From assembly GCA_965116885.1 (NCBI GenBank), contig OZ220741.1, positions 5,280,001 through 5,344,000 on the forward strand: 64,000 bases of DNA, read 5' to 3'. Origin of the DNA: Candidatus Latescibacterota bacterium. GTDB taxonomy: Bacteria > Latescibacterota > UBA2968. A model generated the notes under the pieces. It was not told the origin of the DNA, did no database searches, and was given only the letters and a program-made list of their open reading frames with translations. Numbering within the stretch: the stretch's first letter is position 1; each line of letters begins with the position of its first letter. The translations under genes and the position numbers were made by a program. Positions 1 to 64,000 of this stretch are shown here, piece by piece.

Positions 1-1
1 G

Positions 2-325
2 GTGGATTTGCCCATTCTGACAGGTGTTGATTTGCAAAGGGATAAGGATGGCTCCTGGGCAATTGCTCTGGCGGAATTTGTGACGGAATTGCAAATCCAC
101 ACGCCGGCATTTTGGCGCGAAATATCAGAAATTTGCACAGATAATCCCCATTCTGCTACGGTTTATCTGGTGGCCGATGATCTGGCCCTCAAAATGCGTT
201 TTGAAAACCCCGAAAAGCAGATTCGGAATTTCCGGGCCTACACCCAGACCTCATCTGGACTTGGCACAGATCTCGCGTATATTGACCTGCGCTATCGGGA
301 TCAAGTAATCGTGGGAAGGCGGTAG
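2..325 (+). CDS. ftsQ: Cell division protein FtsQ/DivIB, C-terminal part (5' truncated by window edge)
   Basis: Ends in the YIDLRY-DQVIV motif typical of the FtsQ C-terminus; lies directly upstream of ftsA-ftsZ. Confidence 0.8.
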   Translation: MDLPILTGVDLQRDKDGSWAIALAEFVTELQIHTPAFWREISEICTDNPHSATVYLVADDLALKMRFENPEKQIRNFRAYTQTSSGLGTDLAYIDLRYRDQVIVGRR

Positions 326-353
326 TAGTTCATTAGTGAAAGGGACCCACACG

Positions 354-1574
354 ATGGATCGGATTGTTGGACTCGATATTGGCTCCACCAAGATCTGTGT
401 TGTTGTAGCTGAAGTAGATGATGATGGCACGCTCAAAATCACGGGATTGGGTAGTAGCCCCTCTCAGGGCCTCAAGCGCGGTGTGGTGATCAATGTGGAA
501 AAGACCGTGCAATCTATCCGCACAGCTATAGAAGATGCTCAGGAAATGTCGGGGACGCACATCAGTGCTGTTTATGCGGGCATTGCCGGCGATCATATTC
601 GCAGCGTGAATACGCGGGCGGTTGTGGCCGTGTCGGGACCGGACAACGAAATTACGGCCAATGATGAAGAACGCGCAATTGAAGCGGCCAAAGCGGTATC
701 TATTCCCATGGACAGGGAAATTGTGCACGTGCTGCCACAATCTTTTGTCGTTGACGATCAGCCCGGTATTAAAGATCCCATTGGCATGTCGGGCGTGAGA
801 CTCGAAGTCGATGTACACATCGTAACCGGCGCTGTGACTTCAGCACAGAATATCTGCAAAAGTATCCGACGCGCAGGTGTAGAAGTGGTGGATCTGGTAC
901 TTGAACCCATTGCTTCGAGCTACGCGGTATTGACGCCTGACGAAGAGGAAATGGGCGTAGCATTGGTCGATGTAGGGGGTGGCACGACCGACCTCGCGGT
1001 GTTCTACGACGGTGCTATTCGTCATACAGCCGTTGTGGGATTGGGGGGAACAAATGTGACAAACGATATGGCTATTGGTTTGCGAACGCCCTGGAAACAA
1101 GCCGAAGCCATGAAGCGAGAAAGCGGCTGTGCATTACAGTCACTGGTCAGGCCCAACGATATGGTCGATGTGCTGGGTGTTGCTGGACGACCTTCTCGCG
1201 AGGTCTCTCGGGCGAAAATGGCCGCGATTATTGAGGCGCGTATGGAAGAAATTTTTGGACATATAAATCAGGAGATTCGCCGCACCGAGTATGCCGACCT
1301 GCTGGGGGCGGGCATCGTGCTCACAGGTGGAGGTTCAATGCTCCAGGGTTGTGCTGAACTGGCCAAAGAAATTTTTGACTTGCCCGTGACTATTGGCAAA
1401 CCCCGAGGGATAACGGGGCGAGCCAATGCCGTGAGCGAACCGCTCTATGCCACCGCTGTTGGACTGGCGCAATTTGGTCTGTTTCACCAAAATCGCGATT
1501 TTATATTCGATGATGGCGATTTTTTTGATTCAATTTTTGGTCGTATGAAAAACTGGGTTCAAAATTTTTTCTAA
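354..1574 (+). CDS. ftsA: Cell division protein FtsA
   Basis: VGLDIGSTK phosphate-1 motif, VDVGGGTT and VLTGGGS actin-fold motifs, C-terminal amphipathic helix (RMKNWVQNFF). ATG at 354 preferred over GTG at 336. Confidence 0.97.
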   Translation: MDRIVGLDIGSTKICVVVAEVDDDGTLKITGLGSSPSQGLKRGVVINVEKTVQSIRTAIEDAQEMSGTHISAVYAGIAGDHIRSVNTRAVVAVSGPDNEITANDEERAIEAAKAVSIPMDREIVHVLPQSFVVDDQPGIKDPIGMSGVRLEVDVHIVTGAVTSAQNICKSIRRAGVEVVDLVLEPIASSYAVLTPDEEEMGVALVDVGGGTTDLAVFYDGAIRHTAVVGLGGTNVTNDMAIGLRTPWKQAEAMKRESGCALQSLVRPNDMVDVLGVAGRPSREVSRAKMAAIIEARMEEIFGHINQEIRRTEYADLLGAGIVLTGGGSMLQGCAELAKEIFDLPVTIGKPRGITGRANAVSEPLYATAVGLAQFGLFHQNRDFIFDDGDFFDSIFGRMKNWVQNFF

Positions 1575-1698
1575 AAAATTTCATCTTTACTAATGTTGTG
1601 CTCTGCGCCCAACCCCACACTTCCCCGGTTGGGGGGTTGGACGAACTGACAGTTAATAGCCTATCATTTTCTACCCGTTGTTCAAAGAGGGGGTTCTC

Positions 1699-2964
1699 AT
1701 GGTTACTTTTTCGATTGTTGACGCCGATAGCCAGGCCAAAATCCGAGTCGTAGGCGTCGGAGGGTCAGGTGGCAATGCAATCAATCGCATGATTGAGTCG
1801 GGGTTGCAGGGCGTTGAGTTTATTGCCATAAACACCGACGAACAAGATCTCGAACTTTCACAGGCGCCTCATTGCATTCAAATTGGGCGCGATGTGACAA
1901 AAGGGTTGGGCGCGGGTGCCAATCCTGAAATTGGCGCAGAGGCCATTGAAGAAAATCGCGACGAGGTCGGCGAAGCATTGGCCGGATCCGATATGGTTTT
2001 TGTGACCGCTGGTATGGGAGGCGGCACGGGCACGGGTGCAGCGCCCACCGTCGCCGAAATTGCTCGCGAAGCAGGCGCGCTCACTGTGGGCATTGTGAGT
2101 CTGCCTTTTAGAATGGAAGGCATGCCGCGCATGCGCAATGCTCAAGCGGGTATTGATTCCTTGAAAAGATCTTCTGATACAGTGATTATTATTCCCAATC
2201 AGCGGCTTTTAGAAATCAGTTCAGAAGATACAACACTGACAGAGGCATTTCTCATCGCCGATGATATTTTGTTGCAGGCCACGCGAGGCATTTCCGATTT
2301 GATCACCATACCCGGCGAGGTGAATCTCGACTTTAATGACGTGCGTACGGTAATGCAAGCCGGTGGTGATGCGCTGATGGGTACAGCCGAGGCTTCGGGT
2401 GAAGATCGGGCAATTACAGCAGCTGAAAAAGCATTGAATAGCCCATTGCTCGACAATGTATCTGTTGCAGGTGCTCAGGGGGTGCTGGTGAATATTTCGG
2501 CCAGCAGTGAACTGAAGCTGTTTGAAATGGATAAAGCAGTGAATCTCATTACCGATGCCGTGGGCCACGAAGCCAATATTATATGGGGCACGGTGCTCGA
2601 TGATAACCTCGGGGACGAAATGCGCGTCACAGTTATTGCTACGGGCTTTAATACTGGTTCACCGCCGAAGCCAAATGCGAACATTTCTTACTCGAAATTC
2701 ACGCCTGAACCTCCTGTTAGCACAGATATCCCCGCCTTTATACGCAAAATTGAATCTGAGAATACTGAGCCTACAGATACAGAGGCAGAAGTCGTGGAAA
2801 AAGTCGCGGAAAAACCCGAGAAAAAACCCGAGAAAAAACCCGAGAAAAAATTTGAGAAAACATTCGAGGAAAAACCCGAGGAAAAATCCAAAATCGACAC
2901 CATATCCCTAAACGATCTGCAATACCCCACATTTCTTCGCAGACAAAGGCAACAAGAAGGGTGA
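1699..2964 (+). CDS. ftsZ: Cell division protein FtsZ
   Basis: GVGGSGGNA, tubulin signature GGGTGTG, NLDFNDV T7 loop, C-terminal peptide [13 protein letters not shown] at 1699 follows AGAGGGG. Confidence 0.98.
2794..2889 (+). repeat. Eight degenerate 12-bp tandem repeats (consensus GAGAAAAAACCC, EKKP) in the FtsZ linker
   Basis: Read directly: gtggaaaaagtc gcggaaaaaccc gagaaaaaaccc gagaaaaaaccc gagaaaaaattt gagaaaacattc gaggaaaaaccc gaggaaaaatcc. Confidence 0.9.
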
Positions 2965-3017
2965 AATAAGACGTGAGACGTAAGACGCAAGATGACGTAA
3001 GCTCCCCCTTGCGTCTT

Positions 3018-3902
3018 ATGCCCCCCCAAAAACAGGCATATATCTACGCAATTTCTGCCGTCTTTCTGTGGTCAACAGCGGCCACGGCATTTAAGTTATC
3101 TCTGCGCGTTTTAGATCCTATCCAACTTTTGTTCTACGCTGTACTTGCGTCGTCCATTGTTCTGGGCATAATTATAGTGGCTCAGGGCAAATGGTCGGCG
3201 ATTTTTTTGTGTACACGACGGCAGTATTTGCAATCCCTCGGATTGGGGTTGCTCAATCCGTGTGCCTACTATCTGGTGTTGCTGCGCGCTTATGACCTGC
3301 TACCCGCGCAGGAAGCGCAACCTCTGAATTACACCTGGGCAATAGCACTGGCACTATTATCCATTCCCCTTTTGAAACAGAAATTGACCCTGTGGGATGT
3401 GATTGGCGGGGTGGTGAGTTATGCGGGAGTATTTGTGATTTCTACTCGGGGCAATATAACGGGATTTCGATTTTCCAATCCTCTGGGAGTGGGACTGGCC
3501 CTTTTCAGCAGCTTTTTATGGGCACTGTACTGGATTTTCAATACACGGGATACGCGAGACCCTGTTGTGGGAATGTTTTTGAATTTTGTTTTTGCATTGC
3601 CCTTTGTGCTAACAATCTGCATCGTATTTTCAGATATTCAGATCAATATACAGGGATTATTCGGCGCTATTTACGTCGGATTATTTGAAATGGGCATCAC
3701 ATTTGTCCTGTGGTTATCGGCGATGAAGCTGACTACTCACACCGCGCGAATCGGGAATTTAATTTTTTTATCCCCATTCTTATCTCTCGTCTTTATCCAC
3801 TTTTTGGTGGGAGAAGATATATTTCCTTCCACTTATGTCGGGCTGACGTTGATCATCGCGGGCTTGATTGTACAACAAAGAAAGTCCCAAAGCGTTGCCT
3901 GA
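3018..3902 (+). CDS. DMT/EamA family transporter
   Basis: About 10 hydrophobic segments in two EamA-like halves (LWSTAATAFK, LNYTW, LSPFLS). Confidence 0.88.
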   Translation: MPPQKQAYIYAISAVFLWSTAATAFKLSLRVLDPIQLLFYAVLASSIVLGIIIVAQGKWSAIFLCTRRQYLQSLGLGLLNPCAYYLVLLRAYDLLPAQEAQPLNYTWAIALALLSIPLLKQKLTLWDVIGGVVSYAGVFVISTRGNITGFRFSNPLGVGLALFSSFLWALYWIFNTRDTRDPVVGMFLNFVFALPFVLTICIVFSDIQINIQGLFGAIYVGLFEMGITFVLWLSAMKLTTHTARIGNLIFLSPFLSLVFIHFLVGEDIFPSTYVGLTLIIAGLIVQQRKSQSVA

Positions 3903-4015
3903 ACTGCTTTACACGCTACACATTTGACCACTAAAGCCCGTCAAGCCCAATCCTTTAGGTTTGGGTTACCAAGGGCTTTGATTTTGGGTTTGCTTTAGCA
4001 TCCTGAACTTTCTAC

Positions 4016-4044
4016 TTGGCACCACACTATATATTTGTTAGATT
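4016..4044 (+). promoter_or_regulatory. Putative sigma70 promoter for tnpA (TTGGCA-N17-TAGATT)
   Basis: Spacing read directly; overlapped by the inverted repeat TTTGTTAGA...TCTAACAAA (about 4034-4065). Confidence 0.4.
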
Positions 4045-4075
4045 TTAATCATATATTCTAACAAAAGAGTTAGTT

Positions 4076-4489
4076 ATGGAGCTAAAAAGTCCTAATATGA
4101 AGTATCACACTTCGCATAGTGCAGTGTTCAGTTGTCATTATCACATTATTTGGTGTACTAAATTTCGTCGCCAAGTATTAGATGAAGATATGCAAAAGCG
4201 AATAAAAGAATTGGTGTTTGAAAAACAAGATGAGTATGGCTACGAAGTGCAAGCGTGTGAAGTGTTATCTGATCATGTCCATGTACTTTTGTCTATTCCA
4301 CCATCAGAGGCGGTAAGCCGTGTTGTGGGCAGGATTAAAGGTTATACCGCTCATGTTTTGCGGTCTGAATATCCAGCGTTAAAAAGCAGGTTGCCGTCTT
4401 TGTGGACTCGTAACAAGTTTGTAGCAACTGCTGGCGAAGTAACGCTTGAGGTTCTAAAACGATATGTAGAAAATCAAAAAGGTGTCTGA
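4076..4489 (+). CDS. tnpA: IS200/IS605 Y1 HUH transposase TnpA
   Basis: YHIIWCTKFRR, HUH motif DHVHVL, catalytic Tyr in KRYVENQ. Confidence 0.95.
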   Translation: MELKSPNMKYHTSHSAVFSCHYHIIWCTKFRRQVLDEDMQKRIKELVFEKQDEYGYEVQACEVLSDHVHVLLSIPPSEAVSRVVGRIKGYTAHVLRSEYPALKSRLPSLWTRNKFVATAGEVTLEVLKRYVENQKGV

Positions 4490-5616
4490 TGGACTATATC
4501 ACGCACAAATTTAAGTTGTATTCGCGTTGTGATCGCAACAAGTATCTCCATAGGGATATAGACGCTTTTGCTGGCGTGTATAACCATTTCATTGCCCTGC
4601 ACAAGCGATACTACCGCAGATTTGTCAAGTATCCGAACAAGTTTGCCCTGATGAAGCACCTAACGAAACTGAAACGGACAAAACGCTTTGCCCAGTGGTA
4701 TTTGCTCCCGAATCAGGCGTTGCAAAACGTGATAGAAAGGATTGATTTCGGATATGACAAGTTTTTCAAGCGGGAGAACAAGCGACCGCCGAAGTTTCGT
4801 AGCCCGTTCAGGTATAAGTCCTATACACTAAAAACTGCGGGGTATAAGTTTTTGGCGCGTAACAAGATACAGATTAGCTTCGGCATATCAGGCAAAACTA
4901 AGCGTGTATATCGGTATCACAAGAGTATGGACTTCGATGTAGAAAGTGTTAAGACGGTCACAATTAAACGTGATCGGGTAGGCGATTTGTGGTTGTGTGT
5001 TGTTGCAAGAGCAGATAGGTTCAAGCAGGATTTTGTCAAGACGGGTAAAACCGCAGGCTTTGATTTCGGCTTGAAAACATACCTTACTGCTTCGGACGGC
5101 ACAAGAATACAATCGCCTTTGTTTTTTTCTCGTAACATCAGAAAGGTCAAGAAGGCCAATCGCAATCTTTCTGGCAAGGATAAGGGGAGCAACAATCGCC
5201 AGAGCGCAAGCGTAAATCTTGCCAGAGTGCATCGGCGTGTTGCGAACCAACGGCGGGACTATCACTGGCGTCTTGCGTATCAACTATGCCGGGAGTATGA
5301 TTTCTTGTCCTTTGAGACGTTAAATATCAGGGCAATGCAGAAGTTGTGGGGCAGAAAGATTAGCGACCTGGGTTTCTCTGATTTTCTCACGATCGTTGCG
5401 TATGTTGCAAAAAAGACGGGTACAGGTTTCAAAAAACTTGATATGTGGGAAAAAACGTCTAAGACCTGCTCGGGTTGTGATACCGTGAAAGACGATCTCG
5501 AGTTGCGAGAGAGAACATTCCGTTGCGGCGAATGTGGTCTTGAGATAGATAGAGACCTCAACGCTGCAATAAACATTCACAGGTGGGGACATCCACCTAT
5601 GCAGGAGGCCGCGTAA
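4489..5616 (+). CDS. tnpB: RNA-guided endonuclease TnpB
   Basis: RuvC-I GFDFGLK, RuvC-II SFETLNI, Zn ribbon CSGC..CGEC, RuvC-III DRDLNAAINI; start overlaps the tnpA stop. Confidence 0.95.
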   Translation: MDYITHKFKLYSRCDRNKYLHRDIDAFAGVYNHFIALHKRYYRRFVKYPNKFALMKHLTKLKRTKRFAQWYLLPNQALQNVIERIDFGYDKFFKRENKRPPKFRSPFRYKSYTLKTAGYKFLARNKIQISFGISGKTKRVYRYHKSMDFDVESVKTVTIKRDRVGDLWLCVVARADRFKQDFVKTGKTAGFDFGLKTYLTASDGTRIQSPLFFSRNIRKVKKANRNLSGKDKGSNNRQSASVNLARVHRRVANQRRDYHWRLAYQLCREYDFLSFETLNIRAMQKLWGRKISDLGFSDFLTIVAYVAKKTGTGFKKLDMWEKTSKTCSGCDTVKDDLELRERTFRCGECGLEIDRDLNAAINIHRWGHPPMQEAA

Positions 5617-5730
5617 GACTGGGCTTGCATAGCCAGTAACGGCTGATGATCGCACAATCTCTGGCTAAAGCACCGAGAATCCCAATGCTTCAGCTTTGAG
5701 AGTATGTCAAATTAGTTTAATCCGATTCCA
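5560..5730 (+). ncRNA. Putative TnpB omega/reRNA (tnpB 3' end + right end + flanking guide); boundaries approximate
   Basis: Inferred from known TnpB biology; the scaffold would end at TCAA 5710 and the guide would begin ATTAGTTTAATCCGAT. Confidence 0.5.
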
Positions 5731-5753
5731 CAACGATTGATAAAGGAGGATTT

Positions 5754-7295
5754 ATGCCTGAACGTCCAAATATCCTGATTTTGCACAGTGACGAACACAG
5801 TTTTCGCTTTTTATCGGCGCGCAGCCGTGAGCGGGGTGGTGAACCCTGTCACACGCCCACATTGGACGGTTTGATTGCACAAGGCGTCAATTTCGACGCG
5901 GCCTATTGTCAGATGCCTCTGTGTACACCAAGCCGTATTTCAATGCTTACAGGGCGGCACGCCCATCGGTGTGGCGCGTGGTCCAATGGGTCGATTTTGG
6001 ATCCCGATTTGCCCACATTTGGCAGTCATTTTCGGGCCAATGGGTATGAAACAGCGGTCGTGGGCAAAACGCATTTGGGTGGATCTTTACAACACGCCGG
6101 ATTTGGCGCGCGGCCCTATGGCGATTTTGGTGGTCCCTGTTCTCACCAGCCCGACCCATTAAACAAAACAGGAGATGGTTTGCGAACGCGCACAGTCGAT
6201 GCGGGAATCAGCGAAGTGCCCGAATCACTCTTACAAGAAAATATGATCGCGCGCGAATCACTTGCGTGGCTGCGCGAACATCGCCATGCCAATCCCGACA
6301 AGCCCTGGTTGGTCTATACGTCATTTAGCCGCCCGCACTTCCCGTTGACTGCGCCGAAGAGGTTCTTCGACCGCTATTATCCCAAAGGGGTGACGCCACC
6401 CTGGGTGCGCCGCACAGGCGATAGTGCCGACCATCCGATGACAGTGGGCGCAATCAAGGGGTTTCGGACTGAAGAGATAGCCGAAGATGAAATGCTAAAA
6501 GCGCGCGCAGCTTATTTTGCAGCAGTCGATTTTTTGGACGAAATTTTGGGCGATTTTCTCGCCTTACTCGACCGCGATGGATTTTTGGATAACACAGTCA
6601 TTGTATATACATCAGATCACGGAGAACTGGTGGGCGAACACGGGATATGGTGGAAAAATACCTGGCACGAAGCCGCCGCTCACGTGCCTTTTATCTTTTC
6701 GCTTCCCGAACACCGCAACGGTAGCCTGAACGCACGAGAAATACGCACACCCGTAAGCCTCGCCGACCTCTTCCCCACGCTTTGCGGATTGGCGGGTCTA
6801 AATTGTCCGGATGGAGTAGATGGTGTGGATTTGACGGATGTACTAAAGGGAAAAACGAGTGCCGCGCTCGATAACCGCGCAGGCGTGATTACCGAATCGC
6901 CAAATCCCCGCTGGGGCAAAGGCACAGAGTTTCGTATGATTCGCTCCAGACAGTACAAGTATATCGCATTTCGAGATTGTGACGATCTCGCCTTCGACAT
7001 GGAAACCGATCCCGACGAACAACGCAATTTGCTAAAACACGATCCCGATAATGCCGACTTAAAAGCATTGCGGGAAGCAGTACTGGATAGATTTGACTTC
7101 GACGAAGTAGAAGCCCTGCGCGAAAAGCAAACCGCTGAATTGCGTGCCAAATATCCAGCGCGGGTAAAAATGCGAACCCCCAATCAAATTCTGCGGGGCG
7201 ACGGCAAATTGGTCGAAGTCGATACACCTCTGTACGCGTCCGAAGTGATCAGCGATGATCTCGCACGAGACTTTGACGATTATCCCGGTCGGTAG
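5754..7295 (+). CDS. Sulfatase (choline-sulfatase-like)
   Basis: PNILILHSDEH, formylglycine motif CTPSR-LTG, GKTH, SDHGE; SD AAGGAGG. Confidence 0.92.
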   Translation: MPERPNILILHSDEHSFRFLSARSRERGGEPCHTPTLDGLIAQGVNFDAAYCQMPLCTPSRISMLTGRHAHRCGAWSNGSILDPDLPTFGSHFRANGYETAVVGKTHLGGSLQHAGFGARPYGDFGGPCSHQPDPLNKTGDGLRTRTVDAGISEVPESLLQENMIARESLAWLREHRHANPDKPWLVYTSFSRPHFPLTAPKRFFDRYYPKGVTPPWVRRTGDSADHPMTVGAIKGFRTEEIAEDEMLKARAAYFAAVDFLDEILGDFLALLDRDGFLDNTVIVYTSDHGELVGEHGIWWKNTWHEAAAHVPFIFSLPEHRNGSLNAREIRTPVSLADLFPTLCGLAGLNCPDGVDGVDLTDVLKGKTSAALDNRAGVITESPNPRWGKGTEFRMIRSRQYKYIAFRDCDDLAFDMETDPDEQRNLLKHDPDNADLKALREAVLDRFDFDEVEALREKQTAELRAKYPARVKMRTPNQILRGDGKLVEVDTPLYASEVISDDLARDFDDYPGR

Positions 7296-7328
7296 AATAG
7301 TTAAGCGTTCAATTTTTTGGAGGTTGCA

Positions 7329-7733
7329 ATGACAGCTTTTTCTCGCGTTTCTGAAACACCACCCGCTTCACCTGATAAGATACGAGAATTCTTCTCATAT
7401 AAGTTGCGATGTGAGACCGATCCGTTTGATGTGAATGCAGATCTGGAAAATGGGATCGATAGTTTTGAGTTTATTGACGTGCGCGGTGAGGAAGACTATC
7501 TCAACGGTCACGCTGCTGGGGCTATTCACATTGATCACAATGATATGACCGAAGCGCGAATGGCTGAGTTCCCCAAAGATCGATTGCTCGTGGTGTACTG
7601 CTGGGGACCCGGGTGTAACGGCGCGACTAAAGCCGCTGTAAAATTGAGTGCCTTAGGATTTTCTGTAAAAGAAATGATCGGCGGGATTACCTATTGGAAA
7701 GAGGAAGGATATCCGGTAGTATCAGGGGTTTAG
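7329..7733 (+). CDS. Rhodanese-like domain protein
   Basis: IDVR, GHAAGA, VVYCWGPGCNG, MIGGITYW; SD GGAGG. Confidence 0.9.
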   Translation: MTAFSRVSETPPASPDKIREFFSYKLRCETDPFDVNADLENGIDSFEFIDVRGEEDYLNGHAAGAIHIDHNDMTEARMAEFPKDRLLVVYCWGPGCNGATKAAVKLSALGFSVKEMIGGITYWKEEGYPVVSGV

Positions 7734-8428
7734 GACATGGCCTGAGCTTGTATAAGCAAGTGGTCAAAGATGCGGTCGAAGACCGTAGCGGGCATTTTCT
7801 CGGGGTGAAATTGCACGCCAATAATGCGACCATCTGGCGTTTCGATACCCTCTATGACTCGATCCTCACTGCGGGCACTTATATTGAGTTCTTCGTCAAC
7901 CGTCTCGAGTCCTTGCAGGTGAAAGCTATTGGTCGTACATTCGGTCTTGCCCAGAATGGACGAGAGATGGGAATTGGGATTGATCGAAACTGTATGATAA
8001 ACAGGATCTTCAGTGCGCCCGGGTGAATGCGGATCGACATCGCATTGTATTTGAATATCGGCATAGATTGTGCCGCCAAATTGAGCGTTGATAAATTGCA
8101 TGCCATAGCAGATGCCCAAAACGGGCATCTGTTTTTTTTGCGCGTATTCAAAAGCGCGAATATCATTTTCATAGCGCGTGGGCGCAACCGGGGGCAGGTC
8201 TTTGGGCAACTTGCCAACCAGACCTTGCGTAATGCCGGGACCGCCAGTAATAATCAGGCCGTTGAGCAGGGCGAACAGCGGCGCGAGCGTTTCCTGTTCC
8301 TCTGTCATAGGCAGAATAAGAGGACAACCACCCGCGCGTTCTACAGCAATCACATACTCGTGATTTAGCGATTGCTGTTTACTCTGTGAAAGAAAGCTGG
8401 TCGTAATACCGATTATCGGACGTGACAT
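7730..8428 (-). CDS. Gamma-glutamyl-gamma-aminobutyrate hydrolase family (peptidase C26, PuuD-like)
   Basis: RPIIGIT start, GICYGMQ nucleophile elbow, NSFH, VQFHPE. Confidence 0.9.
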   Translation of the reverse strand: MSRPIIGITTSFLSQSKQQSLNHEYVIAVERAGGCPLILPMTEEQETLAPLFALLNGLIITGGPGITQGLVGKLPKDLPPVAPTRYENDIRAFEYAQKKQMPVLGICYGMQFINAQFGGTIYADIQIQCDVDPHSPGRTEDPVYHTVSINPNSHLSSILGKTECTTNSFHLQGLETVDEELNISARSEDRVIEGIETPDGRIIGVQFHPEKMPATVFDRIFDHLLIQAQAMS

Positions 8429-8470
8429 TTTAAAAATTGGATAGAATTGGCAACGCTTTTTACTTGATGA

Positions 8471-9280
8471 ATGCACAAATATGTAACATCATGGAATGAA
8501 GAACAAGGTAAAAATAAAAAACTTGAACGGGAGGCGGAAATGGACGCGGGAGATAAAGCGGCTGTTGAAGCCGCATGGAAGAACGGCGTAGGCGTCTTGC
8601 ACAACTTGCTCTCGCAAGATGAGCTGGATACAATCCGCCGGGAGTTAGAACAGGCGTACCTGGATTTGGATATGGGACCGGGTGAACCCGGCAGCCGGGA
8701 CAGTCTGCGAAATGAACCGCTGTTAAATTACCCCACTCTGGGCAGCTTATTTTCCCATCCTCGCATTCTGGGAATCGTATCGGCCATTCTGGATGAACCG
8801 CAGCCTTTTCTCTTGCAAATGAAAACCAACCGGTACACACCAGAACACAAAGGCGTGGGACGGCACTCAGACGGCAGCCCGACGGAACTCGCCACACCCT
8901 TTCAGTGGGTGGCAACGATGATTTACCTGGACGATATCGACGTCAATTCCGGAGCGTTGACCCACGTGCCGGGCACGCATCTGTACCATTTTGCATCTGC
9001 GTGCGACCCGGGCCGCGTACTGCCCACAAAAGAAGATATTCAGGCGGGTGACTACATGCCGATCGAACTAAAGGCGGGCAGCGTCGTCTTTCGCGTACCA
9101 GAGGTCTGGCACGGCGTAGTGCCCATCCATCGGTTGCGGCGATATATCACCGGTTTGTACACATCTCGAAAAAAGGGAAATGCGCCGATTAAAGAGCGTA
9201 TTCAGGAAGTTCGAAAAAGCCGGAAGCAAATCCCGGAGACATCCATACCCGAGCACATCAAAAAATACTGGCAGTATTAA
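8471..9280 (+). CDS. Phytanoyl-CoA dioxygenase (PhyH) family Fe/2OG oxygenase
   Basis: RHSD (HxD), IYLDD, GALTHVPGTH, distal His in VWHG. Confidence 0.85.
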   Translation: MHKYVTSWNEEQGKNKKLEREAEMDAGDKAAVEAAWKNGVGVLHNLLSQDELDTIRRELEQAYLDLDMGPGEPGSRDSLRNEPLLNYPTLGSLFSHPRILGIVSAILDEPQPFLLQMKTNRYTPEHKGVGRHSDGSPTELATPFQWVATMIYLDDIDVNSGALTHVPGTHLYHFASACDPGRVLPTKEDIQAGDYMPIELKAGSVVFRVPEVWHGVVPIHRLRRYITGLYTSRKKGNAPIKERIQEVRKSRKQIPETSIPEHIKKYWQY

Positions 9281-9288
9281 TCAGGGGA

Positions 9289-10881
9289 TCAACCCAAAAA
9301 GCGATCCAGCACATTCTTTGTAATCATCGAAATCGACTCATCCACCGGAAGAGAACTGGGATAATTGATCGACCCCACCGAAAACACCTCTCCCCCGCTC
9401 TCGGTGCGGTGATACGCGATCTCCGCGCCTCCCTCATCGGGATTTAAGCCTTTGGCCAGCAGTTGTGTGTTTTTTGGCGAACTCTCTGTCATCTTATCTG
9501 TTTCGTGTCCAGATGCACCGCCCGGACACCGCATATGCAGACACTTCTCTCCAAAAATATCTCCCGTCTTCAGACCCGTTCCTTCAAAAAAATCGTGTGC
9601 CCCATCCACCACCCGATAAGGCGCGCCAGTCATAATACCCGTCTCCGAACAGGTTACACCTAAGAGATTCGCCTCTGACTCGTGAAACAGATGGAATCGA
9701 CTCTCCAATCCCAACTTCTGTAGATGGCTAAACCCCCCGCCTTTATCTCCATTTCGCACCACCATCGTATATTCGTCCGTAAACACCACCTCGCAATTCA
9801 GGCCATTTCCACCCAGATACATCAGCTTGCCGCCTCGCTCAAACACCCAGGACTTCAGCTTGTAGTACATATCCGCAGACCAGTACTCCGGATGCGTGCT
9901 GATGATCAATACCCGGTAATCGTCCAAATTCAATACCCCGGAATGGAACTGCGTCTCCGCATAAAAATCGTATCCATATCCTTCCCGCTCCAACCACCCC
10001 AGCAACCGCCATTCCGCCGGGGCCACATGGCAGTTGGACCGCCCCTCAATCGGATCGGTAATCCGATCCTCCTCTGCAATAAAATTGATCGGCTCAGGCC
10101 GGTCGAACGACAGCGGTGCATATTCCTTTGAAGTAAAAAGCAAATGCCTGGGATCCGTATATCGCTTGAGATCAAATCGCGCATTCACGGTGGGCCTGGG
10201 AGGAAATTTCTCCGCGTGGATATAATTGCTGCGCCCCCCAAAATTATTATACGCATTCCAGTTTATATTCGACGCCAGCACTGCAATATCGGCACTCGGC
10301 TTTGCCGGTGCGACAATCCACGGAAACGAAAAAAACACACCCGACTCCGTCTTGGCGTGTAGATAATACAATCCCGACCGTTCGGGTGCTGTTATATATT
10401 GCTTGTGTGTCGGGCTGGTATAACCCTGCGCATTCCATTGAATGCCCCTCTGCGTATAATCCCCATCCGGCGTAATTTGCATCGTCGCCCGAGGGCCGTG
10501 TTCATCGTACCATCCAATTGGCCGCACCAACTCTTTCTGCCATCCATACCGCCACAGCGACAGCTTGTACGCCTCCACCGCGTGTACCCTGAACTCTGAC
10601 GGCTGTCCGGACTGTACCCACTTTGGCCACATATATCCCAGCAACCCATCGGTCAACAGTCGGAACTGATAGGGAGCTTTAGTCGGTATCTCAATCGGTA
10701 CTGTCTTAAAGCCATAACCCGGCTTGTAAAGTGTCACGCTATACTTGCCGGAAGGCAAATCCGCATAAACCGCTCCGGTCGCCCGTGAACGCGCCTCAAA
10801 TGACCCCGCTTCGCCTTCAAACTCCAGCAGCACCTCCGGTACTGCTACATATCGTTCATCGCTCACATATCCAACCAGCAT
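9289..10881 (-). CDS. N,N-dimethylformamidase large (beta) subunit-like protein
   Basis: WNAYNNFGGRSNY, LSFDRP, WLEREGY, THPEYWS, YLGGN and GEVFSVGS motifs of that family. Confidence 0.75.
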   Translation of the reverse strand: MLVGYVSDERYVAVPEVLLEFEGEAGSFEARSRATGAVYADLPSGKYSVTLYKPGYGFKTVPIEIPTKAPYQFRLLTDGLLGYMWPKWVQSGQPSEFRVHAVEAYKLSLWRYGWQKELVRPIGWYDEHGPRATMQITPDGDYTQRGIQWNAQGYTSPTHKQYITAPERSGLYYLHAKTESGVFFSFPWIVAPAKPSADIAVLASNINWNAYNNFGGRSNYIHAEKFPPRPTVNARFDLKRYTDPRHLLFTSKEYAPLSFDRPEPINFIAEEDRITDPIEGRSNCHVAPAEWRLLGWLEREGYGYDFYAETQFHSGVLNLDDYRVLIISTHPEYWSADMYYKLKSWVFERGGKLMYLGGNGLNCEVVFTDEYTMVVRNGDKGGGFSHLQKLGLESRFHLFHESEANLLGVTCSETGIMTGAPYRVVDGAHDFFEGTGLKTGDIFGEKCLHMRCPGGASGHETDKMTESSPKNTQLLAKGLNPDEGGAEIAYHRTESGGEVFSVGSINYPSSLPVDESISMITKNVLDRFLG

Positions 10882-10945
10882 ATTGTTCCCTTCTGTTCAG
10901 CAATCTATCCAGCGTGTGACCCGATGAACAAAGTGTATTTTCCCA

Positions 10946-13027
10946 TCAGGTCAGATCCTTCAACCTTTCAAAATAGAAAATCCGCCCATCGAACGTCCCG
11001 ACAAACAAACCCTCTTCTACCACACAAGGAGGTGCTGTAATTGGCGCCTCGAACGCCGAACGCCCGCGGCATTCGCCGGAAGCGGCATCTAAAGCGTACA
11101 AACACCCATCACATCCACAAATTAGAAGACAGTCCTCAAAAATGATCGGCGCAGCTAAAATACTCCGCACGCCTCTGCGATAGGGAACCATATCCAGCAG
11201 ATCACCCCCCGTCTGGAACCGCCACAGTAGCGCCCCGGAATTGAAATCAAAACAAAGGGCTTCTCCCTCTGGTGTAGTGGCGTAGATCAAGCCATCCCGC
11301 ACGAGCAGTCCGGTCGGGTAACTGGACGGGAGAATCGGCTTGTCCCACACCACCTCCCCCGAAATCGCCCGTAACGCGGTTAAATGCGACGAGTCTCCCC
11401 CACTTACCAGCAGGTCTCCGGACACAATCGGCATTGGATATGGATACTCAACCCCCATCTGCTGTTCCCATGCCATATCCCCGCTTTGCCGGTCCAGGGC
11501 CATCAGCCCCCGCCGCTGCACGAACAGGAGAAGCAGATTCTCATAAACCTGGGGACTTGCGTAGCACGCCCAGTTATCGCTGTCTTCAACAGGCACATAC
11601 CACTGCTGCTCTCCCGTTTTGAGATCAAAAGCCGCGTAACCGGCCTTCGCCCCTGCGTACAACGCCCCATCTGCAATAACCGGAGACATGTAAATCCAGC
11701 GGTCAGGATACCCGGGCAGATTCGCATACCACAGCGGACGGCCCGACGTCTGCTCCAGCGCATGCACCCGCCCGGTAACCGACACAGCCGCGCAGATGCC
11801 ATCATCTACAGCCACACTGTTTTTCACCGTTGCATCCGTGCGTGCATGCCACACCAGATCTCCACTGCCCACCTCAATACAACAGATCCCGTCGTGTCCG
11901 GGATAACCCTCATCCCGCAGGCTCAACAGCAGCCGATCTCCCGCCTGCACGGGTGCTGCCCGGTGCAATCCCCCCGGAAGTTGCTGCTCCCATCGAAGGC
12001 ACAACCCTATTTCGTCCAACGATACCTCCACCGGCGTATCCTCGGAAGGCAACGAGACGCCAGTGGATTTGTGCGCGCAGAGTTCCAATTCCACCCCTTC
12101 TTCTCCGAACCGCGCGACGCGGTAGCCCCTCGGCGACGTATCAATCCCACCAAAACAGAACGACGGAGTTGCGGCCACAACCATCTCTTTGTAAGAAAAC
12201 ACCTTGCTGGAATGCCAGTGCCCGTGCAGCACCAGGCGGACATTATACCGACTCAACGCCTCCAGAAATGAAATCGGCGGAGGCGTATGAACCACCACCA
12301 CGATCTCTCGATCCGCAGGCTGTAGTGCCAAATCCGCCCAGAACCACACCTCCTTTCGCTCCTGGTCTTCAGGTGAAAAAAACGACTGTTCATTGGGATA
12401 AAACGCAAAATGGCGCCCCCCCCAATCAAAGCTATAATACGAGGGACCGAGCACCGCTTCGAAATGCCGGGTAAACGTATTACCCCCCTGTGAGACCCCC
12501 TCGTGGCGTTCCTCATTCCCATCGTGCCCCCCGAACAGCGGGAATATCGGCGTTGAAACCGTCTCAATTGCCTCTCGAAAACGGTACAACTCTGTAAACT
12601 CCCCCCTGTTCGTGAGATCTCCGCTCACCACAATCATATCCGGAGCGGCTTCCCGGACAAGTTGCTGTAGTGCCTCGGCGAGAACCTCTCCGGACGTCAG
12701 CATCTCCCCCTCTGTCACAACATGTGTATCGGTAATCTGCACAAGTGTAAACTGCCTTACAGCCCGCTCAGGTGCAGGCTCAAGCCCAAAATCCACCCCA
12801 TCTTGCGCGTCGATCCAGTTCCGCGTAGAAGAGTAAAACTCCGATGTCGCTCGAAAACCATCCGGAACGGTCACAAATACGAACCTATGCACCCCTGGTT
12901 CCACCGCAAGCGCGTACCGACCCTCCTCGTCCGTCTGCGCGATCTGCTCTCCATTAGAGACCAAAACGCCGACCAGACCGCGTCCAGACAGATCTTCCAT
13001 CACCCTACCTCGAACTTCAATTGCCAT
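10946..13027 (-). CDS. Calcineurin-like metallophosphoesterase fused to a PQQ/BamB-like beta-propeller
   Basis: TDTH, GDLT, GGHD, GHWH metallophos motifs; repeated (S/T)GExxW propeller blades in the C-terminal half. Confidence 0.82.
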   Translation of the reverse strand: MAIEVRGRVMEDLSGRGLVGVLVSNGEQIAQTDEEGRYALAVEPGVHRFVFVTVPDGFRATSEFYSSTRNWIDAQDGVDFGLEPAPERAVRQFTLVQITDTHVVTEGEMLTSGEVLAEALQQLVREAAPDMIVVSGDLTNRGEFTELYRFREAIETVSTPIFPLFGGHDGNEERHEGVSQGGNTFTRHFEAVLGPSYYSFDWGGRHFAFYPNEQSFFSPEDQERKEVWFWADLALQPADREIVVVVHTPPPISFLEALSRYNVRLVLHGHWHSSKVFSYKEMVVAATPSFCFGGIDTSPRGYRVARFGEEGVELELCAHKSTGVSLPSEDTPVEVSLDEIGLCLRWEQQLPGGLHRAAPVQAGDRLLLSLRDEGYPGHDGICCIEVGSGDLVWHARTDATVKNSVAVDDGICAAVSVTGRVHALEQTSGRPLWYANLPGYPDRWIYMSPVIADGALYAGAKAGYAAFDLKTGEQQWYVPVEDSDNWACYASPQVYENLLLLFVQRRGLMALDRQSGDMAWEQQMGVEYPYPMPIVSGDLLVSGGDSSHLTALRAISGEVVWDKPILPSSYPTGLLVRDGLIYATTPEGEALCFDFNSGALLWRFQTGGDLLDMVPYRRGVRSILAAPIIFEDCLLICGCDGCLYALDAASGECRGRSAFEAPITAPPCVVEEGLFVGTFDGRIFYFERLKDLT

Positions 13028-13166
13028 AGCGTACTCCTTTGTTCGCAGTTATAGGCAAAATACAATATTCACACCATCAGGCAAAACAAACAATGATTGC
13101 CTGCTATATAAAGATTGTGCATAATAGAATCAGAATCCAATATGTAACCCCTACAAAGGAAGGAAA

Positions 13167-14756
13167 ATGAGTGAAAGACCGAATATCCTGTGGTTATCCT
13201 TAGAAGACACAAGCCCGCGATTTGGATGTTATGGCGATGACGTAGCGCGCACGCCAAATCTCGACAAACTGGCATCCGAGGGATGTCGGTATCCCAATGC
13301 ATTTTCAACGGCGGGCGTATGCGCGCCGAGCCGTGCGGCAATTATCACGGGCATGTATCAAACGGCCATTGGCGCGCAACACATGCGCACGCGCCACACC
13401 AATGCACACGCGCCGAATATGCCCACGCCCTACGACGCAGTACCCCCACATTATGTCAAATGTTTTCCAGAATACTTGCGGATGGCCGGGTATTACTGCA
13501 CGAACAACACAAAAACCGACTACCAATTTACCCCGCCAATTACGGCCTGGGATGAATTGAGCGCACAAGCCCACTGGCGCAACCGTCCCGATGGCGCGCC
13601 CTTTTTTGCAGTATTTAATCGCACCGTAACGCACGAAAGCGGCATGTGGCCTGAGAAACGCCCAGAAGTAGAAACCGATCCAGATTCAGTCACACTACCG
13701 CCCTATATCCCCAACACACCCAAAGCGAGGCTGGCATTGGCGCGGCATTACGACAACATCGCCGACAACGATACATGGGTTGGCGAGATGTTGCAACAAC
13801 TGGAAGACGATGGATTGGCAGACAACACAATAGTATTTATCTGGAGCGATCACGGCGAAGGACTGCCCCGAGCCAAACGCTGGCCCTATGATGCGGGCAT
13901 TCGCATACCTTGCATCGTGCGCTGGCCGGGCGAATTGGAACCCGGCAGCGTCAATGATCGATTGGTCAGCATGATCGACCTGGGTCCAACCGTACTATCA
14001 CTCGCCGGCGTGCAAATCCCGGCTCATCTCCAGGGCCAACCCTTTGTGGGACCACAGGAAAAAGACCGGGATTACATATTTGCAACGCGGGACCGTTACG
14101 ACGAATCTTATGACATGATGCGCGCCGTGCGGGATAAGCGATATAAATACATACGAAACTACATGACGGAAAACCCGTACTTATTGTGGATCCCCTATCG
14201 CAATCGCCACCCCGCATTGCAGGAAATGTGGCGGCTCCATCTCGCGGGCGAATTGGAAGGCGTGCAAAATGTGATGTTTCAAAAACGCCCCGTAGAAGAA
14301 TTGTACGACACGGAAAACGATCCATTTGAAACAAACAATCTCGCGGACGATCCCGCACACACCGAAACTTTGAACCGCTTGCGCGGGGCACTGGACAACT
14401 GGCGCGAAAAATACGACGTATGGGGTGATGTACCCGAAGATCAGATGGTATTTCGCATGTGGCAGGGCACAGAGCAACCGCAAACCGAATTACCAGTATT
14501 TGTGCCGATATGTGAAGAAAGCCCCGGCCGAGAGGCCGCGCCCGAAGGTGGAACCTTTAAGGGACCGATAATCGTACAATTTTACTGCGGTACACAGGGC
14601 GCGTCAATGGCGTATCAACTCGTAGGCGATGAACACTGGCGATTGTACACCGATCCCATTCCTCTGCCAAAAGGCGAGACCACAATTCGCGCAAAAGCCA
14701 TTCGAATAGGATACAAAGAGAGTGAGGAAGTGGAAGCGACTTTTGTCGTAACCTGA
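13167..14756 (+). CDS. Sulfatase with C-terminal Fn3/chitobiase-like extension
   Basis: PNILWLSLED, CAPSRAAIITG, SDHGE, ELYD-NDPFE; C-terminal WRLYTDPI..IRAKAIRIGYKES. Confidence 0.92.
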   Translation: MSERPNILWLSLEDTSPRFGCYGDDVARTPNLDKLASEGCRYPNAFSTAGVCAPSRAAIITGMYQTAIGAQHMRTRHTNAHAPNMPTPYDAVPPHYVKCFPEYLRMAGYYCTNNTKTDYQFTPPITAWDELSAQAHWRNRPDGAPFFAVFNRTVTHESGMWPEKRPEVETDPDSVTLPPYIPNTPKARLALARHYDNIADNDTWVGEMLQQLEDDGLADNTIVFIWSDHGEGLPRAKRWPYDAGIRIPCIVRWPGELEPGSVNDRLVSMIDLGPTVLSLAGVQIPAHLQGQPFVGPQEKDRDYIFATRDRYDESYDMMRAVRDKRYKYIRNYMTENPYLLWIPYRNRHPALQEMWRLHLAGELEGVQNVMFQKRPVEELYDTENDPFETNNLADDPAHTETLNRLRGALDNWREKYDVWGDVPEDQMVFRMWQGTEQPQTELPVFVPICEESPGREAAPEGGTFKGPIIVQFYCGTQGASMAYQLVGDEHWRLYTDPIPLPKGETTIRAKAIRIGYKESEEVEATFVVT

Positions 14757-14810
14757 CCGCGAAAGGAAGGGCTTAGTGGCAGAAGAAAAACATGATACAG
14801 GAGGTACATA

Positions 14811-15548
14811 GTGCGCAGGATGCAAATATTGACTAACAGCATTTCAGCACATGCTTTACTGCTCTTATTGGTGGGTGTGGCGGTGCTCTCTACATCGCAT
14901 GCACAGGACCTTATGGAGCGATTGCGAGAACGTATGGTAAGGACACAGATTGAAAACCGAGGAATTAAAGACCCCGCTGTCCTAAAAGCGATGCGAAAAG
15001 TGGAACGCCACCGGTTTGTGCCCGGGTCTTATGCTTCACGATCGTACGGCGATCATCCATTGCCCATCGGCGAGGGACAGACCATTTCCCAGCCTTATAT
15101 AGTCGCGCTGATGACCGAAGTGTTGAATTTGGAGAAATCAGATAAAGTGCTGGAAATCGGAACGGGATCGGGATATCAGGCGGCGATTCTGGGCGAATTG
15201 TGTGACAGCATCTATACCATAGAAATAGTAGAAGTGTTGGGCAAGCGCGCCGCAAACTTGCTCGACACATTGGGATATGAGAACATCAAAGTAAAAGTTG
15301 GCGATGGGTACAAAGGATGGCCAGAACATGCGCCTTTTGATGCGATTATTGTAACATGTTCACCCACACAAGTTCCCCAACCCCTTCAAGATCAACTCGC
15401 CGAAGGGGGACGCATGGTAATTCCGGTTGGAAAACGCGACGCACAAGAACTCGTGCTATTGACCAAACAGGAAGGCAAATTGCAACAAAATCACATTATA
15501 CCTGTCAGATTCGTGCCAATGGTGGATTCCACTGGAGCGACGTATTAA
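14811..15548 (+). CDS. pcm: Protein-L-isoaspartate(D-aspartate) O-methyltransferase
   Basis: GQTISQPY, VLEIGTGSGYQAA, APFDAIIVT, VRFVPM. Confidence 0.95.
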   Translation: MRRMQILTNSISAHALLLLLVGVAVLSTSHAQDLMERLRERMVRTQIENRGIKDPAVLKAMRKVERHRFVPGSYASRSYGDHPLPIGEGQTISQPYIVALMTEVLNLEKSDKVLEIGTGSGYQAAILGELCDSIYTIEIVEVLGKRAANLLDTLGYENIKVKVGDGYKGWPEHAPFDAIIVTCSPTQVPQPLQDQLAEGGRMVIPVGKRDAQELVLLTKQEGKLQQNHIIPVRFVPMVDSTGATY

Positions 15549-15560
15549 GACCCCCGCCTC

Positions 15561-15602
15561 ACCACCTAACGGGCGGGCACAGGGGCACCGCCCCTACATT
15601 GA
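15561..15602 (-). repeat. REP-like palindromic element, copy 1 (GTAG-GGGCGG..CCGCCC)
   Basis: 42-nt sequence identical at 41/42 positions to 32758-32799; GTAG tetranucleotide followed by an imperfect palindrome on the minus strand. Confidence 0.8.
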
Positions 15603-15628
15603 CTCGCAGATTCGTTGATTCGCGTTTT

Positions 15629-16474
15629 TCATCTCTCAATCCACTTATACGCAGCTTTTGAATTCTTCCAGAAAAATTTCTCCATCGCTTCCGGTCCCTT
15701 GTTCTCAATATAATGGGTGACAATATTGAGCACGGTCTCATAGGGAGCTGCGCGTTCGCACACGAGCCAATTGCTGCCATAGACCAGGCGGTCTTCACCA
15801 AAAGCATGCCATAACACATCGAGCGTAGGCACATAATAAGCCGGATCGTCGGGGGCGGGTTGTTGTGCTGCGCGTTCAACCATGCCAGACACCTTGCAAT
15901 ACACATTGGAGTATTTAGCAATGGTCTGAATACCCTGCACCCATTCGGGATCGGGTGCTTCACCCGTCACTTCCACATGTGCAACATGGTCAATAACAAT
16001 GCGCAGACTGGGAATTTGCTCGGCAATAACAGCATTGATGGGCAACTGTTTGCTATTCGTCATCAAATCGAGTTGCAAATCGCGGTCAGCCAATTTTTGG
16101 AGTTGTGGCATAAGAGCATCTTGATCTTCCAAACTACCCCTCTGAAGTCCCAGACGAATCCCGCGATAGAGTGGATTGGCTGAAAAGCGGTCGAGATTCT
16201 TCTCAAAATCTTCGGTCTGGGGATCCAGACGACCCACAAATCCGACAATACAGGGATTATCTGCCGCGAGATCCAAAATCCACTGATTGTCTTCAACGAG
16301 CTGGCTGGCTTCAACCACAACCGTCCCAGCTACACCCATCTTTTCAGTGCGTTCAACAAAGTGGTGCGGCAAAACGGGGCGATAGAGCAATGCATTGTCT
16401 TCGGGCGGCCAGGGAACGCCGCCGGGGCGCGTCGTATCGTAAAAATGAACATGCGTATCAATGATCATGGACAT
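15629..16474 (-). CDS. Amidohydrolase family protein (L-fuconolactonase-like)
   Basis: IIDTHVH, IVIDH, VYCKVSG, RLVYGSNW. Confidence 0.88.
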   Translation of the reverse strand: MSMIIDTHVHFYDTTRPGGVPWPPEDNALLYRPVLPHHFVERTEKMGVAGTVVVEASQLVEDNQWILDLAADNPCIVGFVGRLDPQTEDFEKNLDRFSANPLYRGIRLGLQRGSLEDQDALMPQLQKLADRDLQLDLMTNSKQLPINAVIAEQIPSLRIVIDHVAHVEVTGEAPDPEWVQGIQTIAKYSNVYCKVSGMVERAAQQPAPDDPAYYVPTLDVLWHAFGEDRLVYGSNWLVCERAAPYETVLNIVTHYIENKGPEAMEKFFWKNSKAAYKWIER

Positions 16475-16491
16475 ATCCTTTCCGATCAAAA

Positions 16492-17364
16492 TTATTTAAT
16501 TCCCGCCATTTTTCTCAACACTTCGACAATAGCGGAATTGTCCTGCTCTGCAAGACCGAGCGCAACACCCGTGCGCAAAAGTTGGGCGTGAAGCCCGGTT
16601 ACAGGCAATGGCGTTTCCGTGCGCGCGCCGAGGTCGAGGATGAGTTCTACATCTTTTAAGTGCTGATCCAATGCAGCCTGAGTGGAAAAATCTCCGGTAA
16701 TCATTTTTTCACCTTTAATATCCATCACGCGAGAATACGCGCCACCCATCTTAAAAACATCGAGCAAAACATCGATATCCACCCCTGTTTTTTGTGCGAG
16801 GACGAGACCCTCGGCCAATACCAGACGGTTGAGACCGAGCACGAGATTGACAATGAGTTTGGCTTCGGCACCTTTGCCCGAAGGTCCCATATGAAAGGTC
16901 TTGAGAGAAAAAGCTTCAAAAATATCCGTACACAGTTCAAAAACGGGTAACGTGCCCCCAACCATCACGAGAACATCTGATTCGCGCACCTGCTTGCTGG
17001 ATCCGAGAATGGTCGCATCGAGAAAGCGGATACTTCTGCTTTCAAGACGTTTGGCAAGCGCAGTTGACATCTGAGGATCGGCTGTGGTAGTATCTACGAT
17101 AATTGCGCCGGGAGAAGCCGCAGACAAAATGCCCCTTGTGCCTGTAACCACATCGTTGACAACATAAGAGTCGGGAAGCGAAAGAACGATGCGACGCGCT
17201 TTATCGGCGACATCGGCTGGCGACTTGCAGGGCGTAAAACCGTCGCCTTCATGCGCTTTTATTCTTTCGGGGTCAATATCGTACCCCGCAATTTCTAAAC
17301 CTCTGTCGCGAAAGCGTTCAACGAGTGCGGACCCGACGAGTCCAAGTCCGATAAGACCGAGCAT
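16492..17364 (-). CDS. NAD(P)-dependent beta-hydroxyacid dehydrogenase (3-hydroxyisobutyrate DH family)
   Basis: GLIGLGLVG Rossmann motif, FLDATILG, AKLIVN, HLKDV. Confidence 0.88.
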   Translation of the reverse strand: MLGLIGLGLVGSALVERFRDRGLEIAGYDIDPERIKAHEGDGFTPCKSPADVADKARRIVLSLPDSYVVNDVVTGTRGILSAASPGAIIVDTTTADPQMSTALAKRLESRSIRFLDATILGSSKQVRESDVLVMVGGTLPVFELCTDIFEAFSLKTFHMGPSGKGAEAKLIVNLVLGLNRLVLAEGLVLAQKTGVDIDVLLDVFKMGGAYSRVMDIKGEKMITGDFSTQAALDQHLKDVELILDLGARTETPLPVTGLHAQLLRTGVALGLAEQDNSAIVEVLRKMAGIK

Positions 17365-17572
17365 AGGACCTCCTGTAAAAAATAAAATATAATGAGCCGT
17401 ATCGCGTACGGCTTAAGAATAGGTCAAATCTTAAAACAGACAGAACCAGTTCTTCAAAAATACTGTACAATCGGATTCTTGCCAAATAAGAAAATAGTGT
17501 TGAATCCCTGCGGGCATTGTTTATCTTAAGACCATAACAATATGCCGTAAACACTCACAACAGGAGTTATCA

Positions 17573-18325
17573 ATGAGTCTGGAACCCATTCAAACACCGG
17601 ACATAGAACGTCCACCAAAAGCACTGATCGACGCATTATCACATATTGGCAGCGCCACAGCCAGTGGAGAATTATTCAAGCTGGGCATCCGCAATGCCCA
17701 AATTTTGGGACCCCTTCCCCGAACACCGGGCAAATCAATTTGCGGTCCAGCGCTGACGCTACAATTTATGCCCAAACGAGAAGACTTGCATTCATCGGGC
17801 GAATATCAAGGACCGGAAAGACAATTGCATCGTCATGTGCTATATCACACACAACCGGGCGATGTGGTCGTAGTCGATGCTCGGGGCGACATGAGCAGTG
17901 GCGTTTTTGGCGAGATGATGCTGACCTATTTTTGCGGCCAGGGCGGTCAAGGTGCAATTGTCGATGGTTGTATTCGCGATTTTCCCCACGCCAGGGAATT
18001 AAATCTCGGCTTATGGCTCAAAGGAACAACGCCCAATTTCCACGCGCAAACCAACATCTTTCCCCACGCCGTGAATGTCCCGATAGCGTGTGGTGACACG
18101 CTTGTAATGCCCGGTGATATTATTATCGCCGACGACGACGGCGCCGTGGTAGTGCCAATTAAACTCGCGCCTGAATTGGCAGAAAAAGCGACCGAACACG
18201 CCGAATGGGAAGTCTTTAGCCGAATGAAACTCGCCGAAGGCGGCGACCTGCGGAAGTATTATCCACTCACAGATGAAGCGCGGGTTGAATATGAAGCGTG
18301 GCAAAAGGAACAAGGCGAGACATAA
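17573..18325 (+). CDS. RraA family / HMG aldolase-like protein
   Basis: GPALT, PGDVVVVD, GVFGE, VDGCIRD, PGDIIIADDDGAVVVP. Confidence 0.88.
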   Translation: MSLEPIQTPDIERPPKALIDALSHIGSATASGELFKLGIRNAQILGPLPRTPGKSICGPALTLQFMPKREDLHSSGEYQGPERQLHRHVLYHTQPGDVVVVDARGDMSSGVFGEMMLTYFCGQGGQGAIVDGCIRDFPHARELNLGLWLKGTTPNFHAQTNIFPHAVNVPIACGDTLVMPGDIIIADDDGAVVVPIKLAPELAEKATEHAEWEVFSRMKLAEGGDLRKYYPLTDEARVEYEAWQKEQGET

Positions 18326-18360
18326 AACGCAAGCGGTCAGACTTTGCCTGGTGTGGAGCT

Positions 18361-19299
18361 TTACGCCTGCGCGTGTCTGGCCGCGCCTAAAATCCCCGCA
18401 TCATCGCCCAATTCAGCAGAAACAATCTGCACATGTTCTTTTACACCAACAGTACCGCGATCCCAAAAAGTTCGCATTGCCGGATCAAAAATCCAATCAC
18501 CCGCCTGCGCCAATCCGCCCGTTAGCGCAACGCGATCCACATTCAATACATTCACCAGACTCACCAGCCCCACACCGAGAAAAAACCCCGTCTCCTCAAA
18601 CATCTGCATTGCAAAATCATCACCCGCCTCTGCCGCTTCAAAAATAACCTGTGTGGTCAAACCCTCGGCTTTCAAAGACGTCTCCGGCTTTTCCCCTTCA
18701 AGTCTCTCCAGCGTGCGGCGCACCATCGCCGTAGCCGATGCATACATCTCCAAACACCCAAAATTGCCACACGGACAGCGCGGCCCATTGTGATCCACTG
18801 TAATATGCCCCACCTCGGCCGCATTGCCATTAAACCCGTGCATAACCCTCCCCTCGCTAATCCATCCACCGCCAACTCCTGTACCCAGAGTCACGCACAA
18901 AAAGTGATCAACACCTCGACCAGCCCCCAACCATTGCTCGCCATAAGCCGCCAAATTTGCATCATTATCTACCACCACGCCCAGACCGAGCAATACCTCC
19001 AGGCGATCTTTTAATCGCACACCGTGCATACACTGCAAATTCTCGGGCGATATAATCACACCTTCAAACGGATCTAAGGGACCTGGCGCACCAACCCCTA
19101 TACCCTGTACTTCCGCCAGTGAAATCCCACCATCTCGCGCAGCCGCAGCCGCACATTCGGCAATGCCATCTACCACACCTTCGGCACCCAGATGCAATCG
19201 CGTGGGCTGTCGCGCCCTACCCACAATTTCACCAGACGCTGTCACAAGCCCCGCACGCGTATTGGTGCCTCCCAAATCTATGCCAATCGTCAAGCTCAT
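18361..19299 (-). CDS. ROK family sugar kinase (glucokinase-like)
   Basis: IGIDLGGT, NDANLAAYGE, TLGTGVGGG, AEVGH, CPCGNFGCLE. Confidence 0.92.
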   Translation of the reverse strand: MSLTIGIDLGGTNTRAGLVTASGEIVGRARQPTRLHLGAEGVVDGIAECAAAAARDGGISLAEVQGIGVGAPGPLDPFEGVIISPENLQCMHGVRLKDRLEVLLGLGVVVDNDANLAAYGEQWLGAGRGVDHFLCVTLGTGVGGGWISEGRVMHGFNGNAAEVGHITVDHNGPRCPCGNFGCLEMYASATAMVRRTLERLEGEKPETSLKAEGLTTQVIFEAAEAGDDFAMQMFEETGFFLGVGLVSLVNVLNVDRVALTGGLAQAGDWIFDPAMRTFWDRGTVGVKEHVQIVSAELGDDAGILGAARHAQA

Positions 19300-19937
19300 T
19301 TTTCCACTCGCGCCTGCGCCACAGCATCTACAAAAGATTTTGCCGTTGCCGTCAAAGATGCCCAGTCTTTATTATCCACAGCCACCTTATCGACCATCGC
19401 GCTACCAGCCCCCACAGCCACCGCACCATTTTTGATAAACTCGGGTGTTGTTTTAGCATCCACCCCACCCGTGGGCATGAGCTTCACCTGCGGCAAAGGA
19501 CCCAGAATATCCTTAAAATAAGACGGTCCCCCTACACCGGCGGGAAACACCTTGACCACATCGGCTCCTGCTTGCCATGCCGTCAAAATTTCCGTAGGCG
19601 TAAACCCGGCGGGCATCACGGCCTTACCATACCGCTTGCTCATCTCGATCACCGCCGTATTCAAAGTGGGACTCACCACATATTCTGCGCCGGATAGAAT
19701 TGCTGCCCGCGCCGTCTCTGGATCGAGCACAGACCCCACCCCAATAATCGTATCTTCCATCTTTGCCGACGCTTCTTCAATCACCTTCAGCGCACCCGGC
19801 ACCGTCATCGTCACCTCAATCGCCACCACACCGCCCTCGCGCAACGCTTTTGACACATCCATCAACTGCGACGGATTATCTGCCCGCAACACGGCAACCA
19901 CACCGCAATCAATAATGCGATCTACAGTACTTGACAT
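19296..19937 (-). CDS. eda: KDPG/KHG aldolase
   Basis: VAVLR, IEVT, GVGSV, TPTEI, VKVFPA, LMPTGGV. Confidence 0.93.
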   Translation of the reverse strand: MSSTVDRIIDCGVVAVLRADNPSQLMDVSKALREGGVVAIEVTMTVPGALKVIEEASAKMEDTIIGVGSVLDPETARAAILSGAEYVVSPTLNTAVIEMSKRYGKAVMPAGFTPTEILTAWQAGADVVKVFPAGVGGPSYFKDILGPLPQVKLMPTGGVDAKTTPEFIKNGAVAVGAGSAMVDKVAVDNKDWASLTATAKSFVDAVAQARVEK

Positions 19938-19959
19938 TTATCCTCCTCACAAAATTAAA

Positions 19960-19982
19960 CCTCTCTCCAAAATGGAGAGAGG
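19960..19982. other. Perfect 10-bp stem-loop between kdgK and eda (CCTCTCTCCA-AAA-TGGAGAGAGG)
   Basis: Read directly; resembles the palindrome at 35655-35694. Confidence 0.6.
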
Positions 19983-20015
19983 CGTTATGTATTATTAGCG
20001 CATTCATCTCAGACT

Positions 20016-21059
20016 CTATCGTCTAATCCGCGCGCTCTCACCCTTCATTGCACTCTCAGCCTCTGCGCGCGTAGCCCAGTTCACATCGCCCGGGAACGTA
20101 TGTGCCAGAGCCGAATAAGCCCCTGCAAAATCCACGATATCCTGAGCTGGTTCGCCCTCGAGCACCCCGGCAATAATACCCGCTGAAAAATTATCGCCCC
20201 CTCCTACGCGATCCACCATCTCCAAATCTTCATAAATGCGCGACAAATAAAACTCGCTGCCATCGTAAAGCAGCGTGCGCCAGTCATTTAGCAACCCGGT
20301 CTTCGCAACGCGCAGGGTTGTACCCACAAGTGTCACATTGGGATATTGTGATACGGCCTTCCGCGCGACATCTTTATAGCTCTCAGGGTCGAGCGCGTCG
20401 TAATCGCCCGACGTACCCTCGGCTTTAAGCCCCATCGTCTTTTCAAAATCCTCTTCATTGCCGATAAGCACCTGCACATGCGGAATACACTTTGCAATTG
20501 TCTCCTGTGCCTGTTCTGCACTCCACAATTTGGACCTGAAATTGAGATCAAAACTCGTAGTCACGCCTGCATCGCGGGCTGCTACCAGCGCTTCTACTGT
20601 AGCCTCTGCCGCACCTTCGGACAACGCGGGCGTAATCCCACTGACGTGAAACCACTTGCTCCCTTCAAAAACAGATGCCCAATCCACCATCCCCGGCTCG
20701 ATATTCATAATCGCGGTATGGCCCCTGTCATACGTCACCGCACTCGCACGCGGCCCCACCCCCACTTCCATGTGATAAAATCCATTGCGCTCAAGCCCCA
20801 CACCATCAAAATCCGTCCACAAAATATTGGACATATCCACCCCGTGCTCGCGCCCCTTATTGCGAATAATCCACCCCGTCCAATTATCGACCAACCGGGA
20901 CACCCACGCCGCCTTCAATCCCAAGTGCGCGCAACCGACCGCGACATTGTATTCCCCCCCACCGATCTCAACATCGAGTTTACTCGCATTCTCCAATCGG
21001 CGGTATTCTGGCGAAGACAGCCGAATCATCGCCTCGCCAAAAGTCACGACATCGTACAT
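20016..21059 (-). CDS. kdgK: 2-keto-3-deoxygluconate kinase (PfkB family)
   Basis: VVTFGEAMIRL, WFHVSGITPAL, SFDLNFR, DRVGGGD; adjacent to eda. Confidence 0.88.
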   Translation of the reverse strand: MYDVVTFGEAMIRLSSPEYRRLENASKLDVEIGGGEYNVAVGCAHLGLKAAWVSRLVDNWTGWIIRNKGREHGVDMSNILWTDFDGVGLERNGFYHMEVGVGPRASAVTYDRGHTAIMNIEPGMVDWASVFEGSKWFHVSGITPALSEGAAEATVEALVAARDAGVTTSFDLNFRSKLWSAEQAQETIAKCIPHVQVLIGNEEDFEKTMGLKAEGTSGDYDALDPESYKDVARKAVSQYPNVTLVGTTLRVAKTGLLNDWRTLLYDGSEFYLSRIYEDLEMVDRVGGGDNFSAGIIAGVLEGEPAQDIVDFAGAYSALAHTFPGDVNWATRAEAESAMKGESARIRR

Positions 21060-21086
21060 ATAGTCCCCCTCAAAATTAGCAATCAG

Positions 21087-21767
21087 CTACTCATCCGAGC
21101 CACCCAGAAAGCCCGCCATCCACAACAGGCGCAACAACTCCAAAATTGCCACCAATGCTGATGCGACATAAGTTAGCGCAGCAGCATTCAAAACCTTCCT
21201 CGAAGCGGGGATCTCCTCAGGCGTCAGATATCCGCCATCAGCCAAAATCTGAATGGCCCGACTGCTCGCATTAAATTCAACCGGCAGGGTAACAATACTG
21301 AAAACCACAGCCGCAGAAAAGAACACAATGCCAAAAAAAATCAGTTCCAACCAACCGAAAATAAACCCGGCAATAAGAAAAACCCACGCCATCTTCGACC
21401 CAATATTTGCAACTGGAACCAGGCTTGTTCGAAGAGACAGAGGCACATAGCCCTGCGCGTGTTGAAATGCATGCCCGGCTTCGTGAGCAGCCACGCCAAT
21501 CGCAGCTAAAGAGCGATTCCCGTACACACTTTCCGATAAGCGCAACATGCGATCTCTCGGATCGTAGTGATCTGTCAAATGCCCCTGCACAGGCTCCACG
21601 CTCACGGGCAAACCACCTCGACGTAAAATATCTCGCGCGACCTGATCTGCAGTCGCACCGCTTTGCGCAACAAACTCATCGTATTTGCGAAACGTGCGCT
21701 TCACCTTGAATTGCGCCCACATCGTAATAGCTATTCCTATAAACATCACCATCAAACCTTCCAGCAT
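21087..21767 (-). CDS. Membrane zinc metallopeptidase (YugP-like)
   Basis: LTDHYDP, AAHEAGHA (HExxH), TLPVEFNAS, AAALTYVA. Confidence 0.92.
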   Translation of the reverse strand: MLEGLMVMFIGIAITMWAQFKVKRTFRKYDEFVAQSGATADQVARDILRRGGLPVSVEPVQGHLTDHYDPRDRMLRLSESVYGNRSLAAIGVAAHEAGHAFQHAQGYVPLSLRTSLVPVANIGSKMAWVFLIAGFIFGWLELIFFGIVFFSAAVVFSIVTLPVEFNASSRAIQILADGGYLTPEEIPASRKVLNAAALTYVASALVAILELLRLLWMAGFLGGSDE

Positions 21768-21801
21768 GACATCTCCTCCTGAAACAGTTGTCAGTTATCA
21801 G

Positions 21802-22761
21802 TTATCGGTTGTCAGCCTTCGCGTCTCTACCCAATCTCTCCCCGACCTCAATGCGATATCCCCGCACAAAATCAGCACCGGACATGCGCTTTTTACCCGC
21901 TGGTTGCACCTCGTCCAGCGCGAGAACCCCTTTGCCCGTCCCCACAATGAGTCCGCGCTTGCCATCTACACCAATCACAGTACCCGCTTCTCCCATCTCC
22001 GTCTCAACCGTTGCCCTGTGAACCTTCAGTAATTTATTCTGCCAGAGTGTAAACGCTCCCGGAAAGGGATTGGTTCCCCGAATGAGATTGCGAATATCTC
22101 CAGCGCCTTTTGCCCAGTCAATCTCGCCATCTTCTTTCTCTAATTTTGGAGCGCGACTCACGCCCTCATCCGTCTGTGGCACGGGAATAACAGAACCATC
22201 TGCCATGCCATCAATAGCCCGAATGAGCAACTCAGCACCCATCACCTTCAACCGCTCATACAGTTCGCCCGCGGTTTCATCGTCCCCAATCGCCACCTTT
22301 TGCTGAATTAAAATATCGCCGGCATCCACGCGCGGCGACAATTGAAAAATGGTCACACCCGTCTCGGTCTCACCATTGATAATAGCCCATTGAATAGGCG
22401 CTGCCCCGCGATATTTGGGCAACAGAGAGGGATGAACATTCACAGAACCCAATTTGGGAATCGCCAGCACAGAACGCGGCAAAATCAGAAAAGCCACCAC
22501 CGCAAGTAGATCTGGTTCCAGAGCCTGCAACTGCGCATGAAAATTCTCATCTCTGAGCGATTCGGGCTGCAAAACCGGCACATCCAACCCCAGCGACGCA
22601 ACCGCAGCCTTCACATCGGCTGGTTGCATCTGCTGACCCCGACCGCGTGGCCTATCTGGTCGCGTCACCACGCCCACAAGATCATGACCGCTTTGAGCCA
22701 CGCTCAAAAGCGACGGCACCGCAAAATCGGGCGTGCCCATAAACACTACCCTCATTGCCAA
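21802..22761 (-). CDS. fmt: Methionyl-tRNA formyltransferase
   Basis: VFMGTPDFA, NVHPSLLPKYRGAAP, DAGDI, QPAGKK. Confidence 0.97.
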   Translation of the reverse strand: MAMRVVFMGTPDFAVPSLLSVAQSGHDLVGVVTRPDRPRGRGQQMQPADVKAAVASLGLDVPVLQPESLRDENFHAQLQALEPDLLAVVAFLILPRSVLAIPKLGSVNVHPSLLPKYRGAAPIQWAIINGETETGVTIFQLSPRVDAGDILIQQKVAIGDDETAGELYERLKVMGAELLIRAIDGMADGSVIPVPQTDEGVSRAPKLEKEDGEIDWAKGAGDIRNLIRGTNPFPGAFTLWQNKLLKVHRATVETEMGEAGTVIGVDGKRGLIVGTGKGVLALDEVQPAGKKRMSGADFVRGYRIEVGERLGRDAKADNR

Positions 22762-22776
22762 ATTTTCACCTTTCTA

Positions 22777-24376
<1,600 letters not shown>

Positions 24377-24407
24377 CTAAAAACAATCGCTAAAAACAAT
24401 CGCGGTC

Positions 24408-24436
24408 AATATAACATCCCCCCTCTTATGCGTCAA
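24408..24436 (-). promoter_or_regulatory. Putative sigma70 promoter of the tgt-yajC-fmt operon (TTGACG-N17-TATATT, extended -10 TG)
   Basis: Read on the reverse strand. Confidence 0.6.
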
Positions 24437-24481
24437 GGATCAGGATTTACAGGATGAAAAGATGTTCAGGATACCCCATTC

Positions 24482-25717
24482 TTAATTTTTAAGTTTTAAT
24501 TCTTTCACAGCTTCTTCAGCCAGCACAAATACAAACCCCTGGTCTGCCAACTCGGGTAACATGCGTTGCAATGCCTGTAGTGTATTGGGTTTTGCATGCC
24601 CAATACCAATCACCATACCTTCATGCCGTGCGCGAGCGGCGAGCCAGTATAGTCGCTTGGCCACCACTTCCTCATCTTCGACAATATCCAAAAACATCGC
24701 ATTGCGACCACTGGGAATATCCATATCCCGCGCGACTGCATAAGCCACTGATTGGGGTGACGTGACACTATCGATAAAAAAGAAATTCCACTTTTCCACA
24801 ACGCCTAACACTGCTTTCATCGCTGCAAAATTTTGTGTTAATCGAGACCCCATGTGATTGTTCATCCCTGTTGCATGGGGTACGGATGCGAGGGCATTTT
24901 GGGTCAACTCCGCGATCTTTTCCGGCGCGTAATCCAAAAAAATTGCATTGGGACCTGGATCGCGCGCTGGATAGTCTATCGGCTCCATAGGCAAATGGAC
25001 CATCACGCCGTGATTTTTCTCAATAGCCTGCTGCGCTATCCAGGCCGTATGCTTCTCGCCGGGAAAAATCGAAAATGTAATCGGCTGTGGCAACTCACAA
25101 AAAGACAGAATTAAATTCCGATCCTGATATCCAAAATCATCAATCACAATGGCAATACGCCCCGCGAGTCGCTCGAGTTCTTCATTCTTCTCAAGCCGGA
25201 ACAAATTGGTCTGTCTATCATTCAACCCCACGCGAAGCCACAGCACATTGCCCTGTCGATCCTCGCTACCTTCAATTACCACCCCACCCAATTGATGCGC
25301 CAGATGGGTCAAAGACAAATTGCAAACAGATAGTGGCAAAGCATCGGGCACTTTCGACTGCACTTCCCAACGCACTTCGCCTTTGGACAAACGCACCTTT
25401 TTAATCGCTTCAGGAGGAATCCCCAGCCCGATCAAAACATCTTTTGCCTGCACGACCATTGTATCGGCAAATGCAAGAACGTCTTCTGGACCGGCTTTCC
25501 ATCCTGGTGTCTCTTCGATGGGAAGTGCATATTCGACCGACTGTGGTCGCCAAAAATACGACCACAGCCGCCAAAAATACGACTGAGGTAGCCAAAAATA
25601 GGCGGTCAATACACCAGCGAGCGAAATTATTATAACACAGGGCACAACCCATAACCGAAGAGATCGCCGCTTACGCGCCATTTCCAATGGTCTTTTTTCA
25701 GACAAACGTTTCGCCAT
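24482..25717 (-). CDS. Divergent polysaccharide deacetylase family (YibQ-like) with N-terminal membrane anchor
   Basis: IAIVIDDFG, HLPMEP, NNHMGS, FIDSVT, IGIGH. Confidence 0.9.
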   Translation of the reverse strand: MAKRLSEKRPLEMARKRRSLRLWVVPCVIIISLAGVLTAYFWLPQSYFWRLWSYFWRPQSVEYALPIEETPGWKAGPEDVLAFADTMVVQAKDVLIGLGIPPEAIKKVRLSKGEVRWEVQSKVPDALPLSVCNLSLTHLAHQLGGVVIEGSEDRQGNVLWLRVGLNDRQTNLFRLEKNEELERLAGRIAIVIDDFGYQDRNLILSFCELPQPITFSIFPGEKHTAWIAQQAIEKNHGVMVHLPMEPIDYPARDPGPNAIFLDYAPEKIAELTQNALASVPHATGMNNHMGSRLTQNFAAMKAVLGVVEKWNFFFIDSVTSPQSVAYAVARDMDIPSGRNAMFLDIVEDEEVVAKRLYWLAARARHEGMVIGIGHAKPNTLQALQRMLPELADQGFVFVLAEEAVKELKLKN

Positions 25718-25726
25718 TTTGCAGAC

Positions 25727-26701
25727 TCAATAAATCTGAACCGGATCGGGAATAAAACACAATACAAAAATAGCCAGCGACGCGTACCCAAGCCACCGCC
25801 GTGCAGGATCCAATTCAACATCGGGATTTACAGGCGGCGGATGATGCCGTCCCATCAGCGCAGCCAACCCCAACCACACCAGCCAACCGATCCAGCGGGA
25901 ATCATACCAGGCCCTGAACATAGATTGTGCATCCCACCAGTGGTAAGGCGGTGCACATAACCACATCAATGCCAATCCCACCATTGTCGCCCGAGAAATT
26001 AACCGGTGTTTCCCACCAAAAATCGCATAGACAATATGACCGCCATCAAATTGTCCCATCGGCAACAAATTCAACACCGTCACAAACAACCCCAACCAGC
26101 CCGCAAAAGCCACCGGATGCAGCATCACATCATAACCCTCGGGCAGATCACCGATAACGCTTATACCCAACCAACTCGACAAGAGAGAATCACCCAGAGT
26201 AAGTGCGCCTTCCGGTATATCTCGTACCTCAATTACTTCCGACATGTGCAGCCCAGCACTCAACGCGATCACAGACATCACAAACCCGGCAATAGGCCCA
26301 GATGCGCCAATATCGATAAGCGCCCGTCGATTCGGAATCTGAGATCGCAATTTGATCACTGCCCCCAGGGTGCCAATAAACGAAGGGAAGGGAATAAAAT
26401 AGGGCAATGAGGCGCGCACACCCCAGCGGCGCGAAGTCACATAATGCCCCATCTCGTGTATGCCCAAAATGATCAGCAACGTCGCAGAAAACGGCAAGCC
26501 ATAGACCAAATAGCGAGGATCAATCAAAATATGCCAGTTATCGGGCATTGATGCCCATTGGGAAGACATGGGCATCCCCGCGACCGTCGTCGTGTACACA
26601 GTTGCCAAAAACAGCCCAACATGCAATCTCAAATTCTCCTGCTTCCTGGACAAGGCCGGCCGCGTGGGAAAATACCGATTATCATTCAAATCGTCTGACA
26701 C
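25727..26701 (-). CDS. Site-2 protease (peptidase M50)
   Basis: IHEMGH, ASGPIAG, LNLLPMGQFDGGH. Confidence 0.92.
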   Translation of the reverse strand: MSDDLNDNRYFPTRPALSRKQENLRLHVGLFLATVYTTTVAGMPMSSQWASMPDNWHILIDPRYLVYGLPFSATLLIILGIHEMGHYVTSRRWGVRASLPYFIPFPSFIGTLGAVIKLRSQIPNRRALIDIGASGPIAGFVMSVIALSAGLHMSEVIEVRDIPEGALTLGDSLLSSWLGISVIGDLPEGYDVMLHPVAFAGWLGLFVTVLNLLPMGQFDGGHIVYAIFGGKHRLISRATMVGLALMWLCAPPYHWWDAQSMFRAWYDSRWIGWLVWLGLAALMGRHHPPPVNPDVELDPARRWLGYASLAIFVLCFIPDPVQIY

Positions 26702-26726
26702 AATCGCTCCTTATCCTTTTCACCTC

Positions 26727-27611
26727 TCACCTTATCCCCACTGCAATGCGATGCGAATCGCCCAACCCCTGCGATGCAGGCACAAAAGCGTAATCCACCC
26801 GCCAGTTGCGCTGCGTGATACCCAATCCAAACGACAACATGCGCGTATCGTGCCCGGTTTGAATCCCACCGCGCAAAAACAACCTGTCCATCACCCCGTA
26901 TTCCAAACCGAAATTTGCCCCGCTATTGCCCGCTGCTGGCAGGCGAAAATCGGCTGTTGCTATCCACGTGCGCCAGAACCACGCAGCCCCCAAGCGAAAC
27001 ACCCGGGGCAAAGGGGTGCGCACCCGGTCTAACTGCGCCATTCTTCCCCAATTTCGATATGACATCCCCAGCATCACGTTCTCAGATATACGATATAACG
27101 CACCCCCATCCGCGCTCATCCCCCACGCACTCTCTGGCCCGATATTTTCATGCAACGCCCGAACCGAAAACCCCACATAAATTCGCTGCCCTATCTTCTG
27201 CGCATAGGACAACCCCGCATTGAGATCGTAAACGCTAAACGTACCCGCAGGCGTCGCGGTCGGTTCTCGCCGCGCTTCCAATCCCCCAGTCCCATAAACG
27301 CCCAAACTCAGCGCAAGACCGCGCCTATCATTGCCATAAGCCCACCCGCCATACCCCTGCTTGATCCCCTGGAACGATCGGTGGTGCGCCAAAATAAAAT
27401 GTTTGCCCTGCATAGCCGCCACACCTGCCGGATTCCAAAACGCAGCAGTCTGTTCACCTACCACAGCGGTCTGTGCTTCACCCATCGCAGCAGCACGCGC
27501 ACCAACCCCCTCGCGCAGCAGTAAAAAACCGGCCTTGCGCGCCGAAGCACTGGCCTCAGCAAAAAACAGACAACAGATCATAATAAAAATACCAAAAACA
27601 ATGCGCTTCAC
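26727..27611 (-). CDS. PorV/UPF0164-family outer-membrane beta-barrel protein
   Basis: Signal peptide, GVGARAAAMGEA, AFWNPAG, C-terminal DYAFVP..LGDSHRI. GTG at 27611 follows GGAGG. Confidence 0.8.
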   Translation of the reverse strand: MKRIVFGIFIMICCLFFAEASASARKAGFLLLREGVGARAAAMGEAQTAVVGEQTAAFWNPAGVAAMQGKHFILAHHRSFQGIKQGYGGWAYGNDRRGLALSLGVYGTGGLEARREPTATPAGTFSVYDLNAGLSYAQKIGQRIYVGFSVRALHENIGPESAWGMSADGGALYRISENVMLGMSYRNWGRMAQLDRVRTPLPRVFRLGAAWFWRTWIATADFRLPAAGNSGANFGLEYGVMDRLFLRGGIQTGHDTRMLSFGLGITQRNWRVDYAFVPASQGLGDSHRIAVGIR

Positions 27612-27724
27612 AAAAACCTCCTGCATACAAAAACTCCAAAAGTCAGTGCATTTCAGAAAGAGTAAGCAAACAGACAAAATGTGTCAACCGCCCATTATTA
27701 AAATGGACCATCCCAAGCGCGCAA

Positions 27725-27753
27725 TTGACAGGACCTTATTTCCTAACTACATT
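27725..27753 (+). promoter_or_regulatory. Putative sigma70 promoter (TTGACA-N17-TACATT)
   Basis: Consensus -35 and 17-nt spacer; implies the TTG start given in the ORF track is not the real start. Confidence 0.55.
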
Positions 27754-27796
27754 TGTTATGGCAATCTCTCTCGCACCACAAAAGGAGTCTATCAAA

Positions 27797-28981
27797 GTGC
27801 AAAAAGACGCGACTACAGAAGACCGCAGAGACAAGAGTGGAAATGCTTTACGCCTTGTGAAAGAGGCCATAGACGCTCTGCAAGCACGATCATCAAACTC
27901 AACAAGCACTGCTGTACGCAAGTTGCAAACTGCGGCCTCCCTGATAGGCGATAAGGACCTTGTCACCTGGTGTGACTTTCAACTCGGGAAGCTAAATTTA
28001 TATTTAGCAACAATAGATCAGGACGAAGACCCTAAGGTCTATTTTTCCCGAATATGCAGTCAACTTAAAGAGCGCAAGATACCTTTCACAGTGGAAGAAC
28101 TAATCCCAAGACTGGACAAGGCAGGTGGTGGTTTCTCCAGCATTGAGTTTATCGAAGATATCCTTAACCAGATGCAGAAAGAGAAACGAGGCAACGATGG
28201 AACTCATTATCGGTCAGATCTGAGGGTGGTGATTTCCGCTACAGCAAACGCTGCCGCTATCCACGCCAATCGACTCTATGCCAATCTCGCTTTTGGCGAG
28301 GTTCCACGACAATACTTTGATCTGATAAGAGACAGGGTCGATAACCTGCTGTTAGATATCTGTCCAGACGCCATAGAGCAGTTCATGACGGCATACGAGA
28401 AACTCGCAGGTGGCCGGGCAGAAGATTGGTCGCTCGCACTGACGTCCTGTCGGAGAATCATTAAGGCAGTTGCGGACGTGATATATCCTCCCCAAAATGA
28501 GAAGGTCGCAGGCCGAGAGGTCGGAGATCAACAGTACATTAACCGCATTTGGGCGTTTTTAGACGAAAATATGGCCTCAAGTTCCGACAAAAACCTGGCA
28601 AAAGCCCACATAGACTATCTGGGCTCCTTCATTGAGAAACTAAACAAGAAGGCTTCCAAGGGCGTACACTCTGCTGTAAATCACGAAGAAGCCGTAAGAA
28701 CTGTTCTCTACACCTATCTCACCCTTGGGGATATTCTTGACTTCACACCTGAGAGCGTCTCCAAAGCACTCAAAGAAAAAGGAAAGTTTAATGTCAATAG
28801 TGCCTCAATAGAAGAAATGCTGTCAGTGCCTGGAATGACCAACGACATTGCAAAGCAGATTGTGAAACGGCGAGTGAAACGGGCATTCGTATCTATCGAG
28901 GAACTGCAGGAACTCAAAGGTGTCGGTCCCAGCACGGTACAGAAGCTGAGCGTGGCAATGATCGCACTACCCACGGAATGA
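27797..28981 (+). CDS. Hypothetical defence-like protein: AbiTii-like N-terminus, helical HEPN-like core, C-terminal ComEA-type helix-hairpin-helix
   Basis: AVRKLQTAASLIGD..TWCDFQLG (AbiTii-like); TSCRRII..YINRI..ASKGVH; NVNSASIEEMLSVPGM..LKGVGP HhH. GTG at 27797 follows AAGGAG. Confidence 0.55.
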   Translation: MQKDATTEDRRDKSGNALRLVKEAIDALQARSSNSTSTAVRKLQTAASLIGDKDLVTWCDFQLGKLNLYLATIDQDEDPKVYFSRICSQLKERKIPFTVEELIPRLDKAGGGFSSIEFIEDILNQMQKEKRGNDGTHYRSDLRVVISATANAAAIHANRLYANLAFGEVPRQYFDLIRDRVDNLLLDICPDAIEQFMTAYEKLAGGRAEDWSLALTSCRRIIKAVADVIYPPQNEKVAGREVGDQQYINRIWAFLDENMASSSDKNLAKAHIDYLGSFIEKLNKKASKGVHSAVNHEEAVRTVLYTYLTLGDILDFTPESVSKALKEKGKFNVNSASIEEMLSVPGMTNDIAKQIVKRRVKRAFVSIEELQELKGVGPSTVQKLSVAMIALPTE

Positions 28982-29087
28982 TTTTCAGATAGTAAAAAAA
29001 CGAAGAAATTACGAACCACAATATTTTTCTGACACCAAGCATTTGGATCAACAACTCGCACTTTTTGAATCCCTTGCAGGAGTTACC

Positions 29088-29522
29088 ATGGCACAAGCAG
29101 AAATTGGCGATCGCGTATTGATTTATTACAAGGGAATCCTTGAAGACGGAACCATAGCCGAAGGTACACCTGAGAATGAACCATTTGAATTTACAGTGGG
29201 AGACGAATCTGTAAAAGGCATATTCACACGCCTTGTAAACGGATTAGAAGAAGGCGATTCTCGCACGGTCATCCTATCTCCAGAAGATGCGTTTGGACCC
29301 TATAATCCCGACTTTGTAATCGAAGTTGCGCGATCGAAATTTCCTCCCGATGCACTTCTCGAAAAGGGAATGCGCATGGAAGTACAATCCGACCCCAATG
29401 GCACACCCGTCGAAGTCTCCGTAAAAGAAATAACATCTCAAACCGTGACATTAGACGGCAACCATCCCTTTGCGGGTGAAGAAATTACGATGACGATTCA
29501 ATTGGTAGAGATAGTAGTTTAG
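29088..29522 (+). CDS. FKBP-type peptidyl-prolyl isomerase (SlyD/SlpA-like, no His-rich tail)
   Basis: PFEFTVG, LSPEDAFG, VTLDGNHPFAG. Confidence 0.9.
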   Translation: MAQAEIGDRVLIYYKGILEDGTIAEGTPENEPFEFTVGDESVKGIFTRLVNGLEEGDSRTVILSPEDAFGPYNPDFVIEVARSKFPPDALLEKGMRMEVQSDPNGTPVEVSVKEITSQTVTLDGNHPFAGEEITMTIQLVEIVV

Positions 29523-29587
29523 TTGTACGAACGCATTGCCAAAATACAAAAGAAGACCATCCGCAAACCTTCTGGTGATCTCAAAAC

Positions 29588-30514
29588 ATGTCTTATATCC
29601 GCTGTTTCGACAATTACAGTTCCCCTTACTATATACCTACTGAAAATCTACGAGGTTTGTTTAAAGATCAGATTGTTCAACCATTTGAAGACCGTCCACG
29701 CACTTCCTCGTGGATAAACCTGGTGAAAAATAAAGACTACCAGTATCATACAGTGGAAATTCTAGGTCGAGGGCGGACCAATTTTAGTGAATGGCATGAC
29801 GGGCTTTCCCCAAAAGATAAAGTGGCCCTTTATTGTGTTCATTATATGCCTATGCACCTTTTTTCTTCTTATCATATCTTTACAAAGCACCTCACATCCG
29901 TAAGCAATAGAGTTGTATTCATTGACTTCGGTTGCGGTCCGTTAACTTCAGGTATTGCGTTTTGGGCTTCTGCAAGACAAAGCGACATGATTTATTTAGG
30001 AATTGATAGTTCGCAAGCGATGCTTAATAAGGCAAAGGAAATCAACCGATATGGATCTAATAAAAATAGAGAACCATTCTTCAGAAATTTTCAAGCAATT
30101 GGTGACTACCATAAATTGATATCCTTATTGGACTATTACATAAAAAAAGGTGATAGGACACAGATCATATTTAACTTCTGTTACTTTCTCGCAAGCCAAA
30201 CAATAGACATAGGTGACTTGTCCGAGAGCCTTACTCAGATTGTAAAAAAATATTGCCAGCATAAAATGTGCATAGTGTATCAGAATCCGCCACTCCCAGA
30301 AATAGACTTACCGCTCAAATTATCATTTTTACATAAAAATTGGACAATTCTCAAAGATAACCTGTCGGTGTTTACAAGCCAAGTAACCCAATCAAACGTC
30401 GAGTCATTCTGTTATAATAGCTTAACAGGTGGTTTCCGCCACAATGCCAAGGTCTATTGTGATATACTTTCTAACGAGTCATTTGACCTTTCTAACGATC
30501 TATTACCGTTTTAG
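29588..30514 (+). CDS. Class I SAM-dependent methyltransferase-like protein, substrate unknown
   Basis: FIDFGCGP motif I; YLGIDSSQAM motif II. Confidence 0.65.
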   Translation: MSYIRCFDNYSSPYYIPTENLRGLFKDQIVQPFEDRPRTSSWINLVKNKDYQYHTVEILGRGRTNFSEWHDGLSPKDKVALYCVHYMPMHLFSSYHIFTKHLTSVSNRVVFIDFGCGPLTSGIAFWASARQSDMIYLGIDSSQAMLNKAKEINRYGSNKNREPFFRNFQAIGDYHKLISLLDYYIKKGDRTQIIFNFCYFLASQTIDIGDLSESLTQIVKKYCQHKMCIVYQNPPLPEIDLPLKLSFLHKNWTILKDNLSVFTSQVTQSNVESFCYNSLTGGFRHNAKVYCDILSNESFDLSNDLLPF

Positions 30515-30532
30515 ACCATCGGAGACCTAACA

Positions 30533-31165
30533 ATGCAAGAAGAATTCGGCTTCCTCTCTGAATCGCCCCAGCCGTCTCTGTCCCCTCCAAGCAATCAGGA
30601 GGCGATTGATGCAATCGCCGGGCTTGATTACATAGAAGACTATATCAATGAGAGTAAACATAATATGCTGATGAAGCGGATTGATGAACAACAGTGGCTC
30701 AACGACCTGAAACGGCGGGTTCAGCATTACGGGTATAAGTACGACTACAAAGCGCGGAGGGTAGTCCGTGATATGCGTATTGGTAAATTGCCTGAGTGGT
30801 TGGAAGAGTTAGCCAAGGAATTATGTGAAGATGGACACATGCCAGAAGTTGCTGATCAGGTAATTGTGAATAATTACAAACCAAGACAAGGGATCTCAAG
30901 GCATATTGATTGTGAACCTTGTTTTGAAGATACGATTGTTTCTTTAAGTTTGGGGTCGGGCTGTTTTATGGATTTCACAAACAAAGATAAGACAGAAAAA
31001 TTTCCGGTTTGGCTTGCGCCAAGAAGTATTGTCGTCTTGAAAGATGAAGCGAGATATGAATGGTTGCACGGGATTGCCCCCAGAAAATCGGATACATGGG
31101 AAGGGAACACGGTACCGCGGGAACGAAGAGTATCGCTTACTTTTAGAAAGGTGATTATAGATTGA
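30533..31165 (+). CDS. AlkB-family Fe(II)/2OG dioxygenase
   Basis: RRVQHYGY, VNNY..GISRHID (HxD), SLSLG, WLHGI, RVSLTFR. Confidence 0.92.
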   Translation: MQEEFGFLSESPQPSLSPPSNQEAIDAIAGLDYIEDYINESKHNMLMKRIDEQQWLNDLKRRVQHYGYKYDYKARRVVRDMRIGKLPEWLEELAKELCEDGHMPEVADQVIVNNYKPRQGISRHIDCEPCFEDTIVSLSLGSGCFMDFTNKDKTEKFPVWLAPRSIVVLKDEARYEWLHGIAPRKSDTWEGNTVPRERRVSLTFRKVIID

Positions 31166-31202
31166 TGCCTGGAAAATCGCTGATTGATTGAAAGGATGAA
31201 AA

Positions 31203-31682
31203 TTGAATTCACAGATTTTGAGTGTATATGCGGATACATCCGTTTTTGGTGGTGTATTCGATGAAGAGTTTCGTCAGGCCAGTGAGTCCTTTTTCGATAT
31301 GGTTCGACATGGATATTTTAACCTGTTGACATCAGTCGTGGTGCAAGAGGAGATCGGGTCTGCCCCTGCGGAAGTTGTAACACACTTTGAACAGATGCTT
31401 AACTTTGCAGAAATTGTAGGGATTTCTGAGGAGGTTTTACAACTCCAGCAGGCTTACTTAAATGCGAAAATTGTGACCGAAAAATGGGCAGCGGACGCCC
31501 TACACGTCGCCTTGGCCACTGTAGGAGGTTGCTCAATGATTGTAAGTTGGAATTTCAAACATATCGTACATTTTTCAAAAATTCCGCTATACAATGCGGT
31601 AAACACACTTTCTGGATACTCAAATATTGCTATCCATTCCCCTCATGAGGCGATCAACTATGAAGACGAAGAAGACATTTGA
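31203..31682 (+). CDS. PIN-domain (VapC-like) toxin
   Basis: VYADTSVFGG, DALHVALA, IVSWNFKHIV. Confidence 0.85.
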   Translation: MNSQILSVYADTSVFGGVFDEEFRQASESFFDMVRHGYFNLLTSVVVQEEIGSAPAEVVTHFEQMLNFAEIVGISEEVLQLQQAYLNAKIVTEKWAADALHVALATVGGCSMIVSWNFKHIVHFSKIPLYNAVNTLSGYSNIAIHSPHEAINYEDEEDI

Positions 31683-31839
31683 TTGCGTTGAGATGAAACG
31701 CCGTGGCGCAGAACAAATCTACAATCAAGTAGCAAACATGACACTCAAAGAACAACTGGCGTTCTGGCGAGAACGTACCGAGTTGCTGCGAAAGCATCAG
31801 CAAACGATAAAAATGAAAAGCGAGACATCTGTGAATTAA
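31660..31839 (+). CDS. Small protein overlapping the PIN gene, putative antitoxin
   Basis: MKTKKTFDCVEMKRRGAEQI; GAGG SD; overlaps the 3' end of the toxin gene (toxin-first order). Confidence 0.65.
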   Translation: MKTKKTFDCVEMKRRGAEQIYNQVANMTLKEQLAFWRERTELLRKHQQTIKMKSETSVN

Positions 31840-31921
31840 ATGCGATGCGCTTGACCGACTGGGTGCCACTTATATGGAAAGAGGCTTAAAGGGCTACATT
31901 CGCGGTCTGAATCGTAGGGGT

Positions 31922-32175
31922 GTGAATGGGATTCCTGATCGAGAAACGGAACAACTGAAAGACTACCTCGAATTTCTAACCTGGAAAGCCAAGGAGAAGA
32001 AATCATCGCCGGAGCAAAGAAAAAAAATTTGACTGCGCAACGCATTATTAAAGCAATGGAAAAACCGCCGTATGTCACGCATGAGGACATTGAAGCACTT
32101 TTACAAGTGATCAAAGAAGCAAAGCAACCGACACAATTTGAGTCGCCCTTCGAACTATCTTCAGAAACCAGGTAA
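31922..32175 (+). pseudogene. Small ORF split by a frameshift at an A8 run (antitoxin-like)
   Basis: GTG 31922 gives MNGIPDRETEQLKDYLEFLTWKAK..RKKI*; the -1 frame continues NLTAQRIIKAMEKPPYVTHEDIEALLQVIK..ETR* at 32175. Confidence 0.5.
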
Positions 32176-32179
32176 AAAC

Positions 32180-32713
32180 ATGTGGCGTCAATTGGGAATC
32201 ATCGCGCTTGGTATCGCGCTATTTGCATGTGGTCCCGATATTCAATTGGTAAAAGATGGGCACGAAGAATACTACGTCTATTGGGATGACGGTCACAATC
32301 GGTATCTCAGACATGGGTTATACCAGTCATTTTACGAAAGTGGTCGCCAGCGTTCGGTTGGTAAATACGAACACGACATAAAAGTGGGCGTTTGGACACA
32401 CTGGTATGAAAACGGACAAAAACAGGGAGAAATGGACTGGGTAGATGGCAAGCCCGAAGGCGTAGTGACAGAATGGTACAAAAACGGACAACAAAAAAAC
32501 ACGGGAACGTGGGAAAATGGTGGGCGGCACGGTCTTTCGACCTGGTGGTATGCAAACGGACAAAAGGAAAAAGAAGTGAACTATATAGAGGGGGAACCCG
32601 ACGGAATATGGACATATTGGGATTCGACGGGTGTGATAACAAAAAAGCAGTACTGGGATCGCGGTGCGTTTTTGCGGGTTGAAGAGGAAACGAATAGACG
32701 AATAGACGAATAG
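32180..32713 (+). CDS. MORN-variant repeat (YwqK-like) lipoprotein
   Basis: Lipobox LFAC; repeated G.WT.WYENGQK units. Confidence 0.82.
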   Translation: MWRQLGIIALGIALFACGPDIQLVKDGHEEYYVYWDDGHNRYLRHGLYQSFYESGRQRSVGKYEHDIKVGVWTHWYENGQKQGEMDWVDGKPEGVVTEWYKNGQQKNTGTWENGGRHGLSTWWYANGQKEKEVNYIEGEPDGIWTYWDSTGVITKKQYWDRGAFLRVEEETNRRIDE

Positions 32714-32799
32714 ACGAATACCACCCAACGAACCCCACCCTAGACGAACCCCACCCTACCACCCAACGGGCGGGCACAGGGGCACCGCCCCTACATTGA
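32690..32799. repeat. Repeat cluster: (ACGAATAG)x3+, duplicated ACGAACCCCACCCTA, and REP-like copy 2 (32758-32799)
   Basis: Read directly. Confidence 0.8.
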
Positions 32800-32876
32800 T
32801 GAACTGCTGACGCAGTTGTACCCCATTCCGCTCATGAACTACTGGCGCAGTTGTATTTCGCCTGAAAGGATCAAAC

Positions 32877-35642
32877 ATGGCAGATAAAACCCTGTATTTA
32901 TTAGACGGCATGGCACTGGTCTATCGCGGGCACTTTGCAATGATACGCAATCCGCGAATGACGTCAAAAGGACTGAACACCTCGACATTATTCGTTTTTG
33001 CCAATACCCTATTGGATATTTTGGGCAACACACAGCCCTCGCATTTGGCCGTGGTCTTCGACACGCCAGAGCCGACATTTCGGGACGAGATATACAAAGA
33101 ATACAAGGCACAACGGGAAAAAATGCCCGAAGACATAAGTGGCGCGCTACCCTACATCGACCAAATGTGTGAAGCGTTCAACGTGCCCGTCATCCGCAAA
33201 CCCGGTTATGAAGCCGACGACGTAATTGGCACACTGGCAAAAGAGGCTGAAAAGTCCGGATTTACAACATATATGGTAACCCCCGATAAAGACTACGCAC
33301 AACTCGTCTCAAACAAAACATTCATCAGCAAACCCGGCCGCACGGGCGACGGCGCTGAGATTTTAGGCGTTTCAGAGGTCTTGGAACAATGGGAAATTGA
33401 GCGCGTGGATCAAGTCATCGACATGCTGGGACTGATGGGCGACTCGAGTGATAATGTACCGGGCATACCGGGCATTGGGCCAAAAACCGCACAAAAATTG
33501 ATCGCGCAATACGGCAGTGTGGAGGGGTTACTCAATCACATTGATGAATTGAAAGGCAAGCAAAAAGAAAACGTGGAGACATATCGAGAACAGGCATTGT
33601 TATCAAAAGAATTGGTCACCATCCACCTCAACGTACCGTTGGACTTTGGATTGGATGATCTCGCCGTAAAAAAACGAGACGAACAAAAATTGAAAGCCCT
33701 ATTCGCAGAACTGGAATTCAGCACGCTGGGCAAGCGGCTATTTGGAAATGATTTTAATATAGATCAGCAACAAATCTCGCTTTTCGGCGATGAGACAGCG
33801 ATTGCGGACGTATCAAAACACAAAACCATAGAGAATGTCGAACACACATATCACCTCGTGGATACACCGGAAAAGCGCGCCGCATTAATCGAAAAATTGG
33901 CGCAGCAAAAGGCGTTTTGTTTTGATACAGAAACAACAGGGCTAAATCCGAGAACATGTGAATTGCTCGGCCTTGCATTTTCATTTCAACCGCACACGGG
34001 ATATTACGCACCAATGCCAGAAGACCCGGAGAAAAATAAGGCGGTCTTAGAAGAATTCCGAGGGATTTTGGAAAACCCGGACACCGAGAAAATCGGACAC
34101 AATCTCAAATTTGACATCGCCGTATTATTGTGGCAAGATATCAGGGTTCAAGGACCTGTTTTTGATACCATGCTCGCCGCTTATGTGACCGCACCTGAAA
34201 TGCGTCGCGGCATGGATGCCCTATCGCTGGCATTATTGGGATATGAACCCATTAAAATTGAGTCTTTAATCGGCGAAAAAGAAAAGGGCAAAAAACAAAA
34301 AACCCTGCGCGAAGTCCCCCTGGACAAAGTAGCAGAATACGCAGCCGAAGATGCGGACATCACCTTGCAACTGTCGGAAGCTCTGCGTCCCAAAATTAAA
34401 GAAATGGGACAGACGCGCGTATTTGAAGACATAGAATGCCCGCTGGTATCTGTACTGGCGCAAATGGAATACGAAGGCATTCGCATGAAAGCATCTGTAA
34501 TCGAGGTACTTTCAGAAGACCTTAAAGATGAATTAGTCGCCATTCAAGGACGCATTTACGATCTGGCTGGTGAAACATTTAACTTAAACTCACCCAAACA
34601 ATTGGGCGATATCCTATTTGAAAAATTAAAACTGGATCCCAATGCGCGGCGAACAGCTAAGACCAAGCAATATCAAACAGGGGAATCAATTTTGCAGCGG
34701 CTGGCGCACAAACACAAAATTGTGGAACAGATCTTGATGTACCGAACATATTCAAAACTGAAATCCACCTATCTGGATATGTTACCGGGAACCGTATTTA
34801 AAAATACCGGGCGCGTCCACACCCACTACGAGCAGGCGGTCACCGCCACCGGACGGTTGCAATCGCACGGACCGAATCTGCAAAATATTCCCATTCGCAC
34901 GGAAAAGGGACGCGAAATTCGCAAAGCCTTTGTACCTCGCAATAAAAATTACACCCTCTTGTCAGCAGACTATTCGCAAATTGAATTGCGCGTAGCGGCG
35001 GAACTCAGTCGAGATGAAGAGATGCACAGGGCATTTCGGGAAGGGCTGGATATCCACGCGGCAACCGCAATGAAAATTTACGGACTGGACGAACGCGATG
35101 TAACCGACGACATGCGTCGGCAGGCAAAAACCGTAAACTTTGGCATTATTTATGGGATTTCGGCCTTTGGACTGGCGCAACGCCTGAATATTCCGCGCTT
35201 TGAAGCCGGTAATTTAATCGAGCAATATTTTGAACAATTTTCCGGTGCCAAAAAGTACATGGATGACACCATTGAATTTGCGCGAGAACACGGGTATGTG
35301 GAAACCATGGCGGGACGCAGGCGATATCTGCGGGATATCCACTCGCGCAATGCCACCACGCGCAAAAGTGCCGAGCGCAACGCAATCAACTCGCGGATTC
35401 AGGGTTCAGCGGCCGACATGATTAAAATTGCGATGCGCCGCGTCCAGGATGCCTTGTTTGAACGGGACTTAAAAACGCGCATGTTGCTACAAGTACACGA
35501 TGAACTCGTCTTTGATATGCACAAAGACGAAGCCGATATCGCGATGCCCCTGATCGAAGACGCGATGAAAAATGCCCTGCCAATGTCCGTGCCAATTGTC
35601 GTGGAAATGGGCATGGGAAATACCTGGCTGGAAGCGCATTGA
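32877..35642 (+). CDS. polA: DNA polymerase I
   Basis: 5'-3' exonuclease (LLDG, EADD, GDSSDN), 3'-5' exonuclease (FDTET, HNLKFD, YAAEDAD), polymerase motifs DYSQIELR, KTVNFGIIYG, QVHDEL. Confidence 0.98.
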   Translation: MADKTLYLLDGMALVYRGHFAMIRNPRMTSKGLNTSTLFVFANTLLDILGNTQPSHLAVVFDTPEPTFRDEIYKEYKAQREKMPEDISGALPYIDQMCEAFNVPVIRKPGYEADDVIGTLAKEAEKSGFTTYMVTPDKDYAQLVSNKTFISKPGRTGDGAEILGVSEVLEQWEIERVDQVIDMLGLMGDSSDNVPGIPGIGPKTAQKLIAQYGSVEGLLNHIDELKGKQKENVETYREQALLSKELVTIHLNVPLDFGLDDLAVKKRDEQKLKALFAELEFSTLGKRLFGNDFNIDQQQISLFGDETAIADVSKHKTIENVEHTYHLVDTPEKRAALIEKLAQQKAFCFDTETTGLNPRTCELLGLAFSFQPHTGYYAPMPEDPEKNKAVLEEFRGILENPDTEKIGHNLKFDIAVLLWQDIRVQGPVFDTMLAAYVTAPEMRRGMDALSLALLGYEPIKIESLIGEKEKGKKQKTLREVPLDKVAEYAAEDADITLQLSEALRPKIKEMGQTRVFEDIECPLVSVLAQMEYEGIRMKASVIEVLSEDLKDELVAIQGRIYDLAGETFNLNSPKQLGDILFEKLKLDPNARRTAKTKQYQTGESILQRLAHKHKIVEQILMYRTYSKLKSTYLDMLPGTVFKNTGRVHTHYEQAVTATGRLQSHGPNLQNIPIRTEKGREIRKAFVPRNKNYTLLSADYSQIELRVAAELSRDEEMHRAFREGLDIHAATAMKIYGLDERDVTDDMRRQAKTVNFGIIYGISAFGLAQRLNIPRFEAGNLIEQYFEQFSGAKKYMDDTIEFAREHGYVETMAGRRRYLRDIHSRNATTRKSAERNAINSRIQGSAADMIKIAMRRVQDALFERDLKTRMLLQVHDELVFDMHKDEADIAMPLIEDAMKNALPMSVPIVVEMGMGNTWLEAH

Positions 35643-35654
35643 AAAATGGTGGGA

Positions 35655-35694
35655 CCTCTCCCCCCGGCCCCCTCTCCTGAGAGGAAAGGGGGAG
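35655..35694. repeat. GC-rich palindromic element after polA (CCCCCTCTCC-TGAGA-GGAAAGGGGG)
   Basis: Imperfect stem-loop read directly; no U-tract. Confidence 0.5.
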
Positions 35695-35767
35695 CACTGA
35701 ATTACATCGCTCCTGTGCGGGCTTTTACACCGCGCCTTAATTCTTAATTCCTAATTCCTAATTCACC

Positions 35768-36337
35768 ATGTTCAACTGGCTCAAAAAACTATTCGCCCCT
35801 CCTATCGAACGCCTGCCGCAACTCGAAATGTTTCGCGATCACCTCAATGACCTACCCGAAATTCAGCAAATCACCGGTTATGACACACGCACCTATCGTT
35901 CGGGGGACGAAGCCGCCTGGTGTCGCATCATGGAAGGCAACGTGGGCAGCAACTGGACAACGGAGAAATGCCGGGCGCAATTGACCAACGACCCCCGCTT
36001 CCAGGCTGAAAACCTCTTCTTCATCACCCACAACGACGACCCCATAGCCAGCGCGTGTGCCTGGAAAACACCCGGCCAATCGCCGGAAACAGGTGAAGTT
36101 CACATGGTCGCCGCGCACGCAGACCACCGCGGCAAAGGACTCGGGCATTTGCTCAACGCCCTCGTCCTCCATCGCTTAAAAGATCTGGGCTATCAAAAAG
36201 CACATCTCAAAACCGATGACTGGCGCCTACCGGCCATCAAAACCTACCTCGACGCGGGCTTTCAGCCCCTCAATACCCACGAAAGCCACCCCGAACGCTG
36301 GGAGGCCATCTTCGCCCAGCTCAAAATAAAAAAATAA
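35768..36337 (+). CDS. GNAT family N-acetyltransferase
   Basis: Motif A HRGKGLG; AIKTYLDAGF. Confidence 0.88.
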   Translation: MFNWLKKLFAPPIERLPQLEMFRDHLNDLPEIQQITGYDTRTYRSGDEAAWCRIMEGNVGSNWTTEKCRAQLTNDPRFQAENLFFITHNDDPIASACAWKTPGQSPETGEVHMVAAHADHRGKGLGHLLNALVLHRLKDLGYQKAHLKTDDWRLPAIKTYLDAGFQPLNTHESHPERWEAIFAQLKIKK

Positions 36338-36342
36338 CCTCC

Positions 36343-37089
36343 TCATCCCATCAACGCTTTATACCCTAATCCCATCACCTCCTTGACGTGCTCCAGCGTG
36401 CGTTGCCCTTCAATACGCCCCCTCGCACCGCCCAAATTCAAAATATCGCGCACCAGATCGGGCTGTTCTTCAAAACCCTTGCGACGAATCCGAAACGGCG
36501 TCATAATCTTACTCTGGCCATCCGTACCCTTCAAGCGCGTACCATAAACGCCATCGGGAATGGGAAACACCTCGCCGTAAATCCGATTAAATCGCGCAGC
36601 CACTTCCTGCGCCAGTTCAATATGGGGTCTTTGATCTGGCCCCACTGGCACATATCGCGGACGAAAAAGCAAAATATCCGCCGCCTGAGACACCGGATAT
36701 CCCACAAAACCGTAAGGCACCCGATTCCCCAACCCCATCTTACCCATCTCTTCCTTAACCGTTGGATTCCGCAACAAACGCGGCAACGTCACCAAATTGG
36801 AAAAAATCATAGTTAACTCTGCCAATTGTGGCACCTGTGATTGCAAAAAACAAACGCTTTTTTTTGGATCAAAACCCGCCGCCAGATAATCCAGCACCAG
36901 TTCTCTGACATGATGCTCCAGGTCCTCTGTCCGATCCCGGTGCGTCGTCAGCGCCTGATAATCGGCAATCATAAAAAAACACTGAAACTCATCCTGCATC
37001 TCAAACCGATTCTTCAACGACCCGACATAATGCCCCAAATGCATTTTACCCGTCGGGCGATCACCTGTTAAAACAATTGTGCGACTCAT
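36343..37089 (-). CDS. trpS: Tryptophanyl-tRNA synthetase with in-frame internal deletion (248 aa, no KMSKS); possibly a pseudogene
   Basis: LTGDRPTGKMHLGH (HIGH), YPVSQAADIL, VPVGPDQ; GTDGQSK joins directly to IMTPFRIRR. ATG at 37089 follows AAAGGA. Confidence 0.88.
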   Translation of the reverse strand: MSRTIVLTGDRPTGKMHLGHYVGSLKNRFEMQDEFQCFFMIADYQALTTHRDRTEDLEHHVRELVLDYLAAGFDPKKSVCFLQSQVPQLAELTMIFSNLVTLPRLLRNPTVKEEMGKMGLGNRVPYGFVGYPVSQAADILLFRPRYVPVGPDQRPHIELAQEVAARFNRIYGEVFPIPDGVYGTRLKGTDGQSKIMTPFRIRRKGFEEQPDLVRDILNLGGARGRIEGQRTLEHVKEVMGLGYKALMG

Positions 37090-37111
37090 CTCTGTTCCTT
37101 TCTTTGAACGA

Positions 37112-37264
37112 TTAAAAATCCGTAATTTCCAAAAAAAAGCGCGCCACCTTCCGGTAGCGCGCGGTGCAAGCAAACAAAGATCGCCAGATATCCGGTGGTG
37201 GACATACATCTCCCATTGCGCCTGTCCACCACCAGCGTCCGCCAACATTAAACAGCTCTGTCAT
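37112..37264 (-). CDS. Trp leader peptide 2 (MTELFNVGGRWWWTGAMG..., 50 aa)
   Basis: Hand translation: TGG TGG TGG at 37234-37226, upstream of trpS. Confidence 0.65.
   Translation of the reverse strand: MTELFNVGGRWWWTGAMGDVCPPPDIWRSLFACTARYRKVARFFLEITDF
37131..37162 (-). terminator. Attenuator terminator 2 (GCGCGCTACC-GGAA-GGTGGCGCGC-T8)
   Basis: GC stem plus U-tract about 40 nt upstream of the trpS start. Confidence 0.85.
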
Positions 37265-37293
37265 CGCACTCAAAAACATCGCATACCTACCAC

Positions 37294-37325
37294 AAAAAAA
37301 CCGCCGTCAAAAAGCCGACGGCGGT
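37294..37325 (-). terminator. Attenuator terminator 1 (ACCGCCGTC..GACGGCGGT-T6)
   Basis: GC stem plus U-tract about 30 nt after the leader peptide 1 stop. Confidence 0.85.
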
Positions 37326-37356
37326 CAATTCAGAATTTTCAAATAAATACAATCCG

Positions 37357-37467
37357 TCAGCAAACCCACACAGCGGCACGCCACCAACCACGGACGGTTT
37401 CAGACACACGGGGAGCCAGCACCCTATCGGGCGTCGCATCAGTCAAAATGTGATCGTGCATAATCAT
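37357..37467 (-). CDS. Trp leader peptide 1 (MIMHDHILTDATPDRVLAPRVSETVRGWWRAAVWVC*)
   Basis: SD GGGAG; TrpL-like GWWR plus a third Trp; followed by a terminator. Confidence 0.75.
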   Translation of the reverse strand: MIMHDHILTDATPDRVLAPRVSETVRGWWRAAVWVC

Positions 37468-37495
37468 AACAAACTCCCGTAATATATCGCCGATG

Positions 37496-37524
37496 AAAAT
37501 AACGACTTCCACACCTCGTGTCAA
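37496..37524 (-). promoter_or_regulatory. Putative sigma70 promoter of the trpS leader (TTGACA-N17-TATTTT)
   Basis: Read on the reverse strand, about 30 nt upstream of the leader 1 ATG. Confidence 0.65.
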
Positions 37525-37539
37525 GCCGTTTGATCTTCT

Positions 37540-39012
37540 TTAGCTCACGAACCGGAACGAATAGAGCTTTGCCGACCGCATCACGACGCGAAGCCGCAGC
37601 GGTCCCCGATCCGTGGGGATCCGGCGGCCGGCCCCCTGCCACGACACGCCTGCCTTGATTGCATTGGCGACAATCGTCTCGCACGTCTTCAGCGTGTAGC
37701 CTTCCACGGGGCGTCCCTCCTCGTCCTGCAGCTCGACCAGCAGCCAGCCGCCCCCGCCACAATCTACATTCAACTCAAGCGCCTGACCGTCGAACGTCAG
37801 CGGCGGTGTCACAAACTCTCCGCCAGAGAGAGACGCATCCGCCGAGACAAAACCGTCCCGCCTCAGGATCGCCCGAAACAGACCGGTATTCCAACCGTCG
37901 CGCACCTCATCATTGTGCCGACTGCCCCTCCCCGAATAGTAGATCCACATCTCGGTCTCGGTAAGCACGGGCCAGACATTGGCCATCACCATACCACCCG
38001 ATGGCCCCCCATCCAGCCCCCGGCGGATAAACGGCTCCCGGTCGCCCTGACGCGACCATATAACCCCATCACGGCTCGTGAGGAGCCGGACGTCCATCGT
38101 GGCCGGAAAATCGGATGCCTCCCAGTGGTAATAAGCGGCCGGCATCATAAAGTACGCATCATCCGCCTCGGGATGTTTGTAAACCGCATTCGTGTAGTAA
38201 TCGATCTGCGGCCTGTCCATTGACCGGGGAGGCAGAGGAGCTTCCAGATCCAGCGCATCCCCCTCCAGGACGATCAGCGTGGGCTGCGACCAGGTCTTAA
38301 AGTCAGGCGACGTGATCCGGCCAACGGACCGGTACCGCTTTCCGAGCTTCATTTCCGCCGCCTCGTCCCGTCGCTGGGTCTCGTGTACCCGCGTATAGCC
38401 GACGTAGAGATCCAGTCTGTCATCCCAGAAGAAAACATTCTGGGTGTCGCACATCTGGTCGGGCGGATTCGGCTGGCCCTCATCATACGTCCAATGGATC
38501 CCGTCGGGTGAATGCATAGCCCAAAGCCCCGGCTGAACACCGGCCTCGATCTCATCATCCCTGGGATAGTACTTCGACCAGAGTCGGTAGCGCGAATCGG
38601 CGGGCGCGCGCTCGTCTATATAGACCGTCGCACCCTGCATGCTCTGACGCTCATCCAGCGGGGCGACGATATTGTTCGCCGTGCTGCCCTGGAACGTGAC
38701 GAGGTGCATTTCCGGCTTCTGCCAGGAAACCCCGTCTTCGGACTCCGCATAGCAGAGACGAACCGCCCCTTCCTGCGGACCGCCCGATTTCATCTGTGCG
38801 CCGTACCAGAGCCGAAAGTGCCGCTCCCCTTCCCGGATCACCGTGTTGTACGCCCCAATCCCGAGCTTCTCCCACGGCTTGTCCGCCCGGAGCACAGGCT
38901 CGGGGGACTGCAAAGGCGGGTTCATACGGAGATTGACACCAGAGACCCGATCAAAGAAACGCGTGTCGATAAAAAGCTGCTTCCGGTTCCCGACATGGAC
39001 TGTAGCGACCAT
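37540..39012 (-). CDS. Hypothetical glycosidase-like beta-propeller protein
   Basis: Asp-box-like repeats SEDGVSW, SPDGIHW, SPDFKTW, SRDGVIW; C-terminal LRRDGFVS..KLYSF module. Confidence 0.6.
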   Translation of the reverse strand: MVATVHVGNRKQLFIDTRFFDRVSGVNLRMNPPLQSPEPVLRADKPWEKLGIGAYNTVIREGERHFRLWYGAQMKSGGPQEGAVRLCYAESEDGVSWQKPEMHLVTFQGSTANNIVAPLDERQSMQGATVYIDERAPADSRYRLWSKYYPRDDEIEAGVQPGLWAMHSPDGIHWTYDEGQPNPPDQMCDTQNVFFWDDRLDLYVGYTRVHETQRRDEAAEMKLGKRYRSVGRITSPDFKTWSQPTLIVLEGDALDLEAPLPPRSMDRPQIDYYTNAVYKHPEADDAYFMMPAAYYHWEASDFPATMDVRLLTSRDGVIWSRQGDREPFIRRGLDGGPSGGMVMANVWPVLTETEMWIYYSGRGSRHNDEVRDGWNTGLFRAILRRDGFVSADASLSGGEFVTPPLTFDGQALELNVDCGGGGWLLVELQDEEGRPVEGYTLKTCETIVANAIKAGVSWQGAGRRIPTDRGPLRLRVVMRSAKLYSFRFVS

Positions 39013-39072
39013 GAGATACCCCTTCCTATTGTCGATGCCAACTACGAAAAGTTTGCCTGATCCTGTACATCC

Positions 39073-40020
39073 CTACTCACACGCAAGTGCGGCCAACAGG
39101 GCTTTGATATACCCGACTGAGTAGGCGAGCGCGTGGGTATTGCCTGCAGGCCCATCTCCTTCGAGCGTCGGATAGTGGTCGGGATTCAGACAGCCGTCGT
39201 AACCCACCCGCTTCAACTCGCGCAGGATCTTGAACATATTCATGTCCCCATCGTCGAGCAGGACCTCCTCAAACGCACCGGCGGTTGCAAAGCTCGCCCG
39301 CACGTTTCGAAAGTGAATCTCGAAGAGACGTCCCTTTCGTCCGTAGTTGTGAATCTCGTCCAGAACGAGTGGAAGTCCTCCTGCCTCCGCGCGTGTCCCA
39401 CAACAGTAGAGGTAGCCGACACACGGGTTCGGAAAAGCGTCGATCACCCGGTGGAATCCCAGCCCGCCGAAGAGCGCATCCTGCGTCGGCGGGTCGGAGG
39501 GATGCATCATCAGCCTGACGCCTGCGGCTTCCGCGACGGGCACGAGCCGTTCGTAAGCCGCACAGACGCGTCCCCACCGCTGCTCTCGCACTGCTATGGT
39601 CGGCGGCTCATCCCCTTCTGCGAGTGACAGACTGTCCCCTCGGGCAAGGTACCCGCCGCGGTGCGATGCCCGATAGCGTCCAATCATCCAGGGATCCGTG
39701 GAATAGTCGAAGTGCACCCGTCCAAGAGGATAGCCTGCTTCGCCAAGGACCCGGACGGACTCGCACGCGACGTCGAGTTCCTCCTCAGCGCCATCCTCTT
39801 CGTCCATGAACCGCTTCGATAGACCGGGCAAACTGATGCGATTCACCTGCAGACCCCAAGAATGAACCCGTTTCTTCATTTTCAGTACCTCGTCCAGATC
39901 GAAGACGCCACGGTCATCGGTCGGCAATGGCAGGGCATCGACGCAATCGACGCCCAACTGAGTCAACTGGCGCAACGTCGTATCGGACGGGTCTTGACAC
40001 CAGGCAGCTACTTTGATCAT
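39073..40020 (-). CDS. Mannonate dehydratase (UxuA)-like protein
   Basis: MHPSDPP, IHFRNV, FEEVLLDDGD, NPDHYP, AYSVGYIKAL. Confidence 0.8.
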   Translation of the reverse strand: MIKVAAWCQDPSDTTLRQLTQLGVDCVDALPLPTDDRGVFDLDEVLKMKKRVHSWGLQVNRISLPGLSKRFMDEEDGAEEELDVACESVRVLGEAGYPLGRVHFDYSTDPWMIGRYRASHRGGYLARGDSLSLAEGDEPPTIAVREQRWGRVCAAYERLVPVAEAAGVRLMMHPSDPPTQDALFGGLGFHRVIDAFPNPCVGYLYCCGTRAEAGGLPLVLDEIHNYGRKGRLFEIHFRNVRASFATAGAFEEVLLDDGDMNMFKILRELKRVGYDGCLNPDHYPTLEGDGPAGNTHALAYSVGYIKALLAALACE

Positions 40021-40058
40021 GGGAACCTCCAAAAAAATAACGCCTACAACAACTCAAG

Positions 40059-40481
40059 TCAAAACGTTTGATCTTCTTCTTTTTCTTCTACACGCTCCCC
40101 ATAAGACAACTCGCACGTCCCCGTATCGCACGCCACGCGGCCTGAAAGGTAGCGATACCGCGCAATCAACGCATATCCCACCCGAAAAATGAGATTCAAA
40201 ACCGGCACGCGGTACAACCATGCAAACAGATGGAAAGGCGGCAGCCTGCGATAGATTTGATACACGGCATCCGCACCCACATAAATATCCTCTTTGCCCA
40301 CCAACAGACGCATACCCGTATTGAAATCCGACGACGCCAGCTTTGGAAAATGGGCTTCAATCCCCTGCGTCTGCCTGGGCAAATAATCAAACTGACTGCG
40401 TTTGTCTTTCTTTTTCATACGGCGAACGCTCCAGATACAAAAACGACATTCGCCGTCATATACAACAATCGGCTTTTCCAT
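40059..40481 (-). CDS. DCC1-like thiol-disulfide oxidoreductase (DUF393)
   Basis: VYDGECRFC motif; YALIARYRY; SD GGAGG. Confidence 0.85.
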   Translation of the reverse strand: MEKPIVVYDGECRFCIWSVRRMKKKDKRSQFDYLPRQTQGIEAHFPKLASSDFNTGMRLLVGKEDIYVGADAVYQIYRRLPPFHLFAWLYRVPVLNLIFRVGYALIARYRYLSGRVACDTGTCELSYGERVEEKEEDQTF

Positions 40482-40500
40482 CACGCCTCCGCGAAAAAAC

Positions 40501-41691
40501 CTAACTCCTCGGATAAAACACATCCACCAGAGTCTCCACATCATCCCATGCGCACAAAAATCGATCTTCAAATCCGCGATGGATATTGTGCTCGACCTCT
40601 GTCTCGTCGGGCAACGGGAACACAATCGTCTCGCGATCGGCCTCAATTGACGCATTCACCGCCAGACTCATCTCCTGATCCAACCGCCCCATCGCAGCAC
40701 CGTAATCCGGCTCGCGATCTTCTCGAACGGCATTGGCGATACTCAACAACTCATCTGCCACAGCCACTTGCCCTTCACTTAGCGCATAATTTGCAAATGG
40801 ATTCTCCCACCCAATTGCGCCGCCGGGCAACTCATAGCGAATCTCGCGCAACACATTTACCCCATTTACCGTTTCCGTCACGCGCACGGGTTCATAAGCC
40901 ACGCCCTGTGCACCGGTTTCCAATTCATCCTGTGGCACAACATACACATTGCCATCCACAATGCTACCCGCTGTCCCGTCAATCTCATCCATACCCGCTT
41001 GCTTGCGCCCGAGTGAACGCGCGTGAATCACATTGGAATACACCATCAGCGCGGCCACATCATTATCAAATTCCAAAAAACTCAAACTCCATCTTTCCAA
41101 CTCGTGATGTCGCTTCATGCGATCTATATGTGGAATCACGGGCGTTGTATGGCTCAACCCAATCACCTGCCTGGGATTGCCGCCAGCCAACACGCGCAAC
41201 AAACTCATCCCGTGATACCCGCCCTCGTGGCATATCCGATAGATCCGTCCAATCTCTCCAATAACATCTGATACGAGCACCTTCTTCTTCAAACGCTCAA
41301 TTGGCGCGCGATAATAATTCTCGGCAACCTCCAGATAAACGCCCGCATCTCGCGCCGCTCGAATCATCATATCTGATGCCGGTCGAGTCATAGCAATGGG
41401 CGTCTCCACAACCTGATGCACACCCGCTTGCGCCAAAAAACAGCAAATCGCATGGTGCGCCACGCCTGGCACCACCACATCGGCAACATCGATATCTTCA
41501 TTATCGACCAGGTCGCGCACACTCGTATAAGCCCTTACCCCGTGTTCTGCTGCCAAACTCTGGGCTGTTTCCTCCTCCTTATCGCAAATGGCGACAAAGT
41601 CAAAAACATCTGCCAACTGCACAATCACAGGCAAATGCGCCCCTGCGCCGCGCCGCCCAGCGCCCACAAGTGCAATTTTGAGACGATCCAT
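40501..41691 (-). CDS. Gfo/Idh/MocA family oxidoreductase
   Basis: KIALVGAG, VAICD, VETPIA (EKP variant), VAENY. Confidence 0.85.
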   Translation of the reverse strand: MDRLKIALVGAGRRGAGAHLPVIVQLADVFDFVAICDKEEETAQSLAAEHGVRAYTSVRDLVDNEDIDVADVVVPGVAHHAICCFLAQAGVHQVVETPIAMTRPASDMMIRAARDAGVYLEVAENYYRAPIERLKKKVLVSDVIGEIGRIYRICHEGGYHGMSLLRVLAGGNPRQVIGLSHTTPVIPHIDRMKRHHELERWSLSFLEFDNDVAALMVYSNVIHARSLGRKQAGMDEIDGTAGSIVDGNVYVVPQDELETGAQGVAYEPVRVTETVNGVNVLREIRYELPGGAIGWENPFANYALSEGQVAVADELLSIANAVREDREPDYGAAMGRLDQEMSLAVNASIEADRETIVFPLPDETEVEHNIHRGFEDRFLCAWDDVETLVDVFYPRS

Positions 41692-41821
41692 AACATCCCT
41701 CCAATAAAGTTTGTTTTCGCCATTCTGCTACCGGTCTAACATCAATCTACTTGCGGAATTTTTATCTTAACCTATCTTGGCGATAATTCAAACAATAATC
41801 AACACAAAAGAGGAGCAGGTC

Positions 41822-42238
41822 ATGTCGCAAAACAAAACCATCGGAGGTGGGGGCTTTCACCACGTTGCAATTCGCGCCCACGACTTTGACGCATCTGTAA
41901 AATTTTATACCGAAGCGATGGGATTTCAAAAAAAAATCTCCTGGGGTGAAGGCAAAAGACGCGCCATCATGCTCGACACCGGAGATGGGAATTACCTCGA
42001 AATTTTTGCCAATGGCACAGACGAACCCAAACCGGAAGGGTCCATCATCCACTTTGCACTGCGCACCAGCGATTGCGACGCCGCCATCGAACGCGCCAGA
42101 GCAGCCGGTGCCCAAATCACCGTAGAACCCAAAGACGTCGAAATTCCCAGCGAACCCCACAAAACCCCTGTACGCATCGCCTTTTGCAAAGGCCCCGATG
42201 ACGAAATCATCGAATTTTTTCAAAACGAATTGACGTAA
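41822..42238 (+). CDS. VOC/glyoxalase family protein
   Basis: FHHVAI, YLEIF, IHFAL, GPDDEIIEF; SD GAGGAG. Confidence 0.9.
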   Translation: MSQNKTIGGGGFHHVAIRAHDFDASVKFYTEAMGFQKKISWGEGKRRAIMLDTGDGNYLEIFANGTDEPKPEGSIIHFALRTSDCDAAIERARAAGAQITVEPKDVEIPSEPHKTPVRIAFCKGPDDEIIEFFQNELT

Positions 42239-42271
42239 TCAACTTGCATCTGCCGGGGAAAAGGAAAAATC

Positions 42272-42694
42272 ATGAACAAAATTATACCTGTTTTGTGTCT
42301 GATATTCGCAATCGCCGCATGCGGTGACGACAATCCCGCCGATTCGGGTCAACCCGTAGTCAATCAAACATTTAATCTGTCGAGTGGATCAATTGAAGAG
42401 TTTCGCTTTACCGTTGACACCGACTTACAGCAAAACGTCATCCTCCAGGGCGAATTTAGCGTTGAGAACGGCACTATTCAGATGGCTGTTATGGGCGAAG
42501 ACCAGTATCAAACCTGGATAGAAGGAGGCACGCCTACAGTGCTCTACAGCCCGGGCGAAACATCTGGAGAAACCTTTCGCTTACCCATTTACGACAGTGA
42601 CACTTACTACATCGTTTTTCGCAACGCAGGTGCAAATACCGTAACAGTCGAAGCAGAAATTTTCCTGCTCAGTACCGCTGAACCAGAGGTTTAG
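42272..42694 (+). CDS. Hypothetical lipoprotein
   Basis: Lipobox IAAC after a hydrophobic signal; beta-rich body. Confidence 0.7.
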
Positions 42695-42780
42695 ACTACC
42701 CGGAAAAATGCCTGCCTGTGCTTATCAGATATGCGGTGTCTGAAACGCAGCATCACCCTGTTTTTAGCCCAATTTTCCGA

Positions 42781-42809
42781 TTGACGAGACAAGAAGAACA
42801 AGTTATAAT
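42781..42809 (+). promoter_or_regulatory. Putative sigma70 promoter of the frd operon (TTGACG-N17-TATAAT)
   Basis: Near-consensus boxes read directly. Confidence 0.7.
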
Positions 42810-42849
42810 TATCCCTGTTCATTATCAATCACAGTTAAATGAGGTATTT

Positions 42850-44556
42850 ATGAACATCCCCAAGCACGACGTGCTCTTAGTAGGTGGAGGGGGTGCGGGG
42901 CTGCGTGCTGCAATCGCCGCATCTGAAACGTATCGTGGTGCAGATATTGGCGTAGTCTCCAAAGTCTATCCCATGCGAAGTCATACCGTCTCTGCCGAAG
43001 GTGGCACGGCAGCAGTCATGCGCGAAGACGACAATCTGGATCTACATGCTTATGACACCATCAAAGGCAGCGACTACCTCGGCGATCAGGATGTGGTCGA
43101 AGCCTTTGTCAAAGAAGCCGTTGATGAAGTCATCCAGTTAGAACACTGGGGGTGCCCCTGGAGCCGCGACGAAGACGGCCGCGTAAGCGTCCGCGCATTT
43201 GGTGGCATGAGTGTCAAACGCACGCTCTATGCCGCCGACAAAACCGGCTTCCACATGCTGCACGCCCTCTTTCAAACATCTCTCAAATACGACGCCATTA
43301 CCCGATATGACGAATGGTTTGTCACCTCATTACTCGTCGAAGATGGCAGGGTATGCGGCGTCACGGCTCTCAACATCCGATCCGGCAACATTCACGCCAT
43401 TGGCGCAAAATCCGTCATTATATGCACGGGTGGCGCGGGCAAAATTTTTCCATTTACCACCAATGCCGCTATCAAAAACGGCGACGGAATGGCTCTTGCC
43501 TACCGCATTGGCTGTCCACTAAAAGACCTCGAATTTGTACAATATCACCCCACTGGCCTGCCCGGCACGGGCATCTTAATGACCGAAGCCTCGCGGGGTG
43601 AAGGCGGCCACCTCGTCAACAGCAAAGGCGAACGCTACCTCAGCGAATACGTGCCAGGCAAAATGGAACTCGGTCCGCGCGACATCTTATCTCGCTCTTT
43701 CATTCACGAACAGCACCAGGGCAATGTCTTTGAAGGTCCCGATGGCAGCTACGTTCATCTCGACCTTCGACACCTGGGTGAAAAAGTCATCGACGAAAAA
43801 CTGCCCTTTGTGCGCGAACTCACCCGCAATTACGTCGGCATTGACCCCGTTTACGAACCCATTCCCGTGCGTCCAGTCGTCCACTACTGCATGGGCGGCG
43901 TACATACCGACATCAATGGCGCAACGCCCATCTCCGGTCTTTATGCCGCAGGCGAAGCGGCTTGTGTCAGCCTCAACGGGGCCAATCGCCTGGGGTCCAA
44001 CTCACTGACAGAATGTCTCGTCTTTGGCGCGCGTGCAGGTCAGGTAGCCGCGCAACACGCCGCCGATACAGACTTTGCAGATTCGGCCTCGATGGCCAAA
44101 ATGGCGCAAGACGAGCAAAAACGCATTGAAACCCAATTCTTTGGCAACAAAGGCAAAGAGCGCGTGGCCAATATCCGCGATGATCTCCGCAAAACCATGG
44201 AAGAAGGCGCGGGCATCTTCCGAACCGAAGACGCGCTCAAAACCACATGTGACACCATTCGCACCCTCAAAGAACGCTATGAAAATATCGGCATAGACGA
44301 CCACTCGCGCGTCTTCAATACCGATCTTGTCAACGCCCTCGAACTGGGTTACATGCTCGACGTCGCCGAAGGGCTCGCACATTCGGCCCTCTTGCGACGC
44401 GAATCCCGAGGCTCTCACGCGCGATCAGACTATGAAGAGCGCGACGACGAAAACTTCCTCAAACACTCTCTGGCCTATCAAACCGATGGCGACCCCCGCA
44501 TCGAGCACCTGCCCGTAACACTCACCCGCTGGGAACCCGAAGAACGAACCTATTAA
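42850..44556 (+). CDS. frdA: Fumarate reductase/succinate dehydrogenase flavoprotein subunit
   Basis: [16 protein letters not shown] (covalent FAD His), [30 protein letters not shown]. Confidence 0.92.
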
Positions 44557-44566
44557 AGGAAAATCT

Positions 44567-45319
44567 ATGAGCGATCTCAGAACCATAAAAATTACGGTAT
44601 TGCGCTATCGTCCAGAAGAAGAGGACGCGCCAACCAAACAGACTTACGAAGTTGAATTTCGCGACGACTGGGTCGTTCTCGACGCGCTCAACCACATCAA
44701 AGACCACATCGACGGCACGCTTTCATTCCGCTGGTCTTGTCGCATGGGCGTGTGCGGCAGTTGCGGCATGATGGTCAATGGCGAACCCAAACTCACCTGT
44801 GCCGCGATGTTGCGCGACTATTATCCCAACGAAGTGCGCGTGGACCCTCTGGTCAACTTCCCTATCGTGCGCGATCTCGTCACCGACATGACCGACTTTA
44901 TGGACAAACTCAAAGCGGTCAAACCCTGGATCATCCGAGAAGAAGAAAAACCCGTATCCGAAGGGGAATACCTCCAGACGCCGGATCAGCTCAAAGATTA
45001 CAAACAATTCAGCCAGTGCATCAACTGCATGCTCTGTTACGCAGCCTGCCCGGTCTATGGCCTCGAACACGACTTCGTCGGTCCGGCCGCAATTGCCCTG
45101 GGCCACCGCTACAACCTCGATTCCCGAGATGAAGGCAATCAGCAACGTCAACACGTCATCGCCAGCAAAGAAGGCATCTGGGAATGCACGTATGTCGGTG
45201 AATGCTCCGTCGTTTGTCCCAAACACGTCGATCCCGCAGAAGCCATTCAACAGACCAAAGTGGCAACCACAACCAACCGCTTGAAATCGCTTGTCATGCC
45301 CTGGGGAAACAAAAAATGA
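44567..45319 (+). CDS. frdB: Fumarate reductase iron-sulfur subunit
   Basis: [34 protein letters not shown]. Confidence 0.92.
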
Positions 45320-45750
45320 TGCTCGACTCAGAAAAGACCAAAACCTATACGCGCCCCATATCCAAAGCCTGGTGGCTGCGCGACCGCGGACATTTTAATC
45401 GCAGATATTTCATGTTCTTGCTCCGCGAACTCACAAGCGTATTCGTCGCCCTGTACGTTGTACTCTTTATCTACGAACTGTTTCTTCTGACAAAAGGACC
45501 TGACGCACACGCTACCTTCCAGGAATCCCTCAGATCAGGTCCCTTTATTGTCTTTTTTGTCATCGCCCTGCTCTTCGCCATGTACCACAGCTGGACCTGG
45601 TTGGGGCTAACGACCAAAATGCAGGCAGCTGGACGTGGCCTCGTCAAAATTGGCACAAAGACCCTGCCACCCATTTTTATTGCGCTGGGGTCTTATGGCG
45701 CCTGGATAGTTGCAACAATCGTCATCGCCTACCTGTTCCTAACTCTTTAG
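45316..45750 (+). CDS. frdC: Fumarate reductase membrane anchor C
   Basis: [22 protein letters not shown]; three TM helices; ATGA overlap with frdB. Confidence 0.85.
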
Positions 45751-45765
45751 ACCGAGGATATCGCC

Positions 45766-46128
45766 GTGAATTACAAAGAACACAAAAGCGAACCCTTCTG
45801 GTGGGGCATGTTCTCGCAAGGCGGTGTTATTGCCGCACTCCTCATACCCATCCACATTTTCTTATGTGGTCTGGCTGTTCCTTTAGGGCTTATAGACCCC
45901 GAACTTCTGTCTTACGAGCGAATAACAGCACTGCTCCAAAATCCATTGGTCAAAGTCTATCTCTGTGTCCTGCTCATCTTCCCCCTCTACCACGCGGCTC
46001 ACCGAATTCGCTTCACCCTCGCCGAAATCGGATTGCACAGCCTCGCCAAAGTCCTGCCCTTTCTCTGTTATGGCGGCGCACTATTGGGCACAGCCGTAGT
46101 CCTCTACATCTTGTGGGTATTGCTCTAA
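45766..46128 (+). CDS. frdD: Fumarate reductase membrane anchor D
   Basis: SEPFWWGMFSQGG, HAAHRIR, CYG. Confidence 0.88.
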   Translation: MNYKEHKSEPFWWGMFSQGGVIAALLIPIHIFLCGLAVPLGLIDPELLSYERITALLQNPLVKVYLCVLLIFPLYHAAHRIRFTLAEIGLHSLAKVLPFLCYGGALLGTAVVLYILWVLL

Positions 46129-46149
46129 GCCATCTCAACAAAAAATAAA

Positions 46150-46186
46150 AAGCTCGGATGAATGTTGAAGAAGTTCATTCGAGCTT
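46150..46186. terminator. Stem-loop between convergent frdD and SGNH genes
   Basis: AAGCTCGGATGAA...TTCATTCGAGCTT with an A-tract on the left side. Confidence 0.55.
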
Positions 46187-46211
46187 GTGTCTTACGGCAA
46201 AAAACCGATTT

Positions 46212-47285
46212 CTATTTTGTTTTCTTTATCCTTCTAATCTTCCTGACCTTTCTAACGGTCCCGGCCCCCTCATCGCGATCTAACAGAGATTCCAACCGCC
46301 CCGCAACGCGCTCTCCCATCTCGATCATCCCGTGGTCCCCTGGATGAATCAGGTCTTCCGTCAACCCACCGATATTGCTCAACATTTCTGCCCCTTCAAT
46401 CAAATGTGCATTCTCATGGGGACAACCATCCACCGCATCTCGCAAAGCCTGCCTGAAAGCCGCCGTCCTTTCGCGTTCTTCGGCATCGCCACAAAATTCT
46501 CTAAAATGCGGATAAATCGTAATACACCCCACGGGTCGGTCGGGATTTGCACCTGCAACCGCATTTACCATATACGTCACGCGCTCGGAAAATTCCGACA
46601 GAGAAAATCCCGCACCCATCATATTGACAGACAAAGCCAGCGTCGCCACATCCCAATCGTCGCGCGCAGCGATATAATCGGCCAATTCGCTTTCGCAATA
46701 AGCCGATCCCCCCACGCCCAAATTGATCAAATCCGCGCCCAAACGCCACGCCACCTGACTCACATAGGTCAAATGCATCGCCGTAGCCGACGCGCCGTGT
46801 GTAATCGACGTGCCATAGCTCAAATACCGCCGCTTTGGCAACTCGTCAACCGTGGGCGGGCGAAGTCCTTCGCCGTCAATACTGTGATAGTGCAAACTGG
46901 TATTTCTCAAGACCAACCGCCACACATTGTGCGAAAAAGGCAAATCCCGCACCGCCTCAGATTCAATCGTCTTCAATCTTGCAGGATAAGTCAATTCCAA
47001 CGTCTTTGGCTCTCTCCCAATTTGAAAACGCTCTTTCCCCTGAAAAGGGCCAAAAAACGGAATCACTTCAGCCGATCCGCCCGGACTGGACAGCGTCACA
47101 TTGACCTTATTGCCCGCACTCACAAAACGGATCTCCGACCCCGCCGGACTCAGCATGCGTTCCTGGGCACCCGCATTCAAACACAACCGCACATCTTCGG
47201 GCACGCGCTGCACCCGAAGCCCATCTCTTCCCTCAACTTCTCGCAATTCAGCTACATTGTGAAATTCGACATTGTCGTGAATCAT
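46212..47285 (-). CDS. SGNH/GDSL hydrolase family protein
   Basis: YGTSITHG, NLGVGG, SVN, DLIHP. Confidence 0.82.
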   Translation of the reverse strand: MIHDNVEFHNVAELREVEGRDGLRVQRVPEDVRLCLNAGAQERMLSPAGSEIRFVSAGNKVNVTLSSPGGSAEVIPFFGPFQGKERFQIGREPKTLELTYPARLKTIESEAVRDLPFSHNVWRLVLRNTSLHYHSIDGEGLRPPTVDELPKRRYLSYGTSITHGASATAMHLTYVSQVAWRLGADLINLGVGGSAYCESELADYIAARDDWDVATLALSVNMMGAGFSLSEFSERVTYMVNAVAGANPDRPVGCITIYPHFREFCGDAEERERTAAFRQALRDAVDGCPHENAHLIEGAEMLSNIGGLTEDLIHPGDHGMIEMGERVAGRLESLLDRDEGAGTVRKVRKIRRIKKTK

Positions 47286-47314
47286 AAAAAACTCCTGTTA
47301 AAGAATTTTCAGAC

Positions 47315-48847
47315 TTACACCTGGGGAACCAGAACGGCTCCATCGGCTGTTGTGGCCCGGAAAGCAAACGCCCAGCCACCGTGATTGGAGCCCCGGTCAT
47401 TACTGAGCTTGAGCACGATAGAATTGGCACCTGCCCGAAGCGTCACCGGAATGCTCTGTGCTCGAAAAGCGTAGTGGTGCCCCAGATCGAAAACCTCATC
47501 GTTTACGCGCAGAATCAAAGCGTCATCCCAGGCCACACGCAGGATTGCCGTCATATCCGCAGGTGCATGTAAGACGCAGCGGGCAAGCGCTGCGCCCACA
47601 TCGGTATTGCCCACACCCGGACCCCAGGGCCGAAACACATGGTTAAAATCGACAAATCCGTGGTGGGCGGCGCGTTTGACCCAACGCGCTACGTCCCGTC
47701 CCCGTTGTCGTGAGCCAGCGGTCAACCAGGCCGACTCTTCACCGTGCAAACCATCAAACGTCGCTTCTATCTGAAAGGCCGTCTCTGGGGGCAAGGTCGT
47801 TTCCATCGCTTGACCGTTGTGATTGGCGAAGGGACCGCATAGCCACCATTCGCCGCTGGCCGGCAGCGGCAGATCATGGGTGTCGCGCGGCAGTTCGACA
47901 CCGGGCAGCAGTTGCGACCAATCGGGCATGGCGAAGAACGGTCGCACGGCGTCCTGCTGGTACCAATAGACGGTAGAGCAGATATCGTTTGCCATACAGC
48001 CGAAGCGCATGTGAATCGATTGCTGGAAGGGAAGTGCGTCCTTTTCGAAGAAGCGGTAGCCCACCAACCGTTGCGCCGGGCGCGCCTGCCCCACATCCTC
48101 ATGCACATAGTAAGGCATTGCGGCGTAGTGATGGGTTTCGGGCGGATGCAGGGCACCCCCGTAGCCAGCCCCAAAGGTATCCTCACCCCCAATGCCGCGC
48201 AAAAAGGCCGGGTGTTCGCCCTCTCCATCAATGTAGATATTTTCAGCCCCGCCGTGGCTCCAGCGATCGACATCATCGAGCAAACGCACGCCGTACACAA
48301 AGCCCAACAACTCTCCCGGCCCGTCGGCATCCAGCATCAGGAAGTCTTCACCGTAGCGCTGGGTCGGCATCTCTCGCCGCCAGCGGGCGCAGAAACGTCT
48401 CCGTTCGCTCAGCGTCTGATTGGGGTAGCGGTGCCAATCCACCTGCAGGTAGGCGCGGTTCTCTTCAGGTCCGGCTTCAAACTCAACCCGTGCGGATCGG
48501 GCGAAGGGCATCTGGAAGTAGCAGTTGTAGCCAATCCAGGCCTTGACCGACAGGAAGTGGGTGTCTATCGGATACCAGCCCTGGCCATGCATGACCCCAA
48601 AAAAGTCACCGACGGGCGCCTCAACATAGGGGATCGGCTCATCATCGAAATAGATGCGGATAAGCACTTTGCGGCTGGTCATAGGTATGCGCTCTGGCCG
48701 CGACAGTACGACCCAAAGGTGCTGAATACACCCTGGTCCATCGAGTTCGGCATAGACGGCTTTTTGGTTCGCCAGCAAAGGTCCGTTCATACTGACGCGA
48801 TCGGGGATACCACCTTCAGGAAGTTGTAAATCCATAGCAGACTCCAT
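47315..48847 (-). CDS. DUF2961 (GH172-like) glycoside hydrolase
   Basis: GPGCIQHLW, EAPVGDFFG, NCYFQMPF, GGEDTFG, STVYWYQ. Confidence 0.8.
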   Translation of the reverse strand: MESAMDLQLPEGGIPDRVSMNGPLLANQKAVYAELDGPGCIQHLWVVLSRPERIPMTSRKVLIRIYFDDEPIPYVEAPVGDFFGVMHGQGWYPIDTHFLSVKAWIGYNCYFQMPFARSARVEFEAGPEENRAYLQVDWHRYPNQTLSERRRFCARWRREMPTQRYGEDFLMLDADGPGELLGFVYGVRLLDDVDRWSHGGAENIYIDGEGEHPAFLRGIGGEDTFGAGYGGALHPPETHHYAAMPYYVHEDVGQARPAQRLVGYRFFEKDALPFQQSIHMRFGCMANDICSTVYWYQQDAVRPFFAMPDWSQLLPGVELPRDTHDLPLPASGEWWLCGPFANHNGQAMETTLPPETAFQIEATFDGLHGEESAWLTAGSRQRGRDVARWVKRAAHHGFVDFNHVFRPWGPGVGNTDVGAALARCVLHAPADMTAILRVAWDDALILRVNDEVFDLGHHYAFRAQSIPVTLRAGANSIVLKLSNDRGSNHGGWAFAFRATTADGAVLVPQV

Positions 48848-48856
48848 ACTTGTTTA

Positions 48857-50821
48857 TCACTTTCGCACCCATGCCTCGCCCGAAGATAGATCTCGTCCAA
48901 GCGTCCATGTTTTCTCAAAAGCCTCAACAGTCAATTCAACGCGGTTATCTCCAGCGCGAAATACATCGGACAATTCGGCTGCAACGCCGGGAACATCTGT
49001 TCCGCGATAGGGTACAACCACAGTCAAAAACGCCGTGGGTGCCTGCTCGTTCAGCGCAAAACGAAATGCTTTGCGCGGCATGCGAGAACCATAAGTCCAT
49101 GCAAACCAACCCTCTTCTTCTGCCATACACGTCTCGCAATTTGCACCAGCCTGCACCAGCACATTAGCGTCGTCAAATTGCGTAAAGGCACGCCTTCCCG
49201 CCTCGTCAAACACCACATCGCCCGGCGCAAACTGGAAATGCAAATCCAGTTGACCGGGAACATTGCCAATCGCCTCGTCCAAAAACGCGAAAAACTGTCG
49301 ATTGACAAACCACACCGAACGGCGGTGAACCAATCCCGGATACGATCCATTCTCCACCACCAGCACATCGCTATCCGCCCCTTCTGACACCCACAATAAA
49401 TGCCGCCCATCATCGGACGTATCACCGCCATCCAACGTCAAAGTCTGATGCACTGTCGTCTGCCGATGCCACGCGCGGCCTTCTGCATCGTGACCATAAG
49501 TATAAAAACCCGTATCATTCATCAACCAGCGCCCATAAGCGTACAATTCAAACGTCCCATTATCCGGTTGATCGTGGCTCGAAATAGCGGGCGGCGAACA
49601 ATGCAGCGCCATGTGAATCTGATTGGGTCCCCAATCGTCGCGCATCACATACAAACCCGCCTCTTGAAATGCACGACTCTTTTGCTCGGGCAAAAATTCG
49701 CGATTTAGCGTCGCGCGCGCAGCGTATTTGGGATCACCCAGCAATTCCGTAGCTTCGATAAGTGCGCCATAAAGTCCCCACTTTGAGCGATCATCCGTCT
49801 CCTTTAACGAACGCGACCCATCGCCAAACATCGGCGCACCCAGATCGGGCGACGCAATCCAAAAAATATAGTCATACATCAACCGCACGCGCTCGCGAAA
49901 CGCCTCTGAAATCTCAATGTCAAAGGTATCCATGCGTCCAAAAATCTCCACAGCATCTCGCAACACCCCCGTATGATACCCAAAAGACCACTCTCGCTGA
50001 ACGCCATCCGTTGTTGTCTGCGCCAAAAAATTCTCTTCAACCCGCTCCAGTGCCAATTTCATCCACTCACGCGACTCCGCAAACTCGCGGAACGTATAGG
50101 CAATATTGATAAACCCCCGCTGTTCAAACACGGCCTTATTGTGAACCAATCCCATCGGAATCAGCTTTGTCTTAACCTGATGATCGTACAGACTTGCCAG
50201 CAACAGACCGAGAAACTCGGGCGTAAATGCCTCGGCATGAACCAAACTGCGAAATGCCGAACAGATATTCGTCGCCCGAATACCCGTCTGAATATCCAGC
50301 CAGACAAACCCCTTCCAATACGTATAAACGGAATGGGTTTTGGTGTGATTTTCCAGCGGATGTTTTGCAATCCAATCGGTCGTCATCTCCACAAATGTCT
50401 GGGCGTATTTCTCATCGCGCGTCGCAGCATAAGCCTGTACGAGCGGTGCAGCCCAATAAAAGCGATACACAGCCGCAACCCATTCAATATCGCCGCGGGG
50501 ATCCCATTCCCAGTCAAAATCGTCGCCATAACGCGCCTCTTCATAAGGTCCCCACTGAATAACGCGCTGACAAATCTTATCGGCAGTTGTAAAATCGCCT
50601 TCTCCAGACGCCTCACCTATTGGATATTTCGCCCGATAATAATCGCGCAATGCTGTAAGTGCGCCACTTCGACCCCCAGCATCTGCAGCCCGTTTTGCCG
50701 CCTCTAAACCCGTCAGATCTAATTTTTCCAGAATCCGCTCCGGATCAAACGACACCAAAGGCATCTCGTGATCAATTTGATCCGCCCCTTTGGGATACTC
50801 CACTACTGAACTCATAGCCAT
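48857..50821 (-). CDS. Heparinase II/III family polysaccharide lyase
   Basis: HN, DGVQREWSFGYH, HDQPDNGTFEL, DTGFYTY, HQTL, HRRSV. Confidence 0.82.
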   Translation of the reverse strand: MAMSSVVEYPKGADQIDHEMPLVSFDPERILEKLDLTGLEAAKRAADAGGRSGALTALRDYYRAKYPIGEASGEGDFTTADKICQRVIQWGPYEEARYGDDFDWEWDPRGDIEWVAAVYRFYWAAPLVQAYAATRDEKYAQTFVEMTTDWIAKHPLENHTKTHSVYTYWKGFVWLDIQTGIRATNICSAFRSLVHAEAFTPEFLGLLLASLYDHQVKTKLIPMGLVHNKAVFEQRGFINIAYTFREFAESREWMKLALERVEENFLAQTTTDGVQREWSFGYHTGVLRDAVEIFGRMDTFDIEISEAFRERVRLMYDYIFWIASPDLGAPMFGDGSRSLKETDDRSKWGLYGALIEATELLGDPKYAARATLNREFLPEQKSRAFQEAGLYVMRDDWGPNQIHMALHCSPPAISSHDQPDNGTFELYAYGRWLMNDTGFYTYGHDAEGRAWHRQTTVHQTLTLDGGDTSDDGRHLLWVSEGADSDVLVVENGSYPGLVHRRSVWFVNRQFFAFLDEAIGNVPGQLDLHFQFAPGDVVFDEAGRRAFTQFDDANVLVQAGANCETCMAEEEGWFAWTYGSRMPRKAFRFALNEQAPTAFLTVVVPYRGTDVPGVAAELSDVFRAGDNRVELTVEAFEKTWTLGRDLSSGEAWVRK

Positions 50822-50847
50822 GCCCTCCGATTATTGAACTCGCCATC

Positions 50848-52980
50848 TTATTCTTCGCTTCTAAAAACCAGCTTTATCACCATACTCTGTAGGGGTTGCA
50901 ATTTCATCGACACACCTTCATCTGTCAGCGCGATGCGATCAGAATCCAATCCGTCAAAAAATTGGTATGTATCGTACGCGGGAACCCGGTCTATACGCAA
51001 TAGCGAAACATCTGGCAAAAGATGAATTGGACAGACAACTTCCCTGACAAAACGCGCATCCAGATTATGCGCCACCAACAATCCCGAATGCCGGGTATAG
51101 CGCGTATAGGCAAAAACGCGGTCTTCAGAGTCGGTATTGCGATGAAAATAAACATGCCCGGTTTGCAACTCAGGTCGCTGGCTCACAAATTTGTGCAAAG
51201 CCTCATAAGCGGCAACAAGTTGTGAATGGGGTTCTCGCTCTGCCCACTCGGGATGCAACACTGTAGATGCTTCAAAATCAGTACGCGCCTCCTCGCCCCA
51301 TTCTGAACCCCACTCTAAAGCATACGCCAAATTCACATAATGCGCCGAACCCGCTGTCGCATTGATCAACGAACACTGGATATTGCGCAACAGAGCCAAC
51401 GTCCGAGACTGATAGCGCTCTCGCCAAATTTTTGTTGCGCGCGGGCTATCGTGATTCTCAAAATAAGCCATCGCCACAGTGCGGGGGGCAAATGTGCCAG
51501 ACGTGCGTTCTAAAAAGTCGGCATACTGATTTCCGTACTCCGCATCCCGATGAAAATCCACCAGCAATGCGTAAATCATATCCACCGGAATATCCACCGC
51601 CTCACTTAACTCGCACAGAGTTTCGCCCAAAACGAGCGCATCGGGCTTAACCGCATTGATGCGGTTTTTAATCTGCTTCAAAAATGGCCGGTCCACAGTC
51701 TGGCTCGCGTCAATACGCACCCCATCCAGATCACAAGTACGCATCCAAAAAGGCGCAATTCCCGACAAATAATTTTGCAACGATCTGTTAAAAGGCAAAT
51801 TGAGCAACGCCACATCCGAATAAACCAGCCATGCAATCTGATGAATTTTGGGCTGTCCGTGCTCATCCATCACATACCAGTCGGGATATTGTTCAATCAA
51901 CGGACAATCGCGGCTGGTTTGCATCAACACCAGGTCGAAAATCACCTGCTTGCCCAGCGCGTGCGCCCGCCGCGCTATCGCGCGCAATTCCGCACGCCCA
52001 ATCAACTGTATCAGCGCATCGCGCCCAACCCAATCAATTAATTCTTTGAATGTGCGAAAATTGTTAAAATCATCGACCTTACGCAACCTCGACAACTGTC
52101 GCTCGTGCAACAGCGTCTGCAAATCCAAGTCGTTAATCAACCCATCCGACACCAACGAAAGAAAATCCACCTCTTCTGGCGGCGTGACCAGAGCGGGATC
52201 AATCCGATAAAAATCCCGCACGGCATACACACTGCCCAACGCGCCTTTGCGCACATCCTGTCCCGTGTGCAAATCTCCAAACCCAGGTTCAAAAAAAGGG
52301 AGCAAATACACCACATCTGTCTGCATCTCCTCAAGGCGCAATATCACATCGCAAAATGTACCACTCACAAATTGCCCATCTGCATCCAGACGGGCACCAA
52401 CTTTTCGCACACAGACTTCGGTAATTGAAAGACAGTGGCGAACCTGATCGGGACTGATCGCGATTACCCCATCTCGATTCAGTGCAATATCATTAACCGA
52501 AATCCACGCCTTTGAAGCATCCGACAGTGCCTTATCATCGGCCGAAAACTCGACCGTATAGTGAAAAACTCCCGTCTGATCAATCCGTATCACATCCGAT
52601 TCAAAAACCAGATTATTCCCCAAAAGAACGGGTTGCCCCACCCCATCCACAATCATACGCATAGAAACATAAAAACCTGCCCCCGTGCGAAACTCGCCCC
52701 GCTCATCTACAAAGCCGCGATCATTCACATCGGTCCACAAACGCGCTTCCACATCGTCCGTGCGACAGGTAGCCAAATCGATATCCGCAACAAATAACTC
52801 AGCTCGAACACGCGCTTCTACTGCACGATCAGGCACCAAAAATGCCCGAGCCATCACTGAATCATATCGAATACCATCCAACTCAATCGTCAGATTACCA
52901 GCCCAGACATCTGCATTGTCATACGCCTGCACAGCATATCGCTCGTGCAATTTATATCTAAATTCCAAACGCTTACTCAC
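50848..52980 (-). CDS. GH13 alpha-amylase family protein
   Basis: YAVRDF, GVRIDA (nucleophile), LGET (acid/base), FENHD. GTG at 52980 follows GGAGG. Confidence 0.78.
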   Translation of the reverse strand: MSKRLEFRYKLHERYAVQAYDNADVWAGNLTIELDGIRYDSVMARAFLVPDRAVEARVRAELFVADIDLATCRTDDVEARLWTDVNDRGFVDERGEFRTGAGFYVSMRMIVDGVGQPVLLGNNLVFESDVIRIDQTGVFHYTVEFSADDKALSDASKAWISVNDIALNRDGVIAISPDQVRHCLSITEVCVRKVGARLDADGQFVSGTFCDVILRLEEMQTDVVYLLPFFEPGFGDLHTGQDVRKGALGSVYAVRDFYRIDPALVTPPEEVDFLSLVSDGLINDLDLQTLLHERQLSRLRKVDDFNNFRTFKELIDWVGRDALIQLIGRAELRAIARRAHALGKQVIFDLVLMQTSRDCPLIEQYPDWYVMDEHGQPKIHQIAWLVYSDVALLNLPFNRSLQNYLSGIAPFWMRTCDLDGVRIDASQTVDRPFLKQIKNRINAVKPDALVLGETLCELSEAVDIPVDMIYALLVDFHRDAEYGNQYADFLERTSGTFAPRTVAMAYFENHDSPRATKIWRERYQSRTLALLRNIQCSLINATAGSAHYVNLAYALEWGSEWGEEARTDFEASTVLHPEWAEREPHSQLVAAYEALHKFVSQRPELQTGHVYFHRNTDSEDRVFAYTRYTRHSGLLVAHNLDARFVREVVCPIHLLPDVSLLRIDRVPAYDTYQFFDGLDSDRIALTDEGVSMKLQPLQSMVIKLVFRSEE

Positions 52981-53077
52981 ATATCCTCCCTGTAAAATGC
53001 ACTCCGGACAATATACGAAAGTTTGTGGGGGAAATCTCACCTTTTGTAATACGCATTTAACAGATAAGAAACGGTAA

Positions 53078-53484
<407 letters not shown>

Positions 53485-53510
53485 CACAATCATAATACCA
53501 GGAGAATACA

Positions 53511-54839
53511 ATGATTAAACGCCATAACATCTTTACCCTGCTCATCGGCCTGGCATTGTTGCTCGCCTTGCCCAACATCGCGCTTGCCGACGCACACGAG
53601 CCCAACTCAGGCGACACTGCCTGGATGCTTACCTCAACTGCACTGGTGCTATTTATGACCATACCCGGCCTCGCCCTCTTTTACGGCGGCCTCGTACGCA
53701 CCAAAAACGTTTTGTCTGTTCTCATGCAGTGTTTCGCCCTCACCGCCATCATGACCCTGGTCTGGGTTATCATTGGCTACAGTCTCGCCTTTAACACCGA
53801 TGGCATGGAAGCCGGTACGACCAACATAAACTCCTTTGTCGGTGGTTTAGGCACCATGTTCTTATCCGGTGTGACCGCCAGCAGCCTGTCTGGCACCATA
53901 CCCGAAACAGTTTTCATCACCTTCCAGATGACTTTTGCCATTATCACCCCGGCCCTCATCGTCGGTGCTTTTGCAGAGCGCATGAAATTCTCAGCCATGA
54001 TCCTGTTCTCGATCCTCTGGTCCATCGTAGTCTATGCACCTATCTGCCACATGGCCTGGAGCGGTGACGGTTCCTTCTTTGGCGACATGGGCGTACTCGA
54101 CTTTGCAGGTGGCACGGTTGTACACATCAACGCGGGCATTGCAGCCCTTGTGGCCTGTATTGTCATTGGCAAACGCCAGGGCTATCCCGACACACTTATG
54201 GCCCCTCACAGCCTTACAATCACCGTCATAGGCGCGTCCATGCTGTGGGTCGGCTGGTTCGGCTTTAATGCCGGGAGTGCCGTCGCTGCCGATGGAGCCG
54301 CAGGCATGGCCATGCTCGTCACGCAGGTAGCCACCGCATCTGCAACACTGGGCTGGATAGCTGCCGAATGGATCAAACACGGCAAACCCAGTATCCTGGG
54401 TGCAGTCACAGGTGCTGTCGCTGGCCTCGTCGCCATCACCCCTGCTTCGGGTAGCGTAGGACCGATGGGCGCAATAGTCGTTGGCCTCGCTTCTGGCGTC
54501 ATCTGCTTCTGGGCCGCCACCAGCCTCAAGCGCGCATTGGGTTATGACGACTCTCTCGATGCCTTTGGTGTTCACGGCATAGGCGGTATTGTAGGCGCGC
54601 TCCTTACAGGGATCTTTGCCGCTGAAAGCCTCGGAGGACAGGGCCTTAGTGCCGATTCTATCGGCGGACAATTCGTCGTACAGCTCGTCGGCGTCGTCTT
54701 CACCATTGTCTATTGCGGTGTCTTATCCTTCATCTTACTCAAAATCGTCGATGCCATCGTCGGTTTACGAGTCTCGCAAGACGAAGAAACCGAAGGACTC
54801 GATATTGCCCTCCACGACGAACGCGGCTACAATTATTAA
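53511..54839 (+). CDS. amtB: Ammonium transporter AmtB copy 1
   Basis: PGLALFYGG, DFAGGTVVHINAG, WFGFNAGS, DAFGVHG. Confidence 0.96.
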   Translation: MIKRHNIFTLLIGLALLLALPNIALADAHEPNSGDTAWMLTSTALVLFMTIPGLALFYGGLVRTKNVLSVLMQCFALTAIMTLVWVIIGYSLAFNTDGMEAGTTNINSFVGGLGTMFLSGVTASSLSGTIPETVFITFQMTFAIITPALIVGAFAERMKFSAMILFSILWSIVVYAPICHMAWSGDGSFFGDMGVLDFAGGTVVHINAGIAALVACIVIGKRQGYPDTLMAPHSLTITVIGASMLWVGWFGFNAGSAVAADGAAGMAMLVTQVATASATLGWIAAEWIKHGKPSILGAVTGAVAGLVAITPASGSVGPMGAIVVGLASGVICFWAATSLKRALGYDDSLDAFGVHGIGGIVGALLTGIFAAESLGGQGLSADSIGGQFVVQLVGVVFTIVYCGVLSFILLKIVDAIVGLRVSQDEETEGLDIALHDERGYNY

Positions 54840-54859
54840 AATTATCAGCCAAATAAACC

Positions 54860-54928
54860 AAAAGAGCGGGCACGATGTGTCCGCTCTTTTTATTTTTCAA
54901 GCGCACATTGATGTGTGCTTTTTTTTTT
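54860..54928 (+). terminator. Two consecutive intrinsic terminators after amtB1
   Basis: AAAAGAGCGG..CCGCTCTTTTT, then GCGCACAT-TG-ATGTGTGC followed by a long T-run. Confidence 0.75.
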
Positions 54929-55022
54929 CTTTGTAATTCAAAAATCGGGTTTTATAATACCCCTCCCTAAAAAGGATCGAAAAGCGATCCCGACCACACA
55001 CCTCATGAAGGAGGAGTACAGT

Positions 55023-55361
55023 ATGAAACTCATCACAGCAGTCATCCAGCCCCACAAGCTGGACGATGTGCGCGCAGCACTCGGCGACATCGGCATCCAG
55101 GGCATGACCGTCACCGAAGCGCGCGGCTTTGGACGCCAAAGAGGACACCGAGAAGTCTATCGCGGTGCCGAATACATCGTCGATTTTCTACCCAAAGCCA
55201 AGCTGGAAATCGCCATCGATGACGATATGGTTGGTCGCGCTATTGATGCGATAGAGCATGCAGCCAAAACAGGCAACGTAGGTGATGGGAAAATTTTTGT
55301 CACAGATCTGGGACAAGCTGTTCGCATTCGGACGGGTGAAACCGGACCCGACGCACTTTAG
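55023..55361 (+). CDS. glnK: P-II nitrogen regulator GlnK copy 2 (intact, 112 aa)
   Basis: GFGRQRG, YRGAEY T-loop, TGNVGDGKIF, RIRTGE; SD GGAGGAG. Confidence 0.96.
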   Translation: MKLITAVIQPHKLDDVRAALGDIGIQGMTVTEARGFGRQRGHREVYRGAEYIVDFLPKAKLEIAIDDDMVGRAIDAIEHAAKTGNVGDGKIFVTDLGQAVRIRTGETGPDAL

Positions 55362-55397
55362 AAACACAAAATGAAAAACTTTGGAGGGAACACAAAT

Positions 55398-56723
55398 ATG
55401 AAACGCCACTCTTACATCTTAGCAAGCCTCATGCTCATCTTAGGACTCCCAGACCTCGCACTTGCCGATGCACACGAGCAACTCAACGGCAGTGACACAG
55501 CCTGGCTACTCACCTCAACTGCCCTGGTGCTATTTATGACCATCCCAGGTCTCGCCCTCTTTTACGGCGGCCTCGTACGCGCAAAAAATGTACTCTCCGT
55601 CCTCATGCAGTGTTTTGCACTCACCGCAATATTGAGCGTCGTCTGGGTCATCATCGGCTATAGTCTCGCCTTCAATACCAATGGCATGACAGCAGGTACC
55701 ACGAATCTCAACTCCTTTATTGGTGGTCTGGGCACCGCGTTCTTGTCCGGTGTGACAGCCGATAGTCTATCTGGCACGATTCCAGAAACGGTCTTCATCA
55801 CATTTCAAATGACCTTCTTTATCATTACACCTGCGCTCATTGTCGGGGCTTTTGCCGAACGCATGAAATTTTCAGCCGTACTCTTATTCTCCGTGCTCTG
55901 GGGCATTTTTGTTTACGCGCCTATCTGCCACATGACATGGGGTGGTGACGGTTCCTTCTTTGGCGACATGGGCGTACTCGACTTTGCAGGTGGACTCGTT
56001 GTACACATCAACGCGGGTGTTGCAGCACTCGTCGCGTGCATTGTCATTGGCAAACGCCAGGGATATCCCGACGCACAAATTTTGCCTCACAGCCTCAGCC
56101 TTACGGTCGTTGGCGCGTCCATGCTGTGGGTCGGTTGGTTCGGCTTTAATGCCGGAAGTGCTGTCGCAGCCGACGGAGCCGCAGGCATGGCCATGCTCGT
56201 CACGCAGATATCTGCTGCAGTCGCCACCTCCACCTGGATGTTTATCGAATGGATCAAAAACGGCAAACCCAGTATTTTAGGCGCTGTCACGGGCACCATT
56301 GCGGGATTGGGCGCCATCACCCCGGCTTCGGGTAGCGTAGGCCCCCTGGGTGCAATTGTCATCGGCCTTGCTGCCGGTGCTATTTGCTTTTGGGCATCCA
56401 CCACACTCAAACGCAAATTGGGCTACGACGACTCCCTCGACGTCTTCGGCGTCCACGGCGTGGGCGGCATTATTGGCACCCTGCTATGTGGTATTTTTGT
56501 CGTCAAAAGTTTGGGTGGTCAGGGATTGGCCGAAGGCATGACCATGGGCAGTCAATTTACCGCGCAACTGACAGCGGTTATTATCACCATCGTCTATTGC
56601 GGCGTGGTATCCTTCATCCTGCTCAAAATCGTTGACGCTGCCGTTGGCCTGCGCGTCTCGCAAGAAGAAGAAACCGGAGGACTCGATATTGCCCTCCACG
56701 ACGAACGCGGCTACAATTATTAA
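55398..56723 (+). CDS. amtB: Ammonium transporter AmtB copy 2
   Basis: Same motifs as copy 1; both channel His residues are present. Confidence 0.96.
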   Translation: MKRHSYILASLMLILGLPDLALADAHEQLNGSDTAWLLTSTALVLFMTIPGLALFYGGLVRAKNVLSVLMQCFALTAILSVVWVIIGYSLAFNTNGMTAGTTNLNSFIGGLGTAFLSGVTADSLSGTIPETVFITFQMTFFIITPALIVGAFAERMKFSAVLLFSVLWGIFVYAPICHMTWGGDGSFFGDMGVLDFAGGLVVHINAGVAALVACIVIGKRQGYPDAQILPHSLSLTVVGASMLWVGWFGFNAGSAVAADGAAGMAMLVTQISAAVATSTWMFIEWIKNGKPSILGAVTGTIAGLGAITPASGSVGPLGAIVIGLAAGAICFWASTTLKRKLGYDDSLDVFGVHGVGGIIGTLLCGIFVVKSLGGQGLAEGMTMGSQFTAQLTAVIITIVYCGVVSFILLKIVDAAVGLRVSQEEETGGLDIALHDERGYNY

Positions 56724-56742
56724 CCTGCTTGACAAAGTGGAC

Positions 56743-56775
56743 AAAAAAAGCGGGTATTATGTACCCGCTTTTTTT
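56743..56775 (+). terminator. Intrinsic terminator after amtB2
   Basis: AAAAAAAGCGGGTA-TTATG-TACCCGCTTTTTTT. Confidence 0.85.
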
Positions 56776-56851
56776 GTTGTTGCAATTATTTTCCAGACAC
56801 CTTTATTTTCTCACCGACAACCGTCATAATCCACCACAGAAAGGAACAAAG

Positions 56852-57811
56852 ATGAAAATTGTTTTACACCCCCCTGTCGATGAAGACCTTTGCCAACAAG
56901 TGCGAGACACGGCCCCCAACGCCGAAGTTGTCATGGCAGATGACAAAAATGTCATTGAAGCTGTCGCAGATGCCGAAATTATATTTGGAAATTTTTCGTC
57001 TGAAATTGTCAGTGCAGCCCCCAATCTCAAATGGATTCAATCCACCAGTGCCGGCATGGACAAAGCACTGATCCCCGAAGTCGCCAACAGCGACATCACA
57101 ATATGCAATGCCAGCGGCGTCCATGCCGTTCAGGTCGCCGAACACGCCTGGGCACTCACCACTGCCCTCACGCGCGGGCTACACGTTTCTTTTCGCCATC
57201 AACTCGACCATGCCTGGACGCGTCCACCGCTCGCCGACTTATTAGAAGCCACCGTTCTCATCGTCGGATTTGGCGGCATTGGTCAATACTATGCACAACT
57301 CGCCCAGGGCTATGACGCGCGTCTGATTGCGCTGGATATCCAGGGCGGAGACAAACCCGATTACGTCGAAGCAATATGGGACATGGATCGCCTGGACGAA
57401 GGTCTGCAAATAGCCGATGTCGTATTTATCGCCGTACCGTACACACCCGAAACCGAAAAACTCATCAATGCCCGCACCCTGAGCCTGATGAAAAAAACCG
57501 CCTTTCTGGTCAACACCGCACGCGGTCCCATCGTCGATGAAGCCGCTCTGGCAGAGGGCCTCAAAAACGGAGAAATCGCCGGTGCTGGCCTGGACGTGTT
57601 TGAGAAAGAACCCCTGTCTCCCGACAGCCCGCTCTGGGACATGGAAAATGTCATCATCACCCCACACGCAGCCGGTGGATCACCCAATCGACACAACCGA
57701 ACCATTGGATTCTTCTGCCAAAATCTGAAACGCTATCAGGCGGGCGAGCCGCTCTTTAACGAAGTTGACAAATCCCTCGGATATCCAAAACGGGAACGAC
57801 GCGTCAAATGA
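56852..57811 (+). CDS. D-2-hydroxyacid dehydrogenase family protein
   Basis: IVGFGGIG, VNTARG, GLDVFEKEP, ITPHAAG. Confidence 0.92.
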   Translation: MKIVLHPPVDEDLCQQVRDTAPNAEVVMADDKNVIEAVADAEIIFGNFSSEIVSAAPNLKWIQSTSAGMDKALIPEVANSDITICNASGVHAVQVAEHAWALTTALTRGLHVSFRHQLDHAWTRPPLADLLEATVLIVGFGGIGQYYAQLAQGYDARLIALDIQGGDKPDYVEAIWDMDRLDEGLQIADVVFIAVPYTPETEKLINARTLSLMKKTAFLVNTARGPIVDEAALAEGLKNGEIAGAGLDVFEKEPLSPDSPLWDMENVIITPHAAGGSPNRHNRTIGFFCQNLKRYQAGEPLFNEVDKSLGYPKRERRVK

Positions 57812-59406
57812 AAAAACCCAATATCATCGTCATTCTCGTAGATGACATGGGCTATTCGGATCTCGGCTCTTATGGTGGCGAGATCCGGACGCCCAATCTG
57901 GATCGCCTATCGGCAAATGGCCTGCGATTCACGCAAAGTTACAACTCTGCCCGCTGTTGTCCTTCGCGGGCTTCGCTGCTCACGGGCCTGTATTCCCATC
58001 AGACTGGCATCGCCAATTTTACGGGAAGAGATCAAACCGCCGAACTGGGACCAGCCTATTTGGGTCGGTTAAACAACAACTGCGTAACACTGGCCGAAGT
58101 CCTCAAAACCGCAGGCTACAGCACCTATGGCGTTGGAAAATGGCACGTTGGCGATCAAGTTAAACCAACAGACCGGGGATTTGACGAATACTACGGATTC
58201 ATCAAAGGCCACAGCGCACCGCAATGGGATCCGTCTTATTATCATCGCTATCCCGAAACTCGAACACCCGAACTCTCTTTTGATGACGATGCATACTACG
58301 CAACAGAAGCATTCAACGATTACGCCGTAGAATTTATCGAACAGGCGCAACAAAAAGACAACCCCTATTTCCTCTACCTCGCCCACTCGGCTCCGCATTT
58401 TCCCTTACATGCCCCGGCAGAAACCCGCGATTCATATCTCGACATTTACCGTCGCGGTTGGGATGTCTTGCGCCGTGAACGCTACGCGCGCCAGAAAGAA
58501 TCCGGCCTGGCAACAGAAAACTGGCAATTTACACCGCGCTCACTTGTCCCCATTGAAGAAAATGATGCCATCGCAAATGGGTACAGCGGCAAACAGAATC
58601 CCGCATGGGAGGACCTCCCCCAGGATCGACAGGAAGATCTCACCTACCGCATGGCGGTCTTTGCGGCCATGATCGAGCATATCGATCGCGGTATAGGCAG
58701 AATCATTGATCGTCTGAAAGAAACAGGAGAACTGGACAACACACTCATTCTATTTACAAGTGACAACGGCGCGTGTTACGAATGGGGACCGTTTGGATTT
58801 GACGAACGCAGCAGATTGGGCGTCACCCATCTCCACACGGGCGAGGAACTCAAAAAAATCGGTGGACCGGACACCTATCACTCTGTGGGCAGCGCGTGGT
58901 CGTGCCTGAGCAACGCGCCGCTACGCATGTACAAACACTACAACCACGAAGGCGGAAATTGCAGCCCATTCATCGCCCATTGGCCCGAAGGGATTGCGCA
59001 ACCCGACCGCTGGGTTCGCACCCCCATGCACCTGTTTGACATCATGCCGACTATATGCGAAATTACCGGAGCCGAATATCCCGAAACGCACAATGGAGAA
59101 CGCATTCACCCGCAAGAAGGGACGAGCCTCGTACCCCTATTCAACGCACAGAACCTGCCCGAACGCAGCCTGTGTTTCGATCACTTTGAAGCCAGTGCCA
59201 TACGCAGGGGAAAATGGAAATTGCTGAAGGGCAACACCCGATACCCCAACAAAAATTGGGAACTCTACGACATGGAAAAAGACCGCTGTGAAACCAGCGA
59301 TCTATCAGCAGAACATCCCAAACTGGTAAAATCACTCGAACGAGAATGGATTGAATGGGCCGTGCGGGTTAAAGTACATCCCTACCATCAGGAGGTGGCA
59401 AAATGA
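57808..59406 (+). CDS. Arylsulfatase
   Basis: PNIIVILVDDMG, CCPSRASLLTG, GKWH, SDNG, WELYD. Confidence 0.93.
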   Translation: MKKPNIIVILVDDMGYSDLGSYGGEIRTPNLDRLSANGLRFTQSYNSARCCPSRASLLTGLYSHQTGIANFTGRDQTAELGPAYLGRLNNNCVTLAEVLKTAGYSTYGVGKWHVGDQVKPTDRGFDEYYGFIKGHSAPQWDPSYYHRYPETRTPELSFDDDAYYATEAFNDYAVEFIEQAQQKDNPYFLYLAHSAPHFPLHAPAETRDSYLDIYRRGWDVLRRERYARQKESGLATENWQFTPRSLVPIEENDAIANGYSGKQNPAWEDLPQDRQEDLTYRMAVFAAMIEHIDRGIGRIIDRLKETGELDNTLILFTSDNGACYEWGPFGFDERSRLGVTHLHTGEELKKIGGPDTYHSVGSAWSCLSNAPLRMYKHYNHEGGNCSPFIAHWPEGIAQPDRWVRTPMHLFDIMPTICEITGAEYPETHNGERIHPQEGTSLVPLFNAQNLPERSLCFDHFEASAIRRGKWKLLKGNTRYPNKNWELYDMEKDRCETSDLSAEHPKLVKSLEREWIEWAVRVKVHPYHQEVAK

Positions 59407-60725
59407 GCATTACTCGATTCACCATGGAAGAAGTACGCTGTTTTGCCGAACGCCAGCAATTTGACATTCGTCCTCTGACTTTTTTGGTCGGAGAAAACAG
59501 TACTGGCAAGACAACAGCACTGGCGTGTTTTCAAGTATTGGCAAATTATTTGAAGAATGGAGAAGTTAATTTCGATGCAGATCCCTATTCAATGGGCATC
59601 TTTCGGGATATCGTCAGAAATAGCAGAAAAAAAGACAAATCTTTTAAGCTCGGATTTACTTTTGAAGGCGCTCCTGAAGATATCGAATATACTGTTGAAT
59701 TTGTTCAAAAGAAGGATGGACTTGAACCAGACGTTAAGTCCATAACAATAAAGTTCACTGACGGTGAACTCGTTTGCAATATTGAAAATGAAGCAACAAG
59801 GAGAAGCTTTCGTTTGACTTCCTTTGATCAAAAACGGAACCAATATCATATAAATTGTTCAGCAGATTTTTTGTATCGCTTTCCCTTCTCCTCTTTTCGT
59901 TTATATAGTTTTGCTCTTAGGGAAGAGCAATCCAAAGGTGAAAATGCATTGGCAAACTATTTAGAGCAAAAGGAAAAAAATGCTGGAGGGAGAAAATACC
60001 TAACGACGAAGGCCGATATATCTGTATTTAGCACATCACCGATTCGTTCACGCCCCAAACGGACCTATGATCCAACAAGGGAATTTAATGACCCCGAAGG
60101 AAGTGATGTGCCGATGCGATTGATGCGGACAGAAGCGACAAAAAAAGACAAATGGGAAACCTTGAAACAGCAATTGATTGAATTTGGTAGGGGGTCGGGA
60201 TTATTTCAGAACATCGAAATTCAAAACCTCGGTGGGTCTCTGGGATCTCCATTCCAACTTAAAGTCAAGGTGAGAGGTCCCAATTCCAATATCGTTGATG
60301 TCGGATACGGAGTCAGCCAAATTTTACCGATTCTGGTGCATATCTTGGATTCTGATATTTCTCGTTCGCGTTTCTATAGAAAAGTAGGAATGGATTTCTT
60401 CTTACTACAACAACCTGAAGTCCATCTGCATCCAAAGGCACAAGCCCAACTCTCTTCTTTACTATCTACATTAGCGAGCCAAGGCGGACAGTCTTTCATC
60501 GTCGAAACACATAGCGACTACATGATTGACCGCGCACGCATTGAAATTATGAAAGGCACTATCGAACCTGAAGATGTGTCTTTGATATATTTAGAACCCA
60601 AGGGACGCGTTGTCAATGTACATAATATCAGCTTTGACAATATGGGTAATATGACTGGTGTACCAGCGCATTACAGAGGATTTTTCTTAAAAGAAACTGA
60701 CCGGTTACTTGGTTTTGAGGATTAA
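59403..60725 (+). CDS. ABC-type (AAA_15/AAA_21, DUF3696-like) ATPase, non-transport
   Basis: Walker A GENSTGKT, signature-like VGYGVSQ, Walker B/D-loop LLQQPEVHLHP, H-loop VETHS; no TM partner. Confidence 0.85.
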   Translation: MSITRFTMEEVRCFAERQQFDIRPLTFLVGENSTGKTTALACFQVLANYLKNGEVNFDADPYSMGIFRDIVRNSRKKDKSFKLGFTFEGAPEDIEYTVEFVQKKDGLEPDVKSITIKFTDGELVCNIENEATRRSFRLTSFDQKRNQYHINCSADFLYRFPFSSFRLYSFALREEQSKGENALANYLEQKEKNAGGRKYLTTKADISVFSTSPIRSRPKRTYDPTREFNDPEGSDVPMRLMRTEATKKDKWETLKQQLIEFGRGSGLFQNIEIQNLGGSLGSPFQLKVKVRGPNSNIVDVGYGVSQILPILVHILDSDISRSRFYRKVGMDFFLLQQPEVHLHPKAQAQLSSLLSTLASQGGQSFIVETHSDYMIDRARIEIMKGTIEPEDVSLIYLEPKGRVVNVHNISFDNMGNMTGVPAHYRGFFLKETDRLLGFED

Positions 60726-60728
60726 ATT

Positions 60729-61217
60729 ATGTGTGCCATTCTCGATACTAATTGCTTTAATAAATTTAAGAATCCAGCCGATGAGGATATGAAGCCTGTG
60801 CGGAATTGGTTGAAAAACAAAAAGGGCAAAATAGCGTACTCCAATACCAACAAATTTGACAGGGAATGGGAGGATGGGGGAATGAAAGATCAAATGAAGG
60901 AACTAAGTCGAGCTGGTCAACTTAAACGGTTTTGCGCTAAAGAGGTAGAAAAAAAAGAGAATGAACTAGCGAATGAACAAAAAGAAGAAATAAAATCCGA
61001 TGATCTGCATATTATAGCATTAGCTATGATAGCAAATGTAAAAGTGTTAATTGTCCAAAACCTCTCTGACATCCCAAAGGAAGAAGAAAATAAAAAAAAG
61101 AGAGACTCAAGAGGCGCTGACCCAAAACTACAGGCAGATTTTAAGAATCTGGTTGGTGGCAAAGTGTACATGACAAAATCACATTCACATTTGCTAAAAA
61201 AAGATACCTGTCCTTAA
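60729..61217 (+). CDS. PIN-like domain protein
   Basis: AILDTN first strand, KSDDLHIIALA, later ADPKL; starts 3 nt after the ATPase stop. Confidence 0.6.
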   Translation: MCAILDTNCFNKFKNPADEDMKPVRNWLKNKKGKIAYSNTNKFDREWEDGGMKDQMKELSRAGQLKRFCAKEVEKKENELANEQKEEIKSDDLHIIALAMIANVKVLIVQNLSDIPKEEENKKKRDSRGADPKLQADFKNLVGGKVYMTKSHSHLLKKDTCP

Positions 61218-61255
61218 CTGAACATTCTAATTCCGGGCGTTATTTTTTCGTATTC

Positions 61256-61285
61256 TTGACCAAACGGCAAAGAAATACCTATGAT
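61256..61285 (+). promoter_or_regulatory. Putative sigma70 promoter (TTGACC-N18-TATGAT)
   Basis: Read directly; suggests the real start is ATG 61343 after GGAGA. Confidence 0.5.
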
Positions 61286-61342
61286 AGTGCAAATTCAAGA
61301 GTTCTACTTATGTCACAACAAATCAACATTTTCGGAGATAAT

Positions 61343-62305
61343 ATGCAGGATTTGGAGAGTATTCTGCTCAATGCGATTAGCCGAGAAGGAGGCAAGACTG
61401 TCAACAGAGAAATCATTTGGTTTCCCAAGCCGTCAACCGATTTAAAGGATATGAGGGATAAGTTAAAGATCGCTATGATTCAGCAGCAAGCTCTCGGATT
61501 TTTTCGGGAAAATGACGTTGCAAACAAACTGGTCAACGCCGGTGCCCTGACCAGAGGTGTCTTATCTCCTCAAGATATTATTGACCAATACCAAGGGGAA
61601 ACAACGGCAAATCGGCCACAGATTAGTAGCTTCAGGATGCAAAACAGGATATTTCGTTTCTTTGGATGGACTGAGCGAGTAGTAGATCAAGCCAACGCAT
61701 ACCGAGTAACTCAACTCGGAGAGCAGATATCGAAATTCACTGGAGATTTTCCCGGTCAGATAGGTAATCTCAATGAGCGTAATCTCGTAATCGAATCATT
61801 GATGAACTTCTCATTTTTTTCAGTAAATGATGAACTCAGATACTGGGATGGACGGTTCAGACAACGACTTTTCCTCAATATAATTCGTATGGCTTCAATC
61901 TACGGCTACATTACCAACAATGAACTGGTCGTTACAGCATTTGCTTTGAAAGATGATCGGGACCAAACACAGATTGACGAAATAGTTGACAGGCTCTACC
62001 GTCTCCATAACGAAGAAGTCACAATGCCTGAAGCCTATGCAGAAGTTAGCATTGACCCATATAATAGATCCGCTGTAAAAAGCGCCTATGATAGCCCAAA
62101 GGTCGCCCTCTCTCTTTGCAGACAAGCCGGACTTCTCGAAGCCAAAAACATTACTAATAATAATCTCTCCAAATTCTACAAACAAATGCATCAACCACGC
62201 ACCCAACTTTCCACACCCCGAGTCGCCAATTGCATCACGCCATTGGGAAAGAAAGTTTTAGACAGTGAGATAACCAAAATTAGCGTTTGGTTTGATGAGT
62301 TATGA
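61343..62305 (+). CDS. Hypothetical protein resembling winged-helix DNA-recognition modules of type IIS (AlwI/FokI-like) endonucleases
   Basis: RIFRFFGW..YRVTQLG wing, LFLNIIRMASIYGYITNNEL helix, second ITPLG wing; no catalytic motif seen. Confidence 0.45.
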   Translation: MQDLESILLNAISREGGKTVNREIIWFPKPSTDLKDMRDKLKIAMIQQQALGFFRENDVANKLVNAGALTRGVLSPQDIIDQYQGETTANRPQISSFRMQNRIFRFFGWTERVVDQANAYRVTQLGEQISKFTGDFPGQIGNLNERNLVIESLMNFSFFSVNDELRYWDGRFRQRLFLNIIRMASIYGYITNNELVVTAFALKDDRDQTQIDEIVDRLYRLHNEEVTMPEAYAEVSIDPYNRSAVKSAYDSPKVALSLCRQAGLLEAKNITNNNLSKFYKQMHQPRTQLSTPRVANCITPLGKKVLDSEITKISVWFDEL

Positions 62306-63771
62306 TAAAAGAAAAAATACGCCGATGTGCATTGCTTCTTGCACTACAAGAAACAAATGAGGAAGGAATAGACTCCACCATTCTCGAAAAAGTTTTACCC
62401 GAATGGAGAGAGGACATAATAGCATTACAGAATGCTGAAATCTCCATCAACGTTGAGAATGGTATAGTATCTCTCGGCACACCTGTTGCTTTCACCCTTC
62501 ACCATTCTGTTCCTCCAGAAATCAGAAATCCTGTAAGGGACCTTCTTTATCGTATTATCGATGAGAAAGACGTTGTAAATCCAAATGAAATCAATGAATT
62601 TTTCTATCGCATCAATCCGCACTATTTGAACACCCTTCTTACATCTGACCAAAAAATAAAAAGCGAACCTCTGTACAAGACATCTGATTCATCAGCGCAA
62701 CCTACTCTGAAATGTATCCACTGCGCCGATGCTCCTTGCTATACATATGCAGAAGCAGATACATTCGGTTCAAGTGATAAATCCCCAACGCAAGTCTGTC
62801 CGGATAATCTGGTGAATAAGAAGACTGACGGTCACATATCCATTCAAGTAGAACGATGCACTGGTTGTATGCTCTGTATATTGCGCTGCCCCCTTAATGC
62901 TATCTCTTGGAAGAATGGTGTCGCCTCTAAACACGAGTATGAAGTAGATGAACCTGTTGAAAAACTCTACATTTTGCCTGAAACAAAGGCATCCCTTACA
63001 ATGGAGACATTTCAAATAATTCAGGAATTCGACCTGCCTCTTGCTTACTATGACGATATGAAGAATATACTGGACAATTTTGACAAAAAAGTTGGTCGTG
63101 TAAAATTCAATTGGAATAAAGATCAATACTATCCATTTATCCGGAATTGTTTTCGATTACTGGGACTCAATGCATTATATACAGGTTCTGGCGGGAAATT
63201 AAAACGCTCCGACATCACTATTGATGACCTATTTATGGTTGGTATTGAGGTGAAAAGTCCAGCAGAAGGCCGCATTTCTAAGGAAGCCGTGCGGCAAGCA
63301 TTTGATGCAAGTATTGAGGTGGTAAAGGACAACAAAGATGTCTATTGTGCTGCCATAGGACAAGAATTTACAAGAGGTGTACAAAAACACGCTGAGAGCT
63401 ACTACAAAAGGCACAGGATTTCAATTCCTTTAATCCCAGGTCGCTTTATTCTTTACCTTACTTTGAAACACCAGGATTTTCCGCAGAGTAAACAATACGA
63501 CCTTACCCGTCTTTTCTCACTTGTGGGTGAAGTCTGGACAGACAAGATTCAACAGTATTTTATCGAATACTTCGACATAAGAATAGCGGTACTAAAAAAA
63601 GGAGTGCCGCCTGATGAATTGATAGAAAATTGCCCTTACCAAATCAGGGAATTACTGATAGAAGGGAACTATGAGAGTGCAACGGTGCTATTAGAAGAGC
63701 AAAAAAGGGAAATTTTAGAAGAGATAGGGAGATGTTTTCCACCACCACGCCGCACTGCAAGAGGGCGTTAA
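62302..63771 (+). CDS. Putative restriction endonuclease: 2x[4Fe-4S] ferredoxin domain + PD-(D/E)xK nuclease domain
   Basis: CIHCADAPC..VCP and CTGCMLCILRCP; RSDITI..GIEVKSP..EAVRQA; ATGA overlap with the upstream gene. Confidence 0.65.
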   Translation: MIKEKIRRCALLLALQETNEEGIDSTILEKVLPEWREDIIALQNAEISINVENGIVSLGTPVAFTLHHSVPPEIRNPVRDLLYRIIDEKDVVNPNEINEFFYRINPHYLNTLLTSDQKIKSEPLYKTSDSSAQPTLKCIHCADAPCYTYAEADTFGSSDKSPTQVCPDNLVNKKTDGHISIQVERCTGCMLCILRCPLNAISWKNGVASKHEYEVDEPVEKLYILPETKASLTMETFQIIQEFDLPLAYYDDMKNILDNFDKKVGRVKFNWNKDQYYPFIRNCFRLLGLNALYTGSGGKLKRSDITIDDLFMVGIEVKSPAEGRISKEAVRQAFDASIEVVKDNKDVYCAAIGQEFTRGVQKHAESYYKRHRISIPLIPGRFILYLTLKHQDFPQSKQYDLTRLFSLVGEVWTDKIQQYFIEYFDIRIAVLKKGVPPDELIENCPYQIRELLIEGNYESATVLLEEQKREILEEIGRCFPPPRRTARGR

Positions 63772-63781
63772 AGAGTTCTGT

Positions 63782-64000
63782 TTATTGGGATGTAAGAGGA
63801 GTTGCTAGCGACAATTGCGGTTCCTTGGTTCTCCAATCCAAAATACGCTTTTGTGAAATCTCTATGTATTGCTCGTTTAATTCATAACCGATATACCGCC
63901 TGTTGTGTATTAGTGCCGCCAAACACTCTGTGCCGCTACCGGCGAAGGGTACGAGCACAACGTCATTTTCATTTGAAAAATGTTTAATGATACGTTCGGT
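63782..64000 (-). CDS. Site-specific DNA amino-methyltransferase (N4-C/N6-A, beta-class), C-terminal part; not in the ORF track
   Basis: Hand translation: TERIIKHFSNENDVVLVPFAGSGTECLAALIHNRRYIGYELNEQYIEISQKRI..SQ*; motif I FAGSGT and motif II YIGYE near the C-terminus. Confidence 0.88.
   Translation of the reverse strand, partial: TERIIKHFSNENDVVLVPFAGSGTECLAALIHNRRYIGYELNEQYIEISQKRILDWRTKEPQLSLATPLTSQ

Follow-up and report, generated by a model that had tools for sequence, protein, structure and literature searches.

Why does RNA polymerase, on its way from an apparently single promoter to a tryptophanyl-tRNA synthetase (TrpRS) gene, meet two short reading frames with runs of Trp codons, each followed by an intrinsic terminator? 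Attenuation by leader peptides is one of the founding examples of gene regulation, and descriptions normally give each operon one attenuator. In the window, by which we mean the entire 64,000-nt stretch of Candidatus Latescibacterota DNA under analysis, the initial annotation recognized two leader-peptide attenuators, unlike each other, that follow one another after a shared promoter, an arrangement unfamiliar to its author. The Trp runs, the terminators and the alternative pairings are all kept in relatives, and literature searches returned no description of tandem leader-peptide attenuators that share a signal. Judged from the sequence and its homologs, the two units are probably ribosome-mediated, Trp-codon-dependent attenuators placed one after the other ahead of trpS2.

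Organization of the Locus

On the minus strand, a promoter, leader 1, terminator 1, leader 2, terminator 2 and a trpS-like gene follow one another, and every element first annotated there is found in place (Table 1). The same parts recur throughout the genus (21/21 genomes) as well as in other genera, and the anatomy is thus beyond chance. The site at 37524-37496, preceded by a AAACGGCTTGAC motif that is kept among relatives, is the sole promoter-like site upstream of trpS2; the remaining two minus-strand matches fall within the trpS2 ORF. Between the units (37294 to 37279), a consensus scan finds no promoter-like site, and just 14 nt separate the T run of terminator 1 from the leader 2 ATG; trpS2 transcripts in the window should therefore cross unit 1.

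Table 1. Features of the trpS2 leader and gene; positions are those of the window.
Feature	Position	Strand	Sequence and remarks
Promoter, sigma-70-type	37496..37524	-	TTGACA-17 nt-TATTTT; consensus scan, 10/12 matches
Leader peptide 1 ORF, 36 aa	37357..37467	-	MIMHDHILTDATPDRVLAPRVSETVRGWWRAAVWVC; ORF and homologs
Leader 1 Trp codons	37386-37381 and 37368-37366	-	
Unit 1 segment 1	37393..37397	-	CCGTC, just 5' of the Trp codons; can pair with GACGG of segment 2
Unit 1 segment 2	37354..37361	-	GCTGACGG; putative antiterminator strand overlapping the leader 1 stop
Leader 1 stop	37359-37357	-	TGA, inside segment 2
Terminator 1	37294..37326	-	stem ACCGCCGTC / GACGGCGGT (37326-37299) + T7, T run reaching 37294; terminator scan
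Segment 3 (terminator 1 5' arm)	37321-37314	-	CCGTCGGC
Leader peptide 2 ORF, 55 aa	37112..37279	-	MFLSAMTELFNVGGRWWWTGAMGDVCPPPDIW..; through terminator 2 to TAA 37114-37112
Unit 2 segment A	37223..37235	-	CTGGTGGTGGACA; three Trp codons, 37234-37226
Unit 2 segment B	37192..37204	-	TGTCCACCACCGG; complement of the Trp run, can pair with A or the terminator apex; in-frame Pro-Pro-Pro (37201-37193)
Terminator 2	37131..37162	-	GCGCGCTACC GGAA GGTGGCGCGC + T8; hairpin 37162-37139, then T8; terminator scan
Terminator 2 apex	37154-37144	-	CCGGAAGGTGG; kept across the order, complementary to B
trpS2-delta, auxiliary TrpRS paralog, 248 aa	36343..37089	-	start ATG at 37089

Both units have a translatable short ORF with a ribosome-binding site, adjacent Trp codons and a terminator before the gene, as trpL does. 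For both, an antiterminator is predicted that is incompatible with the terminator and becomes available when a ribosome stalls at the regulatory codons: 2:3 in unit 1 and B:apex in unit 2. Unit 1 also has a stop codon at which a ribosome would mask the antiterminator strand, the UGA inside segment 2; in unit 2 no stop precedes the terminator. The initial assignment to the TrpL type fits unit 1, whereas unit 2 departs from a simple TrpL copy. In a permissive Rfam scan of 36000-38500 nothing reaches a gathering score: RF00513 (Trp_leader), whose gathering score is 41, gives unit 1 20.1 bits and does not match unit 2. Matches to NmsRb, STnc240 and Hrs13 were discarded as terminator look-alikes.

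Unit 1

By its sequence, unit 1 is a textbook trpL-type attenuator with a predicted response to Trp. A GGGAG ribosome-binding site lies 8 nt 5' of the leader 1 ATG, and all of the aligned loci (25/25), which represent four genera, have a homologous leader 1 carrying WW or WWW together with segment 2 and terminator 1. Across these 25 sequences, 99.1% of the terminator 1 cells are paired, against 13-75% in the slid control, in which the percentages are recomputed with the partner shifted, and 2 pairs are changed on both sides. The 2:3 antiterminator is 96.5% paired (13-71% slid), with one compensatory change, C-G to U-A, in L043.

The 2:3 duplex has energies of -10.9 to -18.2 kcal/mol in 25/25 sequences, with per-sequence shuffle p-values of only 0.006-0.26, and the 1:2 duplex ranges from -9.9 to -21.6 kcal/mol (25 sequences). 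In nascent-RNA folds, 2:3 forms when the ribosome sits on W, and segment 2 is masked when it sits at the leader 1 stop. 2:3 also forms in the free nascent fold, and the 1:2 anti-antiterminator is therefore weak, indeed the weakest among the proposed pairings. Stable folding of the individual units is borne out for unit 2 (z = -4.75 against shuffles) but not for unit 1 alone, which as a whole folds no better than shuffles (z = -0.5); the support for unit 1 is conservation, not folding energy.

Unit 2

Leader 2 is present with its Trp run, but its start is most likely the ATG at 37279 (MFLSAM..) and not the MTELF of the first reading. The ribosome-binding site is an AGG-containing one in the window and GGAGGA or AGGAG in relatives, which also keep the start codon, the Trp run and the Pro-Pro-Pro (PPP) codons. 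The run reads WW, WWW or WWWW in 32/32 loci, and both units thus retain their Trp codons across the aligned relatives, the conservation on which the initial proposal depended. Its pairing partners stand as proposed, GGTGGTGGACA being perfectly complementary to TGTCCACCACC. PPP follows the Trp run at a distance of 42, 39 or 36 nt, in frame every time; downstream of WRSLF the reading frame is not preserved among relatives.

Free folds of the 32 unit 2 sequences contain A:B in 29/32 and the terminator in 31/32. When a ribosome occupies the last W and the RNA extends no further than the apex, B:apex forms in 25/32, as compared with 8% of shuffled controls. A:B and terminator 2 together are 90.2% paired (33-53% slid) and show two-sided changes at 4 pairs, and the antiterminator is 96.9% paired (29-56% slid). 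In L086, B reads CCGCCUCCGG and the apex CCUGGAGGUGG, giving a continuous 10-bp helix. These sequences mark unit 2 as a variant attenuator, in which the predicted antiterminator partner is the terminator apex plus the 3' arm rather than the 5' arm alone.

Covariation is thin because the sequences vary very little: double changes number 1 in A:B, 1 per antiterminator and 2-3 per terminator, and the pair-type counts do not exceed shuffle controls in either unit. The conservation of A:B is in part a coding consequence, since Trp has no alternative codon. An RNAalifold consensus on the first MAFFT alignment, in which eight rows were shifted by 3 nt, missed the A:B helix and was abandoned; 25 rows were re-aligned (A2), and named structures were counted instead of the consensus. 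Ribosome states were assessed in nascent-length folds, as full-length folds did not discriminate between them: in full-length constrained folds the terminators always win on energy, and the switch must accordingly be kinetic.

A Model for the Switch

In the proposed mechanism, RNA polymerase would have to pass both intrinsic terminators of a ~400-nt leader to reach trpS2. When charged tRNA-Trp is low, a ribosome stalled at the WW codons of leader 1 would cover segment 1, and segment 2 (GCUGACGG) would pair with the terminator 1 5' arm (CCGUCGGC), allowing read-through; a ribosome reaching the UGA would instead mask segment 2, and terminator 1 would form. In unit 2 the Trp codons themselves (A, GGUGGUGG) are predicted to form a helix with B (CCACCACC), their complement. 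With a ribosome halted on A, B would be free and could then pair with the terminator 2 apex (CCGG-AA-GGUGG), aided by UGGCG:CGCUA, and pre-empt the terminator; with ample charged tRNA-Trp, the ribosome would advance onto B, where PPP may hold it, and terminator 2 would form. Net read-through would be the product of the two units, and a low basal level with a steeper rise as charged tRNA-Trp falls would be expected from this product. What is observed is the anatomy, its conservation, the pairing potential and the link to trpS2, whereas the response to Trp, the sign of the switch, any part played by PPP and any advantage of having two units are inferred.

Origin of the Tandem

Both units are present at 27 related loci, and unit 2 alone precedes the same gene at 7 more distant ones. 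Unit 2 was aligned from 32 loci in eight genera and two families, plus 2 metagenome contigs, and adjoins the trpS2 paralog on its upstream side in every such locus. Because it occurs alone at the distant loci, unit 2 is taken as the older element, unit 1 being a later addition within one family. A strict motif scan of 168 phylum genomes gave 24 matches, of which 21 are this leader and 3 were set aside as chance; 12/14 matches of the metagenome pattern scan were likewise dismissed as chance, in GC-rich coding DNA. In the window's own genome, 13 candidates combine a WW leader with a terminator, and only the two described here looked real; none of the five inspected among the 11 others lies before a Trp-related gene. 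One inspected candidate overlaps a tRNA-like sequence.

A gene between the units in relatives would, according to the initial annotation, make the tandem a deletion remnant. This is so in part: coding material lies there at 3/27 loci, while 24/27 are directly tandem and intact. In one alternative reading, unit 1 is the attenuator of a gene that formerly intervened, and in some genomes still does, and the series arrangement arose by loss of that gene and is unselected, though both units may still terminate. In another genus (L025), a 144-aa DUF2087 gene lies between unit 1 and unit 2 with trpS2 following; L043 has a 127-aa ORF between the units and, further upstream, a DUF2087 remnant and a terminator-1-like sequence; and in L094 an ECF-sigma-like fragment is interposed. 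In 8/21 genus genomes the units are 40 to about 270 nt apart, which, like the loci where unit 2 serves trpS2 alone, is in line with such a history. We nevertheless consider it rather unlikely. The three inserts are mutually unrelated, which fits insertion into an existing tandem better than loss of one gene, and L044 and L097 have the DUF2087 gene 5' of the promoter, with the units directly tandem. A useless remnant would be expected to decay, whereas the leader 1 ORF with its Trp codons, segment 2 and terminator 1 are all intact in the 24 direct tandems up to a gene divergence of dS 0.78.

Possible Alternative Roles of the Units

A second alternative gives unit 2 the opposite sign, as in pyrBI. 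The leader 2 stop lies past terminator 2 in 23/23 loci, and in about half of these the frame ends at or overlaps the trpS2 start; with no stop before the terminator, terminated unit 2 transcripts would be non-stop mRNAs. A close-following ribosome could then melt terminator 2, giving read-through when Trp is plentiful, and stalling at WWW could uncouple ribosome and polymerase so that terminator 2 forms. That the terminator beats B:apex on energy even with A masked is also compatible with this sign. It is nonetheless improbable: it assigns no role to the A:B complementarity or to the B-matching apex, leaves the joint change of B and apex in L086 unexplained and, next to a classical unit 1, would make expression need opposite signals. 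Moreover, at PPP on B the ribosome would be expected to slow down well short of the terminator. If unit 2 instead opens on Trp shortage, as proposed here, the in-frame PPP on B may stand in for the leader stop codon.

Alternatively, unit 1 could be a small independent gene, encoding the 36-aa peptide or a short RNA and ending at its own terminator, with unit 2 alone controlling trpS2. At 33-42 aa, leader 1 exceeds the usual length of a leader peptide, its N-terminal portion shows fair conservation, with H..TD.AT....V..VS..V.GWW common to two genera, and the unit folds no better than shuffles. This reading is very improbable, as no promoter-like site lies 3' of terminator 1 and trpS2 transcripts should cross unit 1. 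Against it, too, in 25/25 loci the leader 1 stop falls within a stretch that complements the 5' arm of the terminator, and the register and sequence of that stretch change together between genera.

The Downstream Gene

The downstream gene, initially called trpS, is trpS-like but not a normal trpS: its sequence identifies it as trpS2, an auxiliary paralog rather than the housekeeping gene, in an internally deleted 248-aa form, trpS2-delta. An in-frame 84-aa deletion, with its junction at about 36507-36505, removes KMSKS and a four-Cys region, the latter a possible iron-sulfur cluster binder as in Thermotoga maritima TrpRS. In the window protein, ..GQSK-I-MTPF.. replaces the KMGKS and about 84 aa of full-length relatives, corresponding to residues about 196-279 by alignment; the KMSKS loop and the helical anticodon-binding part are absent. 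The HIGH signature is present, as TGKMHLGH. TIGR00233 scores 192.7 bits (cut-off 176.75) over profile positions 2-187 of 328 only, and the PF00579 match covers positions 5-198 of 292. Because KMSKS and about 84 aa are missing, trpS2-delta is not filed here as an active TrpRS.

At least three independent in-frame deletions, all multiples of 3, have occurred in the genus. HIGH is altered in 2/11 shortened relatives (H to Y in L005, G to E in L011) as compared with 0/12 full-length ones, and in L014 the residue right after the motif is changed (HLGHD). Recurrence of an identical deletion through long direct repeats was rejected for the 252-nt deletion, where the microhomology is only 1-2 nt; the L013 deletion is flanked by GCGTTG repeats. 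A single clean origin of the 248-aa allele is not supported: 248-aa and 332-aa alleles intermingle in the gene tree, with L010 and L017 grouping at 95% support.

Decay of the locus, with its second trpS reduced to a dispensable pseudogene and its leader to a fossil, is scarcely credible: although KMSKS and about a quarter of the gene length are gone, HIGH is lost in the relatives L068, L029 and P0042 and L094 has a possible frameshift, dN/dS among shortened alleles (0.105; 28 pairs, dS 0.19) equals that among full-length ones (0.099), no stops or frameshifts occur in 11/11 shortened genes of the genus, the deletions keep the frame, the AlphaFold2 model of the 248-aa form is compact (pLDDT 87.1) and the leader is intact in every genome with a shortened gene.

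In RNA-library data, X15 and X16 contigs lie on the ORF and span the deletion junction, and an X17 contig lies on unit 2 and derives from a relative with the full-length allele; among these contigs, none in the window's own form bridges leader and gene. The data are assembled contigs, blind to transcript 3' ends, and may include DNA carry-over.

Implications

If both attenuators answer to one amino acid, such a natural and conserved pair would permit a direct test of whether attenuators in series sharpen and tighten a response, an effect proposed for tandem riboswitches. A candidate design rule, a codon run with its complement and its mimic in the terminator, comes with unit 2, which also hints at a possible use of polyproline stalling instead of a stop codon. 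A second TrpRS has repeatedly and independently been stripped of its catalytic loop and of the part that contacts the tRNA anticodon while remaining under selection and, it appears, Trp control, which suggests a non-canonical function; if this is true, a synthetase fragment has an unrecognized function in sponge-associated bacteria.

These threads may be combined into one account: a selected, same-signal "double lock" with a new unit 2 architecture, controlling a gene repeatedly turned into a non-catalytic "mini-TrpRS". In unit 2 of such a lock, the Trp run may serve as the anti-antiterminator strand, the PPP brake may replace the stop, and the apex may mimic the Trp codons. The "mini-TrpRS", devoid of KMSKS and of the anticodon domain and under purifying selection, may still be induced by Trp limitation, and may act as a binder of Trp or of an inhibitor, or as a partner or regulatory subunit; by way of analogy, HisZ derives from HisRS. 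Taken jointly, the account is tentative, conceivable but on the doubtful side.

Comparison with Known Systems

Among solved structures, those nearest to full-length trpS2 (E 1e-83 to 8e-85) are 1yi8 and 2a4m, both TrpRS II of Deinococcus radiodurans, 2g36 of Thermotoga maritima and 6ncr, the Chlamydia trachomatis TrpRS. The 248-aa model matches them with TM-scores of 0.84-0.88 by query length, and the window protein differs from them in being devoid of KMSKS and of the region aligned to residues about 196-279 of full-length trpS2.

The E. coli trpL mechanism is textbook leader-peptide attenuation, with a leader of 14 aa. Unit 1 shares with trpL (RF00513) the adjacent Trp codons, the stop at segment 2, the GC-rich terminator with a U tract and the 1:2 / 2:3 / 3:4 alternative pairings. 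It differs in its score below the RF00513 gathering score, in its 36-aa leader, in preceding a synthetase paralog and not biosynthetic genes, and in being followed by a second attenuator. In E. coli pyrBI, UTP is sensed through polymerase pausing and the leader ORF extends through the terminator; the latter feature is found in unit 2, whereas pyrBI has neither a regulatory codon run nor a codon-complement hairpin.

The second TrpRS of Streptomyces, full length unlike trpS2-delta, has a role in indolmycin resistance. Its gene and trpS are described as lying downstream of classical attenuators, with a UGG-repeat leader peptide ahead of the second synthetase gene much as here (Seliverstov et al., 2005, PMC1262725). 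That case, in another phylum, is described as a single attenuator, the word "tandem" being absent from that text.

Tandem attenuators are described in the Salmonella mgtCBR leader, where ATP and proline are sensed (Lee and Groisman, 2012, PMC3641672). As in the window, two translated short ORFs in one leader each steer alternative RNA structures that decide elongation into the coding region. Its authors term the leader "a singular example" set against the rule that "normally, a single attenuator" is used, distinguish it from one carrying two intrinsic terminators, and cite the metE tandem riboswitch. The two mgtCBR attenuators respond to different signals; here Trp codons occur in both units, each with its own intrinsic terminator.

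Tandem riboswitches, and the tandem T-boxes that also exist, resemble the trpS2 leader in placing complete units with their own terminators in series, with multiplicative output. In those systems the RNA itself senses the ligand or the tRNA; in the leader of trpS2, sensing would fall to ribosomes stalling on two successive leader peptides.

Anatomy of the leader

Anatomy and comparison lend good support to units 1 and 2 as two putative Trp-sensing attenuators in series, upstream of the trpS-like gene trpS2; the bigger surprise at this locus is the regulated gene. The tandem reported in the initial annotation is real and conserved, with both units in 27 loci, and its interpretation as series Trp attenuators is supported by anatomy and conservation. 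In leader 1 a pair of neighbouring Trp codons is followed, five codons further on, by a third. Unit 2 RNA is far more stably folded than its shuffles (z = -4.75), forming a 13-bp hairpin that pairs the three Trp codons with TGTCCACCACCGG, followed by the terminator; unit 1 as a whole folds no better than shuffles (z = -0.5). An Rfam scan returned nothing at gathering score, Trp_leader reaching 20.1 bits on unit 1 versus 41. No terminator lies between the leader promoter and the 490-aa ORF upstream.

Features of the trpS2 leader region (window positions)
Feature	Position	Strand	Basis or remarks
490-aa ORF	37540-39012	minus	adjoins the promoter upstream; no Pfam/NCBIfam family match
Promoter-like site, TTGACA-17-TATTTT	37524-37496	minus	consensus scan; sole one upstream of the gene on the minus strand
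Leader 1 ORF, 36 codons, MIMHDHILTDATPDRVLAPRVSETVRGWWRAAVWVC	37467-37357	minus	preceded by GGGAG ribosome-binding site
Segment 2, GCUGACGG	37361-37354	minus	leader 1 stop codon inside
Terminator 1, intrinsic	37326-37299, T run to 37294	minus	terminator scan
Leader 2 ORF, MFLSAMTELFNVGGRWWWTG..CPPPD..	start 37279	minus	begins fourteen bases after terminator 1 T run
Pro-Pro-Pro codons on B	37193-37201	minus	
Terminator 2, intrinsic	37162-37139, then T8	minus	terminator scan
trpS2, 248 codons	36343-37089	minus	ATG at 37089, preceded by AGGA site; class I W/Y synthetase family match
Junction of trpS2 deletion	~36505-36507		

Predicted pairing in unit 1

In unit 1, a ribosome stalled at the Trp codons would permit pairing of segments 2 and 3 (the antiterminator, 2:3), and terminator 1 would be avoided; a ribosome at the stop codon would block segment 2, leaving terminator 1 free to form. 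Segment 3, the 5' arm of terminator 1 (CCGUCGGC), complements segment 2. When nascent RNA ending at the terminator loop is folded, 2:3 forms with the ribosome on either Trp codon and cannot form with the ribosome on the stop codon. The free nascent fold also shows 2:3, and the pairing of segments 1 and 2 (CCGUC:GACGG) is therefore a weak anti-antiterminator. The terminator wins in every full-length fold; in E. coli trpL the terminator is likewise the most stable structure, and the choice is kinetic.

The 2:3 duplex is present in 25/25 loci (-10.9 to -18.2 kcal/mol), 2-7 kcal/mol (mostly 4-7) lower than with shuffled segment 2 (per-sequence p 0.006-0.26). On the alignment, 96.5% of its cells are paired versus 13-71% with slid partners; one C-G to U-A change is compensatory, and in two pairs a substitution on one side preserves the pairing. 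In terminator 1, 99.1% of cells are paired, and two of its pairs have changed on both sides. Segment 2 of the other genera has the sequence GGCCAACCG or GGCCGAC, and the 5' arm plus loop of terminator 1 is CGGUUGCCC or GUCGGCC there: between genera the two have shifted jointly in sequence and register.

Predicted pairing in unit 2

The Trp-codon strand A (GGUGGUGG) pairs with B (CCACCACC), whose alternative partner is the apex of the terminator 2 stem (CCGG-AA-GGUGG); a further pairing is possible between the neighbouring UGGCG and CGCUA in the 5' arm. A ribosome on the Trp codons would free B from A, and B would then pair with the apex. Among 32 sequences folded freely, A:B forms in 29 and the terminator in 31. 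Placing the ribosome on the last Trp codon, with RNA ending at the apex, gives B:apex in 25/32, versus 8% in controls with the region between ribosome and terminator shuffled. The apex is near-invariant across the order, and the base of the stem varies with compensation. Counting the named structures on an unfitted alignment of 25 rows, A:B plus terminator is 90.2% paired versus 33-53% when slid (four pairs altered on both sides), and the antiterminator 96.9% versus 29-56% (one such pair). In the variant of locus L086, B (CCGCCUCCGG) and apex (CCUGGAGGUGG) make ten continuous pairs. Support for the predicted unit 2 pairings is conservation more than covariation; Trp runs and pairings are kept, and stem covariation is thin.

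Leader 2 has no stop ahead of terminator 2 in any of 23 loci examined. Its frame beyond ..WRSLF varies among close relatives, and that part is therefore unconstrained as protein. B encodes an in-frame Pro-Pro-Pro in 31/32 loci (PQP in L025), and the distance from Trp run to PPP, the hairpin loop, is 42, 39 or 36 nt across genera, always a multiple of three. The missing stop and the in-frame PPP on B distinguish unit 2 from the classical scheme: polyproline, whose stalling is linked to EF-P, would slow the ribosome on B, substituting for the stop codon.

Occurrence in relatives

Three sets of genomes were searched in turn (41 relatives, 53 from the order and the 168 available for the phylum), and one metagenome scan was made. 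Both units occur in all 21 genomes of the genus (the window's included), in four loci from three other genera (L025 and L026, one genus each; L043 and L044, a fourth genus) and on two metagenome contigs (L094, L097). Seven more distant loci, from four other genera (L047, L059, L068, L029, L086-L088), have unit 2 without unit 1, in each case immediately before the trpS2 paralogue; unit 2 therefore looks like the older element, unit 1 having apparently been added within one family. In a second family of the order (L059, L029, L086-L088), trpS2, in shortened or degenerate form, immediately follows the housekeeping trpS, separated from it by the unit 2 attenuator alone.

A strict motif, TGGTGGTGG-N18-28-CCACCACCG, matches in 24/168 phylum genomes; 21 matches are the Trp leader and three are chance, inside coding DNA. 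Two of 14 matches in the metagenome collection are real. A crude scan of the window's genome for WW-containing short ORFs with a terminator gave 13 candidates, of which only units 1 and 2 looked real; close inspection covered five of the other 11 and led to the rejection of all five. A WW mini-ORF at ~1108527 (+), outside the window, overlaps a tRNA-like sequence and is a false positive of the leader scan. Eight runs contain at least half of the sampled words of the stretch. Six of them carry a sponge metagenome label and stem from several studies; the best-matching runs may be the source sample.

Tandem or remnant

The initial annotation had named an intervening gene in relatives as the mark of a deletion remnant; three of the 27 loci carry such coding material and 24 are direct tandems. 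The inserts are a DUF2087 gene in L025 (Pfam E 8e-16), a 127-aa ORF in L043, tautomerase-like by our reading, and an ECF-sigma-like fragment in L094, likewise by our reading. A direct tandem might thus be what is left after a single gene was lost from between the units, a reading less favoured because these inserts are mutually unrelated and because L044 and L097 have directly tandem units, with the DUF2087 gene located on the upstream side of the promoter. For the same reasons a tandem occasionally interrupted is favoured, with tentative polarity. Apparently non-coding inserts of 40 to ~270 nt follow terminator 1 in 8/21 genomes of the genus (longest in L023). A repeat of ~70-85 nt (ATCGCGGATGG..CGCGGAACCCTTCC..AAACAACCTTTTTTGA) lies directly after terminator 1 in L007, L012, L019 and L020; in L043 and in an X17-run relative it directly follows terminator 2 instead. 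It resembles a miniature mobile insert with terminator ends as its target.

Both units are intact in all 24 direct tandems, at gene divergence up to dS 0.78, which argues for selection on each. The adjacent Trp codons (unit 1, unit 2) number (2,3) in 15 genomes of the genus, (3,2) in five and (3,3) in one: loss of a Trp codon from unit 2 goes with the gain of one in unit 1. Since four of the five (3,2) genomes also have a common spacer insert, the five probably share one origin, and the trade-off is suggestive as a single case, not five. The initial reading of the tandem as a "design" is plausible, not secured.

The shortened TrpRS paralogue

The window's genome, a single contig of 5.56 Mb, encodes TyrRS and a 355-aa TrpRS elsewhere in addition to the auxiliary trpS2. 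Over residues 1-195 the trpS2 product shares 49% identity with the housekeeping TrpRS; the two diverge at ..GTDGQSK. Alignment with relatives reveals an in-frame deletion of 84 residues that starts with KMGKS, ends just before MTPFRIRR and also takes out the four-Cys motif C-x20-C-x6-C-x2-C; the NCBIfam trpS model scores above cut-off, matching positions 2-187 of 328 alone. The nearest solved relatives of full-length trpS2 are TrpRS of Chlamydia trachomatis, TrpRS II of Deinococcus radiodurans and the Thermotoga maritima enzyme.

Within the genus trpS2 is shortened in 11/21 genomes and full-length (330-332 aa) in 10/21. Three distinct in-frame deletions, of 252 nt (nine genomes), 261 nt (L013, flanked by GCGTTG repeats) and another 261 nt (L014), indicate at least three independent events by alignment, with more elsewhere. 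A gene tree built on the part common to both forms intermixes 248-aa and 332-aa alleles (L010 with L017; L004 with L015), which suggests that the deletion allele moved by recombination between species or persisted as a long-lived polymorphism. Two RNA-library runs, both from a single study, contain contigs that bridge the junction; this places the allele in the libraries and does not imply transcription.

Sequence and model provide evidence that shortened trpS2 may still be functional. Over 236 shared codons, dN/dS is 0.105 among shortened genes (28 pairs, dS 0.19), 0.099 among full-length ones and 0.101 between classes. The AlphaFold2 model of the 248-aa protein is compact (pLDDT 87.1, pTM 0.85), unsure only at residues 184-192, the junction, and matches TrpRS structures at TM 0.84-0.88 over its own length. 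HIGH is altered in 2/11 shortened proteins of the genus (L005, L011) and 0/12 full-length ones; in the shortened L014 the residue just after this signature is changed. Other genera and the protein collection hold further shortened forms: proteins P0029 and P0032 keep KMGKS and lack ~59 aa around the Cys motif, and HIGH is also lost in L068, L029 and P0042. The attenuator is kept at all reported loci with shortened or HIGH-altered trpS2. In L094 a gap of ~42 aa (residues 69-110) and a frame change separate two matched pieces, possibly a pseudogene or an assembly error.

Comparison with known systems

A preprint on MsrD is said to mention "two attenuators", and one paper reportedly treats hetero-oligomers of duplicated synthetases (PMC4787780). 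A literature search covering few subscription journals found neither tandem leader-peptide attenuators for one amino acid nor KMSKS-less bacterial TrpRS paralogues, the latter also sought in passages of PMC5388404. Classical single attenuators before trpS genes of Streptomyces were predicted by Seliverstov et al. (PMC1262725). The tandem attenuators of Salmonella mgtCBR respond to different signals, and the authors speak of "a singular example" where "normally, a single attenuator" is used (PMC3641672).

Follow-up and report, generated by a model that had tools for sequence, protein, structure and literature searches.

A locus at the end of the 64,000-nucleotide stretch of Candidatus Latescibacterota DNA analysed here (the window) very probably encodes a type IIS restriction-modification system, and a new architectural variant of one. 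Taken as a whole, it is best explained, and in our view probably so, as a split FokI/BspD6I-type type IIS system in which a predicted iron-sulfur (Fe-S) domain forms a structural bridge. An initial annotation of the sequence had proposed a two-subunit, type IIS-like enzyme with an Fe-S module and a beta-class methyltransferase, and the predicted folds, the natural fusions, the modelled complex and the methylase linkage all agree with that proposal.

Locus organization

The genes are arranged much as initially described (Table 1). Gene B is an intact ORF of 489 aa (62302–63771, plus strand) whose start codon (ATG, 62302) shares bases with the TGA of gene A (62303–62305) as ATGA, and its TAA (63769–63771) is followed by 10 bases and then by a minus-strand stop codon (63782–63784). 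The convergent ORF ending there carries VLVPFAGSGT and YIGYE, and extends past the window edge. For gene A, the longest ORF has TTG 61256 as its first codon. The size of 320 aa given earlier is possible, with ATG 61343 lying 6 nt downstream of GGAGA, but a protein of 331 aa starting at ATG 61310 appears more likely from the sequence, because close homologues begin with MSQQIN or MKKQAN and one homologue has no internal Met. As for a promoter belonging to gene A, a single sigma-70-like match is present upstream, but the region shows no excess of such matches (7 vs. 10.4 expected). The island around the locus has low GC and other defence genes alongside, which is a mobile context, and gene B was found in 0 of the 60 relatives searched.

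Table 1. Features of the locus, in window positions, with the evidence for each.
Feature	Position	Strand	Evidence or remark
Candidate sigma-70-like promoter match upstream of gene A, TTGACC-18-TATGAT	61256..61285	+	10/12 positions
Gene A, recognition subunit, ~331 aa, tandem winged helices of the FokI/Nt.BspD6I/BpuJI type	61310..62305	+	predicted fold
Gene B residues 1–115, N-terminal winged helix similar to FokI D3	62302..62646	+	predicted fold
Gene B residues 135–225, predicted two-cluster [4Fe-4S] ferredoxin-type domain	62704..62976	+	Pfam Fer4, fold, Cys
Gene B residues 226–412, predicted PD-(D/E)xK cleavage domain of the FokI/BspD6I type	62977..63537	+	fold and conserved motif
Gene B catalytic candidates D304, E316, K318	63211–63213, 63247–63249, 63253–63255	+	followed by R331-Q332 helix
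Gene B residues 413–489, C-terminal helical extension with conserved CFPxPxRxARG tail	63538..63771	+	model helices 413–478
M1, 3' part, beta-class N6_N4 methyltransferase	63782..64000	-	PF01555, 192.9 bits
M2, second methylase, 289 aa	window-equivalent 64572–65441 (beyond window)		PF01555, 89.6 bits

Predicted recognition subunit

That recognition is carried by a separate subunit had been part of the original proposal, and the predicted fold of gene A bears this out, as it matches the recognition domains of Nt.BspD6I, BpuJI, and FokI. The AF2 model (pLDDT 82.8; Foldseek E 3.2e-05) aligned in VIA with residues 2–280 of Nt.BspD6I (Z 16.8, rmsd 3.3 Å, 234 aligned residues), with the BpuJI recognition domain (Z 12.8), and with residues 9–377 of FokI (Z 12.2). 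No match to gene A was found in Pfam (E ≤ 0.1), NCBIfam, or PADLOC.

Predicted nuclease subunit and its modelled contact with gene A

The model of gene B residues 1–412 covers FokI residues 303–578 with Z 13.3, but with a whole-chain rmsd of 14.7 Å, and residues 1–61 resemble ScpB-like winged helices (Z 6.8). The nuclease domain aligned in VIA with residues 378–604 of Nt.BspD6I (Z 11.4, rmsd 3.7 Å, 170 aligned) and with the small BspD6I subunit 2p14 (Z 10.8, rmsd 3.5 Å, 158 of 186 residues aligned). According to DSSP of the model, D304 directly precedes strand 305–308, and E316 and K318 lie within strand 312–318. These three residues are kept in 76 of the 77 aligned family rows, the remaining row being truncated, where family counts here and below are not independent because some loci are near-duplicates (L009/L010, L022/L023, and L033/L034) and the P rows overlap the locus rows. 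When R331 and Q332 are included, all five residues occur together in 75/77 rows, and the exceptions are one truncated row and one with Q changed to K.

The initial annotation had read this region as a Mrr-like core with the motif SD-x10-EVK and a following AVRQA. The latter is present (A329-V-R331-Q332-A), and so are S303-D304 and E316-V-K318, but D304 and E316 are separated by 11 residues, not 10. Likewise, the placement and conservation of the active site hold for a PD-(D/E)xK core, but this core is FokI/BspD6I-like and not specifically Mrr-like. A Mrr-like nuclease was rejected for gene B, with Pfam Mrr_cat (PF04471) unmatched at E ≤ 0.1. At the same threshold, Pfam returned only Fer4-type matches on gene B, with FokI_cleav_dom and FokI_D3 unmatched. 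The FokI D3/cleavage cluster in the Atlas gave a weak feature match only (0.78), a profile of the nuclease domain retrieved no nuclease by sequence from the PDB, and neither A nor B fits a restriction-enzyme model of Pfam, NCBIfam, or PADLOC. Since neither restriction-enzyme sequence models nor PDB nucleases were matched, the nuclease assignment is based on the predicted folds and on conservation of the motif. Publicly, proteins of the family are named only “hypothetical” or “4Fe-4S binding protein”.

A multimer prediction had been suggested alongside the original reading, and for A and B together it gave 0.83, compared to 0.01 for the best of three controls. This passes a mark that 116 of 157 solved complexes attain, as do 2 of 215 mismatched pairs, with the reservations that our prediction, unlike the calibration set, included its own alignments and ligands, and that the pass may reflect memory of single-chain FokI and Nt.BspD6I by the model. 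The three runs had at least 93% of contacts in common, with partner pLDDT of at least 82. On gene B, the modelled interface comprises residues 1–12, 41–47, 60–75, and 90–97. It takes in the invariant P71/P72/E73 region, which belongs to a conserved SVPPEIR motif (residues 69–75) set against the C-terminal WFDEL strand of A, as well as residues 148–176 of the ferredoxin-type domain. Members of the split Fe-S clade have the C-terminal tail of B, which fused and Cys-less forms lack, and conservation of C478 is likewise confined to the split clade.

Ferredoxin-type domain

The eight-Cys pattern noted initially was found at gene B residues 138–196, as C138-x2-C141-x4-C146...C166-P followed by C186-x2-C189-x2-C192-x3-C196-P. 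Pfam Fer4 (PF00037), a single-motif model, passes its gathering cut-off (24.2 vs. 21.1 bits), while the dicluster models remain below theirs (Fer4_9, 24.6 vs. 27; Fer4_21, 24.7 vs. 35). The top PDB sequence matches of this part are ferredoxin-type subunits, and in VIA it aligned with HycB, PsrB, and ArrB at Z 6.6–6.9 over 94–109 residues, which is in the tool’s “middling” range. The label “respiratory DmsB/NrfC-type” given to the domain over-reads what appears to be a generic two-cluster ferredoxin domain, with only one ferredoxin unit matched. As a DmsB/NrfC-type Fe-S subunit, gene B falls far below the NCBIfam cut-offs for DMSO_dmsB (21.7 vs. 214.1), DsrO (27.2 vs. 200), and FDH3_beta (29.7 vs. 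240). RLI was among the weak matches of the gene B sequence searches.

All eight Cys are kept in 65/77 rows, and this conservation extends down to 26–30% identity; the other 12 rows are seven truncated and five Cys-less. With the Fer4 score and the conserved nuclease residues, this puts the pattern beyond chance. Two small clades have lost the Cys and retained the nuclease motif, and the Cys-less locus that was read (L020) retains gene A and both methylases. Because these clades keep the nuclease motif, the clusters must be dispensable for the chemistry. The loss of Cys fits a structural role, but a dispensable regulator fits it equally well.

Methylases and family context

Where the initial annotation had described one convergent amino-methyltransferase, a beta-class methyltransferase does adjoin gene B, but the locus holds two methylase genes, not one. 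The full M1 is 268 aa and reaches the window-equivalent position 64588. The motif order of both is permuted, with DPPY (VVADPPY, residues 28–34) before the near-C-terminal FAGSGT in M1, and DPFVGVGST before TSPPY (SPPY type) in M2. We take the DPPY of M1 to be adenine-specific (N6-adenine).

Methylase linkage of homologues, anticipated in the original reading, was recovered in the neighbourhood survey, where 24 of the 34 related loci have two N6_N4 methyltransferases, including loci labelled Bathyarchaeia, Parcubacteria, Gammaproteobacteria, and Poribacteria. Both methylases were found in 4/4 of the loci from named genomes, which cover archaea and three bacterial phyla. Among the other loci, two have one methylase cut at a contig end, one has a methylase in broken frames, and seven have none; five of these seven are short or cut contigs, and two are one degraded element seen twice. 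In the element L009/L010, gene A is truncated and no methylase is nearby. Three related loci have M2 in fusion with a LexA-type repressor that carries a self-cleaving peptidase.

Fused versions, which had also been proposed as a check, were found among the homologues, with A and B as a single ORF in 15 of the 34 loci (707 aa in L005, L030, and L031) and A directly upstream of B in 11. The natural fusions keep the FokI module order (D1-D2, D3, nuclease). Other relatives include short Fer4-nuclease proteins of 311–330 aa and Fe-S-free relatives of these of ~196–210 aa. The nuclease-domain profile retrieves more distant Fer4-plus-nuclease proteins, and also Fe-S-free proteins of ~560–580 aa with an A-like N-terminus.

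Proposed mechanism and alternatives

We propose that the endonuclease is a FokI/BspD6I-type enzyme divided over two polypeptides. Subunit A would be the sequence-reading module, with tandem winged helices like FokI D1-D2, onto which the winged helix of subunit B, the equivalent of FokI D3, would dock. In B, the ferredoxin-type domain should bind two [4Fe-4S] clusters, and would be followed by the PD-(D/E)xK cleavage domain (D304, E316, K318) and lastly by the helical tail. Given that just one nuclease-domain gene is present, two B domains would be needed for a double-strand cut, presumably by FokI-like pairing. M1 (DPPY) and M2 (SPPY) presumably protect one strand each of an asymmetric site. 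The Fe-S domain takes the very place of the short linker that joins D3 to the cleavage domain in FokI, and its most likely role is that of a structural bridge between subunits. Stabilised by its clusters, this bridge would position the cleavage domain against the recognition subunit, and assembly or activity of the enzyme would depend on cluster loading.

Alternatively, the clusters could be a working switch, in which their redox state or integrity (via oxygen, oxidants, iron supply, or electrons through DNA) decides the release of the cleavage domain; we consider this possible, though not what we expect. In its sensor form, which we think unlikely, the enzyme is the same, and oxidation, oxygen, nitric oxide, or iron starvation alters or destroys the clusters and thereby switches restriction off or on, which could relieve self-restriction under stress or tie defence to physiological state. 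Strict retention of the eight Cys across archaea and bacteria is in keeping with such a sensor, but two clades without them keep the system. The domain sits in the linker that, in FokI, governs release of the cleavage domain, yet ferredoxin-type domains are purely structural in other nucleic-acid enzymes, namely ABCE1 and archaeal RNA polymerase subunit D. The M2 fusions to a LexA-type repressor imply that stress-coupled control is used in this restriction-modification family, and the host has a haem-copper oxidase, implying that the enzyme meets oxygen.

It is very improbable that A/B is something other than a classical restriction enzyme, such as a nicking, repair-type, or modification-dependent nuclease, or a decayed system kept for its methylases. 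In the 18-kb region searched, no second nuclease-domain ORF was found, whereas R.BspD6I requires a second subunit, and Nt.BspD6I, the closest solved large-subunit fold, nicks on its own according to PDB titles. However, FokI achieves double-strand cleavage with one nuclease domain as well, through pairing. The degraded L009/L010 element would suit a decayed system, but at our locus neither reading frame is broken and no catalytic or Cys position has been lost, and linkage to two methylases is the signature of restriction by cleavage of unmethylated sites. Lastly, DNA-mediated charge transport by the clusters, for distant sensing of DNA integrity or modification or for signalling between two site-bound enzymes before cutting, is scarcely to be expected: a ferredoxin domain with two clusters is by its design an electron wire and the complex model sets residues 148–176 of this domain against the DNA-reading subunit, but nothing in our analyses pointed to a redox partner, contact with DNA, or redox chemistry, the sequence of the domain has no conspicuous basic character, and Cys-less members occur naturally.

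Comparison with known systems

The locus is close to FokI (1fok, 2fok), with which it shares recognition winged helices, a D3 winged helix, and a C-terminal PD-(D/E)xK domain in the same order, as well as one nuclease domain per recognition module. In contrast to FokI, the enzyme comes as two polypeptides, with the division falling between D2 and D3, has a ~90-residue eight-Cys domain replacing the short D3-cleavage linker, and carries an additional C-terminal helical tail on B. The methylase of FokI is a single fused two-domain protein, whereas the locus has two separate methylases.

R.BspD6I/Nt.BspD6I (AlwI/PleI/MlyI group; 2ewf, 5liq, 2p14) gives the best fold matches for A and B, and is also a two-polypeptide enzyme. 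However, the large subunit of BspD6I combines recognition with one nuclease domain, a second nuclease being supplied by the small subunit, while the split in our locus parts recognition from the sole nuclease domain found. Pfam RE_AlwI (PF09491) was unmatched by A and B at E ≤ 0.1 and by the 72 profile matches scanned at E ≤ 0.001. Membership of the AlwI/BspD6I group was rejected on this count and on finding no heterodimer of nickase large subunit and small nuclease in the 18-kb region. To our knowledge, and as far as PDB titles tell, BspD6I is without an Fe-S domain.

In ABCE1/RLI and archaeal RNA polymerase subunit D, too, a bacterial-ferredoxin-type domain is part of a protein that handles nucleic acids and is not known to carry out a redox reaction. 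In subunit D, the Cys are lost in some lineages, as they are in two clades of the family described here. Since the host proteins and their functions are unrelated, these cases are an analogy only.

The “iron staple” enzymes AddB, Cas4, and Dna2/Bad (see PMC5704561, PMC7430649) likewise join a PD-(D/E)xK nuclease to a [4Fe-4S] cluster, which is generally considered structural. Their single cluster, however, is held by four Cys wrapping the nuclease domain itself, while the locus has a separate eight-Cys domain of predicted ferredoxin fold, with two predicted clusters, N-terminal to the nuclease. Nor do they belong to restriction-modification, their tasks being repair or CRISPR adaptation.

Implications

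In the full-text literature searched, no restriction enzyme with an Fe-S cofactor is described, and here an eight-Cys ferredoxin-type domain is placed exactly at the hinge that joins DNA reading to cutting. Pfam, NCBIfam, and PADLOC miss nuclease genes of this kind, with the result that the loci pass for orphan methylases. New type IIS specificities may be represented in the family. Its enzymes may also need anaerobic handling, and we speculate that this requirement explains the absence of characterised members. The purpose of Fe-S clusters in nucleic-acid enzymes, whether as scaffold, sensor, or electron wire, is a long-standing question, for which the family offers a simple readout in site-specific cleavage and phage restriction. 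It also comes with natural controls in its single-chain and split versions, two Cys-less clades, and Fe-S-free relatives. If the clusters were indeed a switch, the locus would encode the first restriction enzyme with gating by Fe-S clusters, and offer a simple, assayable model for Fe-S clusters in DNA enzymes.

Predicted folds of the two subunits

Gene A (the putative recognition gene), gene B (the ferredoxin-type domain and nuclease gene) and the two methylase genes beside B (M1 and M2) appear to constitute a type IIS restriction-modification system, new in the variant of its architecture and unannotated in the libraries searched. The initial annotation had read A and B as a two-subunit, type IIS-like restriction enzyme with an Fe-S module; its observation is confirmed overall, and its interpretation is supported with corrections to details. 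For example, the eight cysteines of B are present as described (C138-x2-C141-x4-C146...C166-P and C186-x2-C189-x2-C192-x3-C196-P), as are S303-D304, E316-V-K318 and AVRQA, the spacer being 11 residues rather than the 10 reported.

Library searches with B returned ferredoxin-type families only (Pfam, NCBIfam): PF00037 passed its cut-off of 21.1 with 24.2 bits, the scores of the dicluster models were under their cut-offs, and those of the NCBIfam respiratory-subunit models were far under theirs. Ferredoxin-type chains were likewise the only phmmer matches of B in the PDB, and the public names of ten family members, obtained by cluster look-up, were only "hypothetical protein" and "4Fe-4S binding protein". 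A profile of the B nuclease domain found one chance-level match in the PDB (E 0.71) and no solved nuclease relative, and the distant relatives P0109 and P0118, used as queries, retrieved no relevant solved nuclease. Gene A had no match in Pfam or NCBIfam, and nothing in the PDB by phmmer; PADLOC holds no model for either A or B.

Structures predicted from family alignments (pLDDT 82.8 for A and 85.7 for B) gave fold matches to known type IIS enzymes, with FokI as the best Foldseek match of B and a Foldseek E-value of 3.2e-05 for A against Nt.BspD6I. The high rmsd of B against FokI reflects a different domain orientation. From these predicted-fold matches, A is modelled as the recognition half of a FokI/BspD6I-type enzyme (winged-helix domains D1-D2 of FokI), and B as the part that comprises the D3 winged helix and the cleavage domain, the ferredoxin domain taking the place of the FokI linker.

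Structural matches of the predicted subunits
Query	Match	Z	rmsd (Å)	Aligned residues
A, residues 18-318	Nt.BspD6I, residues 2-280	16.8	3.3	234
A	BpuJI recognition domain	12.8	3.9	234
A	FokI, residues 9-377	12.2	4.1	212
B, residues 1-412	FokI, residues 303-578 (D3 + cleavage domain)	13.3	14.7	222
B, nuclease part	Nt.BspD6I, residues 378-604	11.4	3.7	170
B, nuclease part	R.BspD6I small subunit (2p14)	10.8	3.5	158/186
B, residues about 98-245	HycB, PsrB, ArrB	6.6-6.9	3.4-3.7	95-109

In the model of B, D304 lies just ahead of a strand (305-308), E316 and K318 are inside the strand 312-318, and R331 and Q332 sit in the helix that follows, so that D304, E316 and K318 are predicted to adopt the canonical PD-(D/E)xK layout. 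These three residues are kept in 76 of 77 aligned rows, the remaining row being truncated, and R331 and Q332 are kept in 75 of 77. Beyond the nuclease part, B carries a C-terminal helical extension with a conserved CFPxPxRxARG tail, in which C478 is near-invariant; the extension is confined to the split Fe-S clade.

A and B as parts of a probable single enzyme

With 44 clusters among 5.8 billion sequences, the B family is small, and some of its members are proteins of ~720-740 aa in which the N-terminal half can be aligned with A. We examined 34 loci, namely our own, four from named genomes and 29 from metagenomes, among which L009/L010, L022/L023 and L033/L034 are near-duplicates. The fused versions sought at the outset were found in 15 of the 34, where A and B form a single ORF (cut at the 5' end in one case), and A lies directly upstream of B in a further 11, three of which have A cut by the contig end. 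The fused gene is broken into two frames in L022 and L023, and B is cut at the 5' end or fragmented in four loci. L009 and L010, both metagenome contigs, share a 2041-base stretch at 100% identity and represent one element seen twice. Its Fe-S gene B is intact, no more than the final 33 codons of A precede it, and methylases are absent from the 1.7 kb upstream and the 4.2 kb downstream; the element looks like a decaying or rearranged copy. In L035, matches to gene A and M2 are scattered over broken frames, which could reflect decay of the copy, poor assembly or another genetic code.

The proposed multimer prediction of A with B also passed, with a score of 0.83 against 0.01 for the best of three controls. 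Among solved complexes 116 of 157 attain that mark, as do 2 of 215 mismatched pairs; unlike this calibration, our prediction, of full-length A with full-length B and two clusters, used our own alignments and carried ligands. The runs share at least 93% of contacts, and partner pLDDT is at least 82; the pass may nevertheless come from the model's memory of single-chain FokI and Nt.BspD6I. The modelled interface sets B residues 1-12, 41-47, 60-75 and 90-97, a stretch that includes the conserved SVPPEIR motif, against A residues 108-162 and its C-terminal strand 309-320. It also takes in ferredoxin-domain residues 148-176, which are located in, and just after, the loop that links the third cysteine to the fourth and is of unusual length.

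Locus, methylases and defence island

At about 59,400 the G+C content drops from ~50-55% to 37-44%, and it stays low up to the end of the window and for about another 3.5 kb past it. Both the ATGA overlap that couples A to B and the gap of 10 bases between the stop of B and that of the minus-strand methylase ORF are as first described. Gene A itself had been given as 320 aa, a form that starts at ATG 61343, upstream of which lies GGAGA; the start is more probably ATG 61310 (331 aa), since the closest homologues begin with MSQQIN or MKKQAN and one is without the internal Met that the 320-aa form needs. The claim that gene A has its own promoter has in its favour one consensus match at 61256-61285, but such matches are not enriched in the region.

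Coordinates of the genes and loci discussed
Feature	Sequence	Coordinates	Strand	Remarks
AAA_15/NsnB-like ATPase gene	window	59403-60725		low-GC stretch
162-aa ORF	window	60729-61217		downstream of ATPase gene
Gene A, longest ORF	window	61256-62305		
Gene B	window	62302-63771		489 aa
C-terminal extension of B	window	63538-63771		residues 413-489
M1	3' side of B			N6_N4 methyltransferase, convergent to B, low-GC stretch; 268 aa; DPPY before FAGSGT
M2	3' side of B			N6_N4 methyltransferase, convergent to B, low-GC stretch; 289 aa; DPFVGVGST before TSPPY
SMODS nucleotidyltransferase gene (335 aa) and S_4TM effector gene (308 aa; PF18159, 298 bits)	L002	7417-9407 (window-equivalent 65416-67406)	minus	directly after M2
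Long M2	L025	5448-6956	minus	502-559 aa across the three loci
Long M2	L027	3616-5295	minus	
Long M2	L028	3712-5250	minus	
Cys-less B	L020	3672-4934		
Element with remnant of A	L009	1-3556		
Element with remnant of A	L010	1-5921		
Locus with broken frames	L035	1-4797		

By motif rules, we take M1 and M2 to be one adenine enzyme and one cytosine enzyme. Linkage of the family to methylases, on which the restriction-modification reading had been staked, is borne out by two methylases in 24 of 34 loci, an M2 orthologue being accompanied by either M1 or an alternative of 367-388 aa. Two loci have one methylase, cut by the contig end, and one has M2 in broken frames. The seven loci in which no methylase was found are L011, L012, L017 and L026, with less than 1.4 kb beyond B, L018, which is without its upstream side, and the degraded element L009/L010. 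All four named-genome loci, labelled Bathyarchaeia, Parcubacteria, gammaproteobacterium and Poribacteria, have both methylases. In three related loci M2 is longer (L025, L027 and L028), and the L025 protein, the sole one of the three scanned with Pfam, begins with a LexA DNA-binding domain and also carries a self-cleaving peptidase of the S24 type; this fusion of a methylase with an SOS-type repressor suggests damage-coupled control in this restriction-modification family.

B was found in none of the 60 related genomes searched (20 of the same genus), which, like the low G+C, is what a mobile defence island would show. For the same reasons, there has probably been little time for recognition sites to be purged from the host, which speaks against deducing the site from word avoidance. 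No relative of B was found in the viral contigs searched. Upstream, the ATPase gene overlaps the stop of a sulfatase gene by 4 bases at its start and matches PADLOC NsnB at 1.1e-40 and PDC-M55A at 4.8e-39, while the 162-aa ORF has a weak PIN-family match alone (NF046100, E 0.0017); the two probably form a defence candidate of their own within this island. The SMODS and S_4TM genes are a minimal CBASS-like pair, so that, with A, B and the methylases, three defence candidates are stacked in one island.

Family-wide variation of the Fe-S domain

All eight cysteines are present in 65 of the 77 aligned rows (33 locus ORFs and 44 database clusters, two sets that overlap); seven rows are truncated there, and five are without seven or eight of the cysteines. 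More widely, the nuclease-domain profile matched 176 proteins at E<=0.001, 37 of them at E<=1e-10, among 1.84 billion representatives. Fer4-type matches lie directly N-terminal to the nuclease domain in 24 of the 72 proteins scanned with Pfam (72 of the 150 matches listed), and no restriction-enzyme family match occurred among the same 72. Among these matches are fused forms that are more distant (731-800 aa) and short proteins of 311-330 aa that combine ferredoxin and nuclease parts, with Fe-S-free relatives of 196-210 aa (42-58% identity over the nuclease part). Others, of ~560-580 aa, are Fe-S-free, share the IEIKSP..E...VRQA motif and resemble A at the N-terminus. An Atlas look-up provided leads only: a FokI D3/cleavage cluster at 0.78 and, at 0.84-0.87, several clusters whose proteins, of 317-352 aa, are named "4Fe-4S binding protein family".

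A quick tree of 82 rows, from which 11 partial rows and all matches weaker than P0106 except eight outgroups were omitted, places our B among 33 rows that form a clade of split Fe-S members (SH-aLRT 98) surrounded by fused forms. There are two separate Cys-less clades, with support of 97 and 91; the members in which the Fe-S site is being lost are P0085, P0096, P0038-P0041, P0089-P0091 and the L020 ORF. In one clade the alignment shows stepwise substitution with domain length kept, in a graded series from four cysteines (P0085) to two (P0096), one (P0038) and none in further members; the other clade has deleted half of the domain, P0090 and P0091 being without its second half. The Cys-less locus L020 retains A, B and two methylases.

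Proposed mechanism and role of the clusters

We propose that A would read an asymmetric site, that the D3-like domain and the ferredoxin loop of B would dock it on A, that two cleavage domains would then pair and cut at a distance, and that M1 and M2 may protect one strand each. Given that a single ORF matches the nuclease profile within an 18-kb region, double-strand cutting would need the pairing of two B domains, as in FokI. The 162-aa ORF is a poor candidate for a second nuclease subunit, as it has no nuclease-profile match even at E 10 and no such gene recurs in related loci, and it more likely belongs with the upstream ATPase.

With respect to the clusters, we favour a structural role, in which a cluster-stabilised bridge would position the cleavage domain on the recognition subunit. 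In the models, the ferredoxin domain stands in place of the FokI linker and touches A, and lineages have lost the cysteines and kept the system, which rules out a catalytic part for the clusters. The same facts allow the clusters to be a dispensable regulatory switch, which is favoured somewhat by the strict retention of all eight cysteines elsewhere in the family, by the LexA-methylase fusions of L025, L027 and L028, and by an oxygen-respiring host (COX1 was found in its genome; cytochrome bd was not).

The system would work like FokI and R.BspD6I, but its sequences fall outside the Pfam families of those enzymes, and it differs from R.BspD6I in the position of the split and in having one nuclease domain rather than two. 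The Fe-S nucleases AddB, Cas4 and Dna2 hold one cluster through four cysteines inside the nuclease domain, a different solution from the one here. Full-text searches, whose reach excludes most subscription journals and REBASE, gave no paper on a restriction endonuclease that carries a ferredoxin or other Fe-S domain; the matching passages concern DndC, PAPS reductases and ParA proteins. The role of the Fe-S domain is readily testable in this system, where the members that have lost the Fe-S site are ready-made experimental controls.
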